A stretch of DNA of 32,000 nucleotides from Candidatus Saccharimonadota bacterium (GTDB taxonomy: Bacteria; Patescibacteriota; Saccharimonadia; Saccharimonadales; UBA4665): NCBI GenBank assembly GCA_963716945.1, contig OY970322.1:420001-452000 (forward strand), in the 5' to 3' direction. The translations under genes were made by a program, and so were the position numbers. Below are positions 1 through 32,000 of the stretch, piece after piece (within the stretch, counting starts at the first letter, position 1; each line of letters opens with the position of its first letter). Under the pieces are notes generated by a model. That model worked only from the letters and a program-made list of their open reading frames with translations. It was not told the DNA's origin and made no database searches.

Positions 1-105
1 TCCCTATGGAGCCCCCTGATAGACGATCAGGTTGATAGGCGCAAGGTGTAAGCATGGCAACATGTGCAGCCGAAGCGTACTAATAGGGCCATTGACTTTT
101 TACGA
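1..105 (+). rRNA. rrl: 23S rRNA, 3'-terminal fragment (gene continues upstream of the window)
   Basis: GTTGATAGGCGCAAGGTGTAAGCATGGCAACATGTGCAGCCGAAGCGTACTAATAG closely parallels the conserved 3' end of bacterial 23S (E. coli GTTGATAGGCCGGGTGTGTAAGCGCAGCGATGCGTTGAGCTAACCGGTACTAATGA). The exact 3' end is approximate. Confidence 0.85.
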
Positions 106-203
106 CCTTTGATTCGCTTCGTTTACGGAGTTGGATCAAAGGTAGCAATTGGCTGGTTATTGGTGTTTAGCACCGATTACAGTCGTTTGTCTTAATTGGC
201 ATA

Positions 204-257
204 TTTCAAACATTTGAACTACGGCCTAAACACGGCCTACGTCCAAACGTTTGAAAA
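204..257 (+). repeat. Imperfect 16-bp stem in the 23S-5S spacer enclosing a tandem ACGGCCTA repeat
   Basis: TTTCAAACATTTGAAC (204-219) pairs with GTCCAAACGTTTGAAA (241-257) at 14 of 16 positions. The loop holds ACGGCCTA twice (221-228, 232-239). Confidence 0.6.
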
Positions 258-337
258 CGCCGCGTGAGCTGATCTTTAAGCCGTGATTTTGTAATCAATG
301 GACACCGATCAGGCGTCTCATCTACGGAGAGACGACC

Positions 338-454
338 TGATTGGTGCCCATAGCCCGAGGGCAACACCTGTTCCCATGCCGAACACAGCAGTTAAGCCTC
401 GGAGCGGTTACAATACTTGGGGTCCACCCCTGGGAAAATAGCACGGTGCCAAAT
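338..454 (+). rRNA. rrf: 5S rRNA
   Basis: CCCATGCCGAACACAGCAGTTAAGCC matches the conserved 5S loop B/helix III region. The terminal helix TTGGTGCC / GGTGCCAA closes the molecule. It lies downstream of the 23S end. ORF 341-568 is an artefact of this gene. Confidence 0.9.
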
Positions 455-461
455 TTTGAAG

Positions 462-494
462 AAGACTTCCGAAAGGAGGTCTTTTTCTTTTTTG
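462..494 (+). terminator. Intrinsic terminator of the rRNA operon
   Basis: 9-bp stem AAGACTTCC / GGAGGTCTT with a GAAA tetraloop, followed by TTTCTTTTTT. Confidence 0.8.
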
Positions 495-512
495 AGGGGG
501 TCTTATTGATAC

Positions 513-1118
513 CTAATAATTCCGCGCCGGCAGGCGGGCCTGCAGGTCGTCGAAGGCCGCTTGGCTGACTTCGCCCATGGGGTAGGCGCCGGTGGCTACG
601 TCCCTGACCGTAGTCGCCAGCCAGCGGTGTGTCAAGGCGGCCCCGGCCGCCGGGGCCGGCTCGGCCATATGGGGGACGTGCGCTATCTGCCGGAATACGA
701 GCGAGCCGGCCCCGAAGCCGTCGGCGTAAACCGGGCTGAAGGGGAAGTATTGGGCCAGGTCGCCGCGTTCGCCGAAAAACCCCGGGCCGCCGTAGCCCTC
801 CGGTTCGAATTGGCCCAAGGTTAAACAGATGACAGGGTCGCTGTCATTAGGGAAGCGGTCCAGCCGCCCGAACGAGGTTATGTGGTGCCGGCGATGGTGG
901 TGGGTTTCCCTGGAGGCCGCGATTCCCATAGCGTGGGCAGTCCGGGTTACCGCGTCCGACGCCTCGTGGCAGGCTTGGGAGCGGTGGATTGAGGCCGGTT
1001 TCTTGTTGCCGGGCTCCGCCAGGCCCAGCAGGGCCATCGTTTCCAGCAGCGCGTAAGCCTTAGCCATAATCTCGGCGGCGGCATCGTGATCGTTGACACC
1101 GATGGTTGTCTCGCTCAT
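513..1118 (-). CDS. Hypothetical protein, 201 aa, no family recognised
   Basis: The ORF fills the whole gap between the rRNA terminator and the KGG gene. The promoter TTGTTG-17-TACAAT ends 8 nt before its ATG. The overlapping + strand ORFs (561-824, 829-1056) are shorter and Arg/Gly/Trp-rich, like mirror frames. Confidence 0.55.
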   Translation of the reverse strand: MSETTIGVNDHDAAAEIMAKAYALLETMALLGLAEPGNKKPASIHRSQACHEASDAVTRTAHAMGIAASRETHHHRRHHITSFGRLDRFPNDSDPVICLTLGQFEPEGYGGPGFFGERGDLAQYFPFSPVYADGFGAGSLVFRQIAHVPHMAEPAPAAGAALTHRWLATTVRDVATGAYPMGEVSQAAFDDLQARLPARNY

Positions 1119-1126
1119 GGCCGTGA

Positions 1127-1155
1127 ATTGTAGCAGTTGCGGCGGCTGCCAACAA
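1127..1155 (-). promoter_or_regulatory. Sigma70-type promoter for CDS 513-1118; predicted near-leaderless transcript
   Basis: - strand TTGTTG (1155-1150), 17-nt spacer, TACAAT (1132-1127), then 8 nt to the ATG (1118). No SD is present. Confidence 0.55.
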
Positions 1156-1167
1156 CCCGAAATTTTA

Positions 1168-1196
1168 TTGACATGAGCGGGTTAGCGTGGTATCAT
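1168..1196 (+). promoter_or_regulatory. Sigma70-type promoter of the KGG-repeat stress gene
   Basis: TTGACA (1168-1173), 17-nt spacer, TATCAT (1191-1196). This predicts a ~94-nt 5'UTR with two tetraloop hairpins: ATTTC-GAAA-GAAAT at 1204-1217, and TGCCCG-TTCG-CGGGCA at 1230-1245 followed by a T6 run at 1252-1257. Confidence 0.6.
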
Positions 1197-1296
1197 AAGC
1201 ATGATTTCGAAAGAAATTAAGAGGGTTTTTGCCCGTTCGCGGGCAGGAGCCTTTTTTATTTCCTCGAGAGGCTAATAAAGTAAGGGAGTAACCACA

Positions 1297-1494
1297 ATGG
1301 CAGGAACTAAAGCTGGCGGCCGTGCCGCCGCCGCAACCAACAAGACCAAATATGGCGCGGATTTCTACGCCAAGATTGGTGCCAAGGGCGGTAGGCTCGG
1401 CCGGACCGGTGGCTTCTACGCCAACCGCGAACTGGCCCGAGCAGCCGGTGCCAAGGGCGGCCGCATCTCGCGGCGCACCAAGAAAAGCGCCTAA
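1297..1494 (+). CDS. KGG-repeat general stress protein (YciG/con-10-like), 65 aa
   Basis: Repeated KGG / GAKGG motifs (AKGGRLG, GAKGGRISRR) are typical of the stress-induced KGG repeat family. The SD AAGGGAG lies 8 nt upstream of the ATG. Confidence 0.8.
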   Translation: MAGTKAGGRAAAATNKTKYGADFYAKIGAKGGRLGRTGGFYANRELARAAGAKGGRISRRTKKSA

Positions 1495-1520
1495 GCCTGA
1501 GGCTTAAGGACCTTTTTGCG

Positions 1521-1555
1521 ACAAGCCCCCGCTTGAGCGGGGGCTTGTTGTTTGG
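1521..1555 (+). terminator. Intrinsic terminator after the KGG gene
   Basis: Perfect 12-bp stem ACAAGCCCCCGC / GCGGGGGCTTGT with loop TTGA, followed by TGTTTGG (a short T tract). Confidence 0.7.
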
Positions 1556-1562
1556 CGAGGGT

Positions 1563-2048
1563 TTAGAGGGCGGCGGCCGAAGTTTGCGGCACGTCTTTAC
1601 GGCGGCGGTAGGCCCGGCAGAAGCGGCTGGCCGTCACCCGCCAGGTGGTGTGGCAATTAAAACAACGATAATGGATAAAATCCCCCTGTTGGAGACATTT
1701 GGTAGAGCAGGTCGGGCAGATGCTGCGTTTGTACAGCCAATCGCGGTAGGTGTCGAGACAATCCTGGATATGGTCTTCGTCAATCGCCAGGCCCAAGCCG
1801 GCCGCCAGGCCGCGGGCTTTCTCCCAGGCGGCAACTTCCAGTTTGAGCAATTCGAAATCGGCCTTGTAGCTGCGGTGGTCGAGCAGGGCGTGGCCGGTTT
1901 CGTGCAGCAGTGACCAGACGGCGCGTTGGCCGCCGGCCTCGGCCCTATAGAATATTTCACCGGTTTCCGGCGACCAGTAAAACTGCCGGCCGGGGGTGAA
2001 GTCCAGCTCCGGAAATTCGGTTCGCAGCCGGGCTATGAGTTTATCCAT
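1563..2048 (-). CDS. HExxH zinc-metallopeptidase-like protein with a C-terminal CxxC...CxxC zinc ribbon (function unknown)
   Basis: HETGH motif plus CPTC...CFNC. The start is taken as ATG 2048 (MDKLIARL), which overlaps the ROK stop in ATGGATAA (translational coupling). The track start at 2075 is an alternative. Confidence 0.7.
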   Translation of the reverse strand: MDKLIARLRTEFPELDFTPGRQFYWSPETGEIFYRAEAGGQRAVWSLLHETGHALLDHRSYKADFELLKLEVAAWEKARGLAAGLGLAIDEDHIQDCLDTYRDWLYKRSICPTCSTKCLQQGDFIHYRCFNCHTTWRVTASRFCRAYRRRKDVPQTSAAAL

Positions 2049-2862
2049 CGGCGTAGACCTGCTTGGCGAGGTCATAACAGCCGTAGATTACGGCTTCGTC
2101 CGGACGTTTGGCCGGCAGGATGGCCGCCGGCCGCCGGACGACCGGGTGCAAGTGCTGCGACAGGAATTCAAGGATGATACCGCCGAACTTGTCGGCGTGG
2201 GCGCCGACGCTGCCGCCGAGAATAATCACTTCGGGCTGGATAACCGAACAAACCGCGCCGAGGCCGTAAGCGATGTTCTCGCCGATGACCCGCCAGGTGG
2301 CCGGGTCGGTAATCTCGTCGGCCCGCTGGTTGAAGCGCTTGACGACGCCGCGGCCGCCGGCAAACTCTTCCCACTGGATGTATTCGCCGTCGTGCAACAA
2401 GGGCATTTTGCCCATTTCGGTGTCGCGGAGGGCGGCGGCGATGCGGCCTTTCTGGATGAAGGCGCCGCCGATGCCGGTGCTGACGGTCATGAAGAGGATG
2501 TCGTCGTACTTGTCCATGATTAGCCGGGCCTCCGATAGGCCGGCCAGGCGCGAGTCGTTCTCGATGGTGACCGGCGCGCCGCCAAGGAGTTTGGAGATAT
2601 CGTCGCGGATCGGTTTGTCGTGCCAGGGCAGGTTGCCCAAGGCATGGACGGTGCCGGCCTGCCTGTCCAGCAGTCCGGGGACGCCGGCGCAGCAAAAGAG
2701 CCGGCCGTCGAGCTGCAGCTGGCGCAAGTTCTCGTCCAGGTCCTTCAGGAACGCCGCGTAGTCGTGGTTGGAGGGGAAGTGGCGGCTGTCAATAATCTTG
2801 CCCTTGTCGGACAGCTTGGCTACCAGTGTTTTGGTGCCGCCGATATCGATCCCCACGTACAT
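2041..2862 (-). CDS. ROK-family sugar kinase (glucokinase-like; no N-terminal HTH)
   Basis: N-terminal MYVGIDIGGTKT actin-fold ATPase motif. ROK-like core (GxGGG, CxCG-type region replaced). Length 273 aa. Confidence 0.85.
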   Translation of the reverse strand: MYVGIDIGGTKTLVAKLSDKGKIIDSRHFPSNHDYAAFLKDLDENLRQLQLDGRLFCCAGVPGLLDRQAGTVHALGNLPWHDKPIRDDISKLLGGAPVTIENDSRLAGLSEARLIMDKYDDILFMTVSTGIGGAFIQKGRIAAALRDTEMGKMPLLHDGEYIQWEEFAGGRGVVKRFNQRADEITDPATWRVIGENIAYGLGAVCSVIQPEVIILGGSVGAHADKFGGIILEFLSQHLHPVVRRPAAILPAKRPDEAVIYGCYDLAKQVYADG

Positions 2863-2935
2863 GCTGCCAGTTTATCATATTTAATAAATGTCGCCGGTCA
2901 GCCGGCCGGCCGGCAACAGGGCCGGGGCCGGTGTC

Positions 2936-2964
2936 TTTACTAACCGCGGCTTATCAGATACAAT
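2936..2964 (+). promoter_or_regulatory. Promoter of rpsA
   Basis: TTTACT-17-TACAAT. It predicts a ~107-nt leader in which a CCTCC-containing hairpin (AAACGGAAG...CCTCCGTTT) could pair with the SD GGAGG. Confidence 0.55.
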
Positions 2965-3077
2965 AGAAGTAATCTTACAGTCAGCAAACTAACTGGTGTT
3001 AAGTGAAAAACGGAAGTTTTTGAACGAAGCCTCCGTTTGCGGCTGAAGAAATACATTTACGAAGGAGGCATGGGGAC

Positions 3078-4181
3078 ATGTCAACAAAAGCATTAACGAT
3101 GGACGAGCTGCTGGCCGGCAGCGACGTTACCGGTTTGAGCGCCGGCGACACCGTCGAAGGCGTAGTTACGTCAATTAAGAAAAACGAGGTCTGGATCGAC
3201 CTGGGCGCCGCCGGTGTCGGGGTGGTCCTGCGCCGGGAGATCGGCTACGGCCAAAAACTCGAGCCCGGCCAAACCGTCACGGTCAGCGTTATCGACCCCG
3301 AAATCGAAGAGGGCCACGCCCTGCTCAGCATGAAGCGGGCCGTTAAGGACCGCGGCTGGGACGAGCTGCAACGGGTCCACGAGGCCAACGAAATCGTCGA
3401 GGTCGTACCCTACGACGCCAACCGGGGCGGCCTGCTGGTCGAGCTGGAAGGCATCCGCGGCTTCCTGCCGGTATCGCAGCTGGCAGCCGGCCACTACCCG
3501 CGGGTCAGCGGCGCCGACAAGGACGAAATTCTCCAGAAACTGCACGCCCTGACTAACAAGGCCCTGCGCGTTCGGGTGCTGGACGTCAGCCGCAAGGACA
3601 ACAAGCTTATCTTCTCCGAGAAGGAAGCCGTCAAAGACGACATGCAGGCCCGCTTCAGCGAGCTTAAGGTCGGCGACGTCGTCGAAGGCGTCGTTACCGG
3701 CGTGATCGACTTCGGCGCTTTCGTTAACGTCGAAGGTATCGAGGGCTTGGTCCACATTTCCGAGATTTCCTGGGAGCGGGTCGACAACCCCCGCAACTAC
3801 GTCAAAGTCGGCGAAACCGTCAAAGCCAAGATCATCGGCATCGACAAGGACCGCCTCAGCCTGAGCATCAAACAGATGAGCGAAGATCCCTGGCTGGACC
3901 AGGTCAAAGCCTTCAAGGCCGGCGATGTTGTCGAGGGTAAGGTTACCCGCATCACGCCTTTCGGGGCTTTCGTCCAGATCAGCCCGAGTGTCGAGGCGCT
4001 GGTCCACGTTTCGGAAATGAGCGATGACGACGCGGTCGACCCCGAGAAGCTGTTCCAGCTGAACGAGAAGAAGCAGTTCAAAGTCCTCGATATCGATACC
4101 GAGAACCGCAAGATTGCCCTGTCCCTCAAGGACGCCAAGTCCAAGCCGAAGCCCAAAGCTAAAGCCGAAACCAAGAAATAG
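3078..4181 (+). CDS. rpsA: 30S ribosomal protein S1 (four S1 domains)
   Basis: Repeated S1/OB motifs (G..V.G.V..I...G.FV.L.....G..H.S). SD AAGGAGG. Confidence 0.9.
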   Translation: MSTKALTMDELLAGSDVTGLSAGDTVEGVVTSIKKNEVWIDLGAAGVGVVLRREIGYGQKLEPGQTVTVSVIDPEIEEGHALLSMKRAVKDRGWDELQRVHEANEIVEVVPYDANRGGLLVELEGIRGFLPVSQLAAGHYPRVSGADKDEILQKLHALTNKALRVRVLDVSRKDNKLIFSEKEAVKDDMQARFSELKVGDVVEGVVTGVIDFGAFVNVEGIEGLVHISEISWERVDNPRNYVKVGETVKAKIIGIDKDRLSLSIKQMSEDPWLDQVKAFKAGDVVEGKVTRITPFGAFVQISPSVEALVHVSEMSDDDAVDPEKLFQLNEKKQFKVLDIDTENRKIALSLKDAKSKPKPKAKAETKK

Positions 4182-4229
4182 CATGCGTACGTAAAGTTAG
4201 CGGCCGGGAGGCCAGAAAGGAGTGTCGGC

Positions 4230-5999
4230 ATGAGTGACCAAACCACTATCGAAATCGAAGACATGATTACCGTCGGCACCCTGGCCGAACGGTTGTCCAT
4301 ACCCGTTTCCAGCCTGATTGGCGAACTGATGAAAAACGGTGTTATGGCGACCGTCAACGAACGGATCGACTTCGATACCGCCCAGATTATAGTCGATGAA
4401 CTCAAGCTGGATATCAAACTGGCCAAACGGGCCGCGCCCGAAGCTTCGGCGACTAAGCGGGCCAAGCCGGCCGCCAGCGCCACGGCCGCCAGCCGGCCGC
4501 CGGTCGTGGCCGTCATGGGCCACGTCGACCACGGCAAAACCAGCCTGCTGGACGCCATCCGCGGCGCCGACGTCGTCAAGGGCGAAGCCGGCGGCATTAC
4601 CCAGCATATTTCGGCCTACCAGGTTAAGCATGACGGCCGGGACATTACTTTTCTCGATACGCCGGGGCATGAGGCGTTCGCGGCCATTCGCGAACACGGG
4701 GCCTTGCTGACCGATATCGTCATTATCGTCGTGGCGGCCGATGACGGTATTAAGCCGCAGACCGTCGAAGCCATCCGTTTCGCCAAGAAAGCCGGCGTTA
4801 AGATTATCGTCGCCATCAACAAGATCGACAAAGAGGGCGCCGACCTCAACCGCATCAAGCAGCAATTATCCGAAAATGACCTCTTGATCGAGGAGTGGGG
4901 CGGCGACACCGTCGTCGTGCCGGTCTCGGCCAAGACCAAAGAGGGCATCCCCGACCTGCTGAACATGATCCTGCTGGTCACCGACGTCGAGGAGCTCAAA
5001 GCCGACACCGACGTCCAGCCCAGAGGTCTAATTATAGAGGCCCACGTCGAGCAGGGCCGCGGTCCGGTCGCCCACGCGCTGGTCGAAGCCGGCACGCTCA
5101 AGCCGGGGGATTTCATCGTCGCCGGCGGCAGTTACGCCAAGATCCGCAACCTTGAGACGACCGAGGGCAAACCGCTCAAGCAGGCCACGCCGTCGATGCC
5201 GGTCACTATTACCGGTTTCAAGACTTTGCCGGAGTTCGGCGACGAATTCACAGCCGCCAGCAATGAGAAAACGGCCCGTGCCGAAGCTTCCAAGACCGCC
5301 GCCGACAAACAGTCGACCGACGGCCACCTCGACATCGGCAGCTCCGAACTGATCCGGCTGATCAACCGCGACAACGCCATGCAGGAACTAAACATCATCG
5401 TCAAGGCCGACGTCCAGGGTTCCCTGACATCGGTTATAGACAGCCTCAAGGCCTTGGACACCGAGGAAGTTTCGGTCCGCATAGTCGGTTCCGGCATCGG
5501 CCCGGTCGGCGAGAACGACCTCCACCTGGCCCATACCAGCCACGCCATCGTTTACGGCTTCAATGTCGGCCTGTCGGCCAGCAGCCGCCAGCAAGCCGCC
5601 CGTGACAAGATAAAGATCCATCTCTACAAGGTCATCTACGAACTGATTGACGACGTCAAGGCCGAACTGTCCAACCTGCTCAGCCCGGAGATCGTCGAAA
5701 CCGAACTCGGCCGGTTGGTCATCAAAGGCATCTTCAATACGACCAAGTCTGCCGTTATCTGCGGCGGGGAAGTCACCAAAGGCAAGCTGACCGTGCCGGC
5801 CCTGGCCCGCGTCTCGCGCGACGGCGAGGAGCTGATGGAAGTCGAAGTCACCGGCCTGAAACGCGGCCCGGCCGAAGCCAAAGAAGTCGTGGAGGGCGAA
5901 ATGTGCGGCCTCAGCCTCAAGACGCCCAAGCGCCTCGACCTCCAGGAAGGCGACCGTGTCGACGTCTTCACCCGGGAGGCTATCCAGCGCCAGCTATAG
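4230..5999 (+). CDS. infB: Translation initiation factor IF-2 (short form, 589 aa)
   Basis: G-domain motifs GHVDHGKT, DTPGH and NKID. IF-2 C-terminal domains are present. SD AAGGAG. Confidence 0.95.
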   Translation: MSDQTTIEIEDMITVGTLAERLSIPVSSLIGELMKNGVMATVNERIDFDTAQIIVDELKLDIKLAKRAAPEASATKRAKPAASATAASRPPVVAVMGHVDHGKTSLLDAIRGADVVKGEAGGITQHISAYQVKHDGRDITFLDTPGHEAFAAIREHGALLTDIVIIVVAADDGIKPQTVEAIRFAKKAGVKIIVAINKIDKEGADLNRIKQQLSENDLLIEEWGGDTVVVPVSAKTKEGIPDLLNMILLVTDVEELKADTDVQPRGLIIEAHVEQGRGPVAHALVEAGTLKPGDFIVAGGSYAKIRNLETTEGKPLKQATPSMPVTITGFKTLPEFGDEFTAASNEKTARAEASKTAADKQSTDGHLDIGSSELIRLINRDNAMQELNIIVKADVQGSLTSVIDSLKALDTEEVSVRIVGSGIGPVGENDLHLAHTSHAIVYGFNVGLSASSRQQAARDKIKIHLYKVIYELIDDVKAELSNLLSPEIVETELGRLVIKGIFNTTKSAVICGGEVTKGKLTVPALARVSRDGEELMEVEVTGLKRGPAEAKEVVEGEMCGLSLKTPKRLDLQEGDRVDVFTREAIQRQL

Positions 6000-6049
6000 G
6001 CCGTCTTACGGGGGCGGTAGGGCCGCTTGAGGAAAATAATAAGGGACAA

Positions 6050-6058
6050 TGATACAAT
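6050..6058 (+). promoter_or_regulatory. Extended -10 promoter (TGaTACAAT) 6 nt upstream of ATG 6065; predicted leaderless mRNA
   Basis: TG-n-TACAAT at 6050-6058, then AGCTTT, then the ATG. No SD is present. Confidence 0.5.
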
Positions 6059-6064
6059 AGCTTT

Positions 6065-6778
6065 ATGTTAAAAATCGATAACAGTTTACTGGTTGAGATC
6101 GGTCTGGGCAGCCTGCCCGAAGCCGAGAAGAATAATTTCCTCAAACACATCTACGAAACCCTGGAGATGCGGGTCGGTGTCCGCCTGGCCGACCAAATGA
6201 CCAACCAGCAGCTTGACGAGTTTGAGCGTTACTTCGAGGCCAAAGATGACGCCGGCGCTTTCAAATGGCTGGAGACCAACTTCCCGAACTACAAGGAAAT
6301 CGTCCAGCAGGAATTCGACAAGCTCAAGGCCGAGGTCGCCCAGTCGGCACCGCAAATCCTGGCCACCAGCCAGGGCGGCCAGCCCCAGGCGCCGCCGCAG
6401 GCCCAGTTCCAGACTCCGGTCCAGCCCCAAGCCCAGGTATCAACGCCGCCCCAGCCAGCTTTTCAGCAGGCACCGGCACCGGCGGCCCCCCCTCAGCCGC
6501 AGTCGTCTTTTGGCCAGCCCCAGCAGCCCTTGGCTCCGCCGCCCGTAGCCCCGCCGACCCCGGGTTTCAGTGCGCCTGCGCCGTTGCCGCCTTCGCCGCC
6601 CCAGCAACCGCAGCCTTATAGCGGCCAGCCCCAGCCGGCCGCGCCGCCGCAACCGTCACCGTTCCCCAGTCCTGCCCCGAACCCTATGCCTGACCCGGGT
6701 CCGGCCCCGGTCCAGCCCCAGGCGCCGCCGTTTCCGCAGCAGCAGCCGCCCGCCGGACCGCCCGCCCAGCAGTTCTAG
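6065..6778 (+). CDS. DUF5663-like protein with a long Pro/Gln-rich low-complexity C-terminal half
   Basis: The N-terminus MLKIDNSLLVEIGLGSLPEAEKNNFLKHIYETLEMRVG resembles the DUF5663 proteins I recall from Saccharibacteria (from memory, unverified). Residues ~100-237 are PQ-rich. Confidence 0.65.
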   Translation: MLKIDNSLLVEIGLGSLPEAEKNNFLKHIYETLEMRVGVRLADQMTNQQLDEFERYFEAKDDAGAFKWLETNFPNYKEIVQQEFDKLKAEVAQSAPQILATSQGGQPQAPPQAQFQTPVQPQAQVSTPPQPAFQQAPAPAAPPQPQSSFGQPQQPLAPPPVAPPTPGFSAPAPLPPSPPQQPQPYSGQPQPAAPPQPSPFPSPAPNPMPDPGPAPVQPQAPPFPQQQPPAGPPAQQF

Positions 6779-7695
6779 TTGAGTTTGTGGCCGGCTAAGA
6801 AGGCTTCGCCCGACATCTCGTTTTTGCCGGCCGGAATAAGCTTATCGATAACCAGAATATCCTGCCCGCAGGCCATAGCCAGGCGGTTGGCTGAACCAGC
6901 TTGTGGTTTGCCGGGCTCGCCTTGCCCCTTTTCGACATGCGATTCCGTGATAATTACGTCTGTCGCGCCTAGCTTGGCGCGGCTGCGCGGCCAGCCGGCG
7001 TAGGCCCGGACTTCGCGTTCCAGCCTGGCGGCCGGTTTGGCCCAGTCGATCCGGCCGTCGGCTTTATGGATTAAATGGTCATAGGTGGCGCCCTCGGCGG
7101 CTTGCGGCCGAGGCTCGGCCGAACCGTCAATTACCTTCGGCAAATATTCCAGCACCATGTCGACGCCTATAGCCGACAATTGGTTGGCCAGGCCCTGCTT
7201 AGTCTCGGTTCCCCCGAGATCAACCGTTTGCTGGGAGTAAATCGGCCCGGTGTCCATCTCGGCGCTCAGGCCCATGAGTGAGACCCCGGTCCGGCTATCG
7301 CCGTCCAGAATCGCGTTCTCGATCGGCGTCGGCCCCCGGTGCAATGGCAACAGGGAAGGGTGGATATTGATGATGCCGCGCGGGAACAGGTCCAAGACAA
7401 CTTTAGGCACTATCTTGCCGTAGGCAATCAGGACCGCCGCTTCGGCCCCGAAACCGGCCAGCTGGCCGCCGGCGGCCGCCAGGTCGGGCGGCGACAACAG
7501 CGGCAGCCCGTACTGGGCGGCGATGACCGCTACTTCGAGCTGGCGTTCGTTGCGCGATTTGGCCGTTTCGGCCTGGGCGACAACGACGGCCGCCACGTCA
7601 TAACCGCTGGTCAGCAGCGCCTGCAGCGTCGATACGCCGCTGTGGACGCCGGTGGCCAGGCGCTCGTTACCAAAGAATAGGATTCTTTTCGACAT
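6775..7695 (-). CDS. fmt: Methionyl-tRNA formyltransferase
   Basis: Formyltransferase fold (HPSLLP motif). The start is taken as ATG 7695 (MSKRILFFGNERL). The track start at 7809 would run 115 nt into def. Confidence 0.9.
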   Translation of the reverse strand: MSKRILFFGNERLATGVHSGVSTLQALLTSGYDVAAVVVAQAETAKSRNERQLEVAVIAAQYGLPLLSPPDLAAAGGQLAGFGAEAAVLIAYGKIVPKVVLDLFPRGIINIHPSLLPLHRGPTPIENAILDGDSRTGVSLMGLSAEMDTGPIYSQQTVDLGGTETKQGLANQLSAIGVDMVLEYLPKVIDGSAEPRPQAAEGATYDHLIHKADGRIDWAKPAARLEREVRAYAGWPRSRAKLGATDVIITESHVEKGQGEPGKPQAGSANRLAMACGQDILVIDKLIPAGKNEMSGEAFLAGHKLN

Positions 7696-8239
7696 CTTTT
7701 TTGTAGTCCAGCGGTTGTAACTTACCATCTTTATCCAGTTCGAAGAAAGCTTCGGTCCGGTCCTTGATCCGGTCAATGAAAACCAGGCCGTCGCAGTGGT
7801 CGATCTCATGCTGAAAAATGCGGGCCAGGAAGCCCTCGGCGGTGACCCGGAACTCCTTGCCGTTGAGGCCCAGGGCCTTAACCCTGACCTTGCTGTGGCG
7901 GGGGACTTTGCCGTAAATATTCGGGACGCTCAGGCAGCCTTCGAAGTCTTCGACGATTTCGCCCTCCAGCTTGGCGATCTGGGGGTTGATGAAGACGGTG
8001 AAGCTGTGGTCATCCTTGTCGTTGTAATTAGTGCGAACCACGACTATTTTGTACAAGCGGTCTATCTGAACGGCTGCCAGGGCTACGCCGACCTCATGGG
8101 CCCGGCTCTGGTCCCAGTCGATTGTTGCACTTTCCATATCGGCCACTATCTGCTTTATTTCAGGGGTAATAATCCCAACTCGTTGTGATTTTTGCCTCAA
8201 ATGCGGATTGGGCAGCGCGATGATGTCGTCTTTGGTCAT
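7667..8239 (-). CDS. def: Peptide deformylase
   Basis: The three PDF motifs are present: GVALAAVQ, EGCLSVP and HEIDH. def-fmt operon order. Confidence 0.95.
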   Translation of the reverse strand: MTKDDIIALPNPHLRQKSQRVGIITPEIKQIVADMESATIDWDQSRAHEVGVALAAVQIDRLYKIVVVRTNYNDKDDHSFTVFINPQIAKLEGEIVEDFEGCLSVPNIYGKVPRHSKVRVKALGLNGKEFRVTAEGFLARIFQHEIDHCDGLVFIDRIKDRTEAFFELDKDGKLQPLDYKKDVEKNPILW

Positions 8240-8285
8240 AATACTGTCGTCAAGTATACCTGAATTGCCAGATTACATTAAGGCA

Positions 8286-8314
8286 TTGATTTTTTATATA
8301 ATATAGTTTATTAT
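8286..8314 (+). promoter_or_regulatory. Promoter of the lipoprotein gene; predicted leaderless
   Basis: TTGATT-17-TATTAT, then 6 nt (ATTAGC), then ATG 8321. It sits in an AT-rich 80-bp gap. Confidence 0.5.
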
Positions 8315-8320
8315 ATTAGC

Positions 8321-9058
8321 ATGATTCGTCAATCTGTCGGTGAAGCTAAGCAGCGCGCCCTGGATGTCGGCAGGCTGCCTAAAGGCGGCTTGGCTGCTCC
8401 TATGGCTATGGCGGCTCTCGCAGCCTTAAGCTTTGCCGGCTGCGGCGGTAGCGCTAAGCGGTACGACAGCAAAACCGAAGCCTCGCTAGAGAGAACAATC
8501 CGGCCCACCATGGTAGCAATAGCTAAAAAAGCCATCAAGTTGCAGGCACGCTACCCTCAAGAGGTTTCTATCACGCGGGTGGGCAAGGGGCTGGTTGCCA
8601 TTAATGCCAATCCTTTTGCCGACGCTTATGGCAGATCGGGAGATATTCAGGTAGTCGTCGGTACGCAACCGCGGAACAGCCAACCTAACCCTGACGCCGT
8701 GATAGCCGTCTCCTTGGACACATTTGACAATCCTCCAAAAGGCGAGGGAGTACCTGGCAGCACCGGCCTGGCAATGACTTCACCGGCGGGCGGCCGGCAT
8801 GGCTATGGCGGTGTCGCTTCTCCTAACGATCACCCTGACGGCTGGTCAGCGCAAGAGGTAGGAGAAACGAGTTTGAGTGGTCCTGCTTCCAATGGTTTTG
8901 CCTTCGATTCCTCGGACTCTGATCTATTTGTAGCCGATCCCAATGATCCTACCAAGTCAGCCGGCCCGGTCGCTACGGCTCGGACTGTCGTGCAGGACGC
9001 CCTCGGTCTTTATGATAGTGTCAGTACTGTAATAGCCGAAGAAGCCGGTCAATACTAG
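8321..9058 (+). CDS. Putative lipoprotein, 245 aa, no family recognised
   Basis: Hydrophobic stretch MAMAALAALSFAG followed by Cys (lipobox-like FAGC). T-ending codons (cct, gct, ggt, gat) contrast with the C-ending codons of neighbouring core genes. Confidence 0.65.
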   Translation: MIRQSVGEAKQRALDVGRLPKGGLAAPMAMAALAALSFAGCGGSAKRYDSKTEASLERTIRPTMVAIAKKAIKLQARYPQEVSITRVGKGLVAINANPFADAYGRSGDIQVVVGTQPRNSQPNPDAVIAVSLDTFDNPPKGEGVPGSTGLAMTSPAGGRHGYGGVASPNDHPDGWSAQEVGETSLSGPASNGFAFDSSDSDLFVADPNDPTKSAGPVATARTVVQDALGLYDSVSTVIAEEAGQY

Positions 9059-10992
9059 AGTAAGTCCATCGGGTCCAGGTCATAAGCGCAGTTGGCCGGC
9101 AGGGCGGCGATTATTTTTAGCAGTTCGGAGCGCTGGCGGGCTTTGACTATGAGCTGCCACTGGTATTTGTTCTGGAAACGTTCGTAAAAAGCCGGGGCCG
9201 GCCCTTCGACCCGGACGTGGTAGCCGGTCTCTTCTATATCCGATTTTAGTTTGTCGGCGGCCTCTTCGGCGGCTTTGATCGAGGCTCGCCGGACGGACAG
9301 TTTAAGCAAATAGCAGAACGGCGGGAAGAGGAATTGCCGGCGCTCGGCCAGTTCCCGGTCGTAAAAACTCCTGTAGTCGCCCTTCAGCGCGTCAGCCAGG
9401 ACGGGATGGTCGGGATGGTAGGTTTGGATGATGGCCCGGCCGGCGATATGCCCGCGGCCGATCCGCCCCAGCACCTGGCTAATCAGTTGGAACGTCCGCT
9501 CCTGGGCGGAGAAATCGGGCATGTACAGGCTGGTGTCGGCCAGCAGCACGCCCAGGGTGCTGAGGCGGGGCAGGTCCAGGCCTTTGGCCAGCATCTGGGT
9601 GCCAACCAGGATGTCGACTTCGCCGCCGCGCACCGCTTCATAGTGTTCTTCAAAGCGTTCCGCCTTGAGGTTATCGGTGTCGAACCGGGCTACCCGGGCT
9701 TGAGGGAAGAGCCGTTTGGCCTCTTCGACGATCGCCTTGGTGCCGGCCGTTTTGAAAATGACGCTCGGGTGGCCGCAGGCCGGGCAGCTGCCGGGGGCCG
9801 GTTCATGGTGGTCGCAGCTGTGGCAGCGCAGCTCGTGGTGGTCGCCGTGGTAGGTCAGCGGCAGGTCGCAATGCGGGCAGGTCGCCTGCCAGCCGCAGTT
9901 TTCGCACATCACCAGCCGGGCAGTGCCGCGGCGGTTAAGGTAGAGCAGGGCCTGTTCGCCGCGGGCCAGGGCGCCTTCCAGGGCTTTGACCAGGGGCAGG
10001 CTCATCGACGGCGACTTGCCGAATAGGCTGTGGTCCTTGCGGTCGACCAGGACGACTTCGGTTGCGGCGTGCGGTTGGCTTTGGGCCAGCCGGGCCAGCT
10101 TGATAATCGGCTTCTGCTTAGCCTCGGCCAGGTAATAATCGCTGACCGACGGCGTGGCCGAACCCAATACCAGCGTCGAACGGCTGATCTGGGATAAATA
10201 AGCCGCCACCCGGCCGGTTTGGTACTGGGGCGCCTGCTCCTGCTTGTAAGCGTTCTCATGCGACTCGTCGAGGACTATCAGGCCGGGTTTGGCCAGCGGG
10301 CTGAACAGGGCCGAACGCGGCCCAATGACAACCATCGGTTCGGCGGCGCGCAGGCTGTCGAGCCAGGCTTTTTGGCGCTCGGCCGGGGTTTGCCGGGAAT
10401 GCATAACTATAACCCGGTCGCCGAAGACCTGGCGGAAGTTGCCCCCGAGCTGGGCGGTCAGGCTGATTTCCGGCGTTAGTACGATGGCCGATTTACCGTC
10501 CGCGACCTGGCGGGCGGCCAGTTCGACGTACAGCCTGGTCTTGCCGCTGCCGGTTATGCCGTGCAGCAGGTAGCTGTCGCGCTCGCCCATAGCCTCCAAG
10601 GCTATCTGCTGTTCATCCGTCAGCGTCGGCAAGGAGCTTAGGTCGGGGGCGGCCAGTTTGGGCGGCTTGACCGGGGCCAGCTGTTTATCTGAAAAATGGG
10701 CCGGCAACAGCTGCTGGGTAATCAGCCCCAGCGGGGCGGGGTAGTAAGCCGCCAGCCAGGCGGCCAGCTTCAGGAGGTGGGCCGGCACCGGCGGCAGGTC
10801 AAAAACCCGGGCCACCGGCTTGGTCTTGAAGCGCGGCTCGCTGGTCGGTCCGCTGACCAGGCCCAGGACCAATTCGCGCTGCAGTTCGACTTCGACGACG
10901 CTGCCGGTCGGCAGGCGCCGCTCGCTGGCGTAGGTCAGCGGGTCGCTGCTATGGTAGCGGTTGCTGCGCACCCACACGAAATAATAATTCAT
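9055..10992 (-). CDS. priA: Primosomal protein N' (replication restart helicase PriA)
   Basis: Walker A GITGSGKT, a DESH box, and the Cys-rich zinc-binding insert CENCGWQATCPHCDLPLTYH...CHSC...CPACG. Confidence 0.95.
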   Translation of the reverse strand: MNYYFVWVRSNRYHSSDPLTYASERRLPTGSVVEVELQRELVLGLVSGPTSEPRFKTKPVARVFDLPPVPAHLLKLAAWLAAYYPAPLGLITQQLLPAHFSDKQLAPVKPPKLAAPDLSSLPTLTDEQQIALEAMGERDSYLLHGITGSGKTRLYVELAARQVADGKSAIVLTPEISLTAQLGGNFRQVFGDRVIVMHSRQTPAERQKAWLDSLRAAEPMVVIGPRSALFSPLAKPGLIVLDESHENAYKQEQAPQYQTGRVAAYLSQISRSTLVLGSATPSVSDYYLAEAKQKPIIKLARLAQSQPHAATEVVLVDRKDHSLFGKSPSMSLPLVKALEGALARGEQALLYLNRRGTARLVMCENCGWQATCPHCDLPLTYHGDHHELRCHSCDHHEPAPGSCPACGHPSVIFKTAGTKAIVEEAKRLFPQARVARFDTDNLKAERFEEHYEAVRGGEVDILVGTQMLAKGLDLPRLSTLGVLLADTSLYMPDFSAQERTFQLISQVLGRIGRGHIAGRAIIQTYHPDHPVLADALKGDYRSFYDRELAERRQFLFPPFCYLLKLSVRRASIKAAEEAADKLKSDIEETGYHVRVEGPAPAFYERFQNKYQWQLIVKARQRSELLKIIAALPANCAYDLDPMDLL

Positions 10993-11113
10993 ATACTAAG
11001 TATAGGTTATCGCGGTTTTGCCGCCGCAAAATTATTAAAAAGCTGTTGCCAAAGCCCAAATAGCGAGCTATACTAATTTTAAACCGTTGTTCGGATAACA
11101 ATAAGGGATTTCA

Positions 11114-11416
11114 ATGGGGACGAGCATGTTAGATGTTTTTATAACTTCCAGAGTACGCCGCAAGATCATTGTTATTTATGCAAAGTACCCCGACTTCAAG
11201 ACCCACGTCAGAGGCTTGGCCAAGCTGATCAAAGAGGACGCCGGCAACATCCAGCGCGAACTTAAGCGCCTCGAGAAAGCCGGTTTCCTGACCAGCGAAC
11301 GCCAGGGCAACACCAAAGTCTACTCGACCAACAAGCAGTTCCCGATCTTCCGCGAACTCCAGAGTATCGTGTTGAAATCACAACGTTCAACTCAGCAAAA
11401 GCGCGTTACCGGCTGA
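11114..11416 (+). CDS. Small winged-helix DNA-binding protein (ArsR-like fold), 100 aa
   Basis: HTH-like segment VRGLAKLIKEDAGNIQRELKRLEKAGFLTSERQGNTKVY. SD AAGGGA. The start could instead be ATG 11126. Confidence 0.65.
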   Translation: MGTSMLDVFITSRVRRKIIVIYAKYPDFKTHVRGLAKLIKEDAGNIQRELKRLEKAGFLTSERQGNTKVYSTNKQFPIFRELQSIVLKSQRSTQQKRVTG

Positions 11417-11441
11417 TAATTTAGTTCGGCTGCGTAAAGCC

Positions 11442-11470
11442 TTGCAAATACAACCCCTGTTCTGTACAAT
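11442..11470 (+). promoter_or_regulatory. Promoter of rpsU; near-leaderless
   Basis: TTGCAA-17-TACAAT, then 9 nt to ATG 11480. No SD is present. Confidence 0.6.
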
Positions 11471-11479
11471 AATCAAGTC

Positions 11480-11695
11480 ATGATACAAGTTACCCGCAAA
11501 GATTCCAAAGAGTCCACCGAAAACCTGCTCCGCCGGTTCAACCGGAAAGTGCAGCAGTCCGGTGCGATTGCCGTGGCCAAGCAGAACCAGTTTTTCCAGA
11601 AGCCGATTAGCAAGCCGGAGCGCCGCCGCAAAGCGATTATCCGCCAGGAACGCAAAGCGGCCAAGCTCAAGAAAATCAAGCTCGGACTTCGCTAA
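11480..11695 (+). CDS. rpsU: 30S ribosomal protein S21
   Basis: 71 aa, highly basic. ESTENLLRRFNRKVQQSG...RRRK matches the S21 pattern. Confidence 0.9.
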   Translation: MIQVTRKDSKESTENLLRRFNRKVQQSGAIAVAKQNQFFQKPISKPERRRKAIIRQERKAAKLKKIKLGLR

Positions 11696-11711
11696 ACAGG
11701 ACTTCAATCAA

Positions 11712-12161
11712 ATGTTAGAGCAGAAAATCGAGCAGGATATTAAAGCTGCGCTTTTAGCCGGCGATACCCGGAAGGTCAGCACCCTGCGCGGCCTGAAAGC
11801 CGTGCTGCTCAACGTCAAGGTAGCTACCGGCCAGCGCGACAGCGGCCTGAGCGATGACGAGGTCCTGGCCCAGCTGGGCAAGCAGGCCAAGCAGCGCCAA
11901 GAGAGCGCCGACCTGTACGCCCAAGGCGGCGACCAGGCGCGGGCCGACGCCGAACTGGCCGAGAAAGCCATTATCGAAACTTACTTGCCGGCCCAATTGA
12001 GCGAAGCCGAAATCGGCCAACTGGTCGATGACGCCATAGCCAAGACCGGCGCGGCCGGCCCGCAGGCCATGGGCCAGGTTATCGGCGCCGTCAAACAGCA
12101 GGCCGGCGCTACCGCGGACGGAGCCGTAATCGCCCGTTTGGCCAAGGAGAAGCTGGCATGA
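11712..12161 (+). CDS. GatB/YqeY domain protein
   Basis: MLEQKIEQDIKAALLAGD...LRGLKAVLLN...ETYLP is a typical YqeY. The track ORF start at 11562 is a mirror-frame extension through rpsU. Confidence 0.85.
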   Translation: MLEQKIEQDIKAALLAGDTRKVSTLRGLKAVLLNVKVATGQRDSGLSDDEVLAQLGKQAKQRQESADLYAQGGDQARADAELAEKAIIETYLPAQLSEAEIGQLVDDAIAKTGAAGPQAMGQVIGAVKQQAGATADGAVIARLAKEKLA

Positions 12162-12697
12162 TTTTGCTTATGGGCATCGCCGGTTCGGGCAAGGGTACTC
12201 AGGGCAAGATGCTGGCCGACACCCGCGGTTACCATCTGATTTCGATGGGCGAGGTGCTGCGCATGTACGTTACGGGCAAACAGCGCGAACGGATGCTGGC
12301 CGGCGAGCTGCTGGATGACGACGAGATTATCAAGATCGTCGACCAGGTACTTACGTCACTGCCGGACAGCGAACAGGTCCTGATGGACGGCTTCCCCCGG
12401 ACTATTCCCCAGGCTGAATGGCTGCTCAAGCAGGCCGAAGCCGGCCGCTGGTCGCTCCAGGTAGCCTTCCATCTGGTAGCTTCGCGCGAGGCCGTCAAGA
12501 ACCGCCTGATCAGCCGTGGCCGGATTGACGACAAACAGGATGCCATCGAATACCGCTTCAGCGAATACGAACGCTCGACCAAACCGCTGCTCAGCTGGTT
12601 ATCGGAACACGGCATTAGAGTTATAGACGTTAACGCCGAGCGCTCCGTCGAAGATGTCAACGACGATTTAGTTAAATACCTGGACAAACCGGAATAG
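12158..12697 (+). CDS. adk: Adenylate kinase (short-lid form)
   Basis: P-loop GIAGSGKGTQ. ATGA start/stop overlap with the preceding gene. Confidence 0.85.
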   Translation: MILLMGIAGSGKGTQGKMLADTRGYHLISMGEVLRMYVTGKQRERMLAGELLDDDEIIKIVDQVLTSLPDSEQVLMDGFPRTIPQAEWLLKQAEAGRWSLQVAFHLVASREAVKNRLISRGRIDDKQDAIEYRFSEYERSTKPLLSWLSEHGIRVIDVNAERSVEDVNDDLVKYLDKPE

Positions 12698-12710
12698 GGC
12701 GGCCGAGGCC

Positions 12711-13466
12711 ATGATGACCCGCGTCAAGACCGCCAGCGAAATCGCGGCCATGCGCGACAGCGGCCGGATGCTGGCCACGGTCCTTCAGCTCCTAAAAGCC
12801 AATCTTGAAGTCGGCCAATCGACCAAACAGCTGTCGGACATGGCCGCCGACGAGCTCAAGAAGCTCGGCGGCGAGCCGGCGTTTCTCGGTTACCAGGGCT
12901 TCCCCGACATCATCTGCATATCGGTTAACGAGGAAGTCGTTCATGGCATCCCCAAGGCTGACAAAATCATCGCCGACGGCGACATCGTCAGCCTCGACTT
13001 CGGCGTCAGATACAAATCGATGATTACCGACGCCGCCATCAGCCTGATTGCCGGCCGGCCCAAGCAGCGCGGCCACATCGAGCTGGTCAAACATACCGAA
13101 ACGGCCCTGCTGACCGGCATTAACGCCGTCCATGACCAGGTCAGGACCGGTGATATCGGTTCGGCTATCGAGAATTACCTCAAGAAGTACCGTTACGGCA
13201 TCGTCCGCGACCTGGTCGGCCACGGCGTCGGCCACGAAATTCACGAAGACCCGAATATTCCTAACTACGGCCGGGCCGGCAGCGGCCCCTGGCTGAGTGC
13301 CGGCATGACCATCGCTATCGAACCGATGGTCACGCTCGGCACCGACCGGGTTTATATAGATGATGACGGCTGGACGGTCATAACGGCCGACGGCAAGCGG
13401 TCGGCCCATTTCGAGCACACCATCCTGATTACCGGCGACGGTGCCGAAGTCCTGACCCAAATCTGA
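12711..13466 (+). CDS. map: Methionine aminopeptidase type I
   Basis: Pita-bread fold with metal ligands in the contexts VVHGIP, DFG...D, GHGVG, EP and FEHT. Confidence 0.95.
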   Translation: MMTRVKTASEIAAMRDSGRMLATVLQLLKANLEVGQSTKQLSDMAADELKKLGGEPAFLGYQGFPDIICISVNEEVVHGIPKADKIIADGDIVSLDFGVRYKSMITDAAISLIAGRPKQRGHIELVKHTETALLTGINAVHDQVRTGDIGSAIENYLKKYRYGIVRDLVGHGVGHEIHEDPNIPNYGRAGSGPWLSAGMTIAIEPMVTLGTDRVYIDDDGWTVITADGKRSAHFEHTILITGDGAEVLTQI

Positions 13467-13493
13467 ATTTAGGCCGGCCTAATAGCGTCAAGC

Positions 13494-13523
13494 TTGCCCT
13501 TGGGGAAACAATAGCGCTATACT
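13494..13523 (+). promoter_or_regulatory. Promoter of ftsA
   Basis: TTGCCC-18-TATACT. The -10 box ends at 13523, so the GTG at 13524 cannot be on the transcript. ATG 13533 lies ~3 nt from the predicted start site. Confidence 0.5.
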
Positions 13524-13532
13524 GTGGGCCAG

Positions 13533-14762
13533 ATGAACGGTTCAAACCAAGATTACTTCATAGGCATCGATATCGGCACCAGTACTGTTCGCTGCGTTGT
13601 CGGTATGTATGACCCCAACGGCAGCAACATGCCTTCCATAATCGGCCACGGCCAGGCGCCCAACCAGGGCATGCGCCGCGGCGCGGTCGTCCACGTCGAC
13701 GAGGTCGCCGACGCCATCGTGCACGCCGTTACCGAAGCCGAACGGATTTCCGGCATGTCGATCAAGCGGGCGACGGTTAACGTTAACGGCGCCCATGTCA
13801 GTGGCCTCAATTCCGAAGGCGTTATCGCTATCAGCGCCGCCAACCGCGAAATTACCACCGAGGACCGTTTGCGGGTCGAAGAAGCCGCTACCATCGTCAG
13901 CCTGCCGCCGAACCGCGAGATCGTCCAGTTCTTCGCCAAGAACTACAGCCTCGACGGCCAGCGCAATATCAAGGACCCGGTCGGCATGCACGGCGTCCGC
14001 CTGGAAGTCGACGCCCATATCGTCACGGCCTCTTCGCCCAATTTGCGCAACCTTGACCAGGCGCTCGAGAAGGCCGAGATCATGCCGACCCACCACACCG
14101 TTTCCGGCCTGGCGGCGGCCGAAGCCGTTATGACACGCCAGCAAAAAGAAGCCGGTACCGCCCTGATCGACATCGGCGCCGGCACGACCAACCTGATCGT
14201 TTTCGAGGACGGCGAAGTCCAGTACGTGTCCGTCCTGCCGATCGGCGGCCAGCATATCACCAACGACCTGGCTATCGGCCTCAAGACCGACCTTGATATC
14301 GCCGAAGCCGTCAAACTGGAACACGCCAGCCTGCGCAGCGGTGCCAAGAAAACCACCGCCACCGTCAAAATCGGCAACAAGACCCACAACTTCGACTTCG
14401 AAGAAATCTCGATGATCGTCGAAGCCCGGGCCGAAGAGCTCCTGGAATACGTCGACAAAGAGCTGCAGAAGATCAAGCGTTCGCGCAAACTCCCCGGCGG
14501 CATCGTCCTGACCGGCGGCACCTCCAAACTGCCCGGCATCGACGAACTGGCCCGCGAAAAGCTCCAGCTGCCGGCCCGCATCGGCAAGCTCCACAACATC
14601 GGCGGCCTGGTCGACACCGTCGAAGACCAGGCATTCGTCACGGTCGTCGGCCTGATGCTGCTCGATATGCTGCTGTTGCCGAACCTGCCGCCGGGCGCCG
14701 GCAACAAAACCGAAAATGCCCGCGCTTTCTTAGACGGCATGTTCCACCGTTTCCGCCGCTAG
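13533..14762 (+). CDS. ftsA: Cell division protein FtsA
   Basis: Actin-like ATPase motifs IGIDIGTSTVRCVVG and DIGAGTTN...GG. The start is moved from GTG 13524 to ATG 13533 because of the promoter position. Confidence 0.9.
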   Translation: MNGSNQDYFIGIDIGTSTVRCVVGMYDPNGSNMPSIIGHGQAPNQGMRRGAVVHVDEVADAIVHAVTEAERISGMSIKRATVNVNGAHVSGLNSEGVIAISAANREITTEDRLRVEEAATIVSLPPNREIVQFFAKNYSLDGQRNIKDPVGMHGVRLEVDAHIVTASSPNLRNLDQALEKAEIMPTHHTVSGLAAAEAVMTRQQKEAGTALIDIGAGTTNLIVFEDGEVQYVSVLPIGGQHITNDLAIGLKTDLDIAEAVKLEHASLRSGAKKTTATVKIGNKTHNFDFEEISMIVEARAEELLEYVDKELQKIKRSRKLPGGIVLTGGTSKLPGIDELAREKLQLPARIGKLHNIGGLVDTVEDQAFVTVVGLMLLDMLLLPNLPPGAGNKTENARAFLDGMFHRFRR

Positions 14763-14765
14763 AAC

Positions 14766-15434
14766 TTATCTTTGCTGGGCTATGCCAGCTGGGCCGTCAA
14801 TATTATCGAGTTGCCGAAGGTACGGGCCCATCTGCAGCCGCTGGGTTTCGAGAACGCTGCCCGCCACTAAGCAGAGAGCAAATATTCCCGCGGGGGCACC
14901 TAGCACATCCGTACCATTACTGGCTACGACCGGGCCAATCTTACCGCTCTCAAGGTTTTCATGAACTTTGACCAAAGCTCCGGCCATAGCGCCGCCGCCG
15001 AATGAGCCGAGCTGTTGCAAGAACAAGGCGTAGGGTACATTAGCCGACCGGGGGCTAAAGCTCGTAGGGCCTTCTAAGACTTTGGCTTGGGGGTCGCGCC
15101 TTGATTTAACAGATAACCGGCCGTCTTTTACCACCAATTCTTCACGTACCATGGGTGAGCGGTCGTCAGGCTTCGTAGCCCTGTAGTCACTTATAAGGCC
15201 GTTTATACTGGCACGCGCCCGTTTGCGGGTTACGAAAGCTGACGCTATGCCTGGTATGGAAACAGCGCTCCACCCCAGTTTTTCTGACTCCATAGCACCA
15301 AATAGCGACACGCTGGCTATAACAGCGGATACCCGGGCAACCCTATTGGCGCGGCGTAAGTTTGCCCTAATACCATTTTCGACATTCGCGCGCTCCGCTA
15401 AGACGGGCCGCTTAGGCCGGCTAACTCTACTCAT
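14766..15434 (-). CDS. Hypothetical membrane protein, 222 aa, antisense between ftsA and ftsZ
   Basis: Basic N-terminus followed by hydrophobic segments (VSAVIASVSLFGAM, GIFALCLVAGSVL). A perfect consensus promoter lies 8 nt upstream of the ATG. A/T-ending codons (tta, ata, gta, agt, agg) are atypical for the window. Confidence 0.65.
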   Translation of the reverse strand: MSRVSRPKRPVLAERANVENGIRANLRRANRVARVSAVIASVSLFGAMESEKLGWSAVSIPGIASAFVTRKRARASINGLISDYRATKPDDRSPMVREELVVKDGRLSVKSRRDPQAKVLEGPTSFSPRSANVPYALFLQQLGSFGGGAMAGALVKVHENLESGKIGPVVASNGTDVLGAPAGIFALCLVAGSVLETQRLQMGPYLRQLDNIDGPAGIAQQR

Positions 15435-15442
15435 AATAGCAG

Positions 15443-15471
15443 ATTATAACAAGTAATACAGTATTTGTCAA
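15443..15471 (-). promoter_or_regulatory. Perfect consensus sigma70 promoter; leaderless transcript for CDS 14766-15434
   Basis: - strand TTGACA (15471-15466), 17-nt spacer, TATAAT (15448-15443), then 8 nt (CTGCTATT), then ATG 15434. Confidence 0.75.
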
Positions 15472-15593
15472 AGGCAGACTCTCTGAATTATTAGGCCAGA
15501 GCCGGTGTTGAATACAAAATTCAAACCGGCGCGTACATAAATGAACTACTGGCCCGCCGCCCAAAATACTCGAAAAACGCCCGGATAAATTTG

Positions 15594-15622
15594 TTGAACT
15601 TTCAGGGGAGCTGGCGTATACT
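15594..15622 (+). promoter_or_regulatory. Promoter of ftsZ
   Basis: TTGAAC-17-TATACT. SD GAGGGGA lies before ATG 15664. Confidence 0.6.
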
Positions 15623-15663
15623 ACGGCGTATATCAGGTAGGTTTTGAGGGAAAGAGGGGATAC

Positions 15664-17067
15664 ATGCCACAAGTAGTTGAGCCAGCTATCGAGACATTCG
15701 CGCAGATCAAGGTAATCGGCGTCGGCGGCGCCGGCGGCGCCGCTATCAACCGCATGGTTGACGCCGGTATCGAGAACGTCGAGTTTATCGCTGTCAATAC
15801 TGACGCCCAAGCCTTGCACCACTCCCGGGCTAACAAGAAGATCCACATCGGCAAAGAAGCCACCCGCGGCCTCGGCGCCGGCGCCGACCCGGCTGCCGGT
15901 GAACGGGCTGCCGAAGAATCCAAGGAAGATATCCGCCAGGCTATCGAAGGCGCCGATATGGTCTTCGTCACGATTGGCGCCGGCGGCGGTACCGGCAGCG
16001 GCGGCGGCCATGTGGTCGCTAGGATTGCCAGCGAAATGGGCATTCTGGTGGTCGGTTTCGCGACCAAACCCTTCGCTTTCGAAGGCGAGAAGCGCCGCAA
16101 GAACGCCGAAGTCGCCATCGACAAGCTGCGCGGCTCGGTCGACACTTTGATCATCATTCCCAACGACCGCTTGCTTCAGACCATCGACCGCGACACGCCG
16201 CTGACCGAAGCCTTCAAAGTCGCCGACGATGTTCTGCGCCAGGGCGTTCAGGGCATTTCCGACCTCATCACCGTCCACGGACTGATTAACCTCGACTTTG
16301 CCGATGTCAAAGCCGTCATGAGCAAAGCCGGTTCGGCCCTGATGGGTATCGGCCGCGCTTCCGGCGAAAACCGGGCCGTCACGGCCGCCCAGCAGGCCAT
16401 CGAGTCGCCGTTGCTGGAAGTCTCCATCGACGGTGCCCGCGGCATCCTCTTCAATGTCATCGGCGGCAACGACCTGGCGATGCACGAAATCAACGCCGCC
16501 GCCGAAGCTATCACGACGGCCGCCGACCCCGATGCCAACATTATATTCGGCGCGACGATCAACCCGGAATTGGACGGCGAGGTCATTATTACCGTCGTCG
16601 CCACCGGTTTCGACGCCTCTTACTTCGCCAAGCGGACCGGCGAGTCCGGCAGTTCGGCCGCCGCCCGGCCCAAGGCCGTGCCCTCGCTGGACAACGACAC
16701 TAGCGTAACTACCGCCAAGCAGGACGAGAAAGCTCTTGCCGAAATCGACATGAACCTGGACGACGGCCAAGCCGCCGAACATGACTTCACCCGCGAAACG
16801 CCGATGCCCAACATCTGGTCTATCAATGACGATGAGGACGAGGAGTCTGACGACAAAGCCAAACCGTCCGGCAGCCCGGACAAAGATGACGCCGAGGACA
16901 CCAACGGTGAGCGCGACGCCCACGGCGAAGTCGTTACCAGCAGCCTCGAAGACGAATTAGAGAAACCGTCATTCCTGCGCCGCCTCGGCCGCCGCCACAA
17001 AGATGACGCCGATAAGGACAAAGACGACGACAAAGATTCGGATTCGGACTCGGACAGCAAATCTTAG
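15664..17067 (+). CDS. ftsZ: Cell division protein FtsZ with a long acidic linker and an extended acidic C-terminal tail
   Basis: Tubulin signature [15 protein letters not shown], and a C-terminal conserved peptide (LEKPSFLRR). Confidence 0.95.
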
Positions 17068-17159
17068 AATATTCCGTCCGGAACGCCGCTCCGCGGTACT
17101 TCGCCTACGGCTCGTACGCTCCAGGGATTAGCGCTCCGGAACGGAATATCCTAAGATTT
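17059..17159. repeat. Imperfect ~28-bp inverted repeat separated by 44 bp, overlapping the ftsZ stop codon
   Basis: Left arm AAATCTTAGAATATTCCGTCCGGAACGC (17059-17086). Right arm GCGCTCCGGAACGGAATATCCTAAGATTT (17131-17159). The spacer contains CGCTCC twice and a third copy lies in the right arm (17132-17137). No U tract follows. Confidence 0.7.
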
Positions 17160-17200
17160 ACACCTAAAAGTACGTACTAAATAATACAGCGATAAATGGC

Positions 17201-17255
17201 TTGCAAAGCACTATACATGGGGGTATATTAGAGACACGCAGCACTATATGTGGAA
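17201..17255 (+). promoter_or_regulatory. nrdR-nrdJ promoter overlapped by two tandem NrdR boxes
   Basis: TTGCAA (17201-17206), 17-nt spacer, TATATT (17224-17229). Box 1 GCACTATACATGG (17208-17220) lies in the spacer. Box 2 GCACTATATGTGG (17241-17253) lies at about +5. The boxes are offset by 33 bp. Both resemble the NrdR-box palindrome acaCwAtATaTwGtgt. Confidence 0.7.
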
Positions 17256-17360
17256 AACCAAATATCATATAGCAAGGTAAATGCTGAGCACATTTAATGG
17301 TAAGGGAAACGCCCGCCGGGCCTAAAACCGGGCGCTCGTTTCCAATGAATAGGAGGCAGC

Positions 17361-17828
17361 ATGAAATGCACCCAATGCCCAAGCGATGACATCAAAGTCA
17401 TTGAATCGCGGGACGTGGCAGAGGGCCAAGCCATTCGCCGCCGCCGCATGTGTAATGGTTGCGGACATCGTTTCACGACTTACGAGCGTCTCGAACGCCC
17501 CCAGCTGATCGTTATTAAGAACGATGGCAAACGTGAATTGTTTAACCGGGCAAAACTTCTGGCAGGGCTCTACCGGGCCTGCGAGAAGACGGCCGTGACC
17601 AGCCTGCAGCTCGAGAAGGTCGTCAACGCGATCGAACAGGAGCTTTACGAATGCGGCGAGCAAGAGGTACGCTCAACGCGTATCGGCGAACTGGTGATGG
17701 ACCAGCTGGCCCGTCTCAATGAAGTCGCTTATGTGCGTTTTGCCAGCGTCTACCGGCGCTTTAAGGACATCGCAGGTTTCGAACAGGAACTGTCCTTAGT
17801 CAAGCAGGGCAAACATATAGCGGCCTGA
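17361..17828 (+). CDS. nrdR: Transcriptional repressor NrdR
   Basis: N-terminal zinc ribbon MKCTQCPS...CNGCGHRFTTYERLE plus an ATP-cone. SD AGGAGG. Confidence 0.95.
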   Translation: MKCTQCPSDDIKVIESRDVAEGQAIRRRRMCNGCGHRFTTYERLERPQLIVIKNDGKRELFNRAKLLAGLYRACEKTAVTSLQLEKVVNAIEQELYECGEQEVRSTRIGELVMDQLARLNEVAYVRFASVYRRFKDIAGFEQELSLVKQGKHIAA

Positions 17829-17926
17829 ACTCCGTATCCGTCGAGAGCAGGATACGGCCAAAACTCCAATCAAAACCACCAACAAATAAAAACTTAAAAA
17901 ACTATAAGAAGTGAGGGACACACACT

Positions 17927-20782
17927 ATGGCACAGACAACCAGCTTAGGGGTAGCACGGCTTTTTACCCCCGCGAAAAGTAAGGCGTACGACCAGCTCAA
18001 ATGGACGAAGCGCGACTCTATTATTAAGAACCCGATGAACGACACCCCTGTATTCGAGCAGAAAGGCGTCGAATTTCCTGAAGGCTGGTCGCTTAATGCC
18101 GTCAACATAGTGGCCCAGAAATATTTCACCGGCACCCCCGGTTCCAAAGAGCGCGAGAGCTCTTTGCGCCACCTGATCGACAGGGTAGTCGACACCGTTA
18201 CCCGCCAGGGCGTCCAAGAGGGTTACTTCAGCAGCGAAACCGAGGCCGAAGACTTCCGAGAAGAACTCAAGTACATCTTGGCGACCCAGCGGGCGGCTTT
18301 CAACAGCCCGGTCTGGTTCAATATCGGCGTGCCGGAGCGCGCCCAGCAGGCCAGCGCCTGTTTCATCCTCGGCATCGAAGACACCATGCCGTCGATTCTT
18401 AATTGGTACGTCGAAGAAGGCATGATCTTCAAGGGCGGTTCCGGCTCGGGCATTAACATCAGCCCGATCAGGTCTTCCGTCGAACGCCTCGGCAAGAGCG
18501 CCGGTACGGCCAGCGGCCCCTTGAGCTTCATGCGCGGCGCCGACGCCAGCGCCGGAGCGATTAAGAGCGGCGGCAAGACCCGCCGGGCAGCCAAGATGGT
18601 CATCCTCAATGTCGACCACCCCGATGTCATGGAATTCATCTGGAGCAAAGCCATCGAAGAGCGCAAAGCCCGCGACCTCCAGACCCTGGGCTGGGACATG
18701 AGCCTTGACGGCAAGGACAGCTTCAGCGTCCAGTACCAGAACGCTAACATTTCAGTCCGCGTTACCGACGACTTCATGCAAGCCGTCCAGGACGACGATG
18801 ACTGGGACCTGCGCGCCGTTACTACGGGCAAGAGCATCAAGAAGGTCAAAGCCCGCGACCTGTTCCGGCAATTCGCCGAAGCCGCCTGGGAGTGTGCCGA
18901 CCCCGGCATGCAGTTCGACACCACCATCAACAAATGGCACACCACCCCGGTCGCCGGACGCATTAACGGCTCCAACCCTTGCAGCGAATACATGCACTTG
19001 GATAACTCGGCCTGCAACCTGGCCAGCATCAACTTGCTGAAGTTCCTCAAAGACGACAATACCTTTGACATCAAGGCTTTCATGCACACCACCGAGCTGA
19101 TTTTCACCGCCCAGGAAATCCTGGTCGGCTACAGCGAATACCCGACCGAGTCTATCGGCAAGAACGCCAAGGCCTACCGCGAACTCGGTATCGGTTACGC
19201 CAACATCGGCGCTTTGCTGATGGCTTTGGGTTTGCCCTATGACTCTGACGAGGGCCGGGCCATCGCGGCCGCCATCACGGCGCTGCTGACCGGTCATTCC
19301 TACGCTACCAGCGCCAAGATTGCCAACCGTGTCGGGCCGTTCAGCGGTTTCGCCAAGGACCGCGAGGGCATGTTGAACGTGCTGCGCATGCACCGGGCCG
19401 AAGTTTCCAAGATTGACGCCAGCCTGGTACCCGAAGAGTTGCTCAGCGCGGCCGCCAGCGCGTGGGACGAAGCTGTCGAACTGGGCGAACTGTACGGTGT
19501 CCGCAACAGCCAGGCCAGCGTTTTGGCGCCGACTGGCACCATCGGCCTGATGATGGATTGTGACACCACCGGTATCGAACCCGACCTTGGCTTGGTTAAA
19601 GTCAAGAAACTGGTCGGCGGCGGTACCATGAGCATCGTCAACCAAACCGTGCCGCGCGCCCTGAAGATCCTGGGCTACACCAAGCCCCAGATCGATGCTA
19701 TCGTCGCTTACATCGACGAAGAGAAGACCATTCTAGGCGCGCCGGCCCTCAAGCGGGAACACGAGGCCGTCTTCGCCTGCTCGATGGGCGACAACTCGAT
19801 CCACTACCTGGGCCACGTCAAGATGATGGCCGCCGTCCAGCCTTTCCTGTCCGGCGCTATCAGCAAGACCGTCAACATGCCCGAAGAAGCCACCGTCGAA
19901 GACATCGAACAGATCCACATCGACGCCTGGAAGATGGGCCTCAAGGCCGTGGCTATTTACCGCGACAACTGCAAGGTCGCCCAGCCGCTCAGCATGGCCA
20001 AGAAGGCCGGTGCTCCGGAGGCCCAGCCGGCTACCGCCGCTGCCGCGACTCCGGTCGAAGCTACCGAAGCCGTCAATGACAAGTATGTCGTCAAAGGCAC
20101 CATCCGCCGCGAACTGCCGAAGTCACGCAACGCCAGGACGATCGCTTTCAAGGTCGCCGGCAGCAAGGGCTACGTCACCGTCGGTGAATTCGAAGACGGC
20201 ACCCCCGGCGAAGTCTTCATCAAGATCGCCAAGCAAGGTTCCACCTTGGCCGGCATCATGGACTCCCTGGCTATCTCGATCAGCTACGGTTTGCAGTACG
20301 GCGTGCCCCTCAAGAGTTACGTCCACGGCCTGACCAGCATGTCTTTCGCGCCGGCCGGCATCACCGATGATCCCGAAATCCGGACGGCTTCCAGCTTGGT
20401 AGATTACGTTTTCCGCCGCCTGGCGCTGAGCTACCTGAGTTTCGACGATTTGCTGGAACTCGGCATGGCCTCTATCGATGATATGCCTACCGACAGCCAG
20501 ACCAGCCTGCTGGCCGAAAGCGACCTTCTGACCGAAGATCCGGTAGTCGCCGCCGAAACCAAGACCGAGGCCCCGTCCGCGGCTGCCGCCCAGCCGGCAC
20601 CTTCGATTAGCTCTGCCGCTCCCCGGACACCGGAGGCCCCGGCCTCGCTATCCGTTAAGAAACCGGCCGCCGTCAAAAGAGACGACACCGCGCCCATCTG
20701 TTACAACTGTGGCAACCAAACCCAGCGCGCCGGCAGCTGCTACGTCTGCACCTCCTGCGGCTCCACCACCGGCTGCAGCTAA
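17927..20782 (+). CDS. nrdJ: Adenosylcobalamin-dependent ribonucleotide reductase, class II
   Basis: RNR barrel motifs (SNPCSEY, CNLASINL), length 951 aa, and the C-terminal CYNCG...CYVCTSCG zinc/redox tail typical of NrdJ. It is co-oriented directly after nrdR. Confidence 0.95.
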   Translation: MAQTTSLGVARLFTPAKSKAYDQLKWTKRDSIIKNPMNDTPVFEQKGVEFPEGWSLNAVNIVAQKYFTGTPGSKERESSLRHLIDRVVDTVTRQGVQEGYFSSETEAEDFREELKYILATQRAAFNSPVWFNIGVPERAQQASACFILGIEDTMPSILNWYVEEGMIFKGGSGSGINISPIRSSVERLGKSAGTASGPLSFMRGADASAGAIKSGGKTRRAAKMVILNVDHPDVMEFIWSKAIEERKARDLQTLGWDMSLDGKDSFSVQYQNANISVRVTDDFMQAVQDDDDWDLRAVTTGKSIKKVKARDLFRQFAEAAWECADPGMQFDTTINKWHTTPVAGRINGSNPCSEYMHLDNSACNLASINLLKFLKDDNTFDIKAFMHTTELIFTAQEILVGYSEYPTESIGKNAKAYRELGIGYANIGALLMALGLPYDSDEGRAIAAAITALLTGHSYATSAKIANRVGPFSGFAKDREGMLNVLRMHRAEVSKIDASLVPEELLSAAASAWDEAVELGELYGVRNSQASVLAPTGTIGLMMDCDTTGIEPDLGLVKVKKLVGGGTMSIVNQTVPRALKILGYTKPQIDAIVAYIDEEKTILGAPALKREHEAVFACSMGDNSIHYLGHVKMMAAVQPFLSGAISKTVNMPEEATVEDIEQIHIDAWKMGLKAVAIYRDNCKVAQPLSMAKKAGAPEAQPATAAAATPVEATEAVNDKYVVKGTIRRELPKSRNARTIAFKVAGSKGYVTVGEFEDGTPGEVFIKIAKQGSTLAGIMDSLAISISYGLQYGVPLKSYVHGLTSMSFAPAGITDDPEIRTASSLVDYVFRRLALSYLSFDDLLELGMASIDDMPTDSQTSLLAESDLLTEDPVVAAETKTEAPSAAAAQPAPSISSAAPRTPEAPASLSVKKPAAVKRDDTAPICYNCGNQTQRAGSCYVCTSCGSTTGCS

Positions 20783-20797
20783 GAGACTTTAGCTAGC

Positions 20798-21064
20798 TTA
20801 AGCCGCGATTTCAGAACCTATAACCTGAGCTACCGCTTCAAAGCCGGACGTTAAGCTAACCGCATTACTTACTACGGTCGTGCCTAAATTGGCTGATGCC
20901 GTACTCACAGGGTATGCGCCTAGTCTGTAGCCGCCATCCATCGGTGTATCGGCGCAAGCCATAGCCGTTTCAATGGCTTTATGGATAGTAGCGTTGTATT
21001 GACCGGTGTGGTCGGCAAATGATCTGACACCGGTGTAAAAATCAATATCTTCTTGGACTGCCAT
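20798..21064 (-). CDS. Hypothetical protein B, 88 aa (second gene of the attenuator-controlled operon)
   Basis: Perfect SD AAGGAG 6 nt upstream of ATG 21064. A/T-ending codon usage. The C-terminal half is rich in small residues. No family recognised. Confidence 0.7.
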   Translation of the reverse strand: MAVQEDIDFYTGVRSFADHTGQYNATIHKAIETAMACADTPMDGGYRLGAYPVSTASANLGTTVVSNAVSLTSGFEAVAQVIGSEIAA

Positions 21065-21108
21065 TTTTGACTCCTTTTAGTTTAGTTAATTTTAGATATA
21101 TATGTTCG

Positions 21109-21495
21109 CTAAGCCGGTCTATCTGTAAACCACCGCATGCGCTTAGCCCTTTCGGCAGCCCCTTCTTCGGGGATAGCCATAATGGTTCGGGCCGGCTCGC
21201 CCTGATCGGCTTTACCGGGGTCGACTCTGGCGCCCAAACCGGCAAAGACTATCTCGGCCGCAAGGTATACGTCTTCAAGATCGGGATCTCGCAAAGCCGC
21301 TTCTTTAAGTTCGTCATTGCTGTGCTCACCAGGCAGCTGGACGTGCAGCTGGAACTTATATTCCTGACCGCCCAGAACCTCGTCAACTGCCGCACGCGCC
21401 ATTGCGAAATCAACGTCAGTCCGGCTTCTGGTTTCAAAGCTCGACGAAGACGCCCCATAAGGATTGGCCGATAATTCTGATCGAATAGCTCCCAT
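21109..21495 (-). CDS. Hypothetical protein A, 128 aa (first gene of the attenuator-controlled operon)
   Basis: SD GGAAGGA sits just upstream of ATG 21495 (the track start, TTG 21507, lies inside the SD/terminator tail). The protein is acidic and soluble-looking. The competing + strand ORF 21067-21474 has a mirror-frame composition. Confidence 0.65.
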   Translation of the reverse strand: MGAIRSELSANPYGASSSSFETRSRTDVDFAMARAAVDEVLGGQEYKFQLHVQLPGEHSNDELKEAALRDPDLEDVYLAAEIVFAGLGARVDPGKADQGEPARTIMAIPEEGAAERAKRMRWFTDRPA

Positions 21496-21508
21496 ATTTC
21501 CTTCCAAA

Positions 21509-21542
21509 ATTAAAAAAATCAGGTTTCGGTTGAAGCCTGATT
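21509..21542 (-). terminator. Intrinsic terminator inside the leader, immediately upstream of the SD of CDS 21109-21495
   Basis: - strand AAUCAGGCUUC-AACC-GAAACCUGAUU (11-bp stem with one G.U pair) followed by UUUUUUUAAUUUU. The ATG is 17 nt after the U run. Confidence 0.75.
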
Positions 21543-21669
21543 ACTTTGCCGGGTTGTGCTGGAGCCGCGTTATTAAGCGCGGGCTAGGCTTCAACCATGG
21601 TGAAGCACAACCCCGTAAGGTTGAGGAGGAGTTGTTCCGACCGGTGCTTCATGGTTTTAGCCATATCAA
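21509..21669 (-). promoter_or_regulatory. ~160-nt cis-regulatory leader RNA (terminator/antiterminator switch; class unknown)
   Basis: GGUUGAAGCCU (21596-21586) is 11/11 complementary to AGGCUUCAACC (21538-21528) in the terminator. Alternative helices are GCUUCA/UGAAGC, GGGUUGUGCU (21613-21604) with AGCACAACCC (21560-21551), and CCAUG-AAGCAC with GUGCUU..CAUGG. See findings. Confidence 0.6.
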
Positions 21670-21675
21670 GTATCT

Positions 21676-21704
21676 TTTATAGCACAGGCAGCCCAGCCAT
21701 ACAA
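21676..21704 (-). promoter_or_regulatory. Promoter of the leader and two-gene operon
   Basis: - strand TTGTAT (21704-21699), 17-nt spacer, TATAAA (21681-21676). Confidence 0.6.
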
Positions 21705-21772
21705 GCCTGGGCGTCCGGCGCGTTGTAATATTTTAAAAGCCGCCATCAGGCTTATGCTAAACTGGACTTATC

Positions 21773-22039
21773 ATGAAAGTGCTTATTCTGTACCGGCCCA
21801 ATTCCGAGCATGGCAGGACGATAGAGGAGTTTATCCATGAATACCAGCGACGGCACCAGTCGGACCGCCTCGAAGTACTCAGTATCGATACCAGGGAGGG
21901 CAGTGCCACGGCCACGCTTTACGACGTCGTCCAGTATCCGGCCATCCTGGTTCTGGAGACAGACGGTTACGTTCAGAAGATCTGGCAGGGCGACAGCTTG
22001 CCGATGATGGACGAGGTCGCCTCTTACGCCCACGTCTAA
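21773..22039 (+). CDS. Small hypothetical protein, 88 aa, possibly thioredoxin-like fold without CxxC
   Basis: The beta-alpha-beta start MKVLILYRPNSEH and YPAILVLE resemble a Trx/glutaredoxin-like fold, but no redox cysteines are present. The functional call is weak. Confidence 0.6.
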   Translation: MKVLILYRPNSEHGRTIEEFIHEYQRRHQSDRLEVLSIDTREGSATATLYDVVQYPAILVLETDGYVQKIWQGDSLPMMDEVASYAHV

Positions 22040-22069
22040 GCTTGTGCTATAGTTAGGGTACAATTTGGC

Positions 22070-22250
22070 AAATCCGTAAGAGCGGCTATCAACCGCGAGG
22101 AGCGGGAAGAAAGGCTGATAAGGCCCAGTAGAACCCGCCGGGCAAGCCCGTTACAGCTGAAACCAAGCGCTTTTGAGGTCACCTCGAAGGAAACCGGATG
22201 GCACCGTCCTGCACCAGGACTCCGGTAACCGACAGGTGATTTTTATTTAC
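22070..22250 (+). promoter_or_regulatory. T-box riboswitch leader (Ile specifier) of ileS
   Basis: Antiterminator-type element: helix CCGGA (22194-22198) / TCCGG (22221-22225), 7-nt bulge TGGCACC (22199-22205), and helix GTCCTG / CAGGAC with loop CAC. The sequence AACCGGATGGCACCGTC resembles the T-box consensus AAnnnGGGUGGUACCGCG. The hairpin GCGG-CTATCAA-CCGC (22082-22096) displays AUC followed by A. A U tract lies at 22240-22249. Confidence 0.7.
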
Positions 22251-22271
22251 AACAGGGGACGCCAACAACGC

Positions 22272-25193
22272 ATGAAATTCAAGCAATCCACCCGCCGCCA
22301 GCCCGCCGTCTACGAGAAGGACCTGGTGCAATACTGGAAGCAGCACCGGACTTTTGAGAAGTCGGTCGAGTCGCGGCCGGCCGCCGACGCCTACGTTTTC
22401 TATGACGGGCCGCCGTTCATCACCGGCGTGCCGCATGTCGGCACGCTGTTATCGAGCATTATCAAGGACGCCGTCCCGCGCTACTGGACGATGAAGGGCA
22501 AGCGCGTCGAACGCGTCTGGGGCTGGGATTGCCACGGCCTGCCGGCCGAAGTTTTCACCGAGCAGAAGCTGGGCATCCACGACCGGCGCGACATCGGTAC
22601 CAAAGTCAGTCTCGAGGAATACATTCTGACTTGCCGCGCCAACATGGTCCAGACCGGCAACGAGTGGGAGGACGTCATCGACCGTATCGGCCGCTGGGTC
22701 GATTTCCGGGGCGCTTATAAGACAATGGACAAAGATTACATGGAATCCGTCTGGTGGGCCTTCAAACAGCTCTATGAGGCCGGTAAGATCTACGAGGGCG
22801 AGAAAGTACTGCTGTACTGTGTCCGCGACGCCACGCCGATCAGCAAAGCCGAAGTCGCCATGGACAACTCCTACCAGGACGTCACCGACCCGAGCGTGTA
22901 CGTCAAGCTCAAGCTCAAGGACAGCGACGCCTCGCTGCTGGCCTGGACGACGACCCCTTGGACTTTGCCGGCCAACACCGCTGCCGCCGTTAATGCCGCC
23001 GAAACCTACGCCGAAGTCAGGGTCGGGGACGAGACCCTAATTATCGCCGAGGAGCTCGTACCAAAAGTATTAACCGATGAAAAACACCAGCCGCTAACCT
23101 ACGAAACCCTACGTACCTACAAGGGCCAAGACCTGGTCGGCAAAGGCTACGAACCGCTCTTCGAAGACCGCGGCCGCAACGCCCACCGGGTCTGGGCCGC
23201 CGACTACGTTACCTTAGAAGAGGGCACCGGCATCGTCCACCTGGCCCCGGCTTACGGCGAAGAAGATTACTGGCTGTCGAGGCAGGAAGGCTTCCCGCTG
23301 GTCCAGAACCTCGACGACAGCGGTTTCTACACCGAAGGCGAGTGGCAGGGCCAGTACGTTTGGGACGCCAACAAGCCGATCGCCAAGACCCTCCACGAAC
23401 GCGGCGTTATCTGGAAAATCGACTACATCACGCACAGCTACCCCCATTGCCACCGCTGCGGTACCAAACTGATGTACCGCGCCCACCCCAGTTGGTTTAT
23501 GGATATAAACGGCCAGCGCGAGCAAATGCTCGCGCAAAACGCCTCGGTCAACTGGTTCCCGGCCCACATCAAACAGGGCCGTTTCGCCAAAACCGTCGAA
23601 TCGGCGCCGGACTGGAACATCAGCCGCGACCGCTTCTGGGCGACGGCCATGCCGGTCTGGAAAGGCACCGATAAGAGTGGTAAAGAGCACATCAAGGTCA
23701 TCGGCAGCTACGCCGAGCTCAAGGAGTTATCAGGTAAAGAGCTGGAAGATTACCACCGGCCCTGGATTGACGATGTAGCCTTCACAATAGACGGCGTTGA
23801 ATACAAACGTATCGACAAGGTTTTGGACTGCTGGTTCGAGAGCGGCTCGATGCCGTTCGCCCAATTCCATTACCCGTTCGAGAACACCGACAAGTTCGAG
23901 CAGAATTTCCCCGGTGATTTCATTGCCGAATATGTCGGCCAAGTCCGCGCCTGGTTCTACTACCTGCACGCCGTCTCGGTCGGCCTGTTCGATACCAAAG
24001 CTTTCAACAACGTCGTCGTCACCGGTACGCTGGCCGGCAACGACGGCCGCAAGATGAGTAAGAGCTTCGGCAACTACACCGACCCCAACGAACTGATGGA
24101 CAAATACAGCGCCGACGCCCTCAGGTTCCTGCTCCTGGGCTCGCCGGTCTTAAACGGCGAAGACGCCGTCCTCCAAGATAAGGACGTGGCCGATACCAGC
24201 CGCAAACTGGCCATGGTCTGGAACATGTACGACTTCTTCACGCTCTACGCCGACGTCGACGGCTGGGAGTGGGACGGCAGCCTTGAAGACCCGGCGCCGG
24301 ACCTGGGCAACCCGCTTGACCAATGGATCGTCAGCCGCGTCCACCAGCTTAGCGGCGAAGTTGACGGCCACATGCAGCGTTATGACCTGCCGAACGCCCT
24401 CAAGCCCGTCCTGCCGTTCATCGATGACGCCAGCAACTGGTACGTCCGCCGCAGCCGCAAACGTTTCTGGAAGAGCGACAACGACGGCGACAAAGCCGCG
24501 GCCTACCGCACGCTGCACTATGTCCTGGTCCAGCTAAGCCTTATCATGGCGCCGTTCACGCCGTTTATGGCCGAGGAGCTTTATCGCCGGCTGACCGGCG
24601 GCGAATCGGTCCACCTCTGCGACTGGCCGGCCGCCGGCCACGTCAACGAACTGATAATCAAGGACATGGCCAACACGCGGGAAGCGATCACGGTCGGTTT
24701 GGCCCAGCGCGCCCAAGCCGGCCTGAAGGTCCGCCAGCCGCTGGCTTCAGCTACCGTCTTCTGGGACTCTTTCGCCAGCCGGCCGCCGCAGGAGCTGGAC
24801 GAATACCTGGCCGTAATCAGGGAAGAGCTCAACGTCAAAGAAGTTAAGTTCAACCATCTTGAAAACTCTTTGCCCGGCAGCGTATCGGTCAGTCTCGACC
24901 TCAAGCTGACGCCCGAACTCAAGCGCGAAGGCCTGGCCCGCGAAGTCATCCGCCATGTCCAGCAGGCCCGCAAACAGGCCGGCCTCCAGGTCGACGACCG
25001 CATAGACCTCCGTCTTGAGTCCGACAGCCCCCGGCTGCGCGCTTTACTAAAAGACGCCGCTTTAACGGATACGATCAAGCAGGAAACGCTGGCCGTCTCG
25101 CTGAACCGGCACCGGCCGGACGGCTTCACAAGCACCGTACAGGTCGACGGCCACGGCCTTACGCTCAGCTTGGCTAAGGCAAGCAGGCAATAA
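22272..25193 (+). CDS. ileS: Isoleucyl-tRNA synthetase
   Basis: HIGH-type motif (PHVGT), KMSKS, and the class Ia editing and anticodon-binding architecture. The start is taken as ATG 22272 (MKFKQS). The track start at 22173 lies inside the T-box leader. Confidence 0.95.
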   Translation: MKFKQSTRRQPAVYEKDLVQYWKQHRTFEKSVESRPAADAYVFYDGPPFITGVPHVGTLLSSIIKDAVPRYWTMKGKRVERVWGWDCHGLPAEVFTEQKLGIHDRRDIGTKVSLEEYILTCRANMVQTGNEWEDVIDRIGRWVDFRGAYKTMDKDYMESVWWAFKQLYEAGKIYEGEKVLLYCVRDATPISKAEVAMDNSYQDVTDPSVYVKLKLKDSDASLLAWTTTPWTLPANTAAAVNAAETYAEVRVGDETLIIAEELVPKVLTDEKHQPLTYETLRTYKGQDLVGKGYEPLFEDRGRNAHRVWAADYVTLEEGTGIVHLAPAYGEEDYWLSRQEGFPLVQNLDDSGFYTEGEWQGQYVWDANKPIAKTLHERGVIWKIDYITHSYPHCHRCGTKLMYRAHPSWFMDINGQREQMLAQNASVNWFPAHIKQGRFAKTVESAPDWNISRDRFWATAMPVWKGTDKSGKEHIKVIGSYAELKELSGKELEDYHRPWIDDVAFTIDGVEYKRIDKVLDCWFESGSMPFAQFHYPFENTDKFEQNFPGDFIAEYVGQVRAWFYYLHAVSVGLFDTKAFNNVVVTGTLAGNDGRKMSKSFGNYTDPNELMDKYSADALRFLLLGSPVLNGEDAVLQDKDVADTSRKLAMVWNMYDFFTLYADVDGWEWDGSLEDPAPDLGNPLDQWIVSRVHQLSGEVDGHMQRYDLPNALKPVLPFIDDASNWYVRRSRKRFWKSDNDGDKAAAYRTLHYVLVQLSLIMAPFTPFMAEELYRRLTGGESVHLCDWPAAGHVNELIIKDMANTREAITVGLAQRAQAGLKVRQPLASATVFWDSFASRPPQELDEYLAVIREELNVKEVKFNHLENSLPGSVSVSLDLKLTPELKREGLAREVIRHVQQARKQAGLQVDDRIDLRLESDSPRLRALLKDAALTDTIKQETLAVSLNRHRPDGFTSTVQVDGHGLTLSLAKASRQ

Positions 25194-25220
25194 TTCCGCC
25201 CGGGCCCTGCCGACCGACAC

Positions 25221-25249
25221 TTTACAGAGAGGACGAACTTTGGTATGCT
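25221..25249 (+). promoter_or_regulatory. Promoter of rplU
   Basis: TTTACA-17-TATGCT, 12 nt upstream of ATG 25262. Confidence 0.5.
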
Positions 25250-25261
25250 CTATTAACGCGT

Positions 25262-25570
25262 ATGAAAAAAGCAGTTATCAATACCGGCGGTAAACAGTAC
25301 CTGGTCACCGAAGGCGAGATCGTCAAGGTCGAGCTTCTCAAGGAGCCGGGCAAGAGCGTCAGCTTCGTGCCGCTGATGGTGATTGACGGCGAGACCGTCC
25401 AGATCGGCGTCCCCTCGGTCGATAAGGCCAAGGTAACGGCCGAAGTCCTCGAGGCCGACGTCCAAGCCGACAAGGTCACGGCTATCCGTTACAAAGCCAA
25501 GAAGCGCGTCCGCAAGGTCCGCGGCCACCGCCAGCACCAAACCATCCTCAAGATTACCAAAATCGCTTAG
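25262..25570 (+). CDS. rplU: 50S ribosomal protein L21
   Basis: MKKAVINTGGKQYLVTEGEIVKVE and the basic C-terminus are typical of L21. Confidence 0.95.
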   Translation: MKKAVINTGGKQYLVTEGEIVKVELLKEPGKSVSFVPLMVIDGETVQIGVPSVDKAKVTAEVLEADVQADKVTAIRYKAKKRVRKVRGHRQHQTILKITKIA

Positions 25571-25822
25571 CCGCCGGCCCGAGCCGCTGTGGAAAACTTT
25601 TTACTCAGCCAAAAAGCGTTATAAGCAAAACAACGTCCAGCTTTGATGCCGCCACTGCTAAAATTGCCCGCTCATCTGATTCTATAGGTTGCCAGCCGCC
25701 AACGTGCATTTATTAACAACACCATAGCCGCCAATATGTAGCTAAAACAGCTTCTCCAAGCGCACATCAAATTTATTCAAAAAGACCTTGCAGACCTCTG
25801 TTGAGGAGGCCATACTAAGTAC

Positions 25823-26055
25823 ATAGGATTGGGGTCTGTTACGGGTTCTGGTCCTAACCAACAAAAATTGGTTAAAACCAAACAAAAAGCCAAACGGGTC
25901 TCGCGCCGGTCGTCAAAAACCGCGCGAGACCCCCAAAACTGCTTAGTTTGCCATTCAACCAATACAAAAACTTAAACAAATGCCAACCTTAGTGTTGCCC
26001 GAGTGGGAGATGTCGAAGAGCACCCGGCCTGATCCAGGCCTGCAGGGTGTTTTTT
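25823..26055 (+). ncRNA. Candidate ~230-nt non-coding RNA (class unknown)
   Basis: Promoter-like TTGCAG (25788-25793), 17-nt spacer, CATACT (25811-25816). There is an internal 11-bp perfect hairpin (25896-25932), CA-rich single-stranded tracts, and a strong intrinsic terminator at 26021-26055. No ORF of 60 aa or more on this strand. Confidence 0.3.
26021..26055 (+). terminator. Intrinsic terminator in the rplU-parA gap
   Basis: CACCC-GGCCTG-ATC-CAGGCC-tgca-GGGTG followed by TTTTTT. Confidence 0.75.
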
Positions 26056-26115
26056 GCTGCTTTTCGTCTTGTGCCCGCGGCGCAAACCGGCTAAAGGGCC
26101 GGCGCAAACACCAAA

Positions 26116-26244
26116 ATGCCGACTAGAAAATACAAGAAGCAGCAGGAAGACCGGTTATTGAAGCGCTTGTCATTGCAAGAACGCCGCCGCCAGGAAGAAT
26201 TGCGGCGGCTGATTCTGGTCGATCCGCTTTTCAAAACCGTCTGA
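26116..26244 (+). CDS. Possible 42-aa basic micro-protein (MPTRKYKKQQEDRLLKRLSLQERRRQEELRRLILVDPLFKTV)
   Basis: An ATG...TGA ORF below the track cut-off. No SD is present. It contains a perfect 8-bp hairpin GCCGCCGC / GCGGCGGC (26184-26210), so it may be RNA structure rather than coding sequence. Confidence 0.2.
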   Translation: MPTRKYKKQQEDRLLKRLSLQERRRQEELRRLILVDPLFKTV

Positions 26245-26316
26245 CTGCCGCGGTCCGAACTAAACCGTCCGGCTAACGCGGCTCGGACGGCTTGACCAAA
26301 CCGGGCTTAATATTTT

Positions 26317-26447
26317 GCGACCCGGCCGTAAGAGCTACCGGACAGGCAAGGCCTTAGCTCTGCCAAGCGGCCATAATTACTCGCATCAAACCGTCGGGGC
26401 TGGTTGCCGGTAGCCGGGTGACTTAGACCAGGCCTAAGCCGGGTCGC
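26317..26447 (+). other. Long-range helix enclosing a ~110-nt structured segment upstream of parA
   Basis: GCGACCCGGC (26317-26326) is 10/10 complementary to GCCGGGTCGC (26438-26447). Inside it, AGAGCTA / TAGCTCT form a 7-bp hairpin (26331-26361). A second GCCGGGT copy (26413-26419) offers alternative pairing. Confidence 0.35.
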
Positions 26448-26513
26448 GGCAACAGAGTATTATAGTACGATAGAGCTAGCCGTATAAGGCTATAGCGGCT
26501 TATCACCTATGAA

Positions 26514-26522
26514 TGTTATACT
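26514..26522 (+). promoter_or_regulatory. Extended -10 promoter of parA
   Basis: TGtTATACT, followed by SD GGAG (26533-26536) and ATG 26542. Confidence 0.5.
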
Positions 26523-26541
26523 GAGTCAGAGCGGAGTAAGC

Positions 26542-27306
26542 ATGACACAAAAAATCATAGCGGTCGTGAACCAGAAGGGCGGAGTCGGCAAAACGACGAC
26601 GGCCATCAACGTGGCCGCCCAGCTGGCCGGCCCCAAGACTCCGGTTTTGCTGGTTGACTTGGATCCGCAAGGCAACGCTACCAGCGGACTGGGACTGGCC
26701 AAAGAAAAAGCCGCCGCCACGACTTATGACGTGCTGTGCGCCGCGGCACCGCTTGCCAATGTCATCCATGAAACCCATGTCGCACAATTATTCGTTTTGC
26801 CGGCTAATGCCAACCTGGCCGGCGCCGAGGTCCAACTGGTCAGCCGCCCGCGCCGGGAATTCGCCTTGGCTGACGCCCTAGCCGCCGCGACCCCTTATAA
26901 ATACATAATTATTGACTGTCCGCCGTCTCTGGGGCTGTTGACCATCAACGGTTTAACGGCGGCCGGCAGCGTGCTGATTCCGGTCCAGGCCGAATATTAT
27001 GCCCTTGAAGGACTGAGCCAACTGCTTGATACGGTTCAAGCGGTCCGGGGCAGTACTAACCCGCGGCTGGAGCTGCTTGGGATTGCGCTGACGATGTTCG
27101 ACAAGCGCAATTCATTGAGCGAGCAGGTGCAGGCCGAGGTCCGTAATTACTTCGGTGAAAGACTATTCAACAGCATAATTCCGCGTAACGTCCGGCTGGC
27201 CGAAGCGCCGAGCTATGGCCGAACGATTTACGAACATGACCGGTGGAGCAAAGGGGCCCGCGCCTACAAGGCCTTGGCACGCGAGATCCGCGACCGTTTG
27301 GGCTAA
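26542..27306 (+). CDS. parA: ParA/Soj-type partition ATPase
   Basis: Deviant Walker A KGGVGKTT, DLDPQGN and IIIDCPPSLG. The start is taken as ATG 26542 (MTQKIIAV) behind the SD. The track start is 26509. Confidence 0.9.
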   Translation: MTQKIIAVVNQKGGVGKTTTAINVAAQLAGPKTPVLLVDLDPQGNATSGLGLAKEKAAATTYDVLCAAAPLANVIHETHVAQLFVLPANANLAGAEVQLVSRPRREFALADALAAATPYKYIIIDCPPSLGLLTINGLTAAGSVLIPVQAEYYALEGLSQLLDTVQAVRGSTNPRLELLGIALTMFDKRNSLSEQVQAEVRNYFGERLFNSIIPRNVRLAEAPSYGRTIYEHDRWSKGARAYKALAREIRDRLG

Positions 27307-27340
27307 GTCTTGTCCCGGCGGTTTTTACAGAGACAGACAG

Positions 27341-27369
27341 TGGACGAACCGCAATAAGCATAGTATAGT
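27341..27369 (+). promoter_or_regulatory. Promoter-like element; leaderless start of CDS 27376
   Basis: TGGACG-17-TATAGT, then 6 nt (TATAGT), then ATG 27376. Confidence 0.4.
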
Positions 27370-27375
27370 TATAGT

Positions 27376-28155
27376 ATGACAGGGAAAGGTTTGCCAGTTA
27401 TCGGGCCCGGTGATATCGACCGCCGGGTGATTGCCGTGGCGCCGGGCGACGTCAATCCGGCCCGGCGCGATGAGTTCGACGCGCTGGTGGTCAGGCTGGG
27501 CGAGCTGGCCTCGCCTCTTATAGTCGACCCTGATTCGGGGGAACCGGCGATCGGCTTGCGGGCCTATGACCCCGAGACCCAAGAAACGCTTGGTACCCTC
27601 GAGCGCGACCAAATGATGCGGCTGCTCGGCGCTGTCGGCATGCCGGAAGAGGAACGGAGCAATACCTGGAACGTCATGCGGCTGGCCAGTGCCCGGGTCG
27701 CCGAGCAAATCGAGACCTGGCAAGCTTACGATAGCATCAACCGGGGCGCCGAAGTTATAAAAGAGGCGATTGCCCAGCGGCACGACGGCGATCTGACGAC
27801 CGAAGGCTTGCAGGAGGTCTTGGACGAAGAGGGCACGATAATGGCCAAAGCCAAAGGTGCGGTAGTCGAAATAGCGCGGAAGCACGGTTCGATACCGGCT
27901 CATGAACCGGAGCAAGAACCGTTCATGTTCGTGTGGGATGGAGAGGCGGCCGGGCTTAGGCCGCTGATGCCGGATGACGTTAATGCTACGGATATGGAGA
28001 CGGTGATGCACGTCGACGGTTTTTATCATAACCTTTCCCGGGCCGGCGGCCACCGCGAGCTAACCGGCAGCCGGCTGGCTTATCTGGTCGCTGTCGTGAA
28101 CGCCATGATAGAAGACCGGGCCGGGCCCGAACCCTCGCGGCCGGCGCCGGCCTAA
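27376..28155 (+). CDS. Hypothetical acidic protein, 259 aa, between parA and parB
   Basis: Clear codon periodicity with strong G-ending bias (I count 14 CGG versus 4 CGC Arg codons, whereas parB uses mainly CGC). No family recognised. The antisense ORF 27325-28053 is Arg/His/Pro-rich, like a mirror frame. Confidence 0.6.
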   Translation: MTGKGLPVIGPGDIDRRVIAVAPGDVNPARRDEFDALVVRLGELASPLIVDPDSGEPAIGLRAYDPETQETLGTLERDQMMRLLGAVGMPEEERSNTWNVMRLASARVAEQIETWQAYDSINRGAEVIKEAIAQRHDGDLTTEGLQEVLDEEGTIMAKAKGAVVEIARKHGSIPAHEPEQEPFMFVWDGEAAGLRPLMPDDVNATDMETVMHVDGFYHNLSRAGGHRELTGSRLAYLVAVVNAMIEDRAGPEPSRPAPA

Positions 28156-29018
28156 TCGAAAAACCGCAAAAGGCGGTCGAGGTCTTGGTCCGAGCTGAAG
28201 CCGATTTCGAGCTTGCCGCCGCGGGCGGTGCGGCGAAGCTGGACCGGGGCGCCGAGTTTTTTGCTGAGCTGCTTGGTGGCGGGGGTTTCGGTTTGGGTAC
28301 GGGCGTGGGCTTGTTTGACTTCTTTGACACCGGCTTTGACGCTCAGGACGAAACGTTCCGCCTGGCGGACGCTCCACCCCTGTTCCTGAATAGTTTTTAG
28401 AAGGTAGGCTTGGCGCTGTTCGTCGCCCTTGAGGGCCAGGATGGCGCGGGCGTGGCCTTCGCTGATTTTGCCGCCGGCCAGGGCCTGCTGGGCGGCTTCG
28501 GGCAGGCGCAGCAGACGCACGGTGTTGTTCACGGTCGAATTGGCTTTGCCTAGGCGTTTGGCGATCTCGTCATATGAGAACGAAAATTGTTCATGCAGGC
28601 GCTCGATGCTGAGGGCCTGTTCGAGCGGGCTGAGGTCGACCCGCTGGACGTTTTCAATCAGGGCCAGCTCGAGCTGTTCGAGTTCCTGGCGTTCGCGGAT
28701 GATGGCCGGTACGGTTTCCAGGCCCGCCAGCTGTGAGGCCCGCCAGCGGCGCTCGCCGGCGATGAGGGTGTATTTGCCGTCTTTCACGGGGGTCACAACC
28801 AGGGGTTGGATGATGCCGTGGCGTTTGATCGAGGCCGATAACTCCTTAAGCGCGGTGTCATCGAAGTGTTTGCGCGGTTGGTGCGGGTTGGGTTGGATTT
28901 GGCCGACGGGGATTTTTTCGATGCGGTCTTCCGGCGTCAGCAACAGGCTTTTATCAAAATCACTGGAGATCAAGGCTTCGAACCCGCGCCCCAGGCCCCT
29001 CTTTGGTGTTTGGCTCAT
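28152..29018 (-). CDS. parB: ParB/Spo0J partition protein
   Basis: N-terminal RGLGRGFEALI ParA-interaction peptide, the ParB box GERRWRA, and an HTH region. Confidence 0.95.
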   Translation of the reverse strand: MSQTPKRGLGRGFEALISSDFDKSLLLTPEDRIEKIPVGQIQPNPHQPRKHFDDTALKELSASIKRHGIIQPLVVTPVKDGKYTLIAGERRWRASQLAGLETVPAIIRERQELEQLELALIENVQRVDLSPLEQALSIERLHEQFSFSYDEIAKRLGKANSTVNNTVRLLRLPEAAQQALAGGKISEGHARAILALKGDEQRQAYLLKTIQEQGWSVRQAERFVLSVKAGVKEVKQAHARTQTETPATKQLSKKLGAPVQLRRTARGGKLEIGFSSDQDLDRLLRFFD

Positions 29019-29037
29019 AGACCAACTATATCATATG

Positions 29038-29706
29038 TCAGAAAGCTTTGGCCTGGTTGACGGGGAAGACCCGCAACACCAGTTTGCCGACGATTTGGCT
29101 GGCGTTAATCGGGCCGAAAGCGCGCGAATCGAGCGAATCCGGCCGGTTGTCGCCGGAGACGAAAAGCTGGTCTTTGCCGAGGGTGATATTGACGTTGCCG
29201 GAGGTGTTGGGGATGTTTTTGCCGTAAGGCAGGGTCTTGTCGGGCTCGAAACCGTGGGGGTGGGCCTTGTTATAGATGGTGTAAACGCCGTTGCTTAAGA
29301 CCAGGTGGTCGCCCGGCAGGCCGATGACCCGCTTGATAAGCTGCTTGCTGTCCTGGGTATCGTCGAACTGGCTGAGGCCGCTTTCGTTGAAAACGATAAT
29401 GTCACCCCTGTTAGGAATGTAGGCGTGCCCCGTAATATCAGCCCAGGTGCGCGGGACTTTCCAGATAATCAGCTTGTCGGCGTTCTGGAGGGTGTTCTCC
29501 ATACTGGGACCGTCAACCTGGTAAGACCGGAAGACGAAAGCGATGATCAGCAGCGCCACAGCCAAGGCTGTCAGTAGAATACCGATCGTTGAAAACAGTT
29601 CGTGCCAGCCGGACGGCTGGGACTGGTTATCTATCAGTTCGTCCGGAAGGACAGGGGGCCTCGGGTCAGCCGGCGGCAACGGCGAGGGTGTGGTTTCGTC
29701 ATTCAT
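29038..29706 (-). CDS. lepB: Signal peptidase I
   Basis: S26 motifs SMENTL (catalytic Ser), KRVIGLPGD (Lys) and GDNRPDSLDSR. One N-terminal TM segment. Confidence 0.9.
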   Translation of the reverse strand: MNDETTPSPLPPADPRPPVLPDELIDNQSQPSGWHELFSTIGILLTALAVALLIIAFVFRSYQVDGPSMENTLQNADKLIIWKVPRTWADITGHAYIPNRGDIIVFNESGLSQFDDTQDSKQLIKRVIGLPGDHLVLSNGVYTIYNKAHPHGFEPDKTLPYGKNIPNTSGNVNITLGKDQLFVSGDNRPDSLDSRAFGPINASQIVGKLVLRVFPVNQAKAF

Positions 29707-29747
29707 TACAGCTTCTCACTATAGCATAAATAATATGCCGGCGGGGG

Positions 29748-29776
29748 TTTACTCATAAGCGCGATGGGTCTATAAT
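29748..29776 (+). promoter_or_regulatory. Promoter of the LCP gene
   Basis: TTTACT-17-TATAAT, 15 nt upstream of ATG 29792. Confidence 0.55.
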
Positions 29777-29791
29777 GGTGTTTGTAAAGAG

Positions 29792-31525
29792 ATGGACCGG
29801 TCGAGATTCAAACGGCCTGCAATACAAACACAGCGCCAAACACAAAAAGACCCCTTTGGAAGTCCGCCACCTGTGCCGAAGGTAGTGTCCGCACGCCCGC
29901 TTAACATGGATATACATGACCGCCGCTCGGCCCGCCGGCCCCGCCCGGTCCAAGCCGCCCGGCCCGCCAGGAGCCTGCCGTCGATGGCCGTCGCGGCCTC
30001 GCTCGCCAGCCCGCCGCTTAGCAGCGCTCCGGTGCCGCCCCCGCCTGCCGCAACGCCGCCCCAAGCCGCCCCACCCCAAGCCGGCCGTTTGCCGCTGGAT
30101 ATGGACTTGCCCGGCGGTGCCAGCCAAGACCACTTCGAATCCTTGAGGCGGCGGGCCAAATGGCGCGACCGCCGCCGCAATGCCGCCCGAGTTACGGCCG
30201 TGGCCCTGGTCTTGCTTATTACTATGGGCGGACTGCTGTTTTCGCAGAGTTATTTGAAGCTGCACAAAGTCTTCAAGGGCGGCACCGGCACGGCGGCCGC
30301 GCTCAAGGTTAACGTTAACCCCGACCTGCTGAAAGGCGAGGGCAGCGGCCGCGTCAACATCCTGCTGATGGGACGGGGCGGCGGCAACCACGACGGGCCG
30401 GACCTGACCGACACCATGATGCTGGCCAGCATCGATCCGGTTAACCACACCGCGACGCTTCTAAGTTTGCCGCGTGACCTCTGGGTCAACGTACCTAACC
30501 AAGGGGTCATGAAACTCAACGCCGTTTGGGAAACCGGCGAATTCAAGTATCTCGGCAAAGTCGCCCCGGGCAGCACCGACCCCAAGGCGATTTCGGCCGG
30601 CTTCAACCTGGTTGACCAGACTGTCGGCAGTATCCTGGGCATTAATATCGATTACAATGCGCTGGTTGATTTCCAGGCCTTCCAACAGGCTGTCGATACC
30701 GTTGGCGGCGTAACCGTTAACGTGCCCACGCCTCTGGTTGACCCGACCATGGCTTGGGAAAACAACGGTAACGCCACGCTGGCCCAGGCCGGACTGCAGA
30801 ATTTCGACGGCAAGCAGGCGCTGCTCTACGTCAGGTCGCGCGAAACTACCAGCGACTTCGCCAGAGCCCAGCGCCAAAGGGCCGTCTTATTGGCCCTGAA
30901 GAGCAAGGTCGAGACCGTCGGTACGCTCAGCAACCCTTTCAAAATATCGGGTTTGTTCAGCGCCTTCGGCAACAATGTCCAGACCGACCTGTCGCTCAGC
31001 AACGCCGACCGGCTTTATGACATCTTAAAAGATGTCGACGGCGCTAATATCAGTTCAATTGACCTGGACGGCGGCTCGGTACCAGGGGCTACCCAGTACG
31101 TTACCGATGGCAACATTAACGGCCAGTCAATCGTTTTGCCGAAGGCCGGCCTGTTCCAGTACGGCGACATCCAGCAGTTTGTCCGCAGCCAGCTCAAGGA
31201 CCCTTATATAGTGAAAGAGAACGCCCCGATTATAGTCTTGAACGGTACCACGACCTCGGGTCTGGCAACCAACGAGGCCGACCTGCTCAAGACTTACGGT
31301 TACAACGTGATCCAGGCCGGCGACGCGCCGGAAACCAACTGGACGACCACGACCCTGGTCGACCTCAGCCACGGCAAGGATAAATATACGGCTCACTATC
31401 TGGAGCAGCGTCTTAACGTTAAGGCCCTGACCGCTATGCCCGGCGATAACATACCCACAAACGGCGCCGACTTTGTTATCATAATAGGCAGTGATGAGGC
31501 CAACCTTACGACTCCGCAATCTTAA
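29792..31525 (+). CDS. LytR-CpsA-Psr (LCP) family cell-envelope phosphotransferase with a LytR_C-like C-terminus
   Basis: LCP core ILLMGRGG...DTMMLASIDP...SLPRDLWV...R-containing motifs, and a TM segment VTAVALVLLITMGGLLF. The ~140-aa Pro/Arg-rich N-terminal region makes the true start uncertain (internal ATGs exist). Confidence 0.85.
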   Translation: MDRSRFKRPAIQTQRQTQKDPFGSPPPVPKVVSARPLNMDIHDRRSARRPRPVQAARPARSLPSMAVAASLASPPLSSAPVPPPPAATPPQAAPPQAGRLPLDMDLPGGASQDHFESLRRRAKWRDRRRNAARVTAVALVLLITMGGLLFSQSYLKLHKVFKGGTGTAAALKVNVNPDLLKGEGSGRVNILLMGRGGGNHDGPDLTDTMMLASIDPVNHTATLLSLPRDLWVNVPNQGVMKLNAVWETGEFKYLGKVAPGSTDPKAISAGFNLVDQTVGSILGINIDYNALVDFQAFQQAVDTVGGVTVNVPTPLVDPTMAWENNGNATLAQAGLQNFDGKQALLYVRSRETTSDFARAQRQRAVLLALKSKVETVGTLSNPFKISGLFSAFGNNVQTDLSLSNADRLYDILKDVDGANISSIDLDGGSVPGATQYVTDGNINGQSIVLPKAGLFQYGDIQQFVRSQLKDPYIVKENAPIIVLNGTTTSGLATNEADLLKTYGYNVIQAGDAPETNWTTTTLVDLSHGKDKYTAHYLEQRLNVKALTAMPGDNIPTNGADFVIIIGSDEANLTTPQS

Positions 31526-32000
31526 ACCGACCAGCGGCATTGCCCACTTTTTGCACCTAGGTTTAGTCCTGGTGCTGCCGTTATTGGTGTTCGTGCTGGT
31601 AAATTTGAACTTCGTTCAGCTTGCTCTCAGCATAATCGTATTAAGTAAATGGCGTATGTTTGCCGTAAGACCACGATTCTGGGCAGCCAATATCAGGGCT
31701 AACGCCATCGATCTGATGGTCGGCCTGTCGATAGTCTTATTTATGACCCACAGCGGCAGCGTTACGCTGCAGGCGCTTTGGGCGGTCCTATATGGGGTAT
31801 GGCTGGTGGCGATTAAGCCCGGTTCAGGCGTGCCGATGATTACGGCCCAGGCTTTCATCGGCCAGTTCATGGCTTTGTCGGCGCTGTACCTGGCTTGGGC
31901 CGACGGTCCGGTCTACGGCCTGACGCTGCTGAGCGGCCTGTTTTGCTTCCTGGCGGCGCGCCACTTCCTGGACGCTTTTGACGAGCCTTACGCCAAAATG
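31494..32000 (+). CDS. Integral membrane protein, 5' part only (runs off the window)
   Basis: This frame is open from the stop at 31485-31487 to the window end and is absent from the track because it has no stop. ATG 31494 overlaps the LCP 3' end by 32 nt. It has four or more hydrophobic segments (LGLVLVLPLLVFVLV, LMVGLSIVLF, LWAVLYGVWLVAI, FMALSALYLAW). Confidence 0.6.
   Translation, partial: MRPTLRLRNLKPTSGIAHFLHLGLVLVLPLLVFVLVNLNFVQLALSIIVLSKWRMFAVRPRFWAANIRANAIDLMVGLSIVLFMTHSGSVTLQALWAVLYGVWLVAIKPGSGVPMITAQAFIGQFMALSALYLAWADGPVYGLTLLSGLFCFLAARHFLDAFDEPYAKM

Follow-up and report, generated by a model that had tools for sequence, protein, structure and literature searches.

The 32-kb window, by which we mean the whole stretch of DNA analysed, is a housekeeping stretch of a Saccharimonadales genome (Saccharibacteria, candidate phyla radiation). 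Its genes, named by Pfam, run in the order 23S end/5S rRNA, ROK kinase, S1, IF-2, DUF5663, fmt, def, an orphan gene at 8321-9058, priA, yqeY, adk, map, ftsA, orfX, ftsZ, nrdR, class II RNR, ileS, L21, parA, parB, lepB and LytR. The last nucleotide of ftsA is 14762 and the first of ftsZ is 15664, and the gap of 901 bp between them contains orfX, a 222-aa ORF on the opposite strand. The split of the ftsA-ftsZ pair by about 900 bp holding an antisense ORF, which was the starting point of this work, is found exactly as first described, with every listed feature in place. The stop codons of orfX and ftsA are convergent and lie 3 nt apart, which is the head-on transcript layout that had been noted at this junction. 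The features of the region are as follows.

8321-9058: second lineage-specific insert, a lipoprotein-like orphan, GC3 0.53, whose promoter lies 6 nt from the ATG
13494..13523, plus strand: ftsA promoter-like site, TTGCCC-18-TATACT, ending 9 nt before ATG 13533
13524/13533-14762, plus strand: ftsA (Pfam FtsA, 1.4e-34; SHS2_FTSA, 8.6e-25); the mechanical call starts at GTG 13524, and the likely true start is ATG 13533
14763-15509, 747 bp: inserted segment, window-specific, composed of orfX, an 8-nt spacer, the promoter and 38 nt upstream; limited on the left by the ftsA stop and on the right by conserved motif A
14766-15434, minus strand: orfX, a 222-aa ORF of a rare uncharacterised family, GC3 0.55
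15471..15443, minus strand: orfX promoter, TTGACA-17-(TG)TATAAT, 12/12 positions plus the TG extension
15501..15530, no strand assigned: imperfect inverted repeat, GCCGGTGTTGAAT/ATTCAAACCGGC, window-specific, enclosing motif A
15510..15521, plus strand: motif A, GAATACAAAATT, a conserved ftsZ-upstream element at the right edge of the insertion slot
15531..15542, plus strand: motif B, GCGTACATAAAT, a second conserved ftsZ-upstream element
15594-15622, plus strand: ftsZ promoter, TTGAAC-17-TATACT, conserved across the order
15654..15659, plus strand: ftsZ Shine-Dalgarno (SD) sequence, GAGGGG, 4 nt before the ATG
15664-17067, plus strand: ftsZ (Pfam Tubulin, 1.7e-49; FtsZ_C, 7.6e-35)

The perfect consensus promoter reported to end 8 nt from the orfX ATG was recovered with all 12 positions matching, and sites with up to 1 mismatch to TTGACA-17-TATAAT occur twice in the window against 0.05 expected from shuffles. 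Only 8 nt, CTGCTATT, separate its -10 element from the ATG (15434), and no SD sequence precedes this ATG, since the sequence upstream of the 8-nt spacer is the promoter itself. The orfX mRNA would therefore be leaderless, with a predicted 5' UTR of 0 to 3 nt, and transcribed from its own sigma-70-type promoter. Leaderless bacterial genes, in which the -10 element lies 6 to 9 nt from the start codon, are common in Actinobacteria and Deinococcus-Thermus. orfX resembles them in that its TATAAT ends 8 nt before the ATG without an SD sequence, as is also the case for ftsA and other genes of the lineage, and differs in that its leaderless start is a prediction from sequence only. A promoter 6 to 9 nt from the ATG is also present at the window genes 8321, ftsA, 27376 and 2862, and the same type of layout recurs at genes occupying the ftsA-ftsZ gap of two relatives (L006 and L014) and at an orfX homologue, P0003. 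Because this spacing is shared by other window genes, by the genes in relatives and by P0003, the leaderless layout of orfX appears to be a common style of its lineage rather than an oddity. Our literature search returned no description of leaderless genes or leaderless initiation in Saccharibacteria.

The orfX protein family

Does orfX encode a protein? When 1.84 billion representatives were searched exhaustively with phmmer, two homologues were retrieved: P0002, with 210 aa (E = 1.6e-4), and P0003, with 192 aa (E = 6.5e-4). Each of them is colinear with orfX along nearly its full length. The three proteins are also colinear with one another in every pairwise BLASTP comparison, with 26 to 29% identity and E values of 1e-10, 5e-13 and 2e-9. 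A word-indexed search with the family profile found no members beyond these three, and scans of metagenome and viral contigs with the same profile yielded nothing new, so that the family counts three members among the roughly 15 billion proteins from which the collection was built. The orfX protein itself is recorded from one contig only, of 1.10 Mb. No match to orfX was obtained in Pfam, NCBIfam, PHROG or PADLOC, and a PDB profile search gave none below an E value of 0.29.

In the three-member alignment, the start methionines coincide. All members have a basic N terminus with 8 to 10 K/R within the first 35 residues, and an R-V-S/A-R/K motif that is followed by a pair of segments of moderate hydrophobicity. 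They also share an R-x-R loop, which is RKR in two members, GLISDYR-like and KDG motifs, hydrophobic segments rich in Gly towards the C terminus, and a C-terminal LDN(I/V)(D/E)G motif, which reads LDNIDG in orfX. Of the six reading frames, that of orfX scores best for codon usage, and it is open up to its terminal stop. Its codon usage is atypical, as had been proposed, with a GC3 of 0.55 versus 0.72 to 0.81 in most core genes (nrdR, 0.65). Given full-length colinear homologues, kept motifs, the best reading frame and a promoter 8 nt from the ATG, we conclude from these comparisons that orfX is a real protein-coding gene of a very rare uncharacterised family.

The product of orfX is predicted, on Kyte-Doolittle profiles, to be a membrane-type protein. 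The basic N terminus and several hydrophobic segments ascribed to it are both evident: 10 K/R fall in the first 35 residues, and three hydrophobic segments are seen on the Kyte-Doolittle scale, at about residues 32-50, 54-68 and 177-195. In 19-residue windows, 177-195 scores 2.17 and 32-50 scores 1.34, and the two N-terminal segments are marginal on this scale (1.3 to 1.7). The hydrophobicity pattern is kept in all three family members. AlphaFold2 run on the three-sequence alignment produced a poor model (pLDDT 53), which suggests two N-terminal helices paired as a long hairpin (15-50 and 54-86), a beta-hairpin at 96-113, and further helices at the C terminus; within the helical hairpin (15-86), pLDDT is 59 to 79 over the core (about residues 11-50) and 53 to 74 elsewhere. 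When this low-confidence model was compared with the PDB by Foldseek, all hits were helical bundles of generic or de novo type with E values of 0.2 or above, which we judged meaningless. On such an architecture, the N-terminal helical hairpin would anchor the protein in the membrane, the positive-inside rule would place the basic N terminus and the RKRAR loop on the cytoplasmic side, and one or two of the Gly-rich C-terminal helices may also enter the membrane.

Neither of the two homologues is located close to division genes. P0002 comes after a gene for a 554-aa HExxH protein, and its contig includes infC-rpmI-rplT as well; P0003 is located between grpE (plus a 110-aa ORF) and dnaK. Neither contig has a gene in common with the window or with the 80 related loci described below.

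Conserved signals upstream of ftsA and ftsZ

A promoter of the form cTTGCC-N17/18-GCGcTATACT ends 6 to 9 nt before the ftsA ATG in 50 of 54 relatives, and because of this conserved placement ftsA probably starts at ATG 13533 and is leaderless. Upstream of ftsZ, nearly all relatives, whether or not they carry an insert, keep AAATTTGTTGAAC-17-TATACT at 57 to 86 nt from the ATG, and the purine-rich SD sequence that follows it is also found in the alignment of relatives. The original prediction was correct in assigning ftsZ a promoter of its own, TTGAAC-17-TATACT, but not in regarding it as a consequence of the split, since nearly all relatives keep this promoter and most of them have no insert. 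Its conservation irrespective of the insert indicates, at the level of sequence comparison, that the ftsZ promoter is ancestral and older than the insertion. ftsA and ftsZ thus read as separate transcription units in Saccharimonadales, each with a conserved promoter, which would leave the pair transcriptionally uncoupled and the spacer between them tolerant of insertions. As in the canonical dcw operon, ftsA is followed by ftsZ on one strand, and the two are 64 to 330 bp apart in most relatives; the difference in this order is that each gene has its own conserved promoter, with ftsA apparently leaderless and ftsZ led by an SD sequence.

Two short motifs precede the ftsZ promoter. Motif A, the 12-nt GAAYACAAAAWT, occurs once in the window, and in 914 kb of related loci 11 of its 12 exact matches are at the ftsZ-upstream position. 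Throughout the close subclade, defined as loci with FtsA at least 80% identical to that of the window, it lies 127 to 188 nt before the ftsZ ATG. Its distance from the ftsA stop is 2 to 13 nt in six uninterrupted relatives (L002, L004, L005, L009, L020 and L021), 47 nt in L007 and 129 nt in L011, and grows to 311 to 1761 nt in the insert-bearing relatives. Motif B (GYRYACAWAAAT) comes after motif A at variable spacing. On this positional pattern, motif A may be a regulator site for ftsZ, and the ftsZ-specific pair GAAYACAAAAWT plus GYRYACAWAAAT is a candidate regulator-binding site. Known elements were considered and rejected for motifs A and B: NrdR boxes, since the real NrdR-box-like pair upstream of nrdR (GCACTATAYRTGG) differs, and a DnaA box or dif site, since neither matches.

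Motif A is enclosed in the window by the imperfect inverted repeat at 15501-15530, which had been suggested to be a hairpin or an operator between the divergent promoters. The hairpin is real and stable: its folding energy is -15.4 kcal/mol (z = -3.3 versus shuffles), and a single base is bulged. The operator half of the suggestion fared worse, as the repeat is window-specific, lacks a U-tract and contains only one conserved part, motif A. The inner stem and loop of the repeat are motif A itself, and the outer GC arms (GCCGGT/ACCGGC) are specific to the window; neither strand has a T-run or U-tract after the repeat, which is also missing from the output of the terminator scan, and no equivalent hairpin surrounds motif A in 19 relatives. 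Canonical terminators are present between motifs A and B in some relatives (L003 and L033). By sequence comparison, the conserved feature at 15501-15530 is the primary-sequence motif A of the ftsZ upstream region, not the hairpin.

The ftsA-ftsZ gap in related genomes

The best 80 FtsZ-bearing loci of the genome collection are almost all from Saccharibacteria MAGs. tblastn searches of these loci detected no orfX; all 79 relatives lack it, among them one whose FtsA is 96% identical. Their ftsA-ftsZ gaps have a median of 155 bp and mostly range from 64 to 330 bp. In the closest relative, L001 (FtsA 96%, FtsZ 88% and DNA about 86% identical), homology to the window breaks off at the ftsA stop (14761) and is picked up again at 15587; for L002 it returns at 15510. 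The insert is delimited to 14763-15509 because homology breaks at the ftsA stop and resumes at the start of motif A (15510). The suggestion of a recent insertion into the cluster thus finds support in the absence of orfX from 79 relatives, its atypical GC3 and the unrelated contexts of its homologues; "recent" means since species-level divergence, the closest genome compared being about 86% identical in DNA.

Within the close subclade, 6 of 16 loci have a gap of 400 bp or more, and the contents are all different. These and one more distant relative carry the following genes between ftsA and ftsZ.

L001: TauE/SafE exporter and inositol-monophosphatase-family gene, both on the minus strand
L003: 308-aa acidic protein, plus strand
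L006: ORF of about 80 to 90 aa, plus strand
L012: 156-aa protein, plus strand
L014: 342-aa protein, plus strand
L015: 340-aa protein, minus strand
L038 (more distant relative): 179-aa protein

No two cargos of this slot are related, none recurs in another of the loci examined, and all have a GC3 below that of the host ftsZ, by 0.06 to 0.31. The possibility that orfX is a remnant of the TauE or inositol-monophosphatase gene in L001, or of cargo from another genome, was rejected, with no similarity detected by blastp, tblastx or blastn. Nor is the split of this gene pair, within this subclade, as exceptional as it had seemed, since the neighbouring spacers gain insertions at similar rates: among close relatives, insertions of 400 nt or more are present in 5 of 14 map-ftsA spacers and 4 of 14 ftsZ-nrdR spacers, compared to 6 of 16 for ftsA-ftsZ. 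The window itself has the second insert at 8321-9058, absent from L002 and L005. G1 Saccharibacteria genomes are highly syntenic (PMC8764695), and our literature search found nothing on ftsA-ftsZ synteny breaks in Saccharibacteria. Overall, the pattern is one in which accessory genes are gained singly, in spacers that separate core genes with transcription of their own. We consider it likely that orfX is a genuine, recently acquired accessory gene located in the spacer between separately transcribed division genes.

How was orfX acquired? No integrase, transposase or recombinase and no tRNA is encoded in the 32-kb window, and the direct or inverted repeats flanking the insert are only short, chance-level ones. 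As mobility genes and terminal repeats are absent, homologous recombination through the flanking ftsA and ftsZ genes, which are conserved, would be the most likely route. orfX resembles the strain-specific orphan genes found in islets between syntenic core genes: it is absent from close relatives with intact flanks, has atypical codons, its own promoter and homologues elsewhere, and sits in a slot whose cargo varies. It differs from them in having no mobility gene, tRNA or repeat boundary, and in being a single 0.75-kb gene that splits ftsA from ftsZ. Its product may serve a strain-specific envelope or host-interaction role rather than division.

Alternative explanations and implications

Several other explanations of the locus were weighed against this one. 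One of them holds that the ORF is spurious, the 900 bp being a non-coding spacer or a decayed pseudogene and the promoter driving a non-coding RNA or nothing. It would account for the failure of a word-indexed search of 5.8 billion proteins to match the orfX protein to anything but itself, for codon log-odds of about 0 versus 0.2 to 0.7 in most core genes, and for the lack of family matches; we regard it as extremely unlikely in view of two full-length colinear homologues with kept motifs and matching starts, 3 to 17 stops in each of the other five frames, a promoter placed exactly at the ATG, and the absence of any Rfam match in the ftsA-ftsZ gap. Another explanation makes transcription, not the protein, the functional product, with head-on transcription tuning ftsA by interference or antisense RNA and the hairpin at 15501-15530 insulating ftsZ. 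The perfect consensus of the promoter and the stable hairpin between the promoters speak in its favour, and so does the ftsA/orfX junction, where no terminator-like structure was found; a bidirectional terminator was considered there and discarded, with folding z values of +0.2 to +0.6 that are no better than shuffles. Yet the ORF is kept as a protein family elsewhere, including P0002 in a same-strand, operon-like setting, which implies that the protein is selected, the hairpin is neither conserved nor followed by a U-tract, and cargo in the sister genomes is found on either strand, so that an anti-ftsA orientation is not a conserved feature of the slot. This explanation therefore seems to us unlikely. 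Since no terminator separates orfX from ftsA, convergent transcription could still interfere with the ftsA 3' end, which would be the only likely effect of orfX on the division genes, and an incidental one.

A function in division has the position of the gene on its side. The original prediction offered orfX as a possible lineage-specific divisome or regulatory component, and one may picture a division-regulating membrane protein, e.g., a tether or inhibitor of FtsZ/FtsA, retained at this site as a partner. orfX physically lies between ftsA and ftsZ, its predicted architecture is of the membrane type with a basic cytoplasmic tail, and small membrane proteins encoded in dcw clusters are often division factors. 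orfX is like the small membrane proteins of the dcw cluster and divisome (FtsL/FtsB/FtsQ-type bitopic proteins, ZipA, EzrA, SepF and CrgA) in its size, its neighbourhood and its predicted helices, but differs in showing no sequence or profile similarity to them and no conserved synteny with division genes. None of the 79 relatives has it, not even the closest; both homologues adjoin grpE/dnaK or an HExxH protein instead of division genes; the slot in sister genomes holds unrelated cargo, including a TauE exporter and an inositol monophosphatase; and no known divisome family, nor any entry of Pfam, NCBIfam, PHROG, PADLOC or the PDB, matches it. A divisome role is thus not supported, and the position beside ftsA and ftsZ by itself is compatible with a functional interaction; we hold such a role to be quite improbable. 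A further idea is that integration is site-specific at the junction of the ftsA stop and motif A, which would be att-like or of a cassette array, with orfX as one exchangeable cassette. At least seven different cargos share their right boundary at motif A (GAAYACAAAAWT), which is position-specific, and several of them bring their own promoter. Against this, no integrase or recombinase is present in the window, no direct or inverted repeats flank the cassette, adjacent spacers without motif A gain insertions at a similar frequency, and uninterrupted genomes also carry motif A at a fixed distance from the ftsZ promoter, as expected of an ftsZ regulatory element. We therefore find it very unlikely.

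A bolder scenario can also be drawn. In a soil subclade of Saccharimonadales, the junction between the ftsA stop and GAAYACAAAAWT could be a preferred "safe-harbour" slot into which diverse self-promoted, often leaderless single-gene cassettes are swapped, perhaps by natural transformation with ftsA and ftsZ as homology arms, and orfX-like cargo could be favoured by selection because its expression next to the division genes, in convergent orientation, would tie it to the cell cycle or adjust the level of FtsA. We mention this scenario as a speculative one with a small chance of being right as a whole. The reading that we prefer remains the gain of an accessory gene in a spacer between separately transcribed division genes.

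If that reading is right, it calls for caution, since a broken ftsA-ftsZ pair in these CPR genomes would be no sign of a new divisome part. The by-products of the comparison may outweigh orfX itself in use, namely, the separate conserved promoters of the two division genes, a probably leaderless ftsA, the upstream motifs specific to ftsZ and the spacers prone to insertion. Separate promoters for ftsA and ftsZ, together with an apparently leaderless ftsA, bear on how division genes are regulated in ultrasmall epibionts. The insertion-prone spacers would point to natural neutral sites for genetic engineering, and the collection of unrelated self-promoted orphans in core-gene spacers by one subclade offers a view of how strain-specific envelope proteins may be gained in reduced, syntenic genomes.

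Insertions at normally adjacent gene pairs

The two full-length homologues found for orfX, the minus-strand 222-aa ORF between ftsA and ftsZ, lie in different contexts. One, P0003, sits together with a 110-aa orphan between grpE and dnaK (contig L083, 2310-3285), so that another normally adjacent pair is split. The gene for the other, P0002, immediately follows that of a 554-aa protein whose sequence includes a metalloprotease-like HExxH motif (contig L081, 6313-8633) and is preceded by a Shine-Dalgarno sequence, suggesting that the two genes are cotranscribed.

The window itself contains a second lineage-specific insert:

8262-9064: second insert; ORF at 8321-9058, + strand, encoding a 245-aa orphan

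A TTGATT-17-TATTAT promoter lies 6 nt upstream of the ATG of this ORF, which has a GC3 of 0.53 and whose product carries a lipoprotein-like signal (ALSFAGC) and gave no match in a Pfam search. Two related loci, L002 and L005, lack the insert, and def and priA are nearly adjacent there. Among the related FtsZ-bearing loci (L001-L080), insertions of 400 to 1000 nt are likewise frequent in the map-ftsA spacer (11/71 loci) and the ftsZ-nrdR spacer (5/76 loci), clustered in the subclade nearest the window.

Promoters of ftsA and of the genes that follow it

A conserved promoter, cTTGCC-N17/18-GCGcTATACT, ends 9 nt upstream of the ftsA ATG at 13533 (window 13494-13535), and among 54 related Saccharimonadales loci, 50 share this promoter-to-ATG layout (6 to 9 nt). 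Judged from the promoter position, ftsA appears to be leaderless, and the mechanically assigned start codon, GTG 13524, is probably incorrect.

Directly 3' of the ftsA stop, the unrelated genes occupying the ftsA-ftsZ interval in three relatives have near-consensus promoters of their own:

L003, about 4450-4490: TTGACA-16-TATAAT
L006, about 2300-2345: TTGACT-17-TATTAT, then 7 nt, then ATG
L014, about 4770-4810: TTTGTA-17-TAAAAT, then 7 nt, then ATG

In the close relative L011 the interval, 256 bp long and otherwise gene-free, contains the palindrome ATACTCAAATTTGAGTAT twice in tandem (about 3830-3880).

Sequence elements flanking ftsZ

Directly 3' of the ftsZ stop is a long inverted repeat, CTTAGAATATTCCGTCCGGAACG ... 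CTCCGGAACGGAATATCCTAAG (window 17063-17157), which may represent an ftsZ 3' structure or terminator. Upstream of nrdR, an NrdR-box-like pair, GCACTATACATGG and GCACTATATGTGG, about 33 nt apart (window 17205-17260), overlaps promoter-like hexamers.

A different motif pair is conserved upstream of ftsZ:

15510-15542, and equivalent positions in L001-L033: ftsZ-specific pair GAAYACAAAAWT and GYRYACAWAAAT

The spacing between these motifs varies, with GAAYACAAAAWT placed 127 to 188 nt and GYRYACAWAAAT about 115 to 135 nt from the ftsZ ATG. Neither matches the NrdR-box-like sites upstream of nrdR, and both are candidate sites for a putative regulator of ftsZ.

Follow-up and report, generated by a model that had tools for sequence, protein, structure and literature searches.

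Two small acidic proteins probably form a leucine-attenuated operon in a hypervariable slot of a Saccharibacteria genome

Our analysis of a 32,000-nucleotide stretch of Saccharibacteria DNA, referred to throughout as the window, indicates that two small adjacent genes, A and B, are probably a genuine bicistronic operon that encodes soluble, acidic, lineage-restricted proteins, placed under leucine-sensing attenuation and housed in a slot whose contents are hypervariable. The evidence comes from the selection acting on the two genes, from an RNA leader upstream of A that recurs in related loci, and from the changing cargo of the slot in sister strains.

Both genes lie on the minus strand. Gene A (21109-21495) encodes 128 aa, from an ATG at 21495 to a stop at 21109, and gene B (20798-21064) encodes 88 aa, from an ATG at 21064 to a stop at 20798. 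The two are parted by a spacer of 44 nt (21065-21108), and each has its own Shine-Dalgarno sequence (SD), GGAAGGA at 21505-21499 for A and AAGGAG at 21076-21071 for B. The proteins are strongly acidic (pI 4.74 for A and 4.35 for B; net charge -8 and -6), and every family member falls within -4 to -10. Protein A carries a GASSSS stretch at its N-terminus, contains the module EHS..DPxFEDxxxAxE twice and ends in the invariant F-[ST]-[ND]-R-P-A-stop; in B, conserved residues 1-50 include the core I-[HR]-[KR]-A-x3-A-x4-D-T-P-[LM]-[DN]-G-G-[YF], and the C-terminal half is rich in small residues and fast-evolving. Transmembrane segments and secretion-associated domains were sought in both proteins and none was found. 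Third-position GC (GC3) is 0.53 in A and 0.44 in B versus 0.65-0.80 in ten other genes of the window. The sequence-only reading had described two small co-directional minus-strand genes 44 nt apart, with A/T-ending codons unlike those of the flanking genes, and its coordinates, SDs, acidity, quoted sequence features and codon bias were all reproduced. Its placement of the pair between nrdJ and ileS held on the nrdJ side, where nrdJ is convergent to B and lies 15 nt beyond its end, and was amended on the other, where the neighbour is an 88-aa thioredoxin-fold-like gene, not ileS. Leucine makes up 3.4% of B and 5-7% of the other family members, and the codon CTC is absent from both A and B; we dropped the idea of leucine depletion, given these 5-7% in other members and an absence of CTC that is confounded by low GC3.

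The public record gives A as 97 aa, starting at Met32. The 128-aa version is the better call, since similarity to the homologue P0004 already sets in at residue 15, and since the start codons of all A homologues, which come right behind the terminator and SD, align with the ATG at 21495.

A and B are real genes under purifying selection. The reference for dN/dS was one close relative, L001, which is 83% identical in DNA. Against it, B gives a dN/dS of 0.146 overall, 0.037 over residues 1-50 and 0.32 over residues 51-84, and A gives 0.17 over its last 48 codons, its N-terminal 80 residues lying outside the comparison because L001 is truncated there. Four of the remaining five frames give 0.9-1.8 and one antisense frame gives 0.31-0.34, and in the A-B spacer only the SD is conserved. 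At 0.71-0.76, A and B have a dS similar to that of nrdJ in the same genome pair (dS 0.55, omega 0.017, with one block left out owing to a misalignment caused by an indel), which argues that A and B have been vertically inherited and kept. The sequence-only reading had named spurious ORFs as what would overturn it; in-frame values of 0.15-0.17 versus about 1 in most other frames speak against them. A related possibility is that translation alone matters, through Rho protection or the delivery of ribosomes to a downstream gene, with the amino-acid sequence irrelevant. Many attenuator copies do first precede a different, unrelated small acidic ORF of 58-128 aa, and very few homologues of A or B exist among 15 billion proteins. 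Nevertheless, in-frame dN/dS reaches 0.04-0.17 where the other frames show the values given above, protein motifs are kept at 27-42% identity between lineages whose DNA is no longer alignable, and no coupled gene lies downstream, with nrdJ convergent to the operon; we therefore give spurious or translation-only ORFs a close to negligible probability.

The sequence-only reading called both proteins unrecognisable, and so they proved. Neither has a match in Pfam, NCBIfam, PADLOC or the PDB sequences, PHROGs returned nothing beyond one match at E=0.1, and PDB profile searches with the family profiles were empty or at chance level. An exhaustive HMMER search of 1.84 billion representatives yielded only four true clusters of A homologues (P0004, P0005, P0007 and P0009), to which an 80-aa protein in the metagenome locus L094 is added, and a profile search for A brought no additions to the HMMER matches. 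Two other candidates, P0006 and P0008, were discarded as eukaryotic repeat proteins with repeat-inflated scores. A word-indexed protein search returned only A itself for A, and B plus one homologue for B. For B, jackhmmer runs from two different seeds converged on a five-member family, with homologues in P0003/L001 (77% identity), L094/L102 (74 aa), L104 (73 aa) and L097 (111 aa); beyond L001, homology consists of a core of about 20 residues and a shared position. Pairwise BLASTP against the L094 pair gave 2e-6 for A and 4e-7 for B. A metagenome scan with B-derived peptide patterns found no match, and hhalign found A and B unrelated to each other. AlphaFold2 models were unusable, with a pLDDT of 36.7 for A (single sequence) and 45.5 for B (two sequences). 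Judged from these matches, the A and B families are tiny and appear limited to one Saccharibacteria clade.

Upstream of A lies what is apparently a classical ribosome-mediated attenuator, its ribosome-stalling logic being a model-based reading; all its parts are on the minus strand. A likely -10 box, TATAAA, is read at 21676-21681, with a TG at 21684-21683, 11 nt upstream of the ATG of a leader peptide, and a GTGCTATAAA-type box precedes the conserved ATG by 6-11 nt in most of 25 related leaders. Given this distance, the leader transcript is probably leaderless or nearly so. The leader-peptide ORF (21584-21664; MAKTMKHRSEQLLLNLTGLCFTMVEA, then stop) has 26 codons and an alternative in-frame start at 21652. 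Its regulatory run reads CTC CTC CTC AAC CTT, with the Leu codons at 21631-21623 (CTC CTC CTC) and 21619-21617 (CTT). Among the relatives, the reading frame is kept in all despite indels, including one of 6 nt, and the Leu run persists through synonymous changes, in contrast to the variable residues around it.

Three mutually exclusive structures follow. In the anti-antiterminator helix (21551-21613), GGGTTGTGCT (21613-21604) pairs with AGCACAACCC (21560-21551), and between these two arms lie a small GC hairpin (21583-21565) and one strand of the antiterminator. The 10 bp of the helix are paired in 98.4% of cells across 25 sequences, with compensatory changes at 4 of the 10 pairs, one of which splits 13 U-A to 12 C-G. 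The observed values were not attained in any of 500 shuffles, slid controls were 25-50% paired, and with its 5' strand left free the helix is part of the minimum-energy fold in every one of the 25 leaders. In the antiterminator (21528-21596), leader codons 23-26 (GGTTGAAGCC, 21596-21587) pair with GGCTTCAACC (21537-21528), the terminator's 5' arm and loop; complementarity between these 10-nt strands is perfect, and neither strand varies among the 25 leaders, so that covariation cannot test this pairing. The intrinsic terminator (21512-21539) has the stem CAGGCTTC/GAAACCTG (21539-21520) with an AACC loop, followed by seven T (21518-21512), and sits 16 nt before the ATG of A. Its stem of 8 bp, with one C.A mismatch, is 96.5% paired across the 25 leaders; a simple terminator scanner missed it owing to its own stem and loop rules. 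A covariance model of the family matches 21509-21640 at 124.6 bits (E=2.6e-38) and finds no other strong copy in the window. Compared with Rfam 15, the window contains no family at gathering score, and between 20700 and 22250 only one match passes an E of 10, a miRNA model attributable to chance; the covariance model has no counterpart in that release. The dedicated conditional-termination leader proposed in the sequence-only reading is thus supported by its helix, antiterminator and terminator and by a scaffold that recurs in 25 copies.

These parts suggest the following switch. A promoter about 11 nt before the leader ATG would give a transcript whose first ORF is the 26-codon leader peptide with CUC CUC CUC AAC CUU; from the sequence we infer this promoter and the co-transcription of A and B. 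When Leu-tRNA is ample, the ribosome would reach the UAG stop and cover the strand GGUUGAAGCC, which after ribosome release would be held in the 10-bp anti-antiterminator helix; with GGUUGAAGCC so held, the terminator at 21539-21512 would form and transcription would halt before A. When Leu-tRNA is scarce, the ribosome would stall on the Leu codons, its leading edge blocking the 5' strand of the helix, so that GGUUGAAGCC would be free to pair with the terminator's 5' half, letting RNA polymerase continue into A and B. The specific signal anticipated by the sequence-only reading can thus be named as most likely leucine, acting via Leu-tRNA supply, since the leader peptide contains this Leu run and the type of regulatory codon tracks the cargo across the 25 copies.

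With a ribosome modelled on the regulatory codons, on the stop codon or left out altogether, folding gave the expected switch in 25 of 25 leaders. With the ribosome on the regulatory codons the probability of the antiterminator was 0.90-1.0 (at least 0.97 in 24 of the 25), and with the ribosome at the stop codon this pairing was lost. These folds were computed on RNA ending before the 3' arm of the terminator, because equilibrium folding of the complete terminator favours the terminator in most states and is uninformative. Two features of the predictions count against this switch. Equilibrium folding of untranslated RNA prefers the antiterminator over the terminator, so that, unlike in the textbook trp model, the untranslated state is not clearly predicted to terminate. 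The standard footprint of a ribosome with Leu13 or Leu14 in its P site covers only the first bases of the 5' strand of the helix, and the predicted switch therefore depends on few nucleotides. Kinetics would have to decide it.

A DNA pattern scan of metagenomes detected 28 copies of the scaffold at 26 loci; the 25 distinct copies analysed here comprise those from the scan, the one in the window and those at loci retrieved earlier. Leaders of the Leu type precede leuA-type genes in 11 of 17 distinct cases, and leaders of the Ile/Val type precede ilvB (725 bits to TIGR00118), ilvN, ridA, ilvA or other genes, as if one RNA scaffold were re-programmed by exchange of its regulatory codons. Wherever DNA upstream of A or a homologue of it is available, the gene directly follows a Leu-type leader. 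The cargo of the Leu-type leader in the window is A and B only, and no leuA-type gene was found in the slot or elsewhere in the 32-kb window, which weighs against leucine control of A and B.

The arrangement resembles the enterobacterial leuL, trp, his, ilvGMEDA and ilvBN leaders in its short upstream ORF, where codons for the regulated amino acid are clustered, in its mutually exclusive anti-antiterminator, antiterminator and terminator, and in a terminator placed just before the first structural gene; the sister loci of the window also share with those leaders a cognate biosynthetic cargo. It differs from them in having no sequence relationship and no Rfam match, in a transcript that is probably leaderless, and in an invariant scaffold that fixes the peptide C-terminus GLCFTMVEA and is reused with Leu or Ile/Val codons before different operons. 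The window differs further in that its cargo is two orphan proteins without a biosynthetic enzyme. Leader peptides carrying Leu runs or Ile/Val/Leu runs, as in the scaffold family described here, also precede leuA and ilvB in Actinobacteria, those of ilvB together with terminators (Seliverstov et al. 2005, PMC1262725). In the LEU element before leuA, the run of Leu codons pairs with the leuA SD in a base stem, and the element forms a pseudoknot and has no terminator (PMC1262725), a published description that sets it apart from the present leader, which has a terminator and antiterminator and a covarying helix downstream of its Leu codons.

Promoter, attenuator, A and B together occupy a slot of 990 nt (20783-21772) between the stop of nrdJ and the start of the thioredoxin-fold-like gene. 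The latter (21773-22039, plus strand) marks the edge of the slot outside the operon and encodes a divergent 88-aa protein with no cysteine, whose thioredoxin matches are weak and below cut-off; it adjoins ileS in all relatives. For nrdJ, a scan of a genome collection placed the closest matches outside Saccharibacteria in Actinomycetota. In 11 other, more distant Saccharibacteria the thioredoxin-fold-like gene directly follows nrdJ with a spacer of 30-251 nt and no cassette, and no leader was found in species-representative loci. About a dozen metagenome loci have flanks identical in kind and differing cargo, namely A with leuA, A and B with a second attenuator and a leuA-like gene, a B-like gene alone, or leuA alone. 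The nrdJ genes of L001, L102 and L097 are 95-98% identical to that of the window, and their slots hold, respectively, A and B at 77% identity, A and B at 27-30% identity with a second attenuator and a leuA-like gene, and a B-like protein alone. In L083, leuA stands exactly at the place of B, its end abutting the 3' end of nrdJ. By these comparisons the slot is hypervariable between near-identical strains. Searches of the 990-nt insert against phages and plasmids by blastn and of viral contigs with the A and B family profiles gave no match. No terminal direct or inverted repeats were found around the insert, so that nothing suggests a transposon or MITE.

The most informative relatives are L094 and L102 (Ga0209483_1022687 and Ga0075522_10004089), which share with the window the slot, a Leu-type leader and the order of an A-like (80 aa) and then a B-like (74 aa) gene. 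Their A and B are 27-30% identical to those of the window although nrdJ is 96% identical, their A has one repeat module where that of the window has two, and, unlike in the window, a second attenuator with Ile codons and a 534-aa leuA/cimA-like gene come after the pair. As this second Ile-type attenuator parts A-B from the enzyme gene, the pair appears to be a regulatory unit of its own.

Sister strains have leuA-type (2-isopropylmalate-synthase-like) genes in the slot, with or without A-like and B-like proteins, and the absence of a slot enzyme gene from the window genome would leave only A and B under leucine control. We consider it unlikely, though the least so of the alternatives, that A and B are accessory genes left behind by a leuA operon, partners or modulators of LeuA (or of a copy elsewhere), whose slot enzyme was recently deleted. 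The position of A directly before leuA in L083-86 and L087/88, the A-B pair upstream of the leuA-like gene in L094/L102, the leuA at the position of B in L083 and the lack of leuA in the window would all fit such a history. Against it, the lineages of the window and L001, neither of which has leuA between B and nrdJ, have kept A and B under purifying selection ever since they diverged (dS about 0.7); orthologues of leuA are accompanied by A in L088 but not in L093, L096 and L100; the Ile-type attenuator separates A-B from the enzyme gene in L094/L102; and no LeuA sequence resembles the profile of A or of B. The separate idea that B itself is a leuA relic was ruled out, as B has no protein or DNA similarity to the leuA region of L083.

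The same loci bear on the suggestion, made in the sequence-only reading, of a toxin-antitoxin or effector-immunity pair in which one protein harms the cell and the other neutralises it. Like type II toxin-antitoxin modules, A and B are two small adjacent co-directional genes (128 and 88 aa) in a variable, lineage-specific location; they also have low GC3, and in L094/L102 they recur as a pair. In a classical type II pair the antitoxin is acidic and the toxin basic or neutral, whereas A and B are both strongly acidic, as is every family member. Nor do they always occur together: L083-86 and L087/88 have A but no B, and L097 and L104 have a B-like protein but no A. The acidity of both proteins and this non-obligate pairing argue against a toxin-antitoxin or effector-immunity pair. 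Further points against it are that neither the single proteins nor the family profiles matched a Pfam, NCBIfam or PADLOC model or a PDB sequence, that no DNA-binding or toxin domain and no defence model was detected, that the unit takes the place of a biosynthetic-type gene of sister strains, that the genes lie 44 nt apart without overlap, that control is by an amino-acid attenuator and not by autorepression, and that no mobile element, no phage, plasmid or viral relative and no transmembrane segment or secretion-associated domain was detected. Such a pair is accordingly highly improbable. Our working guess is that A and B act in the cytoplasm during leucine limitation, as binders or modulators rather than as enzymes.

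A further reading takes A and B as rapidly diversifying acidic mimics or inhibitors of basic nucleic-acid-binding or ribosomal proteins of a host, a phage or the cell itself, housed in a recombination hot spot where the attenuator is merely a starvation-responsive promoter. It draws on the drastic turnover of cargo between strains with 95-98% identical nrdJ, the strong acidity of all members, the fast C-terminal half of B (omega 0.32) and the low GC3, and Saccharibacteria are generally described as obligate epibionts. Yet no secretion-associated domain or transmembrane segment, no match to a defence-system model and no viral relative was found, and residues 1-50 of B are constrained like a core enzyme (omega 0.037). 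Taken jointly, these proposals strike us as very unlikely. A broader version, in which A, B and the other small acidic ORFs behind attenuators form a class of starvation-triggered effectors of an obligate epibiont that diversify against a variable partner, is only slightly less doubtful. If true, such effectors would be induced on shortage of a specific amino acid and housed in a recombination-prone slot, the variable partner could be a phage, the host, or the translation or nucleoid machinery of the cell itself, and the reusable attenuator scaffold would be a plug-in sensor for different amino acids.

For annotation, the analysis brings a corrected start for A, two families of small proteins that are new, and a covariance model of the attenuator family. 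Saccharibacteria, like other CPR bacteria, are usually portrayed as unable to make amino acids and as poor in dedicated regulation. One Saccharibacteria clade nonetheless appears to use textbook ribosome-mediated attenuation, with a scaffold that would control a slot of changing contents, from leuA-type enzymes of several deep lineages to orphan acidic proteins. That the leucine sensor is kept while apparently controlling only two orphan proteins under selection makes A and B concrete candidates for a non-biosynthetic response to leucine limitation, which, if true, would help to explain how an amino-acid-dependent epibiont senses and answers the supply from its host.

The operon consists of two minus-strand ORFs, A (128 aa; ATG at 21495, stop at 21109) and B (88 aa; ATG at 21064, stop at 20798), separated by a 44-nt spacer and preceded by the SD sequences GGAAGGA (21505-21499, minus strand) and AAGGAG (21076-21071, minus strand), respectively. 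Both products are acidic (pI 4.74 for A and 4.35 for B), GC3 is 0.53 in A and 0.44 in B versus 0.65-0.80 in ten other window genes, and G+C falls to about 0.49-0.54 across the region versus about 0.60 in the flanks. The sequence-only reading had described the coordinates, SDs, spacer and codon bias of the pair and the acidity of A, and we found all of them. It had also placed the pair between nrdJ and ileS, which is right on the nrdJ side; on the other side the neighbor is a thioredoxin-fold-like (trx-like) gene preceding ileS. In the public annotation, A begins at Met32 (97 aa). We prefer the 128-aa form because the alignment of A homologues begins at residue 15 and every start codon matches 21495, right behind a conserved terminator and SD. 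B and nrdJ are convergent, with stop codons only 15 nt apart (window 20783-20800). The interval shows the palindrome AGCTAGCT but no terminator, and transcription of each gene may continue antisense into its neighbor.

Substitution patterns indicate that A and B are real genes. The 1.10-Mb contig that contains the window has its nearest relatives in Candidatus Saccharibacteria. B and the final 48 codons of A lie beside nrdJ on a 1650-nt contig of a related organism (L001; 83% DNA identity). Between this contig and the window, dN/dS in the annotated frames was 0.146 for B and 0.17 for the end of A, against 0.9-1.8 in four of the other five frames and 0.31-0.34 in the fifth, an antisense frame. 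Residues 1-50 of B gave an omega of 0.037 versus 0.017 for nrdJ in the same genome pair, a constraint on par with that on a core enzyme. The small-residue C-terminal half of B evolves faster (omega 0.32), its stop codon position differs in L001, and the A-B spacer is unconserved except for the SD.

The region upstream of A is conserved far beyond the protein itself. Over the leader, a spurious plus-strand ORF shares its peptide with another spurious ORF, located upstream of a homologue only 37% identical to A, so the leader DNA must be far better conserved than the protein. The leader-peptide ORF (21664-21584, minus strand) encodes MAKTMKHRSEQLLLNLTGLCFTMVEA. Its reading frame is preserved in every relative, even across a 6-nt indel, and so is a run of Leu codons. 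A two-block DNA pattern derived from the leader retrieved 26 metagenome loci, which together with previously fetched loci provided 25 distinct full-length copies sharing the invariant core TGCTTCACCATGGTTGAAGCC. This invariant scaffold also fixes the peptide C-terminus GLCFTMVEA in at least 25 distinct attenuators (window 21509-21664, minus strand, and loci L083-L115). A 10-bp helix (21613-21604 with 21560-21551, minus strand) is 98.4% paired across the 25 copies, and four of its pairs show compensatory changes (one is divided between 13 U-A and 12 C-G); none of 500 shuffles reached the observed pairing, and slid controls were 25-50% paired. The minus-strand terminator, CAGGCTTC-AACC-GAAGCCTG followed by a T-run, is 96.5% paired, and in all 25 copies an SD and start codon lie 10-20 nt past the T-run. 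The last peptide codons, GGTTGAAGCC, are perfectly complementary to GGCTTCAACC, which comprises the terminator 5' arm and loop. No Rfam family matched the leader; in the window, a covariance model trained on the 25 copies gave a single strong match (124.6 bits). A weak match at 6065-6142 (minus strand; 14.2 bits, E about 0.014 under a rough calibration) is probably a mere terminator-like hairpin.

We then folded the 25 leaders up to the point before synthesis of the terminator 3' arm. With a ribosome placed on the regulatory codons, the antiterminator formed with a probability of 0.90-1.0 in 25/25 leaders (at least 0.97 in 24), while a ribosome at the stop codon covered the antiterminator strand. 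Whenever the 5' strand of the covarying helix was free, the helix closed and left the terminator arm unpaired, again in 25/25. These models portray the leader as a leucine attenuator built on the classical 1:2, 2:3 and 3:4 region pairings. The antiterminator itself allows no covariation test because both its strands are invariant. Termination was not clearly predicted for fully untranslated RNA, and equilibrium folds with the whole terminator present mostly favored termination, so that kinetics must decide. The terminator, the covarying helix and the ribosome-position-dependent folds support, at the level of modeling, the earlier proposal that a conditional-termination leader controls the pair. 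The enterobacterial leu/trp/his/ilv leaders work by the mechanism proposed here. In Actinobacteria, ilvB is preceded by leader peptides accompanied by terminators, and leuA by a 'LEU element' (PMC1262725); the latter pairs its Leu run with the SD without a terminator (PMC1262725), whereas the window leader has one. A full-text literature search returned no paper tying Saccharibacteria to leader-peptide attenuation or isopropylmalate synthase.

Regulatory codons follow the genes behind the leader. The block LLL(L)xL occurs in 17 distinct leaders (Leu-type), 11 of which precede leuA-type genes: a classical type (535-541 aa; 399-511 bits to NF002086, the best NCBIfam 2-isopropylmalate synthase model, just under cut-off), a divergent 520-aa type and a 401-aa type. 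The remaining leaders carry an Ile/Val-rich block (IIVL, VIIIVL, IIxxI), with cargo including a small ORF, then ilvB (725 bits to TIGR00118), ilvN, ridA and ilvA. One RNA scaffold is thus reused with different sensor codons, a pattern that strongly favors ribosome-mediated sensing over binding of a ligand or protein. The expectation that the operon responds to a specific signal gains substance from this correspondence of Leu codons with leuA-type and Ile/Val codons with ilv cargo.

Several loci vary this arrangement. L094 and L102 are ordered Leu-type leader, A-like, B-like, Ile-type leader and a 534-aa leuA/cimA-like gene, perhaps a citramalate synthase; their tandem attenuators (L094 219-1046; L102 236-1027) suggest dual amino-acid control. 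In L092 (10024-10565) and L113 (1486-2027), the covariance model also located an additional copy some 420 nt upstream of the first. Some Ile/Val-type copies (L092/L113, L105, L115, L111) precede unrelated small acidic ORFs of 58-104 aa instead of ilv genes, with ribosomal protein genes (L10, L7/L12, L3) further downstream, and a truncated leader of unassignable type (L110) has isopentenyl-diphosphate isomerase downstream. Genes behind attenuators at the examined loci (e.g., L114 887-6525, L090 1562-4401) include ilvA, ilvBN, leuA-type and ridA, the first steps of branched-chain amino-acid synthesis; ilvC, ilvD, ilvE and leuBCD were not seen in the examined stretches.

As in the sequence-only reading, neither protein could be placed in a known family: single sequences and family profiles matched nothing in Pfam, NCBIfam, PHROGs, PADLOC or PDB sequences, and AlphaFold models were of too low quality for use. 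Exhaustive HMMER searching of 1.84 billion representatives yielded four true A clusters (128, 124, 91 and 81 aa; 36-47% identity across matched stretches); two further matches, eukaryotic repeat proteins, were spurious. An additional 80-aa member occurs in L094/L102. The A family shares the motifs PxEH, DPxFED, AxE, GA, GE and IP and an invariant C-terminus, F-[ST]-[ND]-RPA-stop, and the EHS..DPxFED..AVE module is present twice in long forms and once in short ones. The B family comprises the window and L001 proteins and those of 74 aa (L094/L102), 73 aa (L104) and 111 aa (L097), with the core [IVM]-[HR]-[KR]-A-x3-A-x4-DTP-[LM]-[DN]-[GS]-[GE]-[YF]. All members of both families are strongly acidic (net charge -4 to -10), none has a hydrophobic segment, and comparison of A with B revealed no relationship. 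The C-termini of the 111-aa protein of L097 (6152-6487, minus strand; ...MERPA) and of an unrelated 118-aa first ORF in L107 (895-1251, plus strand; ...NLPA) resemble the A-family ending. L097, L104 and L107 also share a PYSG-x-E motif, and these small proteins may be built as mosaics from a common set of short modules.

In the window, an intact Leu-type attenuator is followed by A and B and nothing else, and no leuA- or ilvB-type gene lies within the 32 kb. A-like and B-like genes lie behind a Leu-type leader in every case with available upstream DNA (window, L083-86, L087/88, L089, L094/L102, L097, L104), and they do not always co-occur: A without B directly precedes leuA in two lineages, and a B-like gene stands alone in two others. 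The toxin-antitoxin or effector-immunity pair suggested earlier is disfavored by this non-obligate pairing, by the A-B unit that recurs under its own attenuator in L094/L102, and by the findings that both proteins are acidic and that neither carries a TA or defence signature. In the best-supported reading, A and B are cytoplasmic and are produced when leucine-charged tRNA is short; we favor a putative binding or modulating role during leucine limitation. One main rival would make both of them accessories to a LeuA-type enzyme whose gene lies elsewhere. In the other, they would be fast-diversifying interaction proteins that merely borrow a starvation-responsive switch.

Eleven other Saccharibacteria species (nrdJ 71-76% identical) have nrdJ, 30-251 nt, the trx-like gene and ileS on one strand, with no A, B or leader at this locus; in the window, nrdJ and the trx-like gene are 990 nt apart. 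About a dozen metagenome loci (nrdJ 78-98% identical) hold a Leu-type cassette in exactly this slot, convergent with nrdJ and divergent from the trx-like gene, and in L083 leuA terminates against the nrdJ 3' end precisely at B's place. L001, L102 and L097 have nrdJ 95-98% identical to the window and differing cargo: A-B (77% identity to window A/B), A-B with a second attenuator and a leuA-like gene (27-30%), and the single 111-aa B-like protein (24%). Slot leuA-type enzymes are just 25-38% identical between types. By these identities, cargo turnover is much faster than that of the flanks and looks like cassette replacement in a hypervariable slot. No repeats flanking the insert and no phage, plasmid or viral relatives of the insert, A or B were found.

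The slot's neighbors have features of their own. The NrdJ C-terminal tail (window 20372-20782, plus strand; residues 816-951), an Ala/Pro-rich linker and Cys-rich ribbon, is only 78-81% identical in strains 95-98% identical over the first 815 residues; it adjoins the slot, and may mark a recombination boundary or else just be a linker that evolves fast. The trx-like gene (21773-22039, plus strand; 88 aa) has weak thioredoxin-fold matches below cut-off and is kept between nrdJ and ileS in all Saccharibacteria examined; having no cysteine, its product cannot be a redox-active thioredoxin. The longest ileS ORF (plus strand) starts at TTG 22173, and relatives align only from residue 34 or nearby (ATG 22272), a start that would leave about 230 nt untranslated (22040-22271, plus strand), with no T-box or other Rfam family found up to 22250. 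Rfam matches also mark the 23S rRNA 3' end (1-104) and a 5S rRNA gene (340-454), both on the plus strand.

For the predicted leucine-responsive operon, the switch is thus a familiar one; the unusual elements, set in a hypervariable slot of a CPR genome, are a reusable scaffold and a cargo that here comprises two orphan proteins alone.

Follow-up and report, generated by a model that had tools for sequence, protein, structure and literature searches.

The minus strand of the window (the whole 32,000-nt stretch of saccharibacterial DNA analyzed here) carries, at positions 21509-21704, a leader that was originally predicted to be an unclassified terminator/antiterminator RNA, either a novel riboswitch or an attenuator. 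This raises the question of whether the leader is a genuine structured element and, if so, what it responds to. We find that it is a real structured element, and very probably a transcription attenuator of the trpL/leuL type, mediated by the ribosome and responsive to leucine. The attenuator family, found in reduced-genome Saccharibacteria, is undescribed, and its kind (leuL/trpL-type) is already known. Its features, and those of the genes behind it, are:

21676-21704, minus strand: promoter read from the sequence, with -35 TTGTAT (21704-21699), a 17-nt spacer and an extended -10 TGcTATAAA (21684-21676)
21584-21664, minus strand: leader-peptide ORF of 26 codons plus UAG, encoding MAKTMKHRSEQLLLNLTGLCFTMVEA*; ATG, frame and stop kept in 37/37 homologues
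21644-21662, minus strand: region 1, the P1 5' arm (anti-antiterminator), G GCU AAA ACC AUG AAG CAC, within the ORF and reaching up to the G of its AUG
21623-21631, minus strand: regulatory Leu codons CUC CUC CUC (codons 12-14)
21619-21617 and 21610-21608, minus strand: additional Leu codons CUU (codon 16) and UUG (codon 19), respectively
21604-21613, minus strand: helix B 5' strand, GGGUUGUGCU, comprising codons Gly18-Leu19-Cys20 and the first base of Phe21
21587-21608, minus strand: region 2, the P1 3' arm, GUGCUUCACCAUGGUUGAAGCC, overlapping the 5' strands of helix B and of the antiterminator
21586-21596, minus strand: antiterminator (helix C) 5' strand, GGUUGAAGCCU
21563-21585, minus strand: central hairpin D, AGCCCGCG-cuuaauaa-CGCGGCU, directly 3' of the stop codon
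21551-21560, minus strand: helix B 3' strand, AGCACAACCC, non-coding
21528-21538, minus strand: antiterminator 3' strand, AGGCUUCAACC, which is the 5' arm and loop of the terminator
21512-21541, minus strand: intrinsic terminator, stem 21541-21518 (AUCAGG-c-UUC aacc GAA-a-CCUGAU) and U7 (21518-21512)
21109-21505, minus strand: Shine-Dalgarno sequence (SD) GGAAGG (21505-21500), followed by protein A (128 aa, 21495-21109), the operon's first gene under attenuator control
20798-21064, minus strand: second small gene (88 aa, DTPxDGGY motif), convergent with the end of nrdJ (20782)

Structure and conservation of the leader RNA

The prediction that no known RNA class would match was upheld by the covariance-model scan that had been proposed as a check. 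At gathering score, Rfam 15 reported only 5S and 23S rRNA across the whole window and no leader family, and a search of region 21400-21800 at E <= 10 gave just three chance-level miRNA or thermometer matches, with no T-box, riboswitch or Leu_leader. No T-box was matched by Rfam in the trx-ileS spacer, and a tRNA scan of the 32-kb window yielded no genes. An identity as 6S, SRP or another housekeeping RNA was rejected because it has no Rfam support and because the ORF and the terminator logic account for the conservation.

The folded leader has an energy of -49.5 kcal/mol (z = -3.2), lower than 200/200 dinucleotide shuffles, and every helix of the original prediction was recovered in place on the minus strand. 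A search for homologues of protein A, suggested as the route to related leaders, retrieved only the protein itself with a word index. Related leaders were found by other routes, namely synteny, a DNA pattern scan and homologues of isopropylmalate synthase (LeuA). These gave 37 distinct homologous leaders, all in Saccharibacteria-type loci, 8 of which came from an independent sample of LeuA homologue loci. Two metagenomic pattern matches (L082 and L110) were discarded as chance matches without a leader. Among the other 77 Saccharibacteria ileS loci, most of which have a nrdJ-trx gap of just 30-200 nt, no diverged leader copy was detected.

Since the helices are retained, with compensatory changes, across the 37 homologous sequences, we judge the structure to be beyond chance. 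Pairs were counted in model-based alignments (A5 and A6); the MAFFT alignment (A4) was excluded, as it misaligns hairpin D and the 3' arm of the terminator. In these alignments, the covariation of helix B, the antiterminator, hairpin D and the terminator lies above both shuffle and slide controls.

The P1 duplex (21662-21644 with 21608-21587) has an energy of -24.5 kcal/mol, and the pairing predicted within it for the helix B segment (UGAAGCAC/GUGCUUCA) was recovered by an inverted-repeat search. P1-like duplexes form in 27/27 homologues tested (mean z = -4.2 relative to shuffled region 1) and 89% of cells are paired, compared with 21-42% in slid controls; P1 covariation is not significant and not above the shuffle control.

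The alternative partner of the same segment, a 10/10 pairing of 21613-21604 with 21560-21551 (helix B), was also recovered by repeat search, and 98.4% of its cells are paired in the 37 sequences. Three of its pairs are compensatory: UA->CG in 7 sequences, UA->CG in a paralogous copy with isoleucine codons, and GC->CG in L122. One-sided variants of the 3' strand are nearly all G.U-compatible (AGUAC.., AGCAU.., AGCGC.., AGCACG.., ..AAUCC), and in a few sequences the terminal pair alone is lost.

Repeat searches likewise recovered the predicted 11/11 antiterminator (21596-21586 with 21538-21528; 97.2% of cells paired in the 37 sequences) and the local hairpin that can trap its 5' strand (GCUUCA-ccauggu-UGAAGC). 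Three antiterminator pairs are compensatory, in L009, L122 and L119; in L119 the shared strand changes at one position together with both of its partners, the antiterminator strand and the 3' arm of the terminator. The central hairpin occurs in all homologues despite very different sequences, with compensatory changes at 7/7 pairs, and is possibly an RNA-polymerase pause hairpin.

For the terminator, the predicted U7 is present whereas the predicted 11-bp stem is not: the stem consists of 6 + 3 pairs flanking a 1x1 mismatch and, at -8.8 kcal/mol, is slightly weaker. Across 27 homologues the hairpin ranges from -7.6 to -15.6 kcal/mol and is always followed by U5-U7. In the 37 sequences 90% of its cells are paired and 6/8 pairs are compensatory. 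Its AACC loop is conserved though unpaired in the terminator.

The prediction of a helix that crosses the antiterminator was thus borne out comparatively, as helices B and C interleave (B5' < C5' < B3' < C3') and both covary. With the terminator, antiterminator, central hairpin and crossing helix all having comparative support, and with P1 complementarity kept in the homologues, the "attenuator" half of the original prediction stands.

A leucine-codon ORF within the leader

The 5' half of the leader is occupied by an ORF of 25-29 codons across homologues, in whose frame the conserved CUCCUCCUC reads as three Leu codons. The pattern M-x6-9-LLL(L)-x-L-x-GLCF-x-x-VEA is kept in 27 pattern-ascertained homologues and in the 8 sampled independently, the latter with small variants (e.g., RLCF, IAEA/MIEA). 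Conservation is of the coding type. Entropy summed over codon positions 1, 2 and 3 amounts to 12.4, 14.0 and 20.4, the third being the most variable, and indels within the ORF are multiples of 3. Columns of the Leu run change at third positions, with TTG as the sole other change. Because the run in the 27 homologues uses only the Leu codons CUC (71), CUU (13), CUA (7), CUG (2) and UUG (2), this variation is entirely synonymous. CUC or CUU thus make up 84/95 run codons, whereas CUG is the preferred Leu codon (44%) in four long genes of the window. No leader copy has lost the ATG, the frame or the Leu-rich tract; the run itself is broken in L112 (LGLFLGL), L122 (LRLGL) and L102.

The predicted promoter, TTGTAT-17-TATAAA, is present, and its -10 box (TATAAA, 21681-21676) is preceded by TG. 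This box ends 11 nt from the ATG of the leader ORF in the window, and a TTGC...TGnTATAA motif lies 6-11 nt 5' of the ATG in nearly all homologues. Given this short distance, the ORF is probably leaderless or near-leaderless, the putative transcript start being placed by promoter spacing. A consensus promoter/terminator scanner reported neither the leader promoter nor the leader terminator, which we attribute to its thresholds, as the -35 box matches only 3/6 positions and the terminator stem has an internal mismatch.

The position of the stop codon is also constrained. In the window, the first base of the UAG is the last U of the antiterminator 5' strand, and in 22/27 homologues the stop codon likewise begins at the strand's final base, the other 5/27 having it 9-12 nt further 3'. 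The C-terminus of the peptide (GLCF..VEA) is nearly invariant and coincides exactly with the nucleotides of helix B and the antiterminator, so that RNA pairing can explain its conservation.

A paralogous copy (L084:872-1033), with its own -10 box and ATG, encodes MFMSREAIATSIIPRITGSCFTMVEA, in which Ile codons stand where the Leu run was. It retains the RNA fold through the compensatory U-A -> C-G change in helix B, and constitutes a rare natural re-specification of an attenuator.

These observations bear on whether the leader could be a metabolite-binding riboswitch, in which a ligand, without a ribosome, would stabilize one of two states, P1/terminator or pseudoknot/antiterminator. Such a sensor would fit a compact, well-folded leader (z as above) with mutually exclusive helices, a strongly covarying helix B across the antiterminator and no match to a known class. 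However, conservation outside the helices is codon-periodic and accounted for by the ORF, and the homologous leaders have no conserved nucleotides beyond helices and ORF that could line a ligand pocket; neither the D loop nor the 8-19-nt A-rich linker is constrained in sequence or in length. The placement of the stop codon would be left unexplained, and an exchange of Leu for Ile codons with the fold kept would be expected of a sensor that reads codons rather than of a ligand pocket. We therefore consider a riboswitch extremely improbable. The original suggestion of one had overlooked the conserved Leu-run ORF with its stop abutting the antiterminator strand. The resemblance it noted of the loop UUACGG to a guanidine-II loop was rejected, as these nucleotides are coding sequence (codons 16-18) and vary freely (UUAAGG, UUCCGG, UUAGCG, UUCUGG). 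The family is missing from Rfam, and its addition would stop such leaders from being called novel riboswitches.

Attenuation model and relation to known leaders

In the attenuation model, a sigma-70-type promoter would start the transcript at the AUG or a few bases 5' of it, and a ribosome would read the 26-codon leader peptide with its Leu residues at positions 12-14, 16 and 19. When charged tRNA-Leu is ample, the ribosome would reach the UAG and cover the antiterminator 5' strand (21596-21586), because the stop codon overlaps the end of that strand. The terminator (21541-21512) could then form, ending transcription 16 nt before protein A. With no ribosome loaded, the start of the ORF (21662-21644) would pair with 21608-21587 to form P1; as P1 also sequesters the antiterminator strand, termination would be the default state. 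We infer that scarcity acts through a ribosome stalled in the Leu tract, which would block P1 and leave the 5' strand GGUUGAAGCCU free to pair with AGGCUUCAACC once the latter is made, pre-empting the terminator and allowing read-through. Helix B may form together with the antiterminator in an H-type pseudoknot, keeping the antiterminator strand from P1 and from the local trap hairpin.

To model ribosome occupancy, we folded just the stretch of RNA lying 3' of the ribosome. A ribosome placed at the stop codon yielded the terminator in 27/27 homologues, and one placed on the Leu run yielded the antiterminator in 26-27/27, provided that helix B was allowed alongside it. In a nested energy model helices B and C are mutually exclusive, and at pseudoknot-free equilibrium with the ribosome on codons 12-14, B + D + terminator (-33.1 kcal/mol) is favored over antiterminator + D (-26.2 kcal/mol). 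For read-through to be favored in this model, the A site must lie near codons 16-19. Thus, the attenuator model requires either a pseudoknot of B and C or kinetic control.

The closest known counterparts are the enterobacterial leuL leader (Rfam Leu_leader, RF00512) and the trpL/hisL/thrL/pheL class. As here, these combine a short ORF containing a run of cognate, often non-preferred codons with a 2:3 antiterminator and, directly 5' of the first biosynthetic gene, a 3:4 intrinsic terminator; P1 is the candidate counterpart of their 1:2 protector. In relatives of the window the first biosynthetic gene is leuA (2-isopropylmalate synthase); the window itself has two small proteins instead. The leaders differ from this class in having no sequence or covariance-model similarity to it and in their apparently leaderless ORF, which is SD-led in the leuL class. 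Furthermore, their regulatory codons are placed in the loop that separates regions 1 and 2, not within region 1, their hosts belong to the phylum Saccharibacteria (CPR), and an additional covarying 10-bp helix, B, spans the antiterminator, a departure from the textbook three-hairpin scheme.

A second likeness is to the actinobacterial LEU element upstream of leuA, which Seliverstov et al. (2005; PMC1262725) propose to be the site of an RNA-binding regulator. As described there, it has a Leu-run ORF 5' of the isopropylmalate synthase gene, as here, and after the ORF two helices in pseudoknot topology, an arrangement that the interleaved helices B and C may share. The same paper presents it as terminator-less, with the Leu run and the leuA SD pairing as its closing base stem, whereas a canonical terminator is found in every copy of our leader. 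No equivalent base stem could be distinguished here: Leu-run:SD pairing averages -8.4 kcal/mol compared with -6.7 kcal/mol for SDs of unrelated genes, a fraction of typically about 0.4 of controls lies at or below the observed value, and we regard the pairing as generic anti-SD complementarity. Mutations in the leader codons of Streptomyces leuA, according to this source (PMC1262725), behaved unlike the prediction of classical attenuation, so that a Leu-run ORF is by itself no proof of mechanism.

The leader could accordingly be read as a protein- or tRNA-dependent antiterminator, T-box-like or a site for an RNA-binding regulator, in which the Leu-run ORF is incidental. In its favor, helix B is conserved and covaries yet is not needed in the 1:2 / 2:3 / 3:4 scheme, and protein binding has been argued for the LEU element (PMC1262725). 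No T-box matched even at the permissive threshold given above, however, and no candidate regulator gene recurs beside the element. The frame, the synonymous variation, the Ile swap and the stop position are strong evidence for the ORF, and we hold this reading to be highly unlikely.

Within the attenuation model, we entertain a speculative extension that we think rather unlikely to hold in full: the antiterminated state would be a bipartite H-type pseudoknot (B + C around D) and not a simple 2:3 hairpin, and the element would be a relative of the actinobacterial LEU element, exchanged between Saccharibacteria and their hosts. Saccharibacteria are episymbionts of Actinobacteria, a lifestyle that makes such exchange conceivable. 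If this were true, the terminator-retaining saccharibacterial version with its Ile paralogue would be a mechanistic key to the LEU element. Ultra-reduced CPR bacteria would then sense amino-acid supply via a re-programmable, leaderless ribosome sensor that moves as a module ahead of interchangeable cargo genes.

A leaderless short ORF as first cistron also characterizes the mycobacterial polycysteine leaders, as set out by Canestrari et al. (bioRxiv 10.1101/834739). There, as in our model, the ribosome stalls in amino-acid-specific codons, remodels the downstream RNA and controls the operon. Set against the mechanism reported there, our leader has an intrinsic terminator and an antiterminator, pointing to transcriptional control, and its codons specify Leu rather than Cys.

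Genes behind the leader

An SD-bearing gene on the same strand always lies within about 15-35 nt 3' of the leader. In the window, the SD and ATG of protein A follow closely behind the terminator as predicted, with the ATG at 21495, 16 nt after U7, and the deduction that the operon can be expressed only by read-through holds. An isopropylmalate-synthase-family gene is found 3' of the leader, directly or after small ORFs, in about 18/29 metagenomic loci; other loci have small ORFs only. The leader is located immediately 5' of the gene in 8/8 loci fetched through LeuA-homologue proteins alone. This LeuA-family cargo is of three types that are only 23-37% identical to each other. A protein search recovered 262 isopropylmalate-synthase-family clusters at E <= 1e-30, and Saccharibacteria or Patescibacteria was the commonest label among its few organism-named hits.

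Saccharibacteria, like the rest of the CPR, are commonly portrayed as lacking both amino-acid biosynthesis and much of the regulation that goes with it. An attenuator that is widely conserved before isopropylmalate-synthase-family genes, with strong covariation support, suggests that Saccharibacteria monitor charged tRNA-Leu and tune a branched-chain-type enzyme.

No LeuA-like gene was detected in the 32-kb window by tblastn with five LeuA-family types, and we therefore rejected the idea that protein A and the 88-aa ORF are remnants of a leuA pseudogene. The window resembles L052 in having no LeuA-family gene behind the leader. The ancestral LeuA-family cargo appears to be missing here, in which case the attenuator would govern only the two small proteins.

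These two proteins, for which Pfam and NCBIfam contain no family match, recur in operons with this leader. Behind copies of this leader, homologues of protein A are encoded in L085 (36% identity, E = 2e-18) as well as L084/L097, and those of the 88-aa protein in L084/L097, L087, L090, L095 and L099 (jackhmmer E = 1e-9 to 5e-19). The attenuator marks the two genes as a predicted leucine-regulated operon.

The variety of cargo might instead suggest an independent small RNA, about 155 nt long, that has its own promoter and terminator and either acts in trans or encodes a functional 26-aa peptide, its location 5' of variable genes then being incidental. In keeping with this, the leader (70-85% nucleotide identity) is more conserved than the downstream cargo, which differs among loci and, in the window and L052, includes no LeuA-family gene; the peptide C-terminus is also almost invariant. 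Yet RNA pairing explains that invariance, and neither the same-strand gene always found nearby nor the position of the element directly upstream in all eight LeuA-homologue loci would be expected of an independent RNA. We regard this reading as very improbable; the terminated leader may still accumulate, so that such an RNA is compatible with attenuation.

Separately, we observed that the two small genes of the window are unannotated or mis-started.

A probable leucine-codon attenuator in the window leader

The leader on the minus strand at 21704-21509 is correctly called an attenuator, not a novel riboswitch, and is a well-supported new family with a classical attenuation mechanism in an unexpected phylum. 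The original prediction left both readings standing; covarying helices support the attenuator, and a Leu-codon ORF together with a Leu-to-Ile swap that keeps the fold speaks against the riboswitch. The underlying observation is confirmed. Both boxes of the proposed promoter (TTGTAT-17-TATAAA) are in place, and an inverted-repeat search recovered the antiterminator (C), a helix crossing it (B), the anti-antiterminator (P1) and a local trap hairpin. The terminator and its U7 are also present, with an interrupted stem in place of the 11 bp claimed.

Features of the window leader (all minus strand)
21704-21699: -35 box TTGTAT, followed by a 17-nt spacer
21684-21676: extended -10 box TGcTATAAA
21664 (AUG) to 21586-21584 (UAG): leader-peptide ORF encoding MAKTMKHRSEQLLLNLTGLCFTMVEA
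21662-21644 (ORF start) with 21608-21587: arms of P1
21613-21604 with 21560-21551: helix B, 10/10 pairing
21596-21586 with 21538-21528: antiterminator C, 11/11 pairing
21541-21518: terminator hairpin, 6 + 3 pairs flanking a 1x1 mismatch, -8.8 kcal/mol, then U7
21495: ATG of protein A, 16 nt beyond U7 and preceded by the Shine-Dalgarno (SD) sequence GGAAGG

The leader folds more stably than 200 of 200 shuffles (z = -3.2). It has no Rfam 15 match at the gathering score and no relevant one at E <= 10.

The original prediction described the helices rightly but overlooked the conserved leader-peptide ORF, in which the invariant CUCCUCCUC supplies three in-frame Leu codons. Start, frame and Leu-rich tract are kept in every homologue (e.g., MAETMKQRLDLLLLTLKGLCFTMVEA, MATTVTQAPLLLLGLPGLCFTTVEA and MVLVKKQLDLLLLSLNGLCFNIAEA). 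Across 27 homologues the Leu run uses CUC 71 times, CUU 13, CUA 7, CUG 2 and UUG 2, all changes being synonymous and codon position 2 invariant; the long genes of the window favour CUG for Leu (44%). Summed column entropy over the ORF is 12.4, 14.0 and 20.4 for codon positions 1, 2 and 3, and its indels are multiples of three, whereas loops outside the coding part take any length. In nearly all copies a promoter-like motif (TTGC...TGnTATAA) ends 6-11 nt 5' of the AUG, with no SD between the two; thus, the ORF is probably leaderless.

The element has the structural hallmarks and probably the mode of working of the enterobacterial leuL/trpL class, but no sequence or model similarity to leuL/trpL or to any curated Rfam family. 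Judged by its described features, the most intriguing possible relative is the actinobacterial LEU element, which shares a Leu-run ORF upstream of leuA and perhaps a pseudoknot arrangement but lacks the terminator present here; its base stem between Leu run and SD is unsupported in the window family (PMC1262725). A leaderless sensor ORF, probable here, is common to the mycobacterial poly-Cys short-ORF attenuators, which are reported to control access to the ribosome-binding site and not a terminator (10.1101/834739). Literature searches returned no report of attenuators or isopropylmalate synthase in Saccharibacteria. Two features of the family are of note, namely the pseudoknot topology involving helix B and a paralogue reprogrammed from Leu to Ile.

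Homologues and comparative support

Because a word-index protein search detected no relatives of protein A, the comparison was made via synteny and the RNA itself. Searches with nhmmer and BLAST located the leader at the corresponding site in three of 80 genome loci (L002, L052 and L009), at 82-84% nucleotide identity to the window, above expectation given 67-76% IleRS protein identity. Of 31 metagenomic loci matched by a 21-base core pattern, 29 carry the leader, mostly complete (contig ends truncate a few), and two are chance matches. Since this pattern fixes part of two helices, a second, RNA-independent sample was drawn by homologue search with the protein downstream of the leader in metagenomic locus L103, which resembles LeuA (2-isopropylmalate synthase). 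In all eight contigs obtained (proteins 40-58% identical), the leader lies directly upstream of the LeuA-like gene. The three sources yielded 37 distinct sequences, and pairs were counted in their model-based alignment (A6).

Helix support in 37 sequences
Antiterminator C: 97.2% of cells paired; 3 compensatory pairs (L009, U-A to C-G; L122, G-C to A-U; L119, U-A to C-G)
Helix B: 98.4% of cells paired; 3 compensatory pairs (seven sequences, U-A to C-G; the Ile copy, U-A to C-G; L122, G-C to C-G)
Terminator: 90% of cells paired; compensatory change in 6 of 8 pairs
Central hairpin D: 93% of cells paired; compensatory change in 7 of 7 pairs

For all four helices, these measures exceed a column shuffle (observed value reached in 0-6 of 500 shuffles) and a slid-partner control. 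In L119 the terminator 3' arm is altered alongside the antiterminator pair, tying three strands together. One-sided changes in B are nearly all G.U-compatible, and a few sequences lose the terminal pair only. The terminator loop AACC is conserved yet unpaired there; its partner in the antiterminator is GGUU. P1 complementarity occurs in 27 of 27 homologues (mean z = -4.2 with shuffled 5' arms as the control), with 89% of cells paired versus 21-42% in slid controls; its covariation is not significant.

Ribosome position and the read-through state

In 22 of 27 homologues the final base of the antiterminator 5' strand is also the first base of the stop codon, and in the remaining five the stop codon begins 9-12 nt further on, so that a terminating ribosome would cover that strand. 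We modelled occupancy by folding only RNA 3' of the ribosome footprint. With the stop codon in the A site, all 27 homologues form the terminator; with no ribosome, 18 of 27 form P1 plus the terminator. With a Leu-run codon in the A site, the antiterminator forms in 26-27 of 27 if B may coexist with C, whereas a strictly nested model gives the terminator. In the window, that nested model puts B + D + terminator at -33.1 kcal/mol versus -26.2 for C + D, and read-through wins only when the A site is near codons 16-19.

The strands of B and C interleave (B5' < C5' < B3' < C3'). The first linker is 7 nt long, the second consists of hairpin D and CC, and the third is an A-rich stretch of 8-19 nt; general pseudoknot geometry makes an H-type pseudoknot look feasible. 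We favour a model in which B plus C would jointly form the read-through state. Kinetics would also favour C when its 5' strand is free, since the antiterminator 3' strand is made before the terminator 3' arm.

In metagenomic loci L084 and L097, the Leu leader and two small ORFs are followed by a second attenuator copy (L084:872-1033 = L097:865-1027, plus strand) that has a separate TGGTATAGT -10 box, 6 nt ahead of an ATG. The copy is complete and its ATG probably leaderless; thus, Leu- and Ile-type attenuators stand in tandem within one operon. Its peptide, MFMSREAIATSIIPRITGSCFTMVEA (L084:872-1033), has Ile codons (AUU AUU .. AUU) in place of the Leu run, and Leu19 has become Ser (UUG to UCG) with a matching A-to-G in the helix B 3' strand that repairs the pairing. 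A codon change with the fold preserved is what a codon-reading sensor, not a ligand-binding RNA, predicts. The gene that follows is a full-length LeuA/CimA type (534 aa).

Cargo genes and genomic setting

The best NCBIfam matches of genes downstream of the leader (cargo) are 2-isopropylmalate synthase models. In about 18 of 29 metagenomic loci a LeuA-family gene follows, either directly or beyond one or two small ORFs. At least three types occur, with 23-37% protein identity between them; the leader is 70-85% identical in nucleotides ahead of all, the regulatory module being more conserved than its cargo. The cargo groups are L088/L002, L107, L109, L105, L090 versus L085, L097 versus L103, L092, L091 and L081, and the LeuA_dimer regulatory domain is present in some types and absent from others. 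Adjacent leuB, leuC or leuD genes were found in none of the loci examined. The L103 protein has 262 clusters of HMGL-like/LeuA-family relatives at E <= 1e-30; few are named by organism, and those few are most often labelled Saccharibacteria or Patescibacteria, which is unexpected in a lineage usually portrayed as incapable of amino-acid synthesis. In L121 (2501-4259) a LeuA-family gene seems to be in two pieces, an HMGL-like ORF of 485 aa and a separate LeuA_dimer ORF of 97 aa, which could be a frameshift or pseudogene.

The window's 32 kb hold no LeuA-like gene. Its leader precedes protein A (128 aa, 21495-21109, minus) and ORF88 (88 aa, 21064-20798, minus), neither with a Pfam or NCBIfam match. 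They represent two fast-evolving families, one ending in ...RPA and the other with a DTPxDGG(Y/F) motif; in metagenomic relatives, members of both recur between this leader and genes of the leuA family. Homologues of protein A are the first post-leader ORF of L085 (36% identity, E = 2e-18) and that of L084/L097; those of ORF88 (DTPxDGGY) are post-leader ORFs in L084/L097, L087, L090, L095 and L099. The window looks like the L097 layout (leader, family-a ORF, family-b ORF, second attenuator, leuA) minus its second attenuator and leuA. The public NCBI/ENA record gives protein A as 97 aa from Met32 and a Logan assembly as 128 aa; we favour the longer form from its SD 5-10 nt ahead of the ATG and L085 homology from residue 6.

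The window source is a Saccharibacterium, its IleRS being 64-76% identical to that of 80 Saccharibacteria/Saccharimonadales genome bins. There, nrdR and nrdJ are usually followed, 30-200 nt on, by a thioredoxin-like 88-aa gene (trx) and then ileS; in the window, nrdJ and trx are 991 nt apart, and the segment between them bears, on the opposite strand, the leader and two small ORFs. This junction (window 20782-21773), a gap of only 30-200 nt in most Saccharibacteria, is a variable insertion site: the cassette occupies it on the opposite strand in the window, L002, L052 and several metagenomic contigs, and L004, L007, L031, L036 and L050 carry other inserts of 570-820 nt. The L121 cassette is oriented like nrdJ (nrdJ, leader, ORF80, HMGL-like gene, LeuA_dimer fragment, trx, ileS). 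Immediately 5' of the most diverged leader copy, L119 encodes an integrase/transposase-type gene (rve domain; 1269-2237, minus), which may be relevant to cassette movement.

Although translational T-boxes occur at actinobacterial ileS genes, neither a T-box nor any other Rfam family matches the roughly 235-nt spacer from trx to the likely ileS start (MKFKQ...; window 22039-22275, plus). The TTG-start ORF listed from 22173 is probably an over-extended version of ileS. A scan across the 32-kb window found no tRNA genes; its first 454 nt (plus) hold the 23S rRNA 3' end (1-104) and a 5S rRNA gene (340-454).
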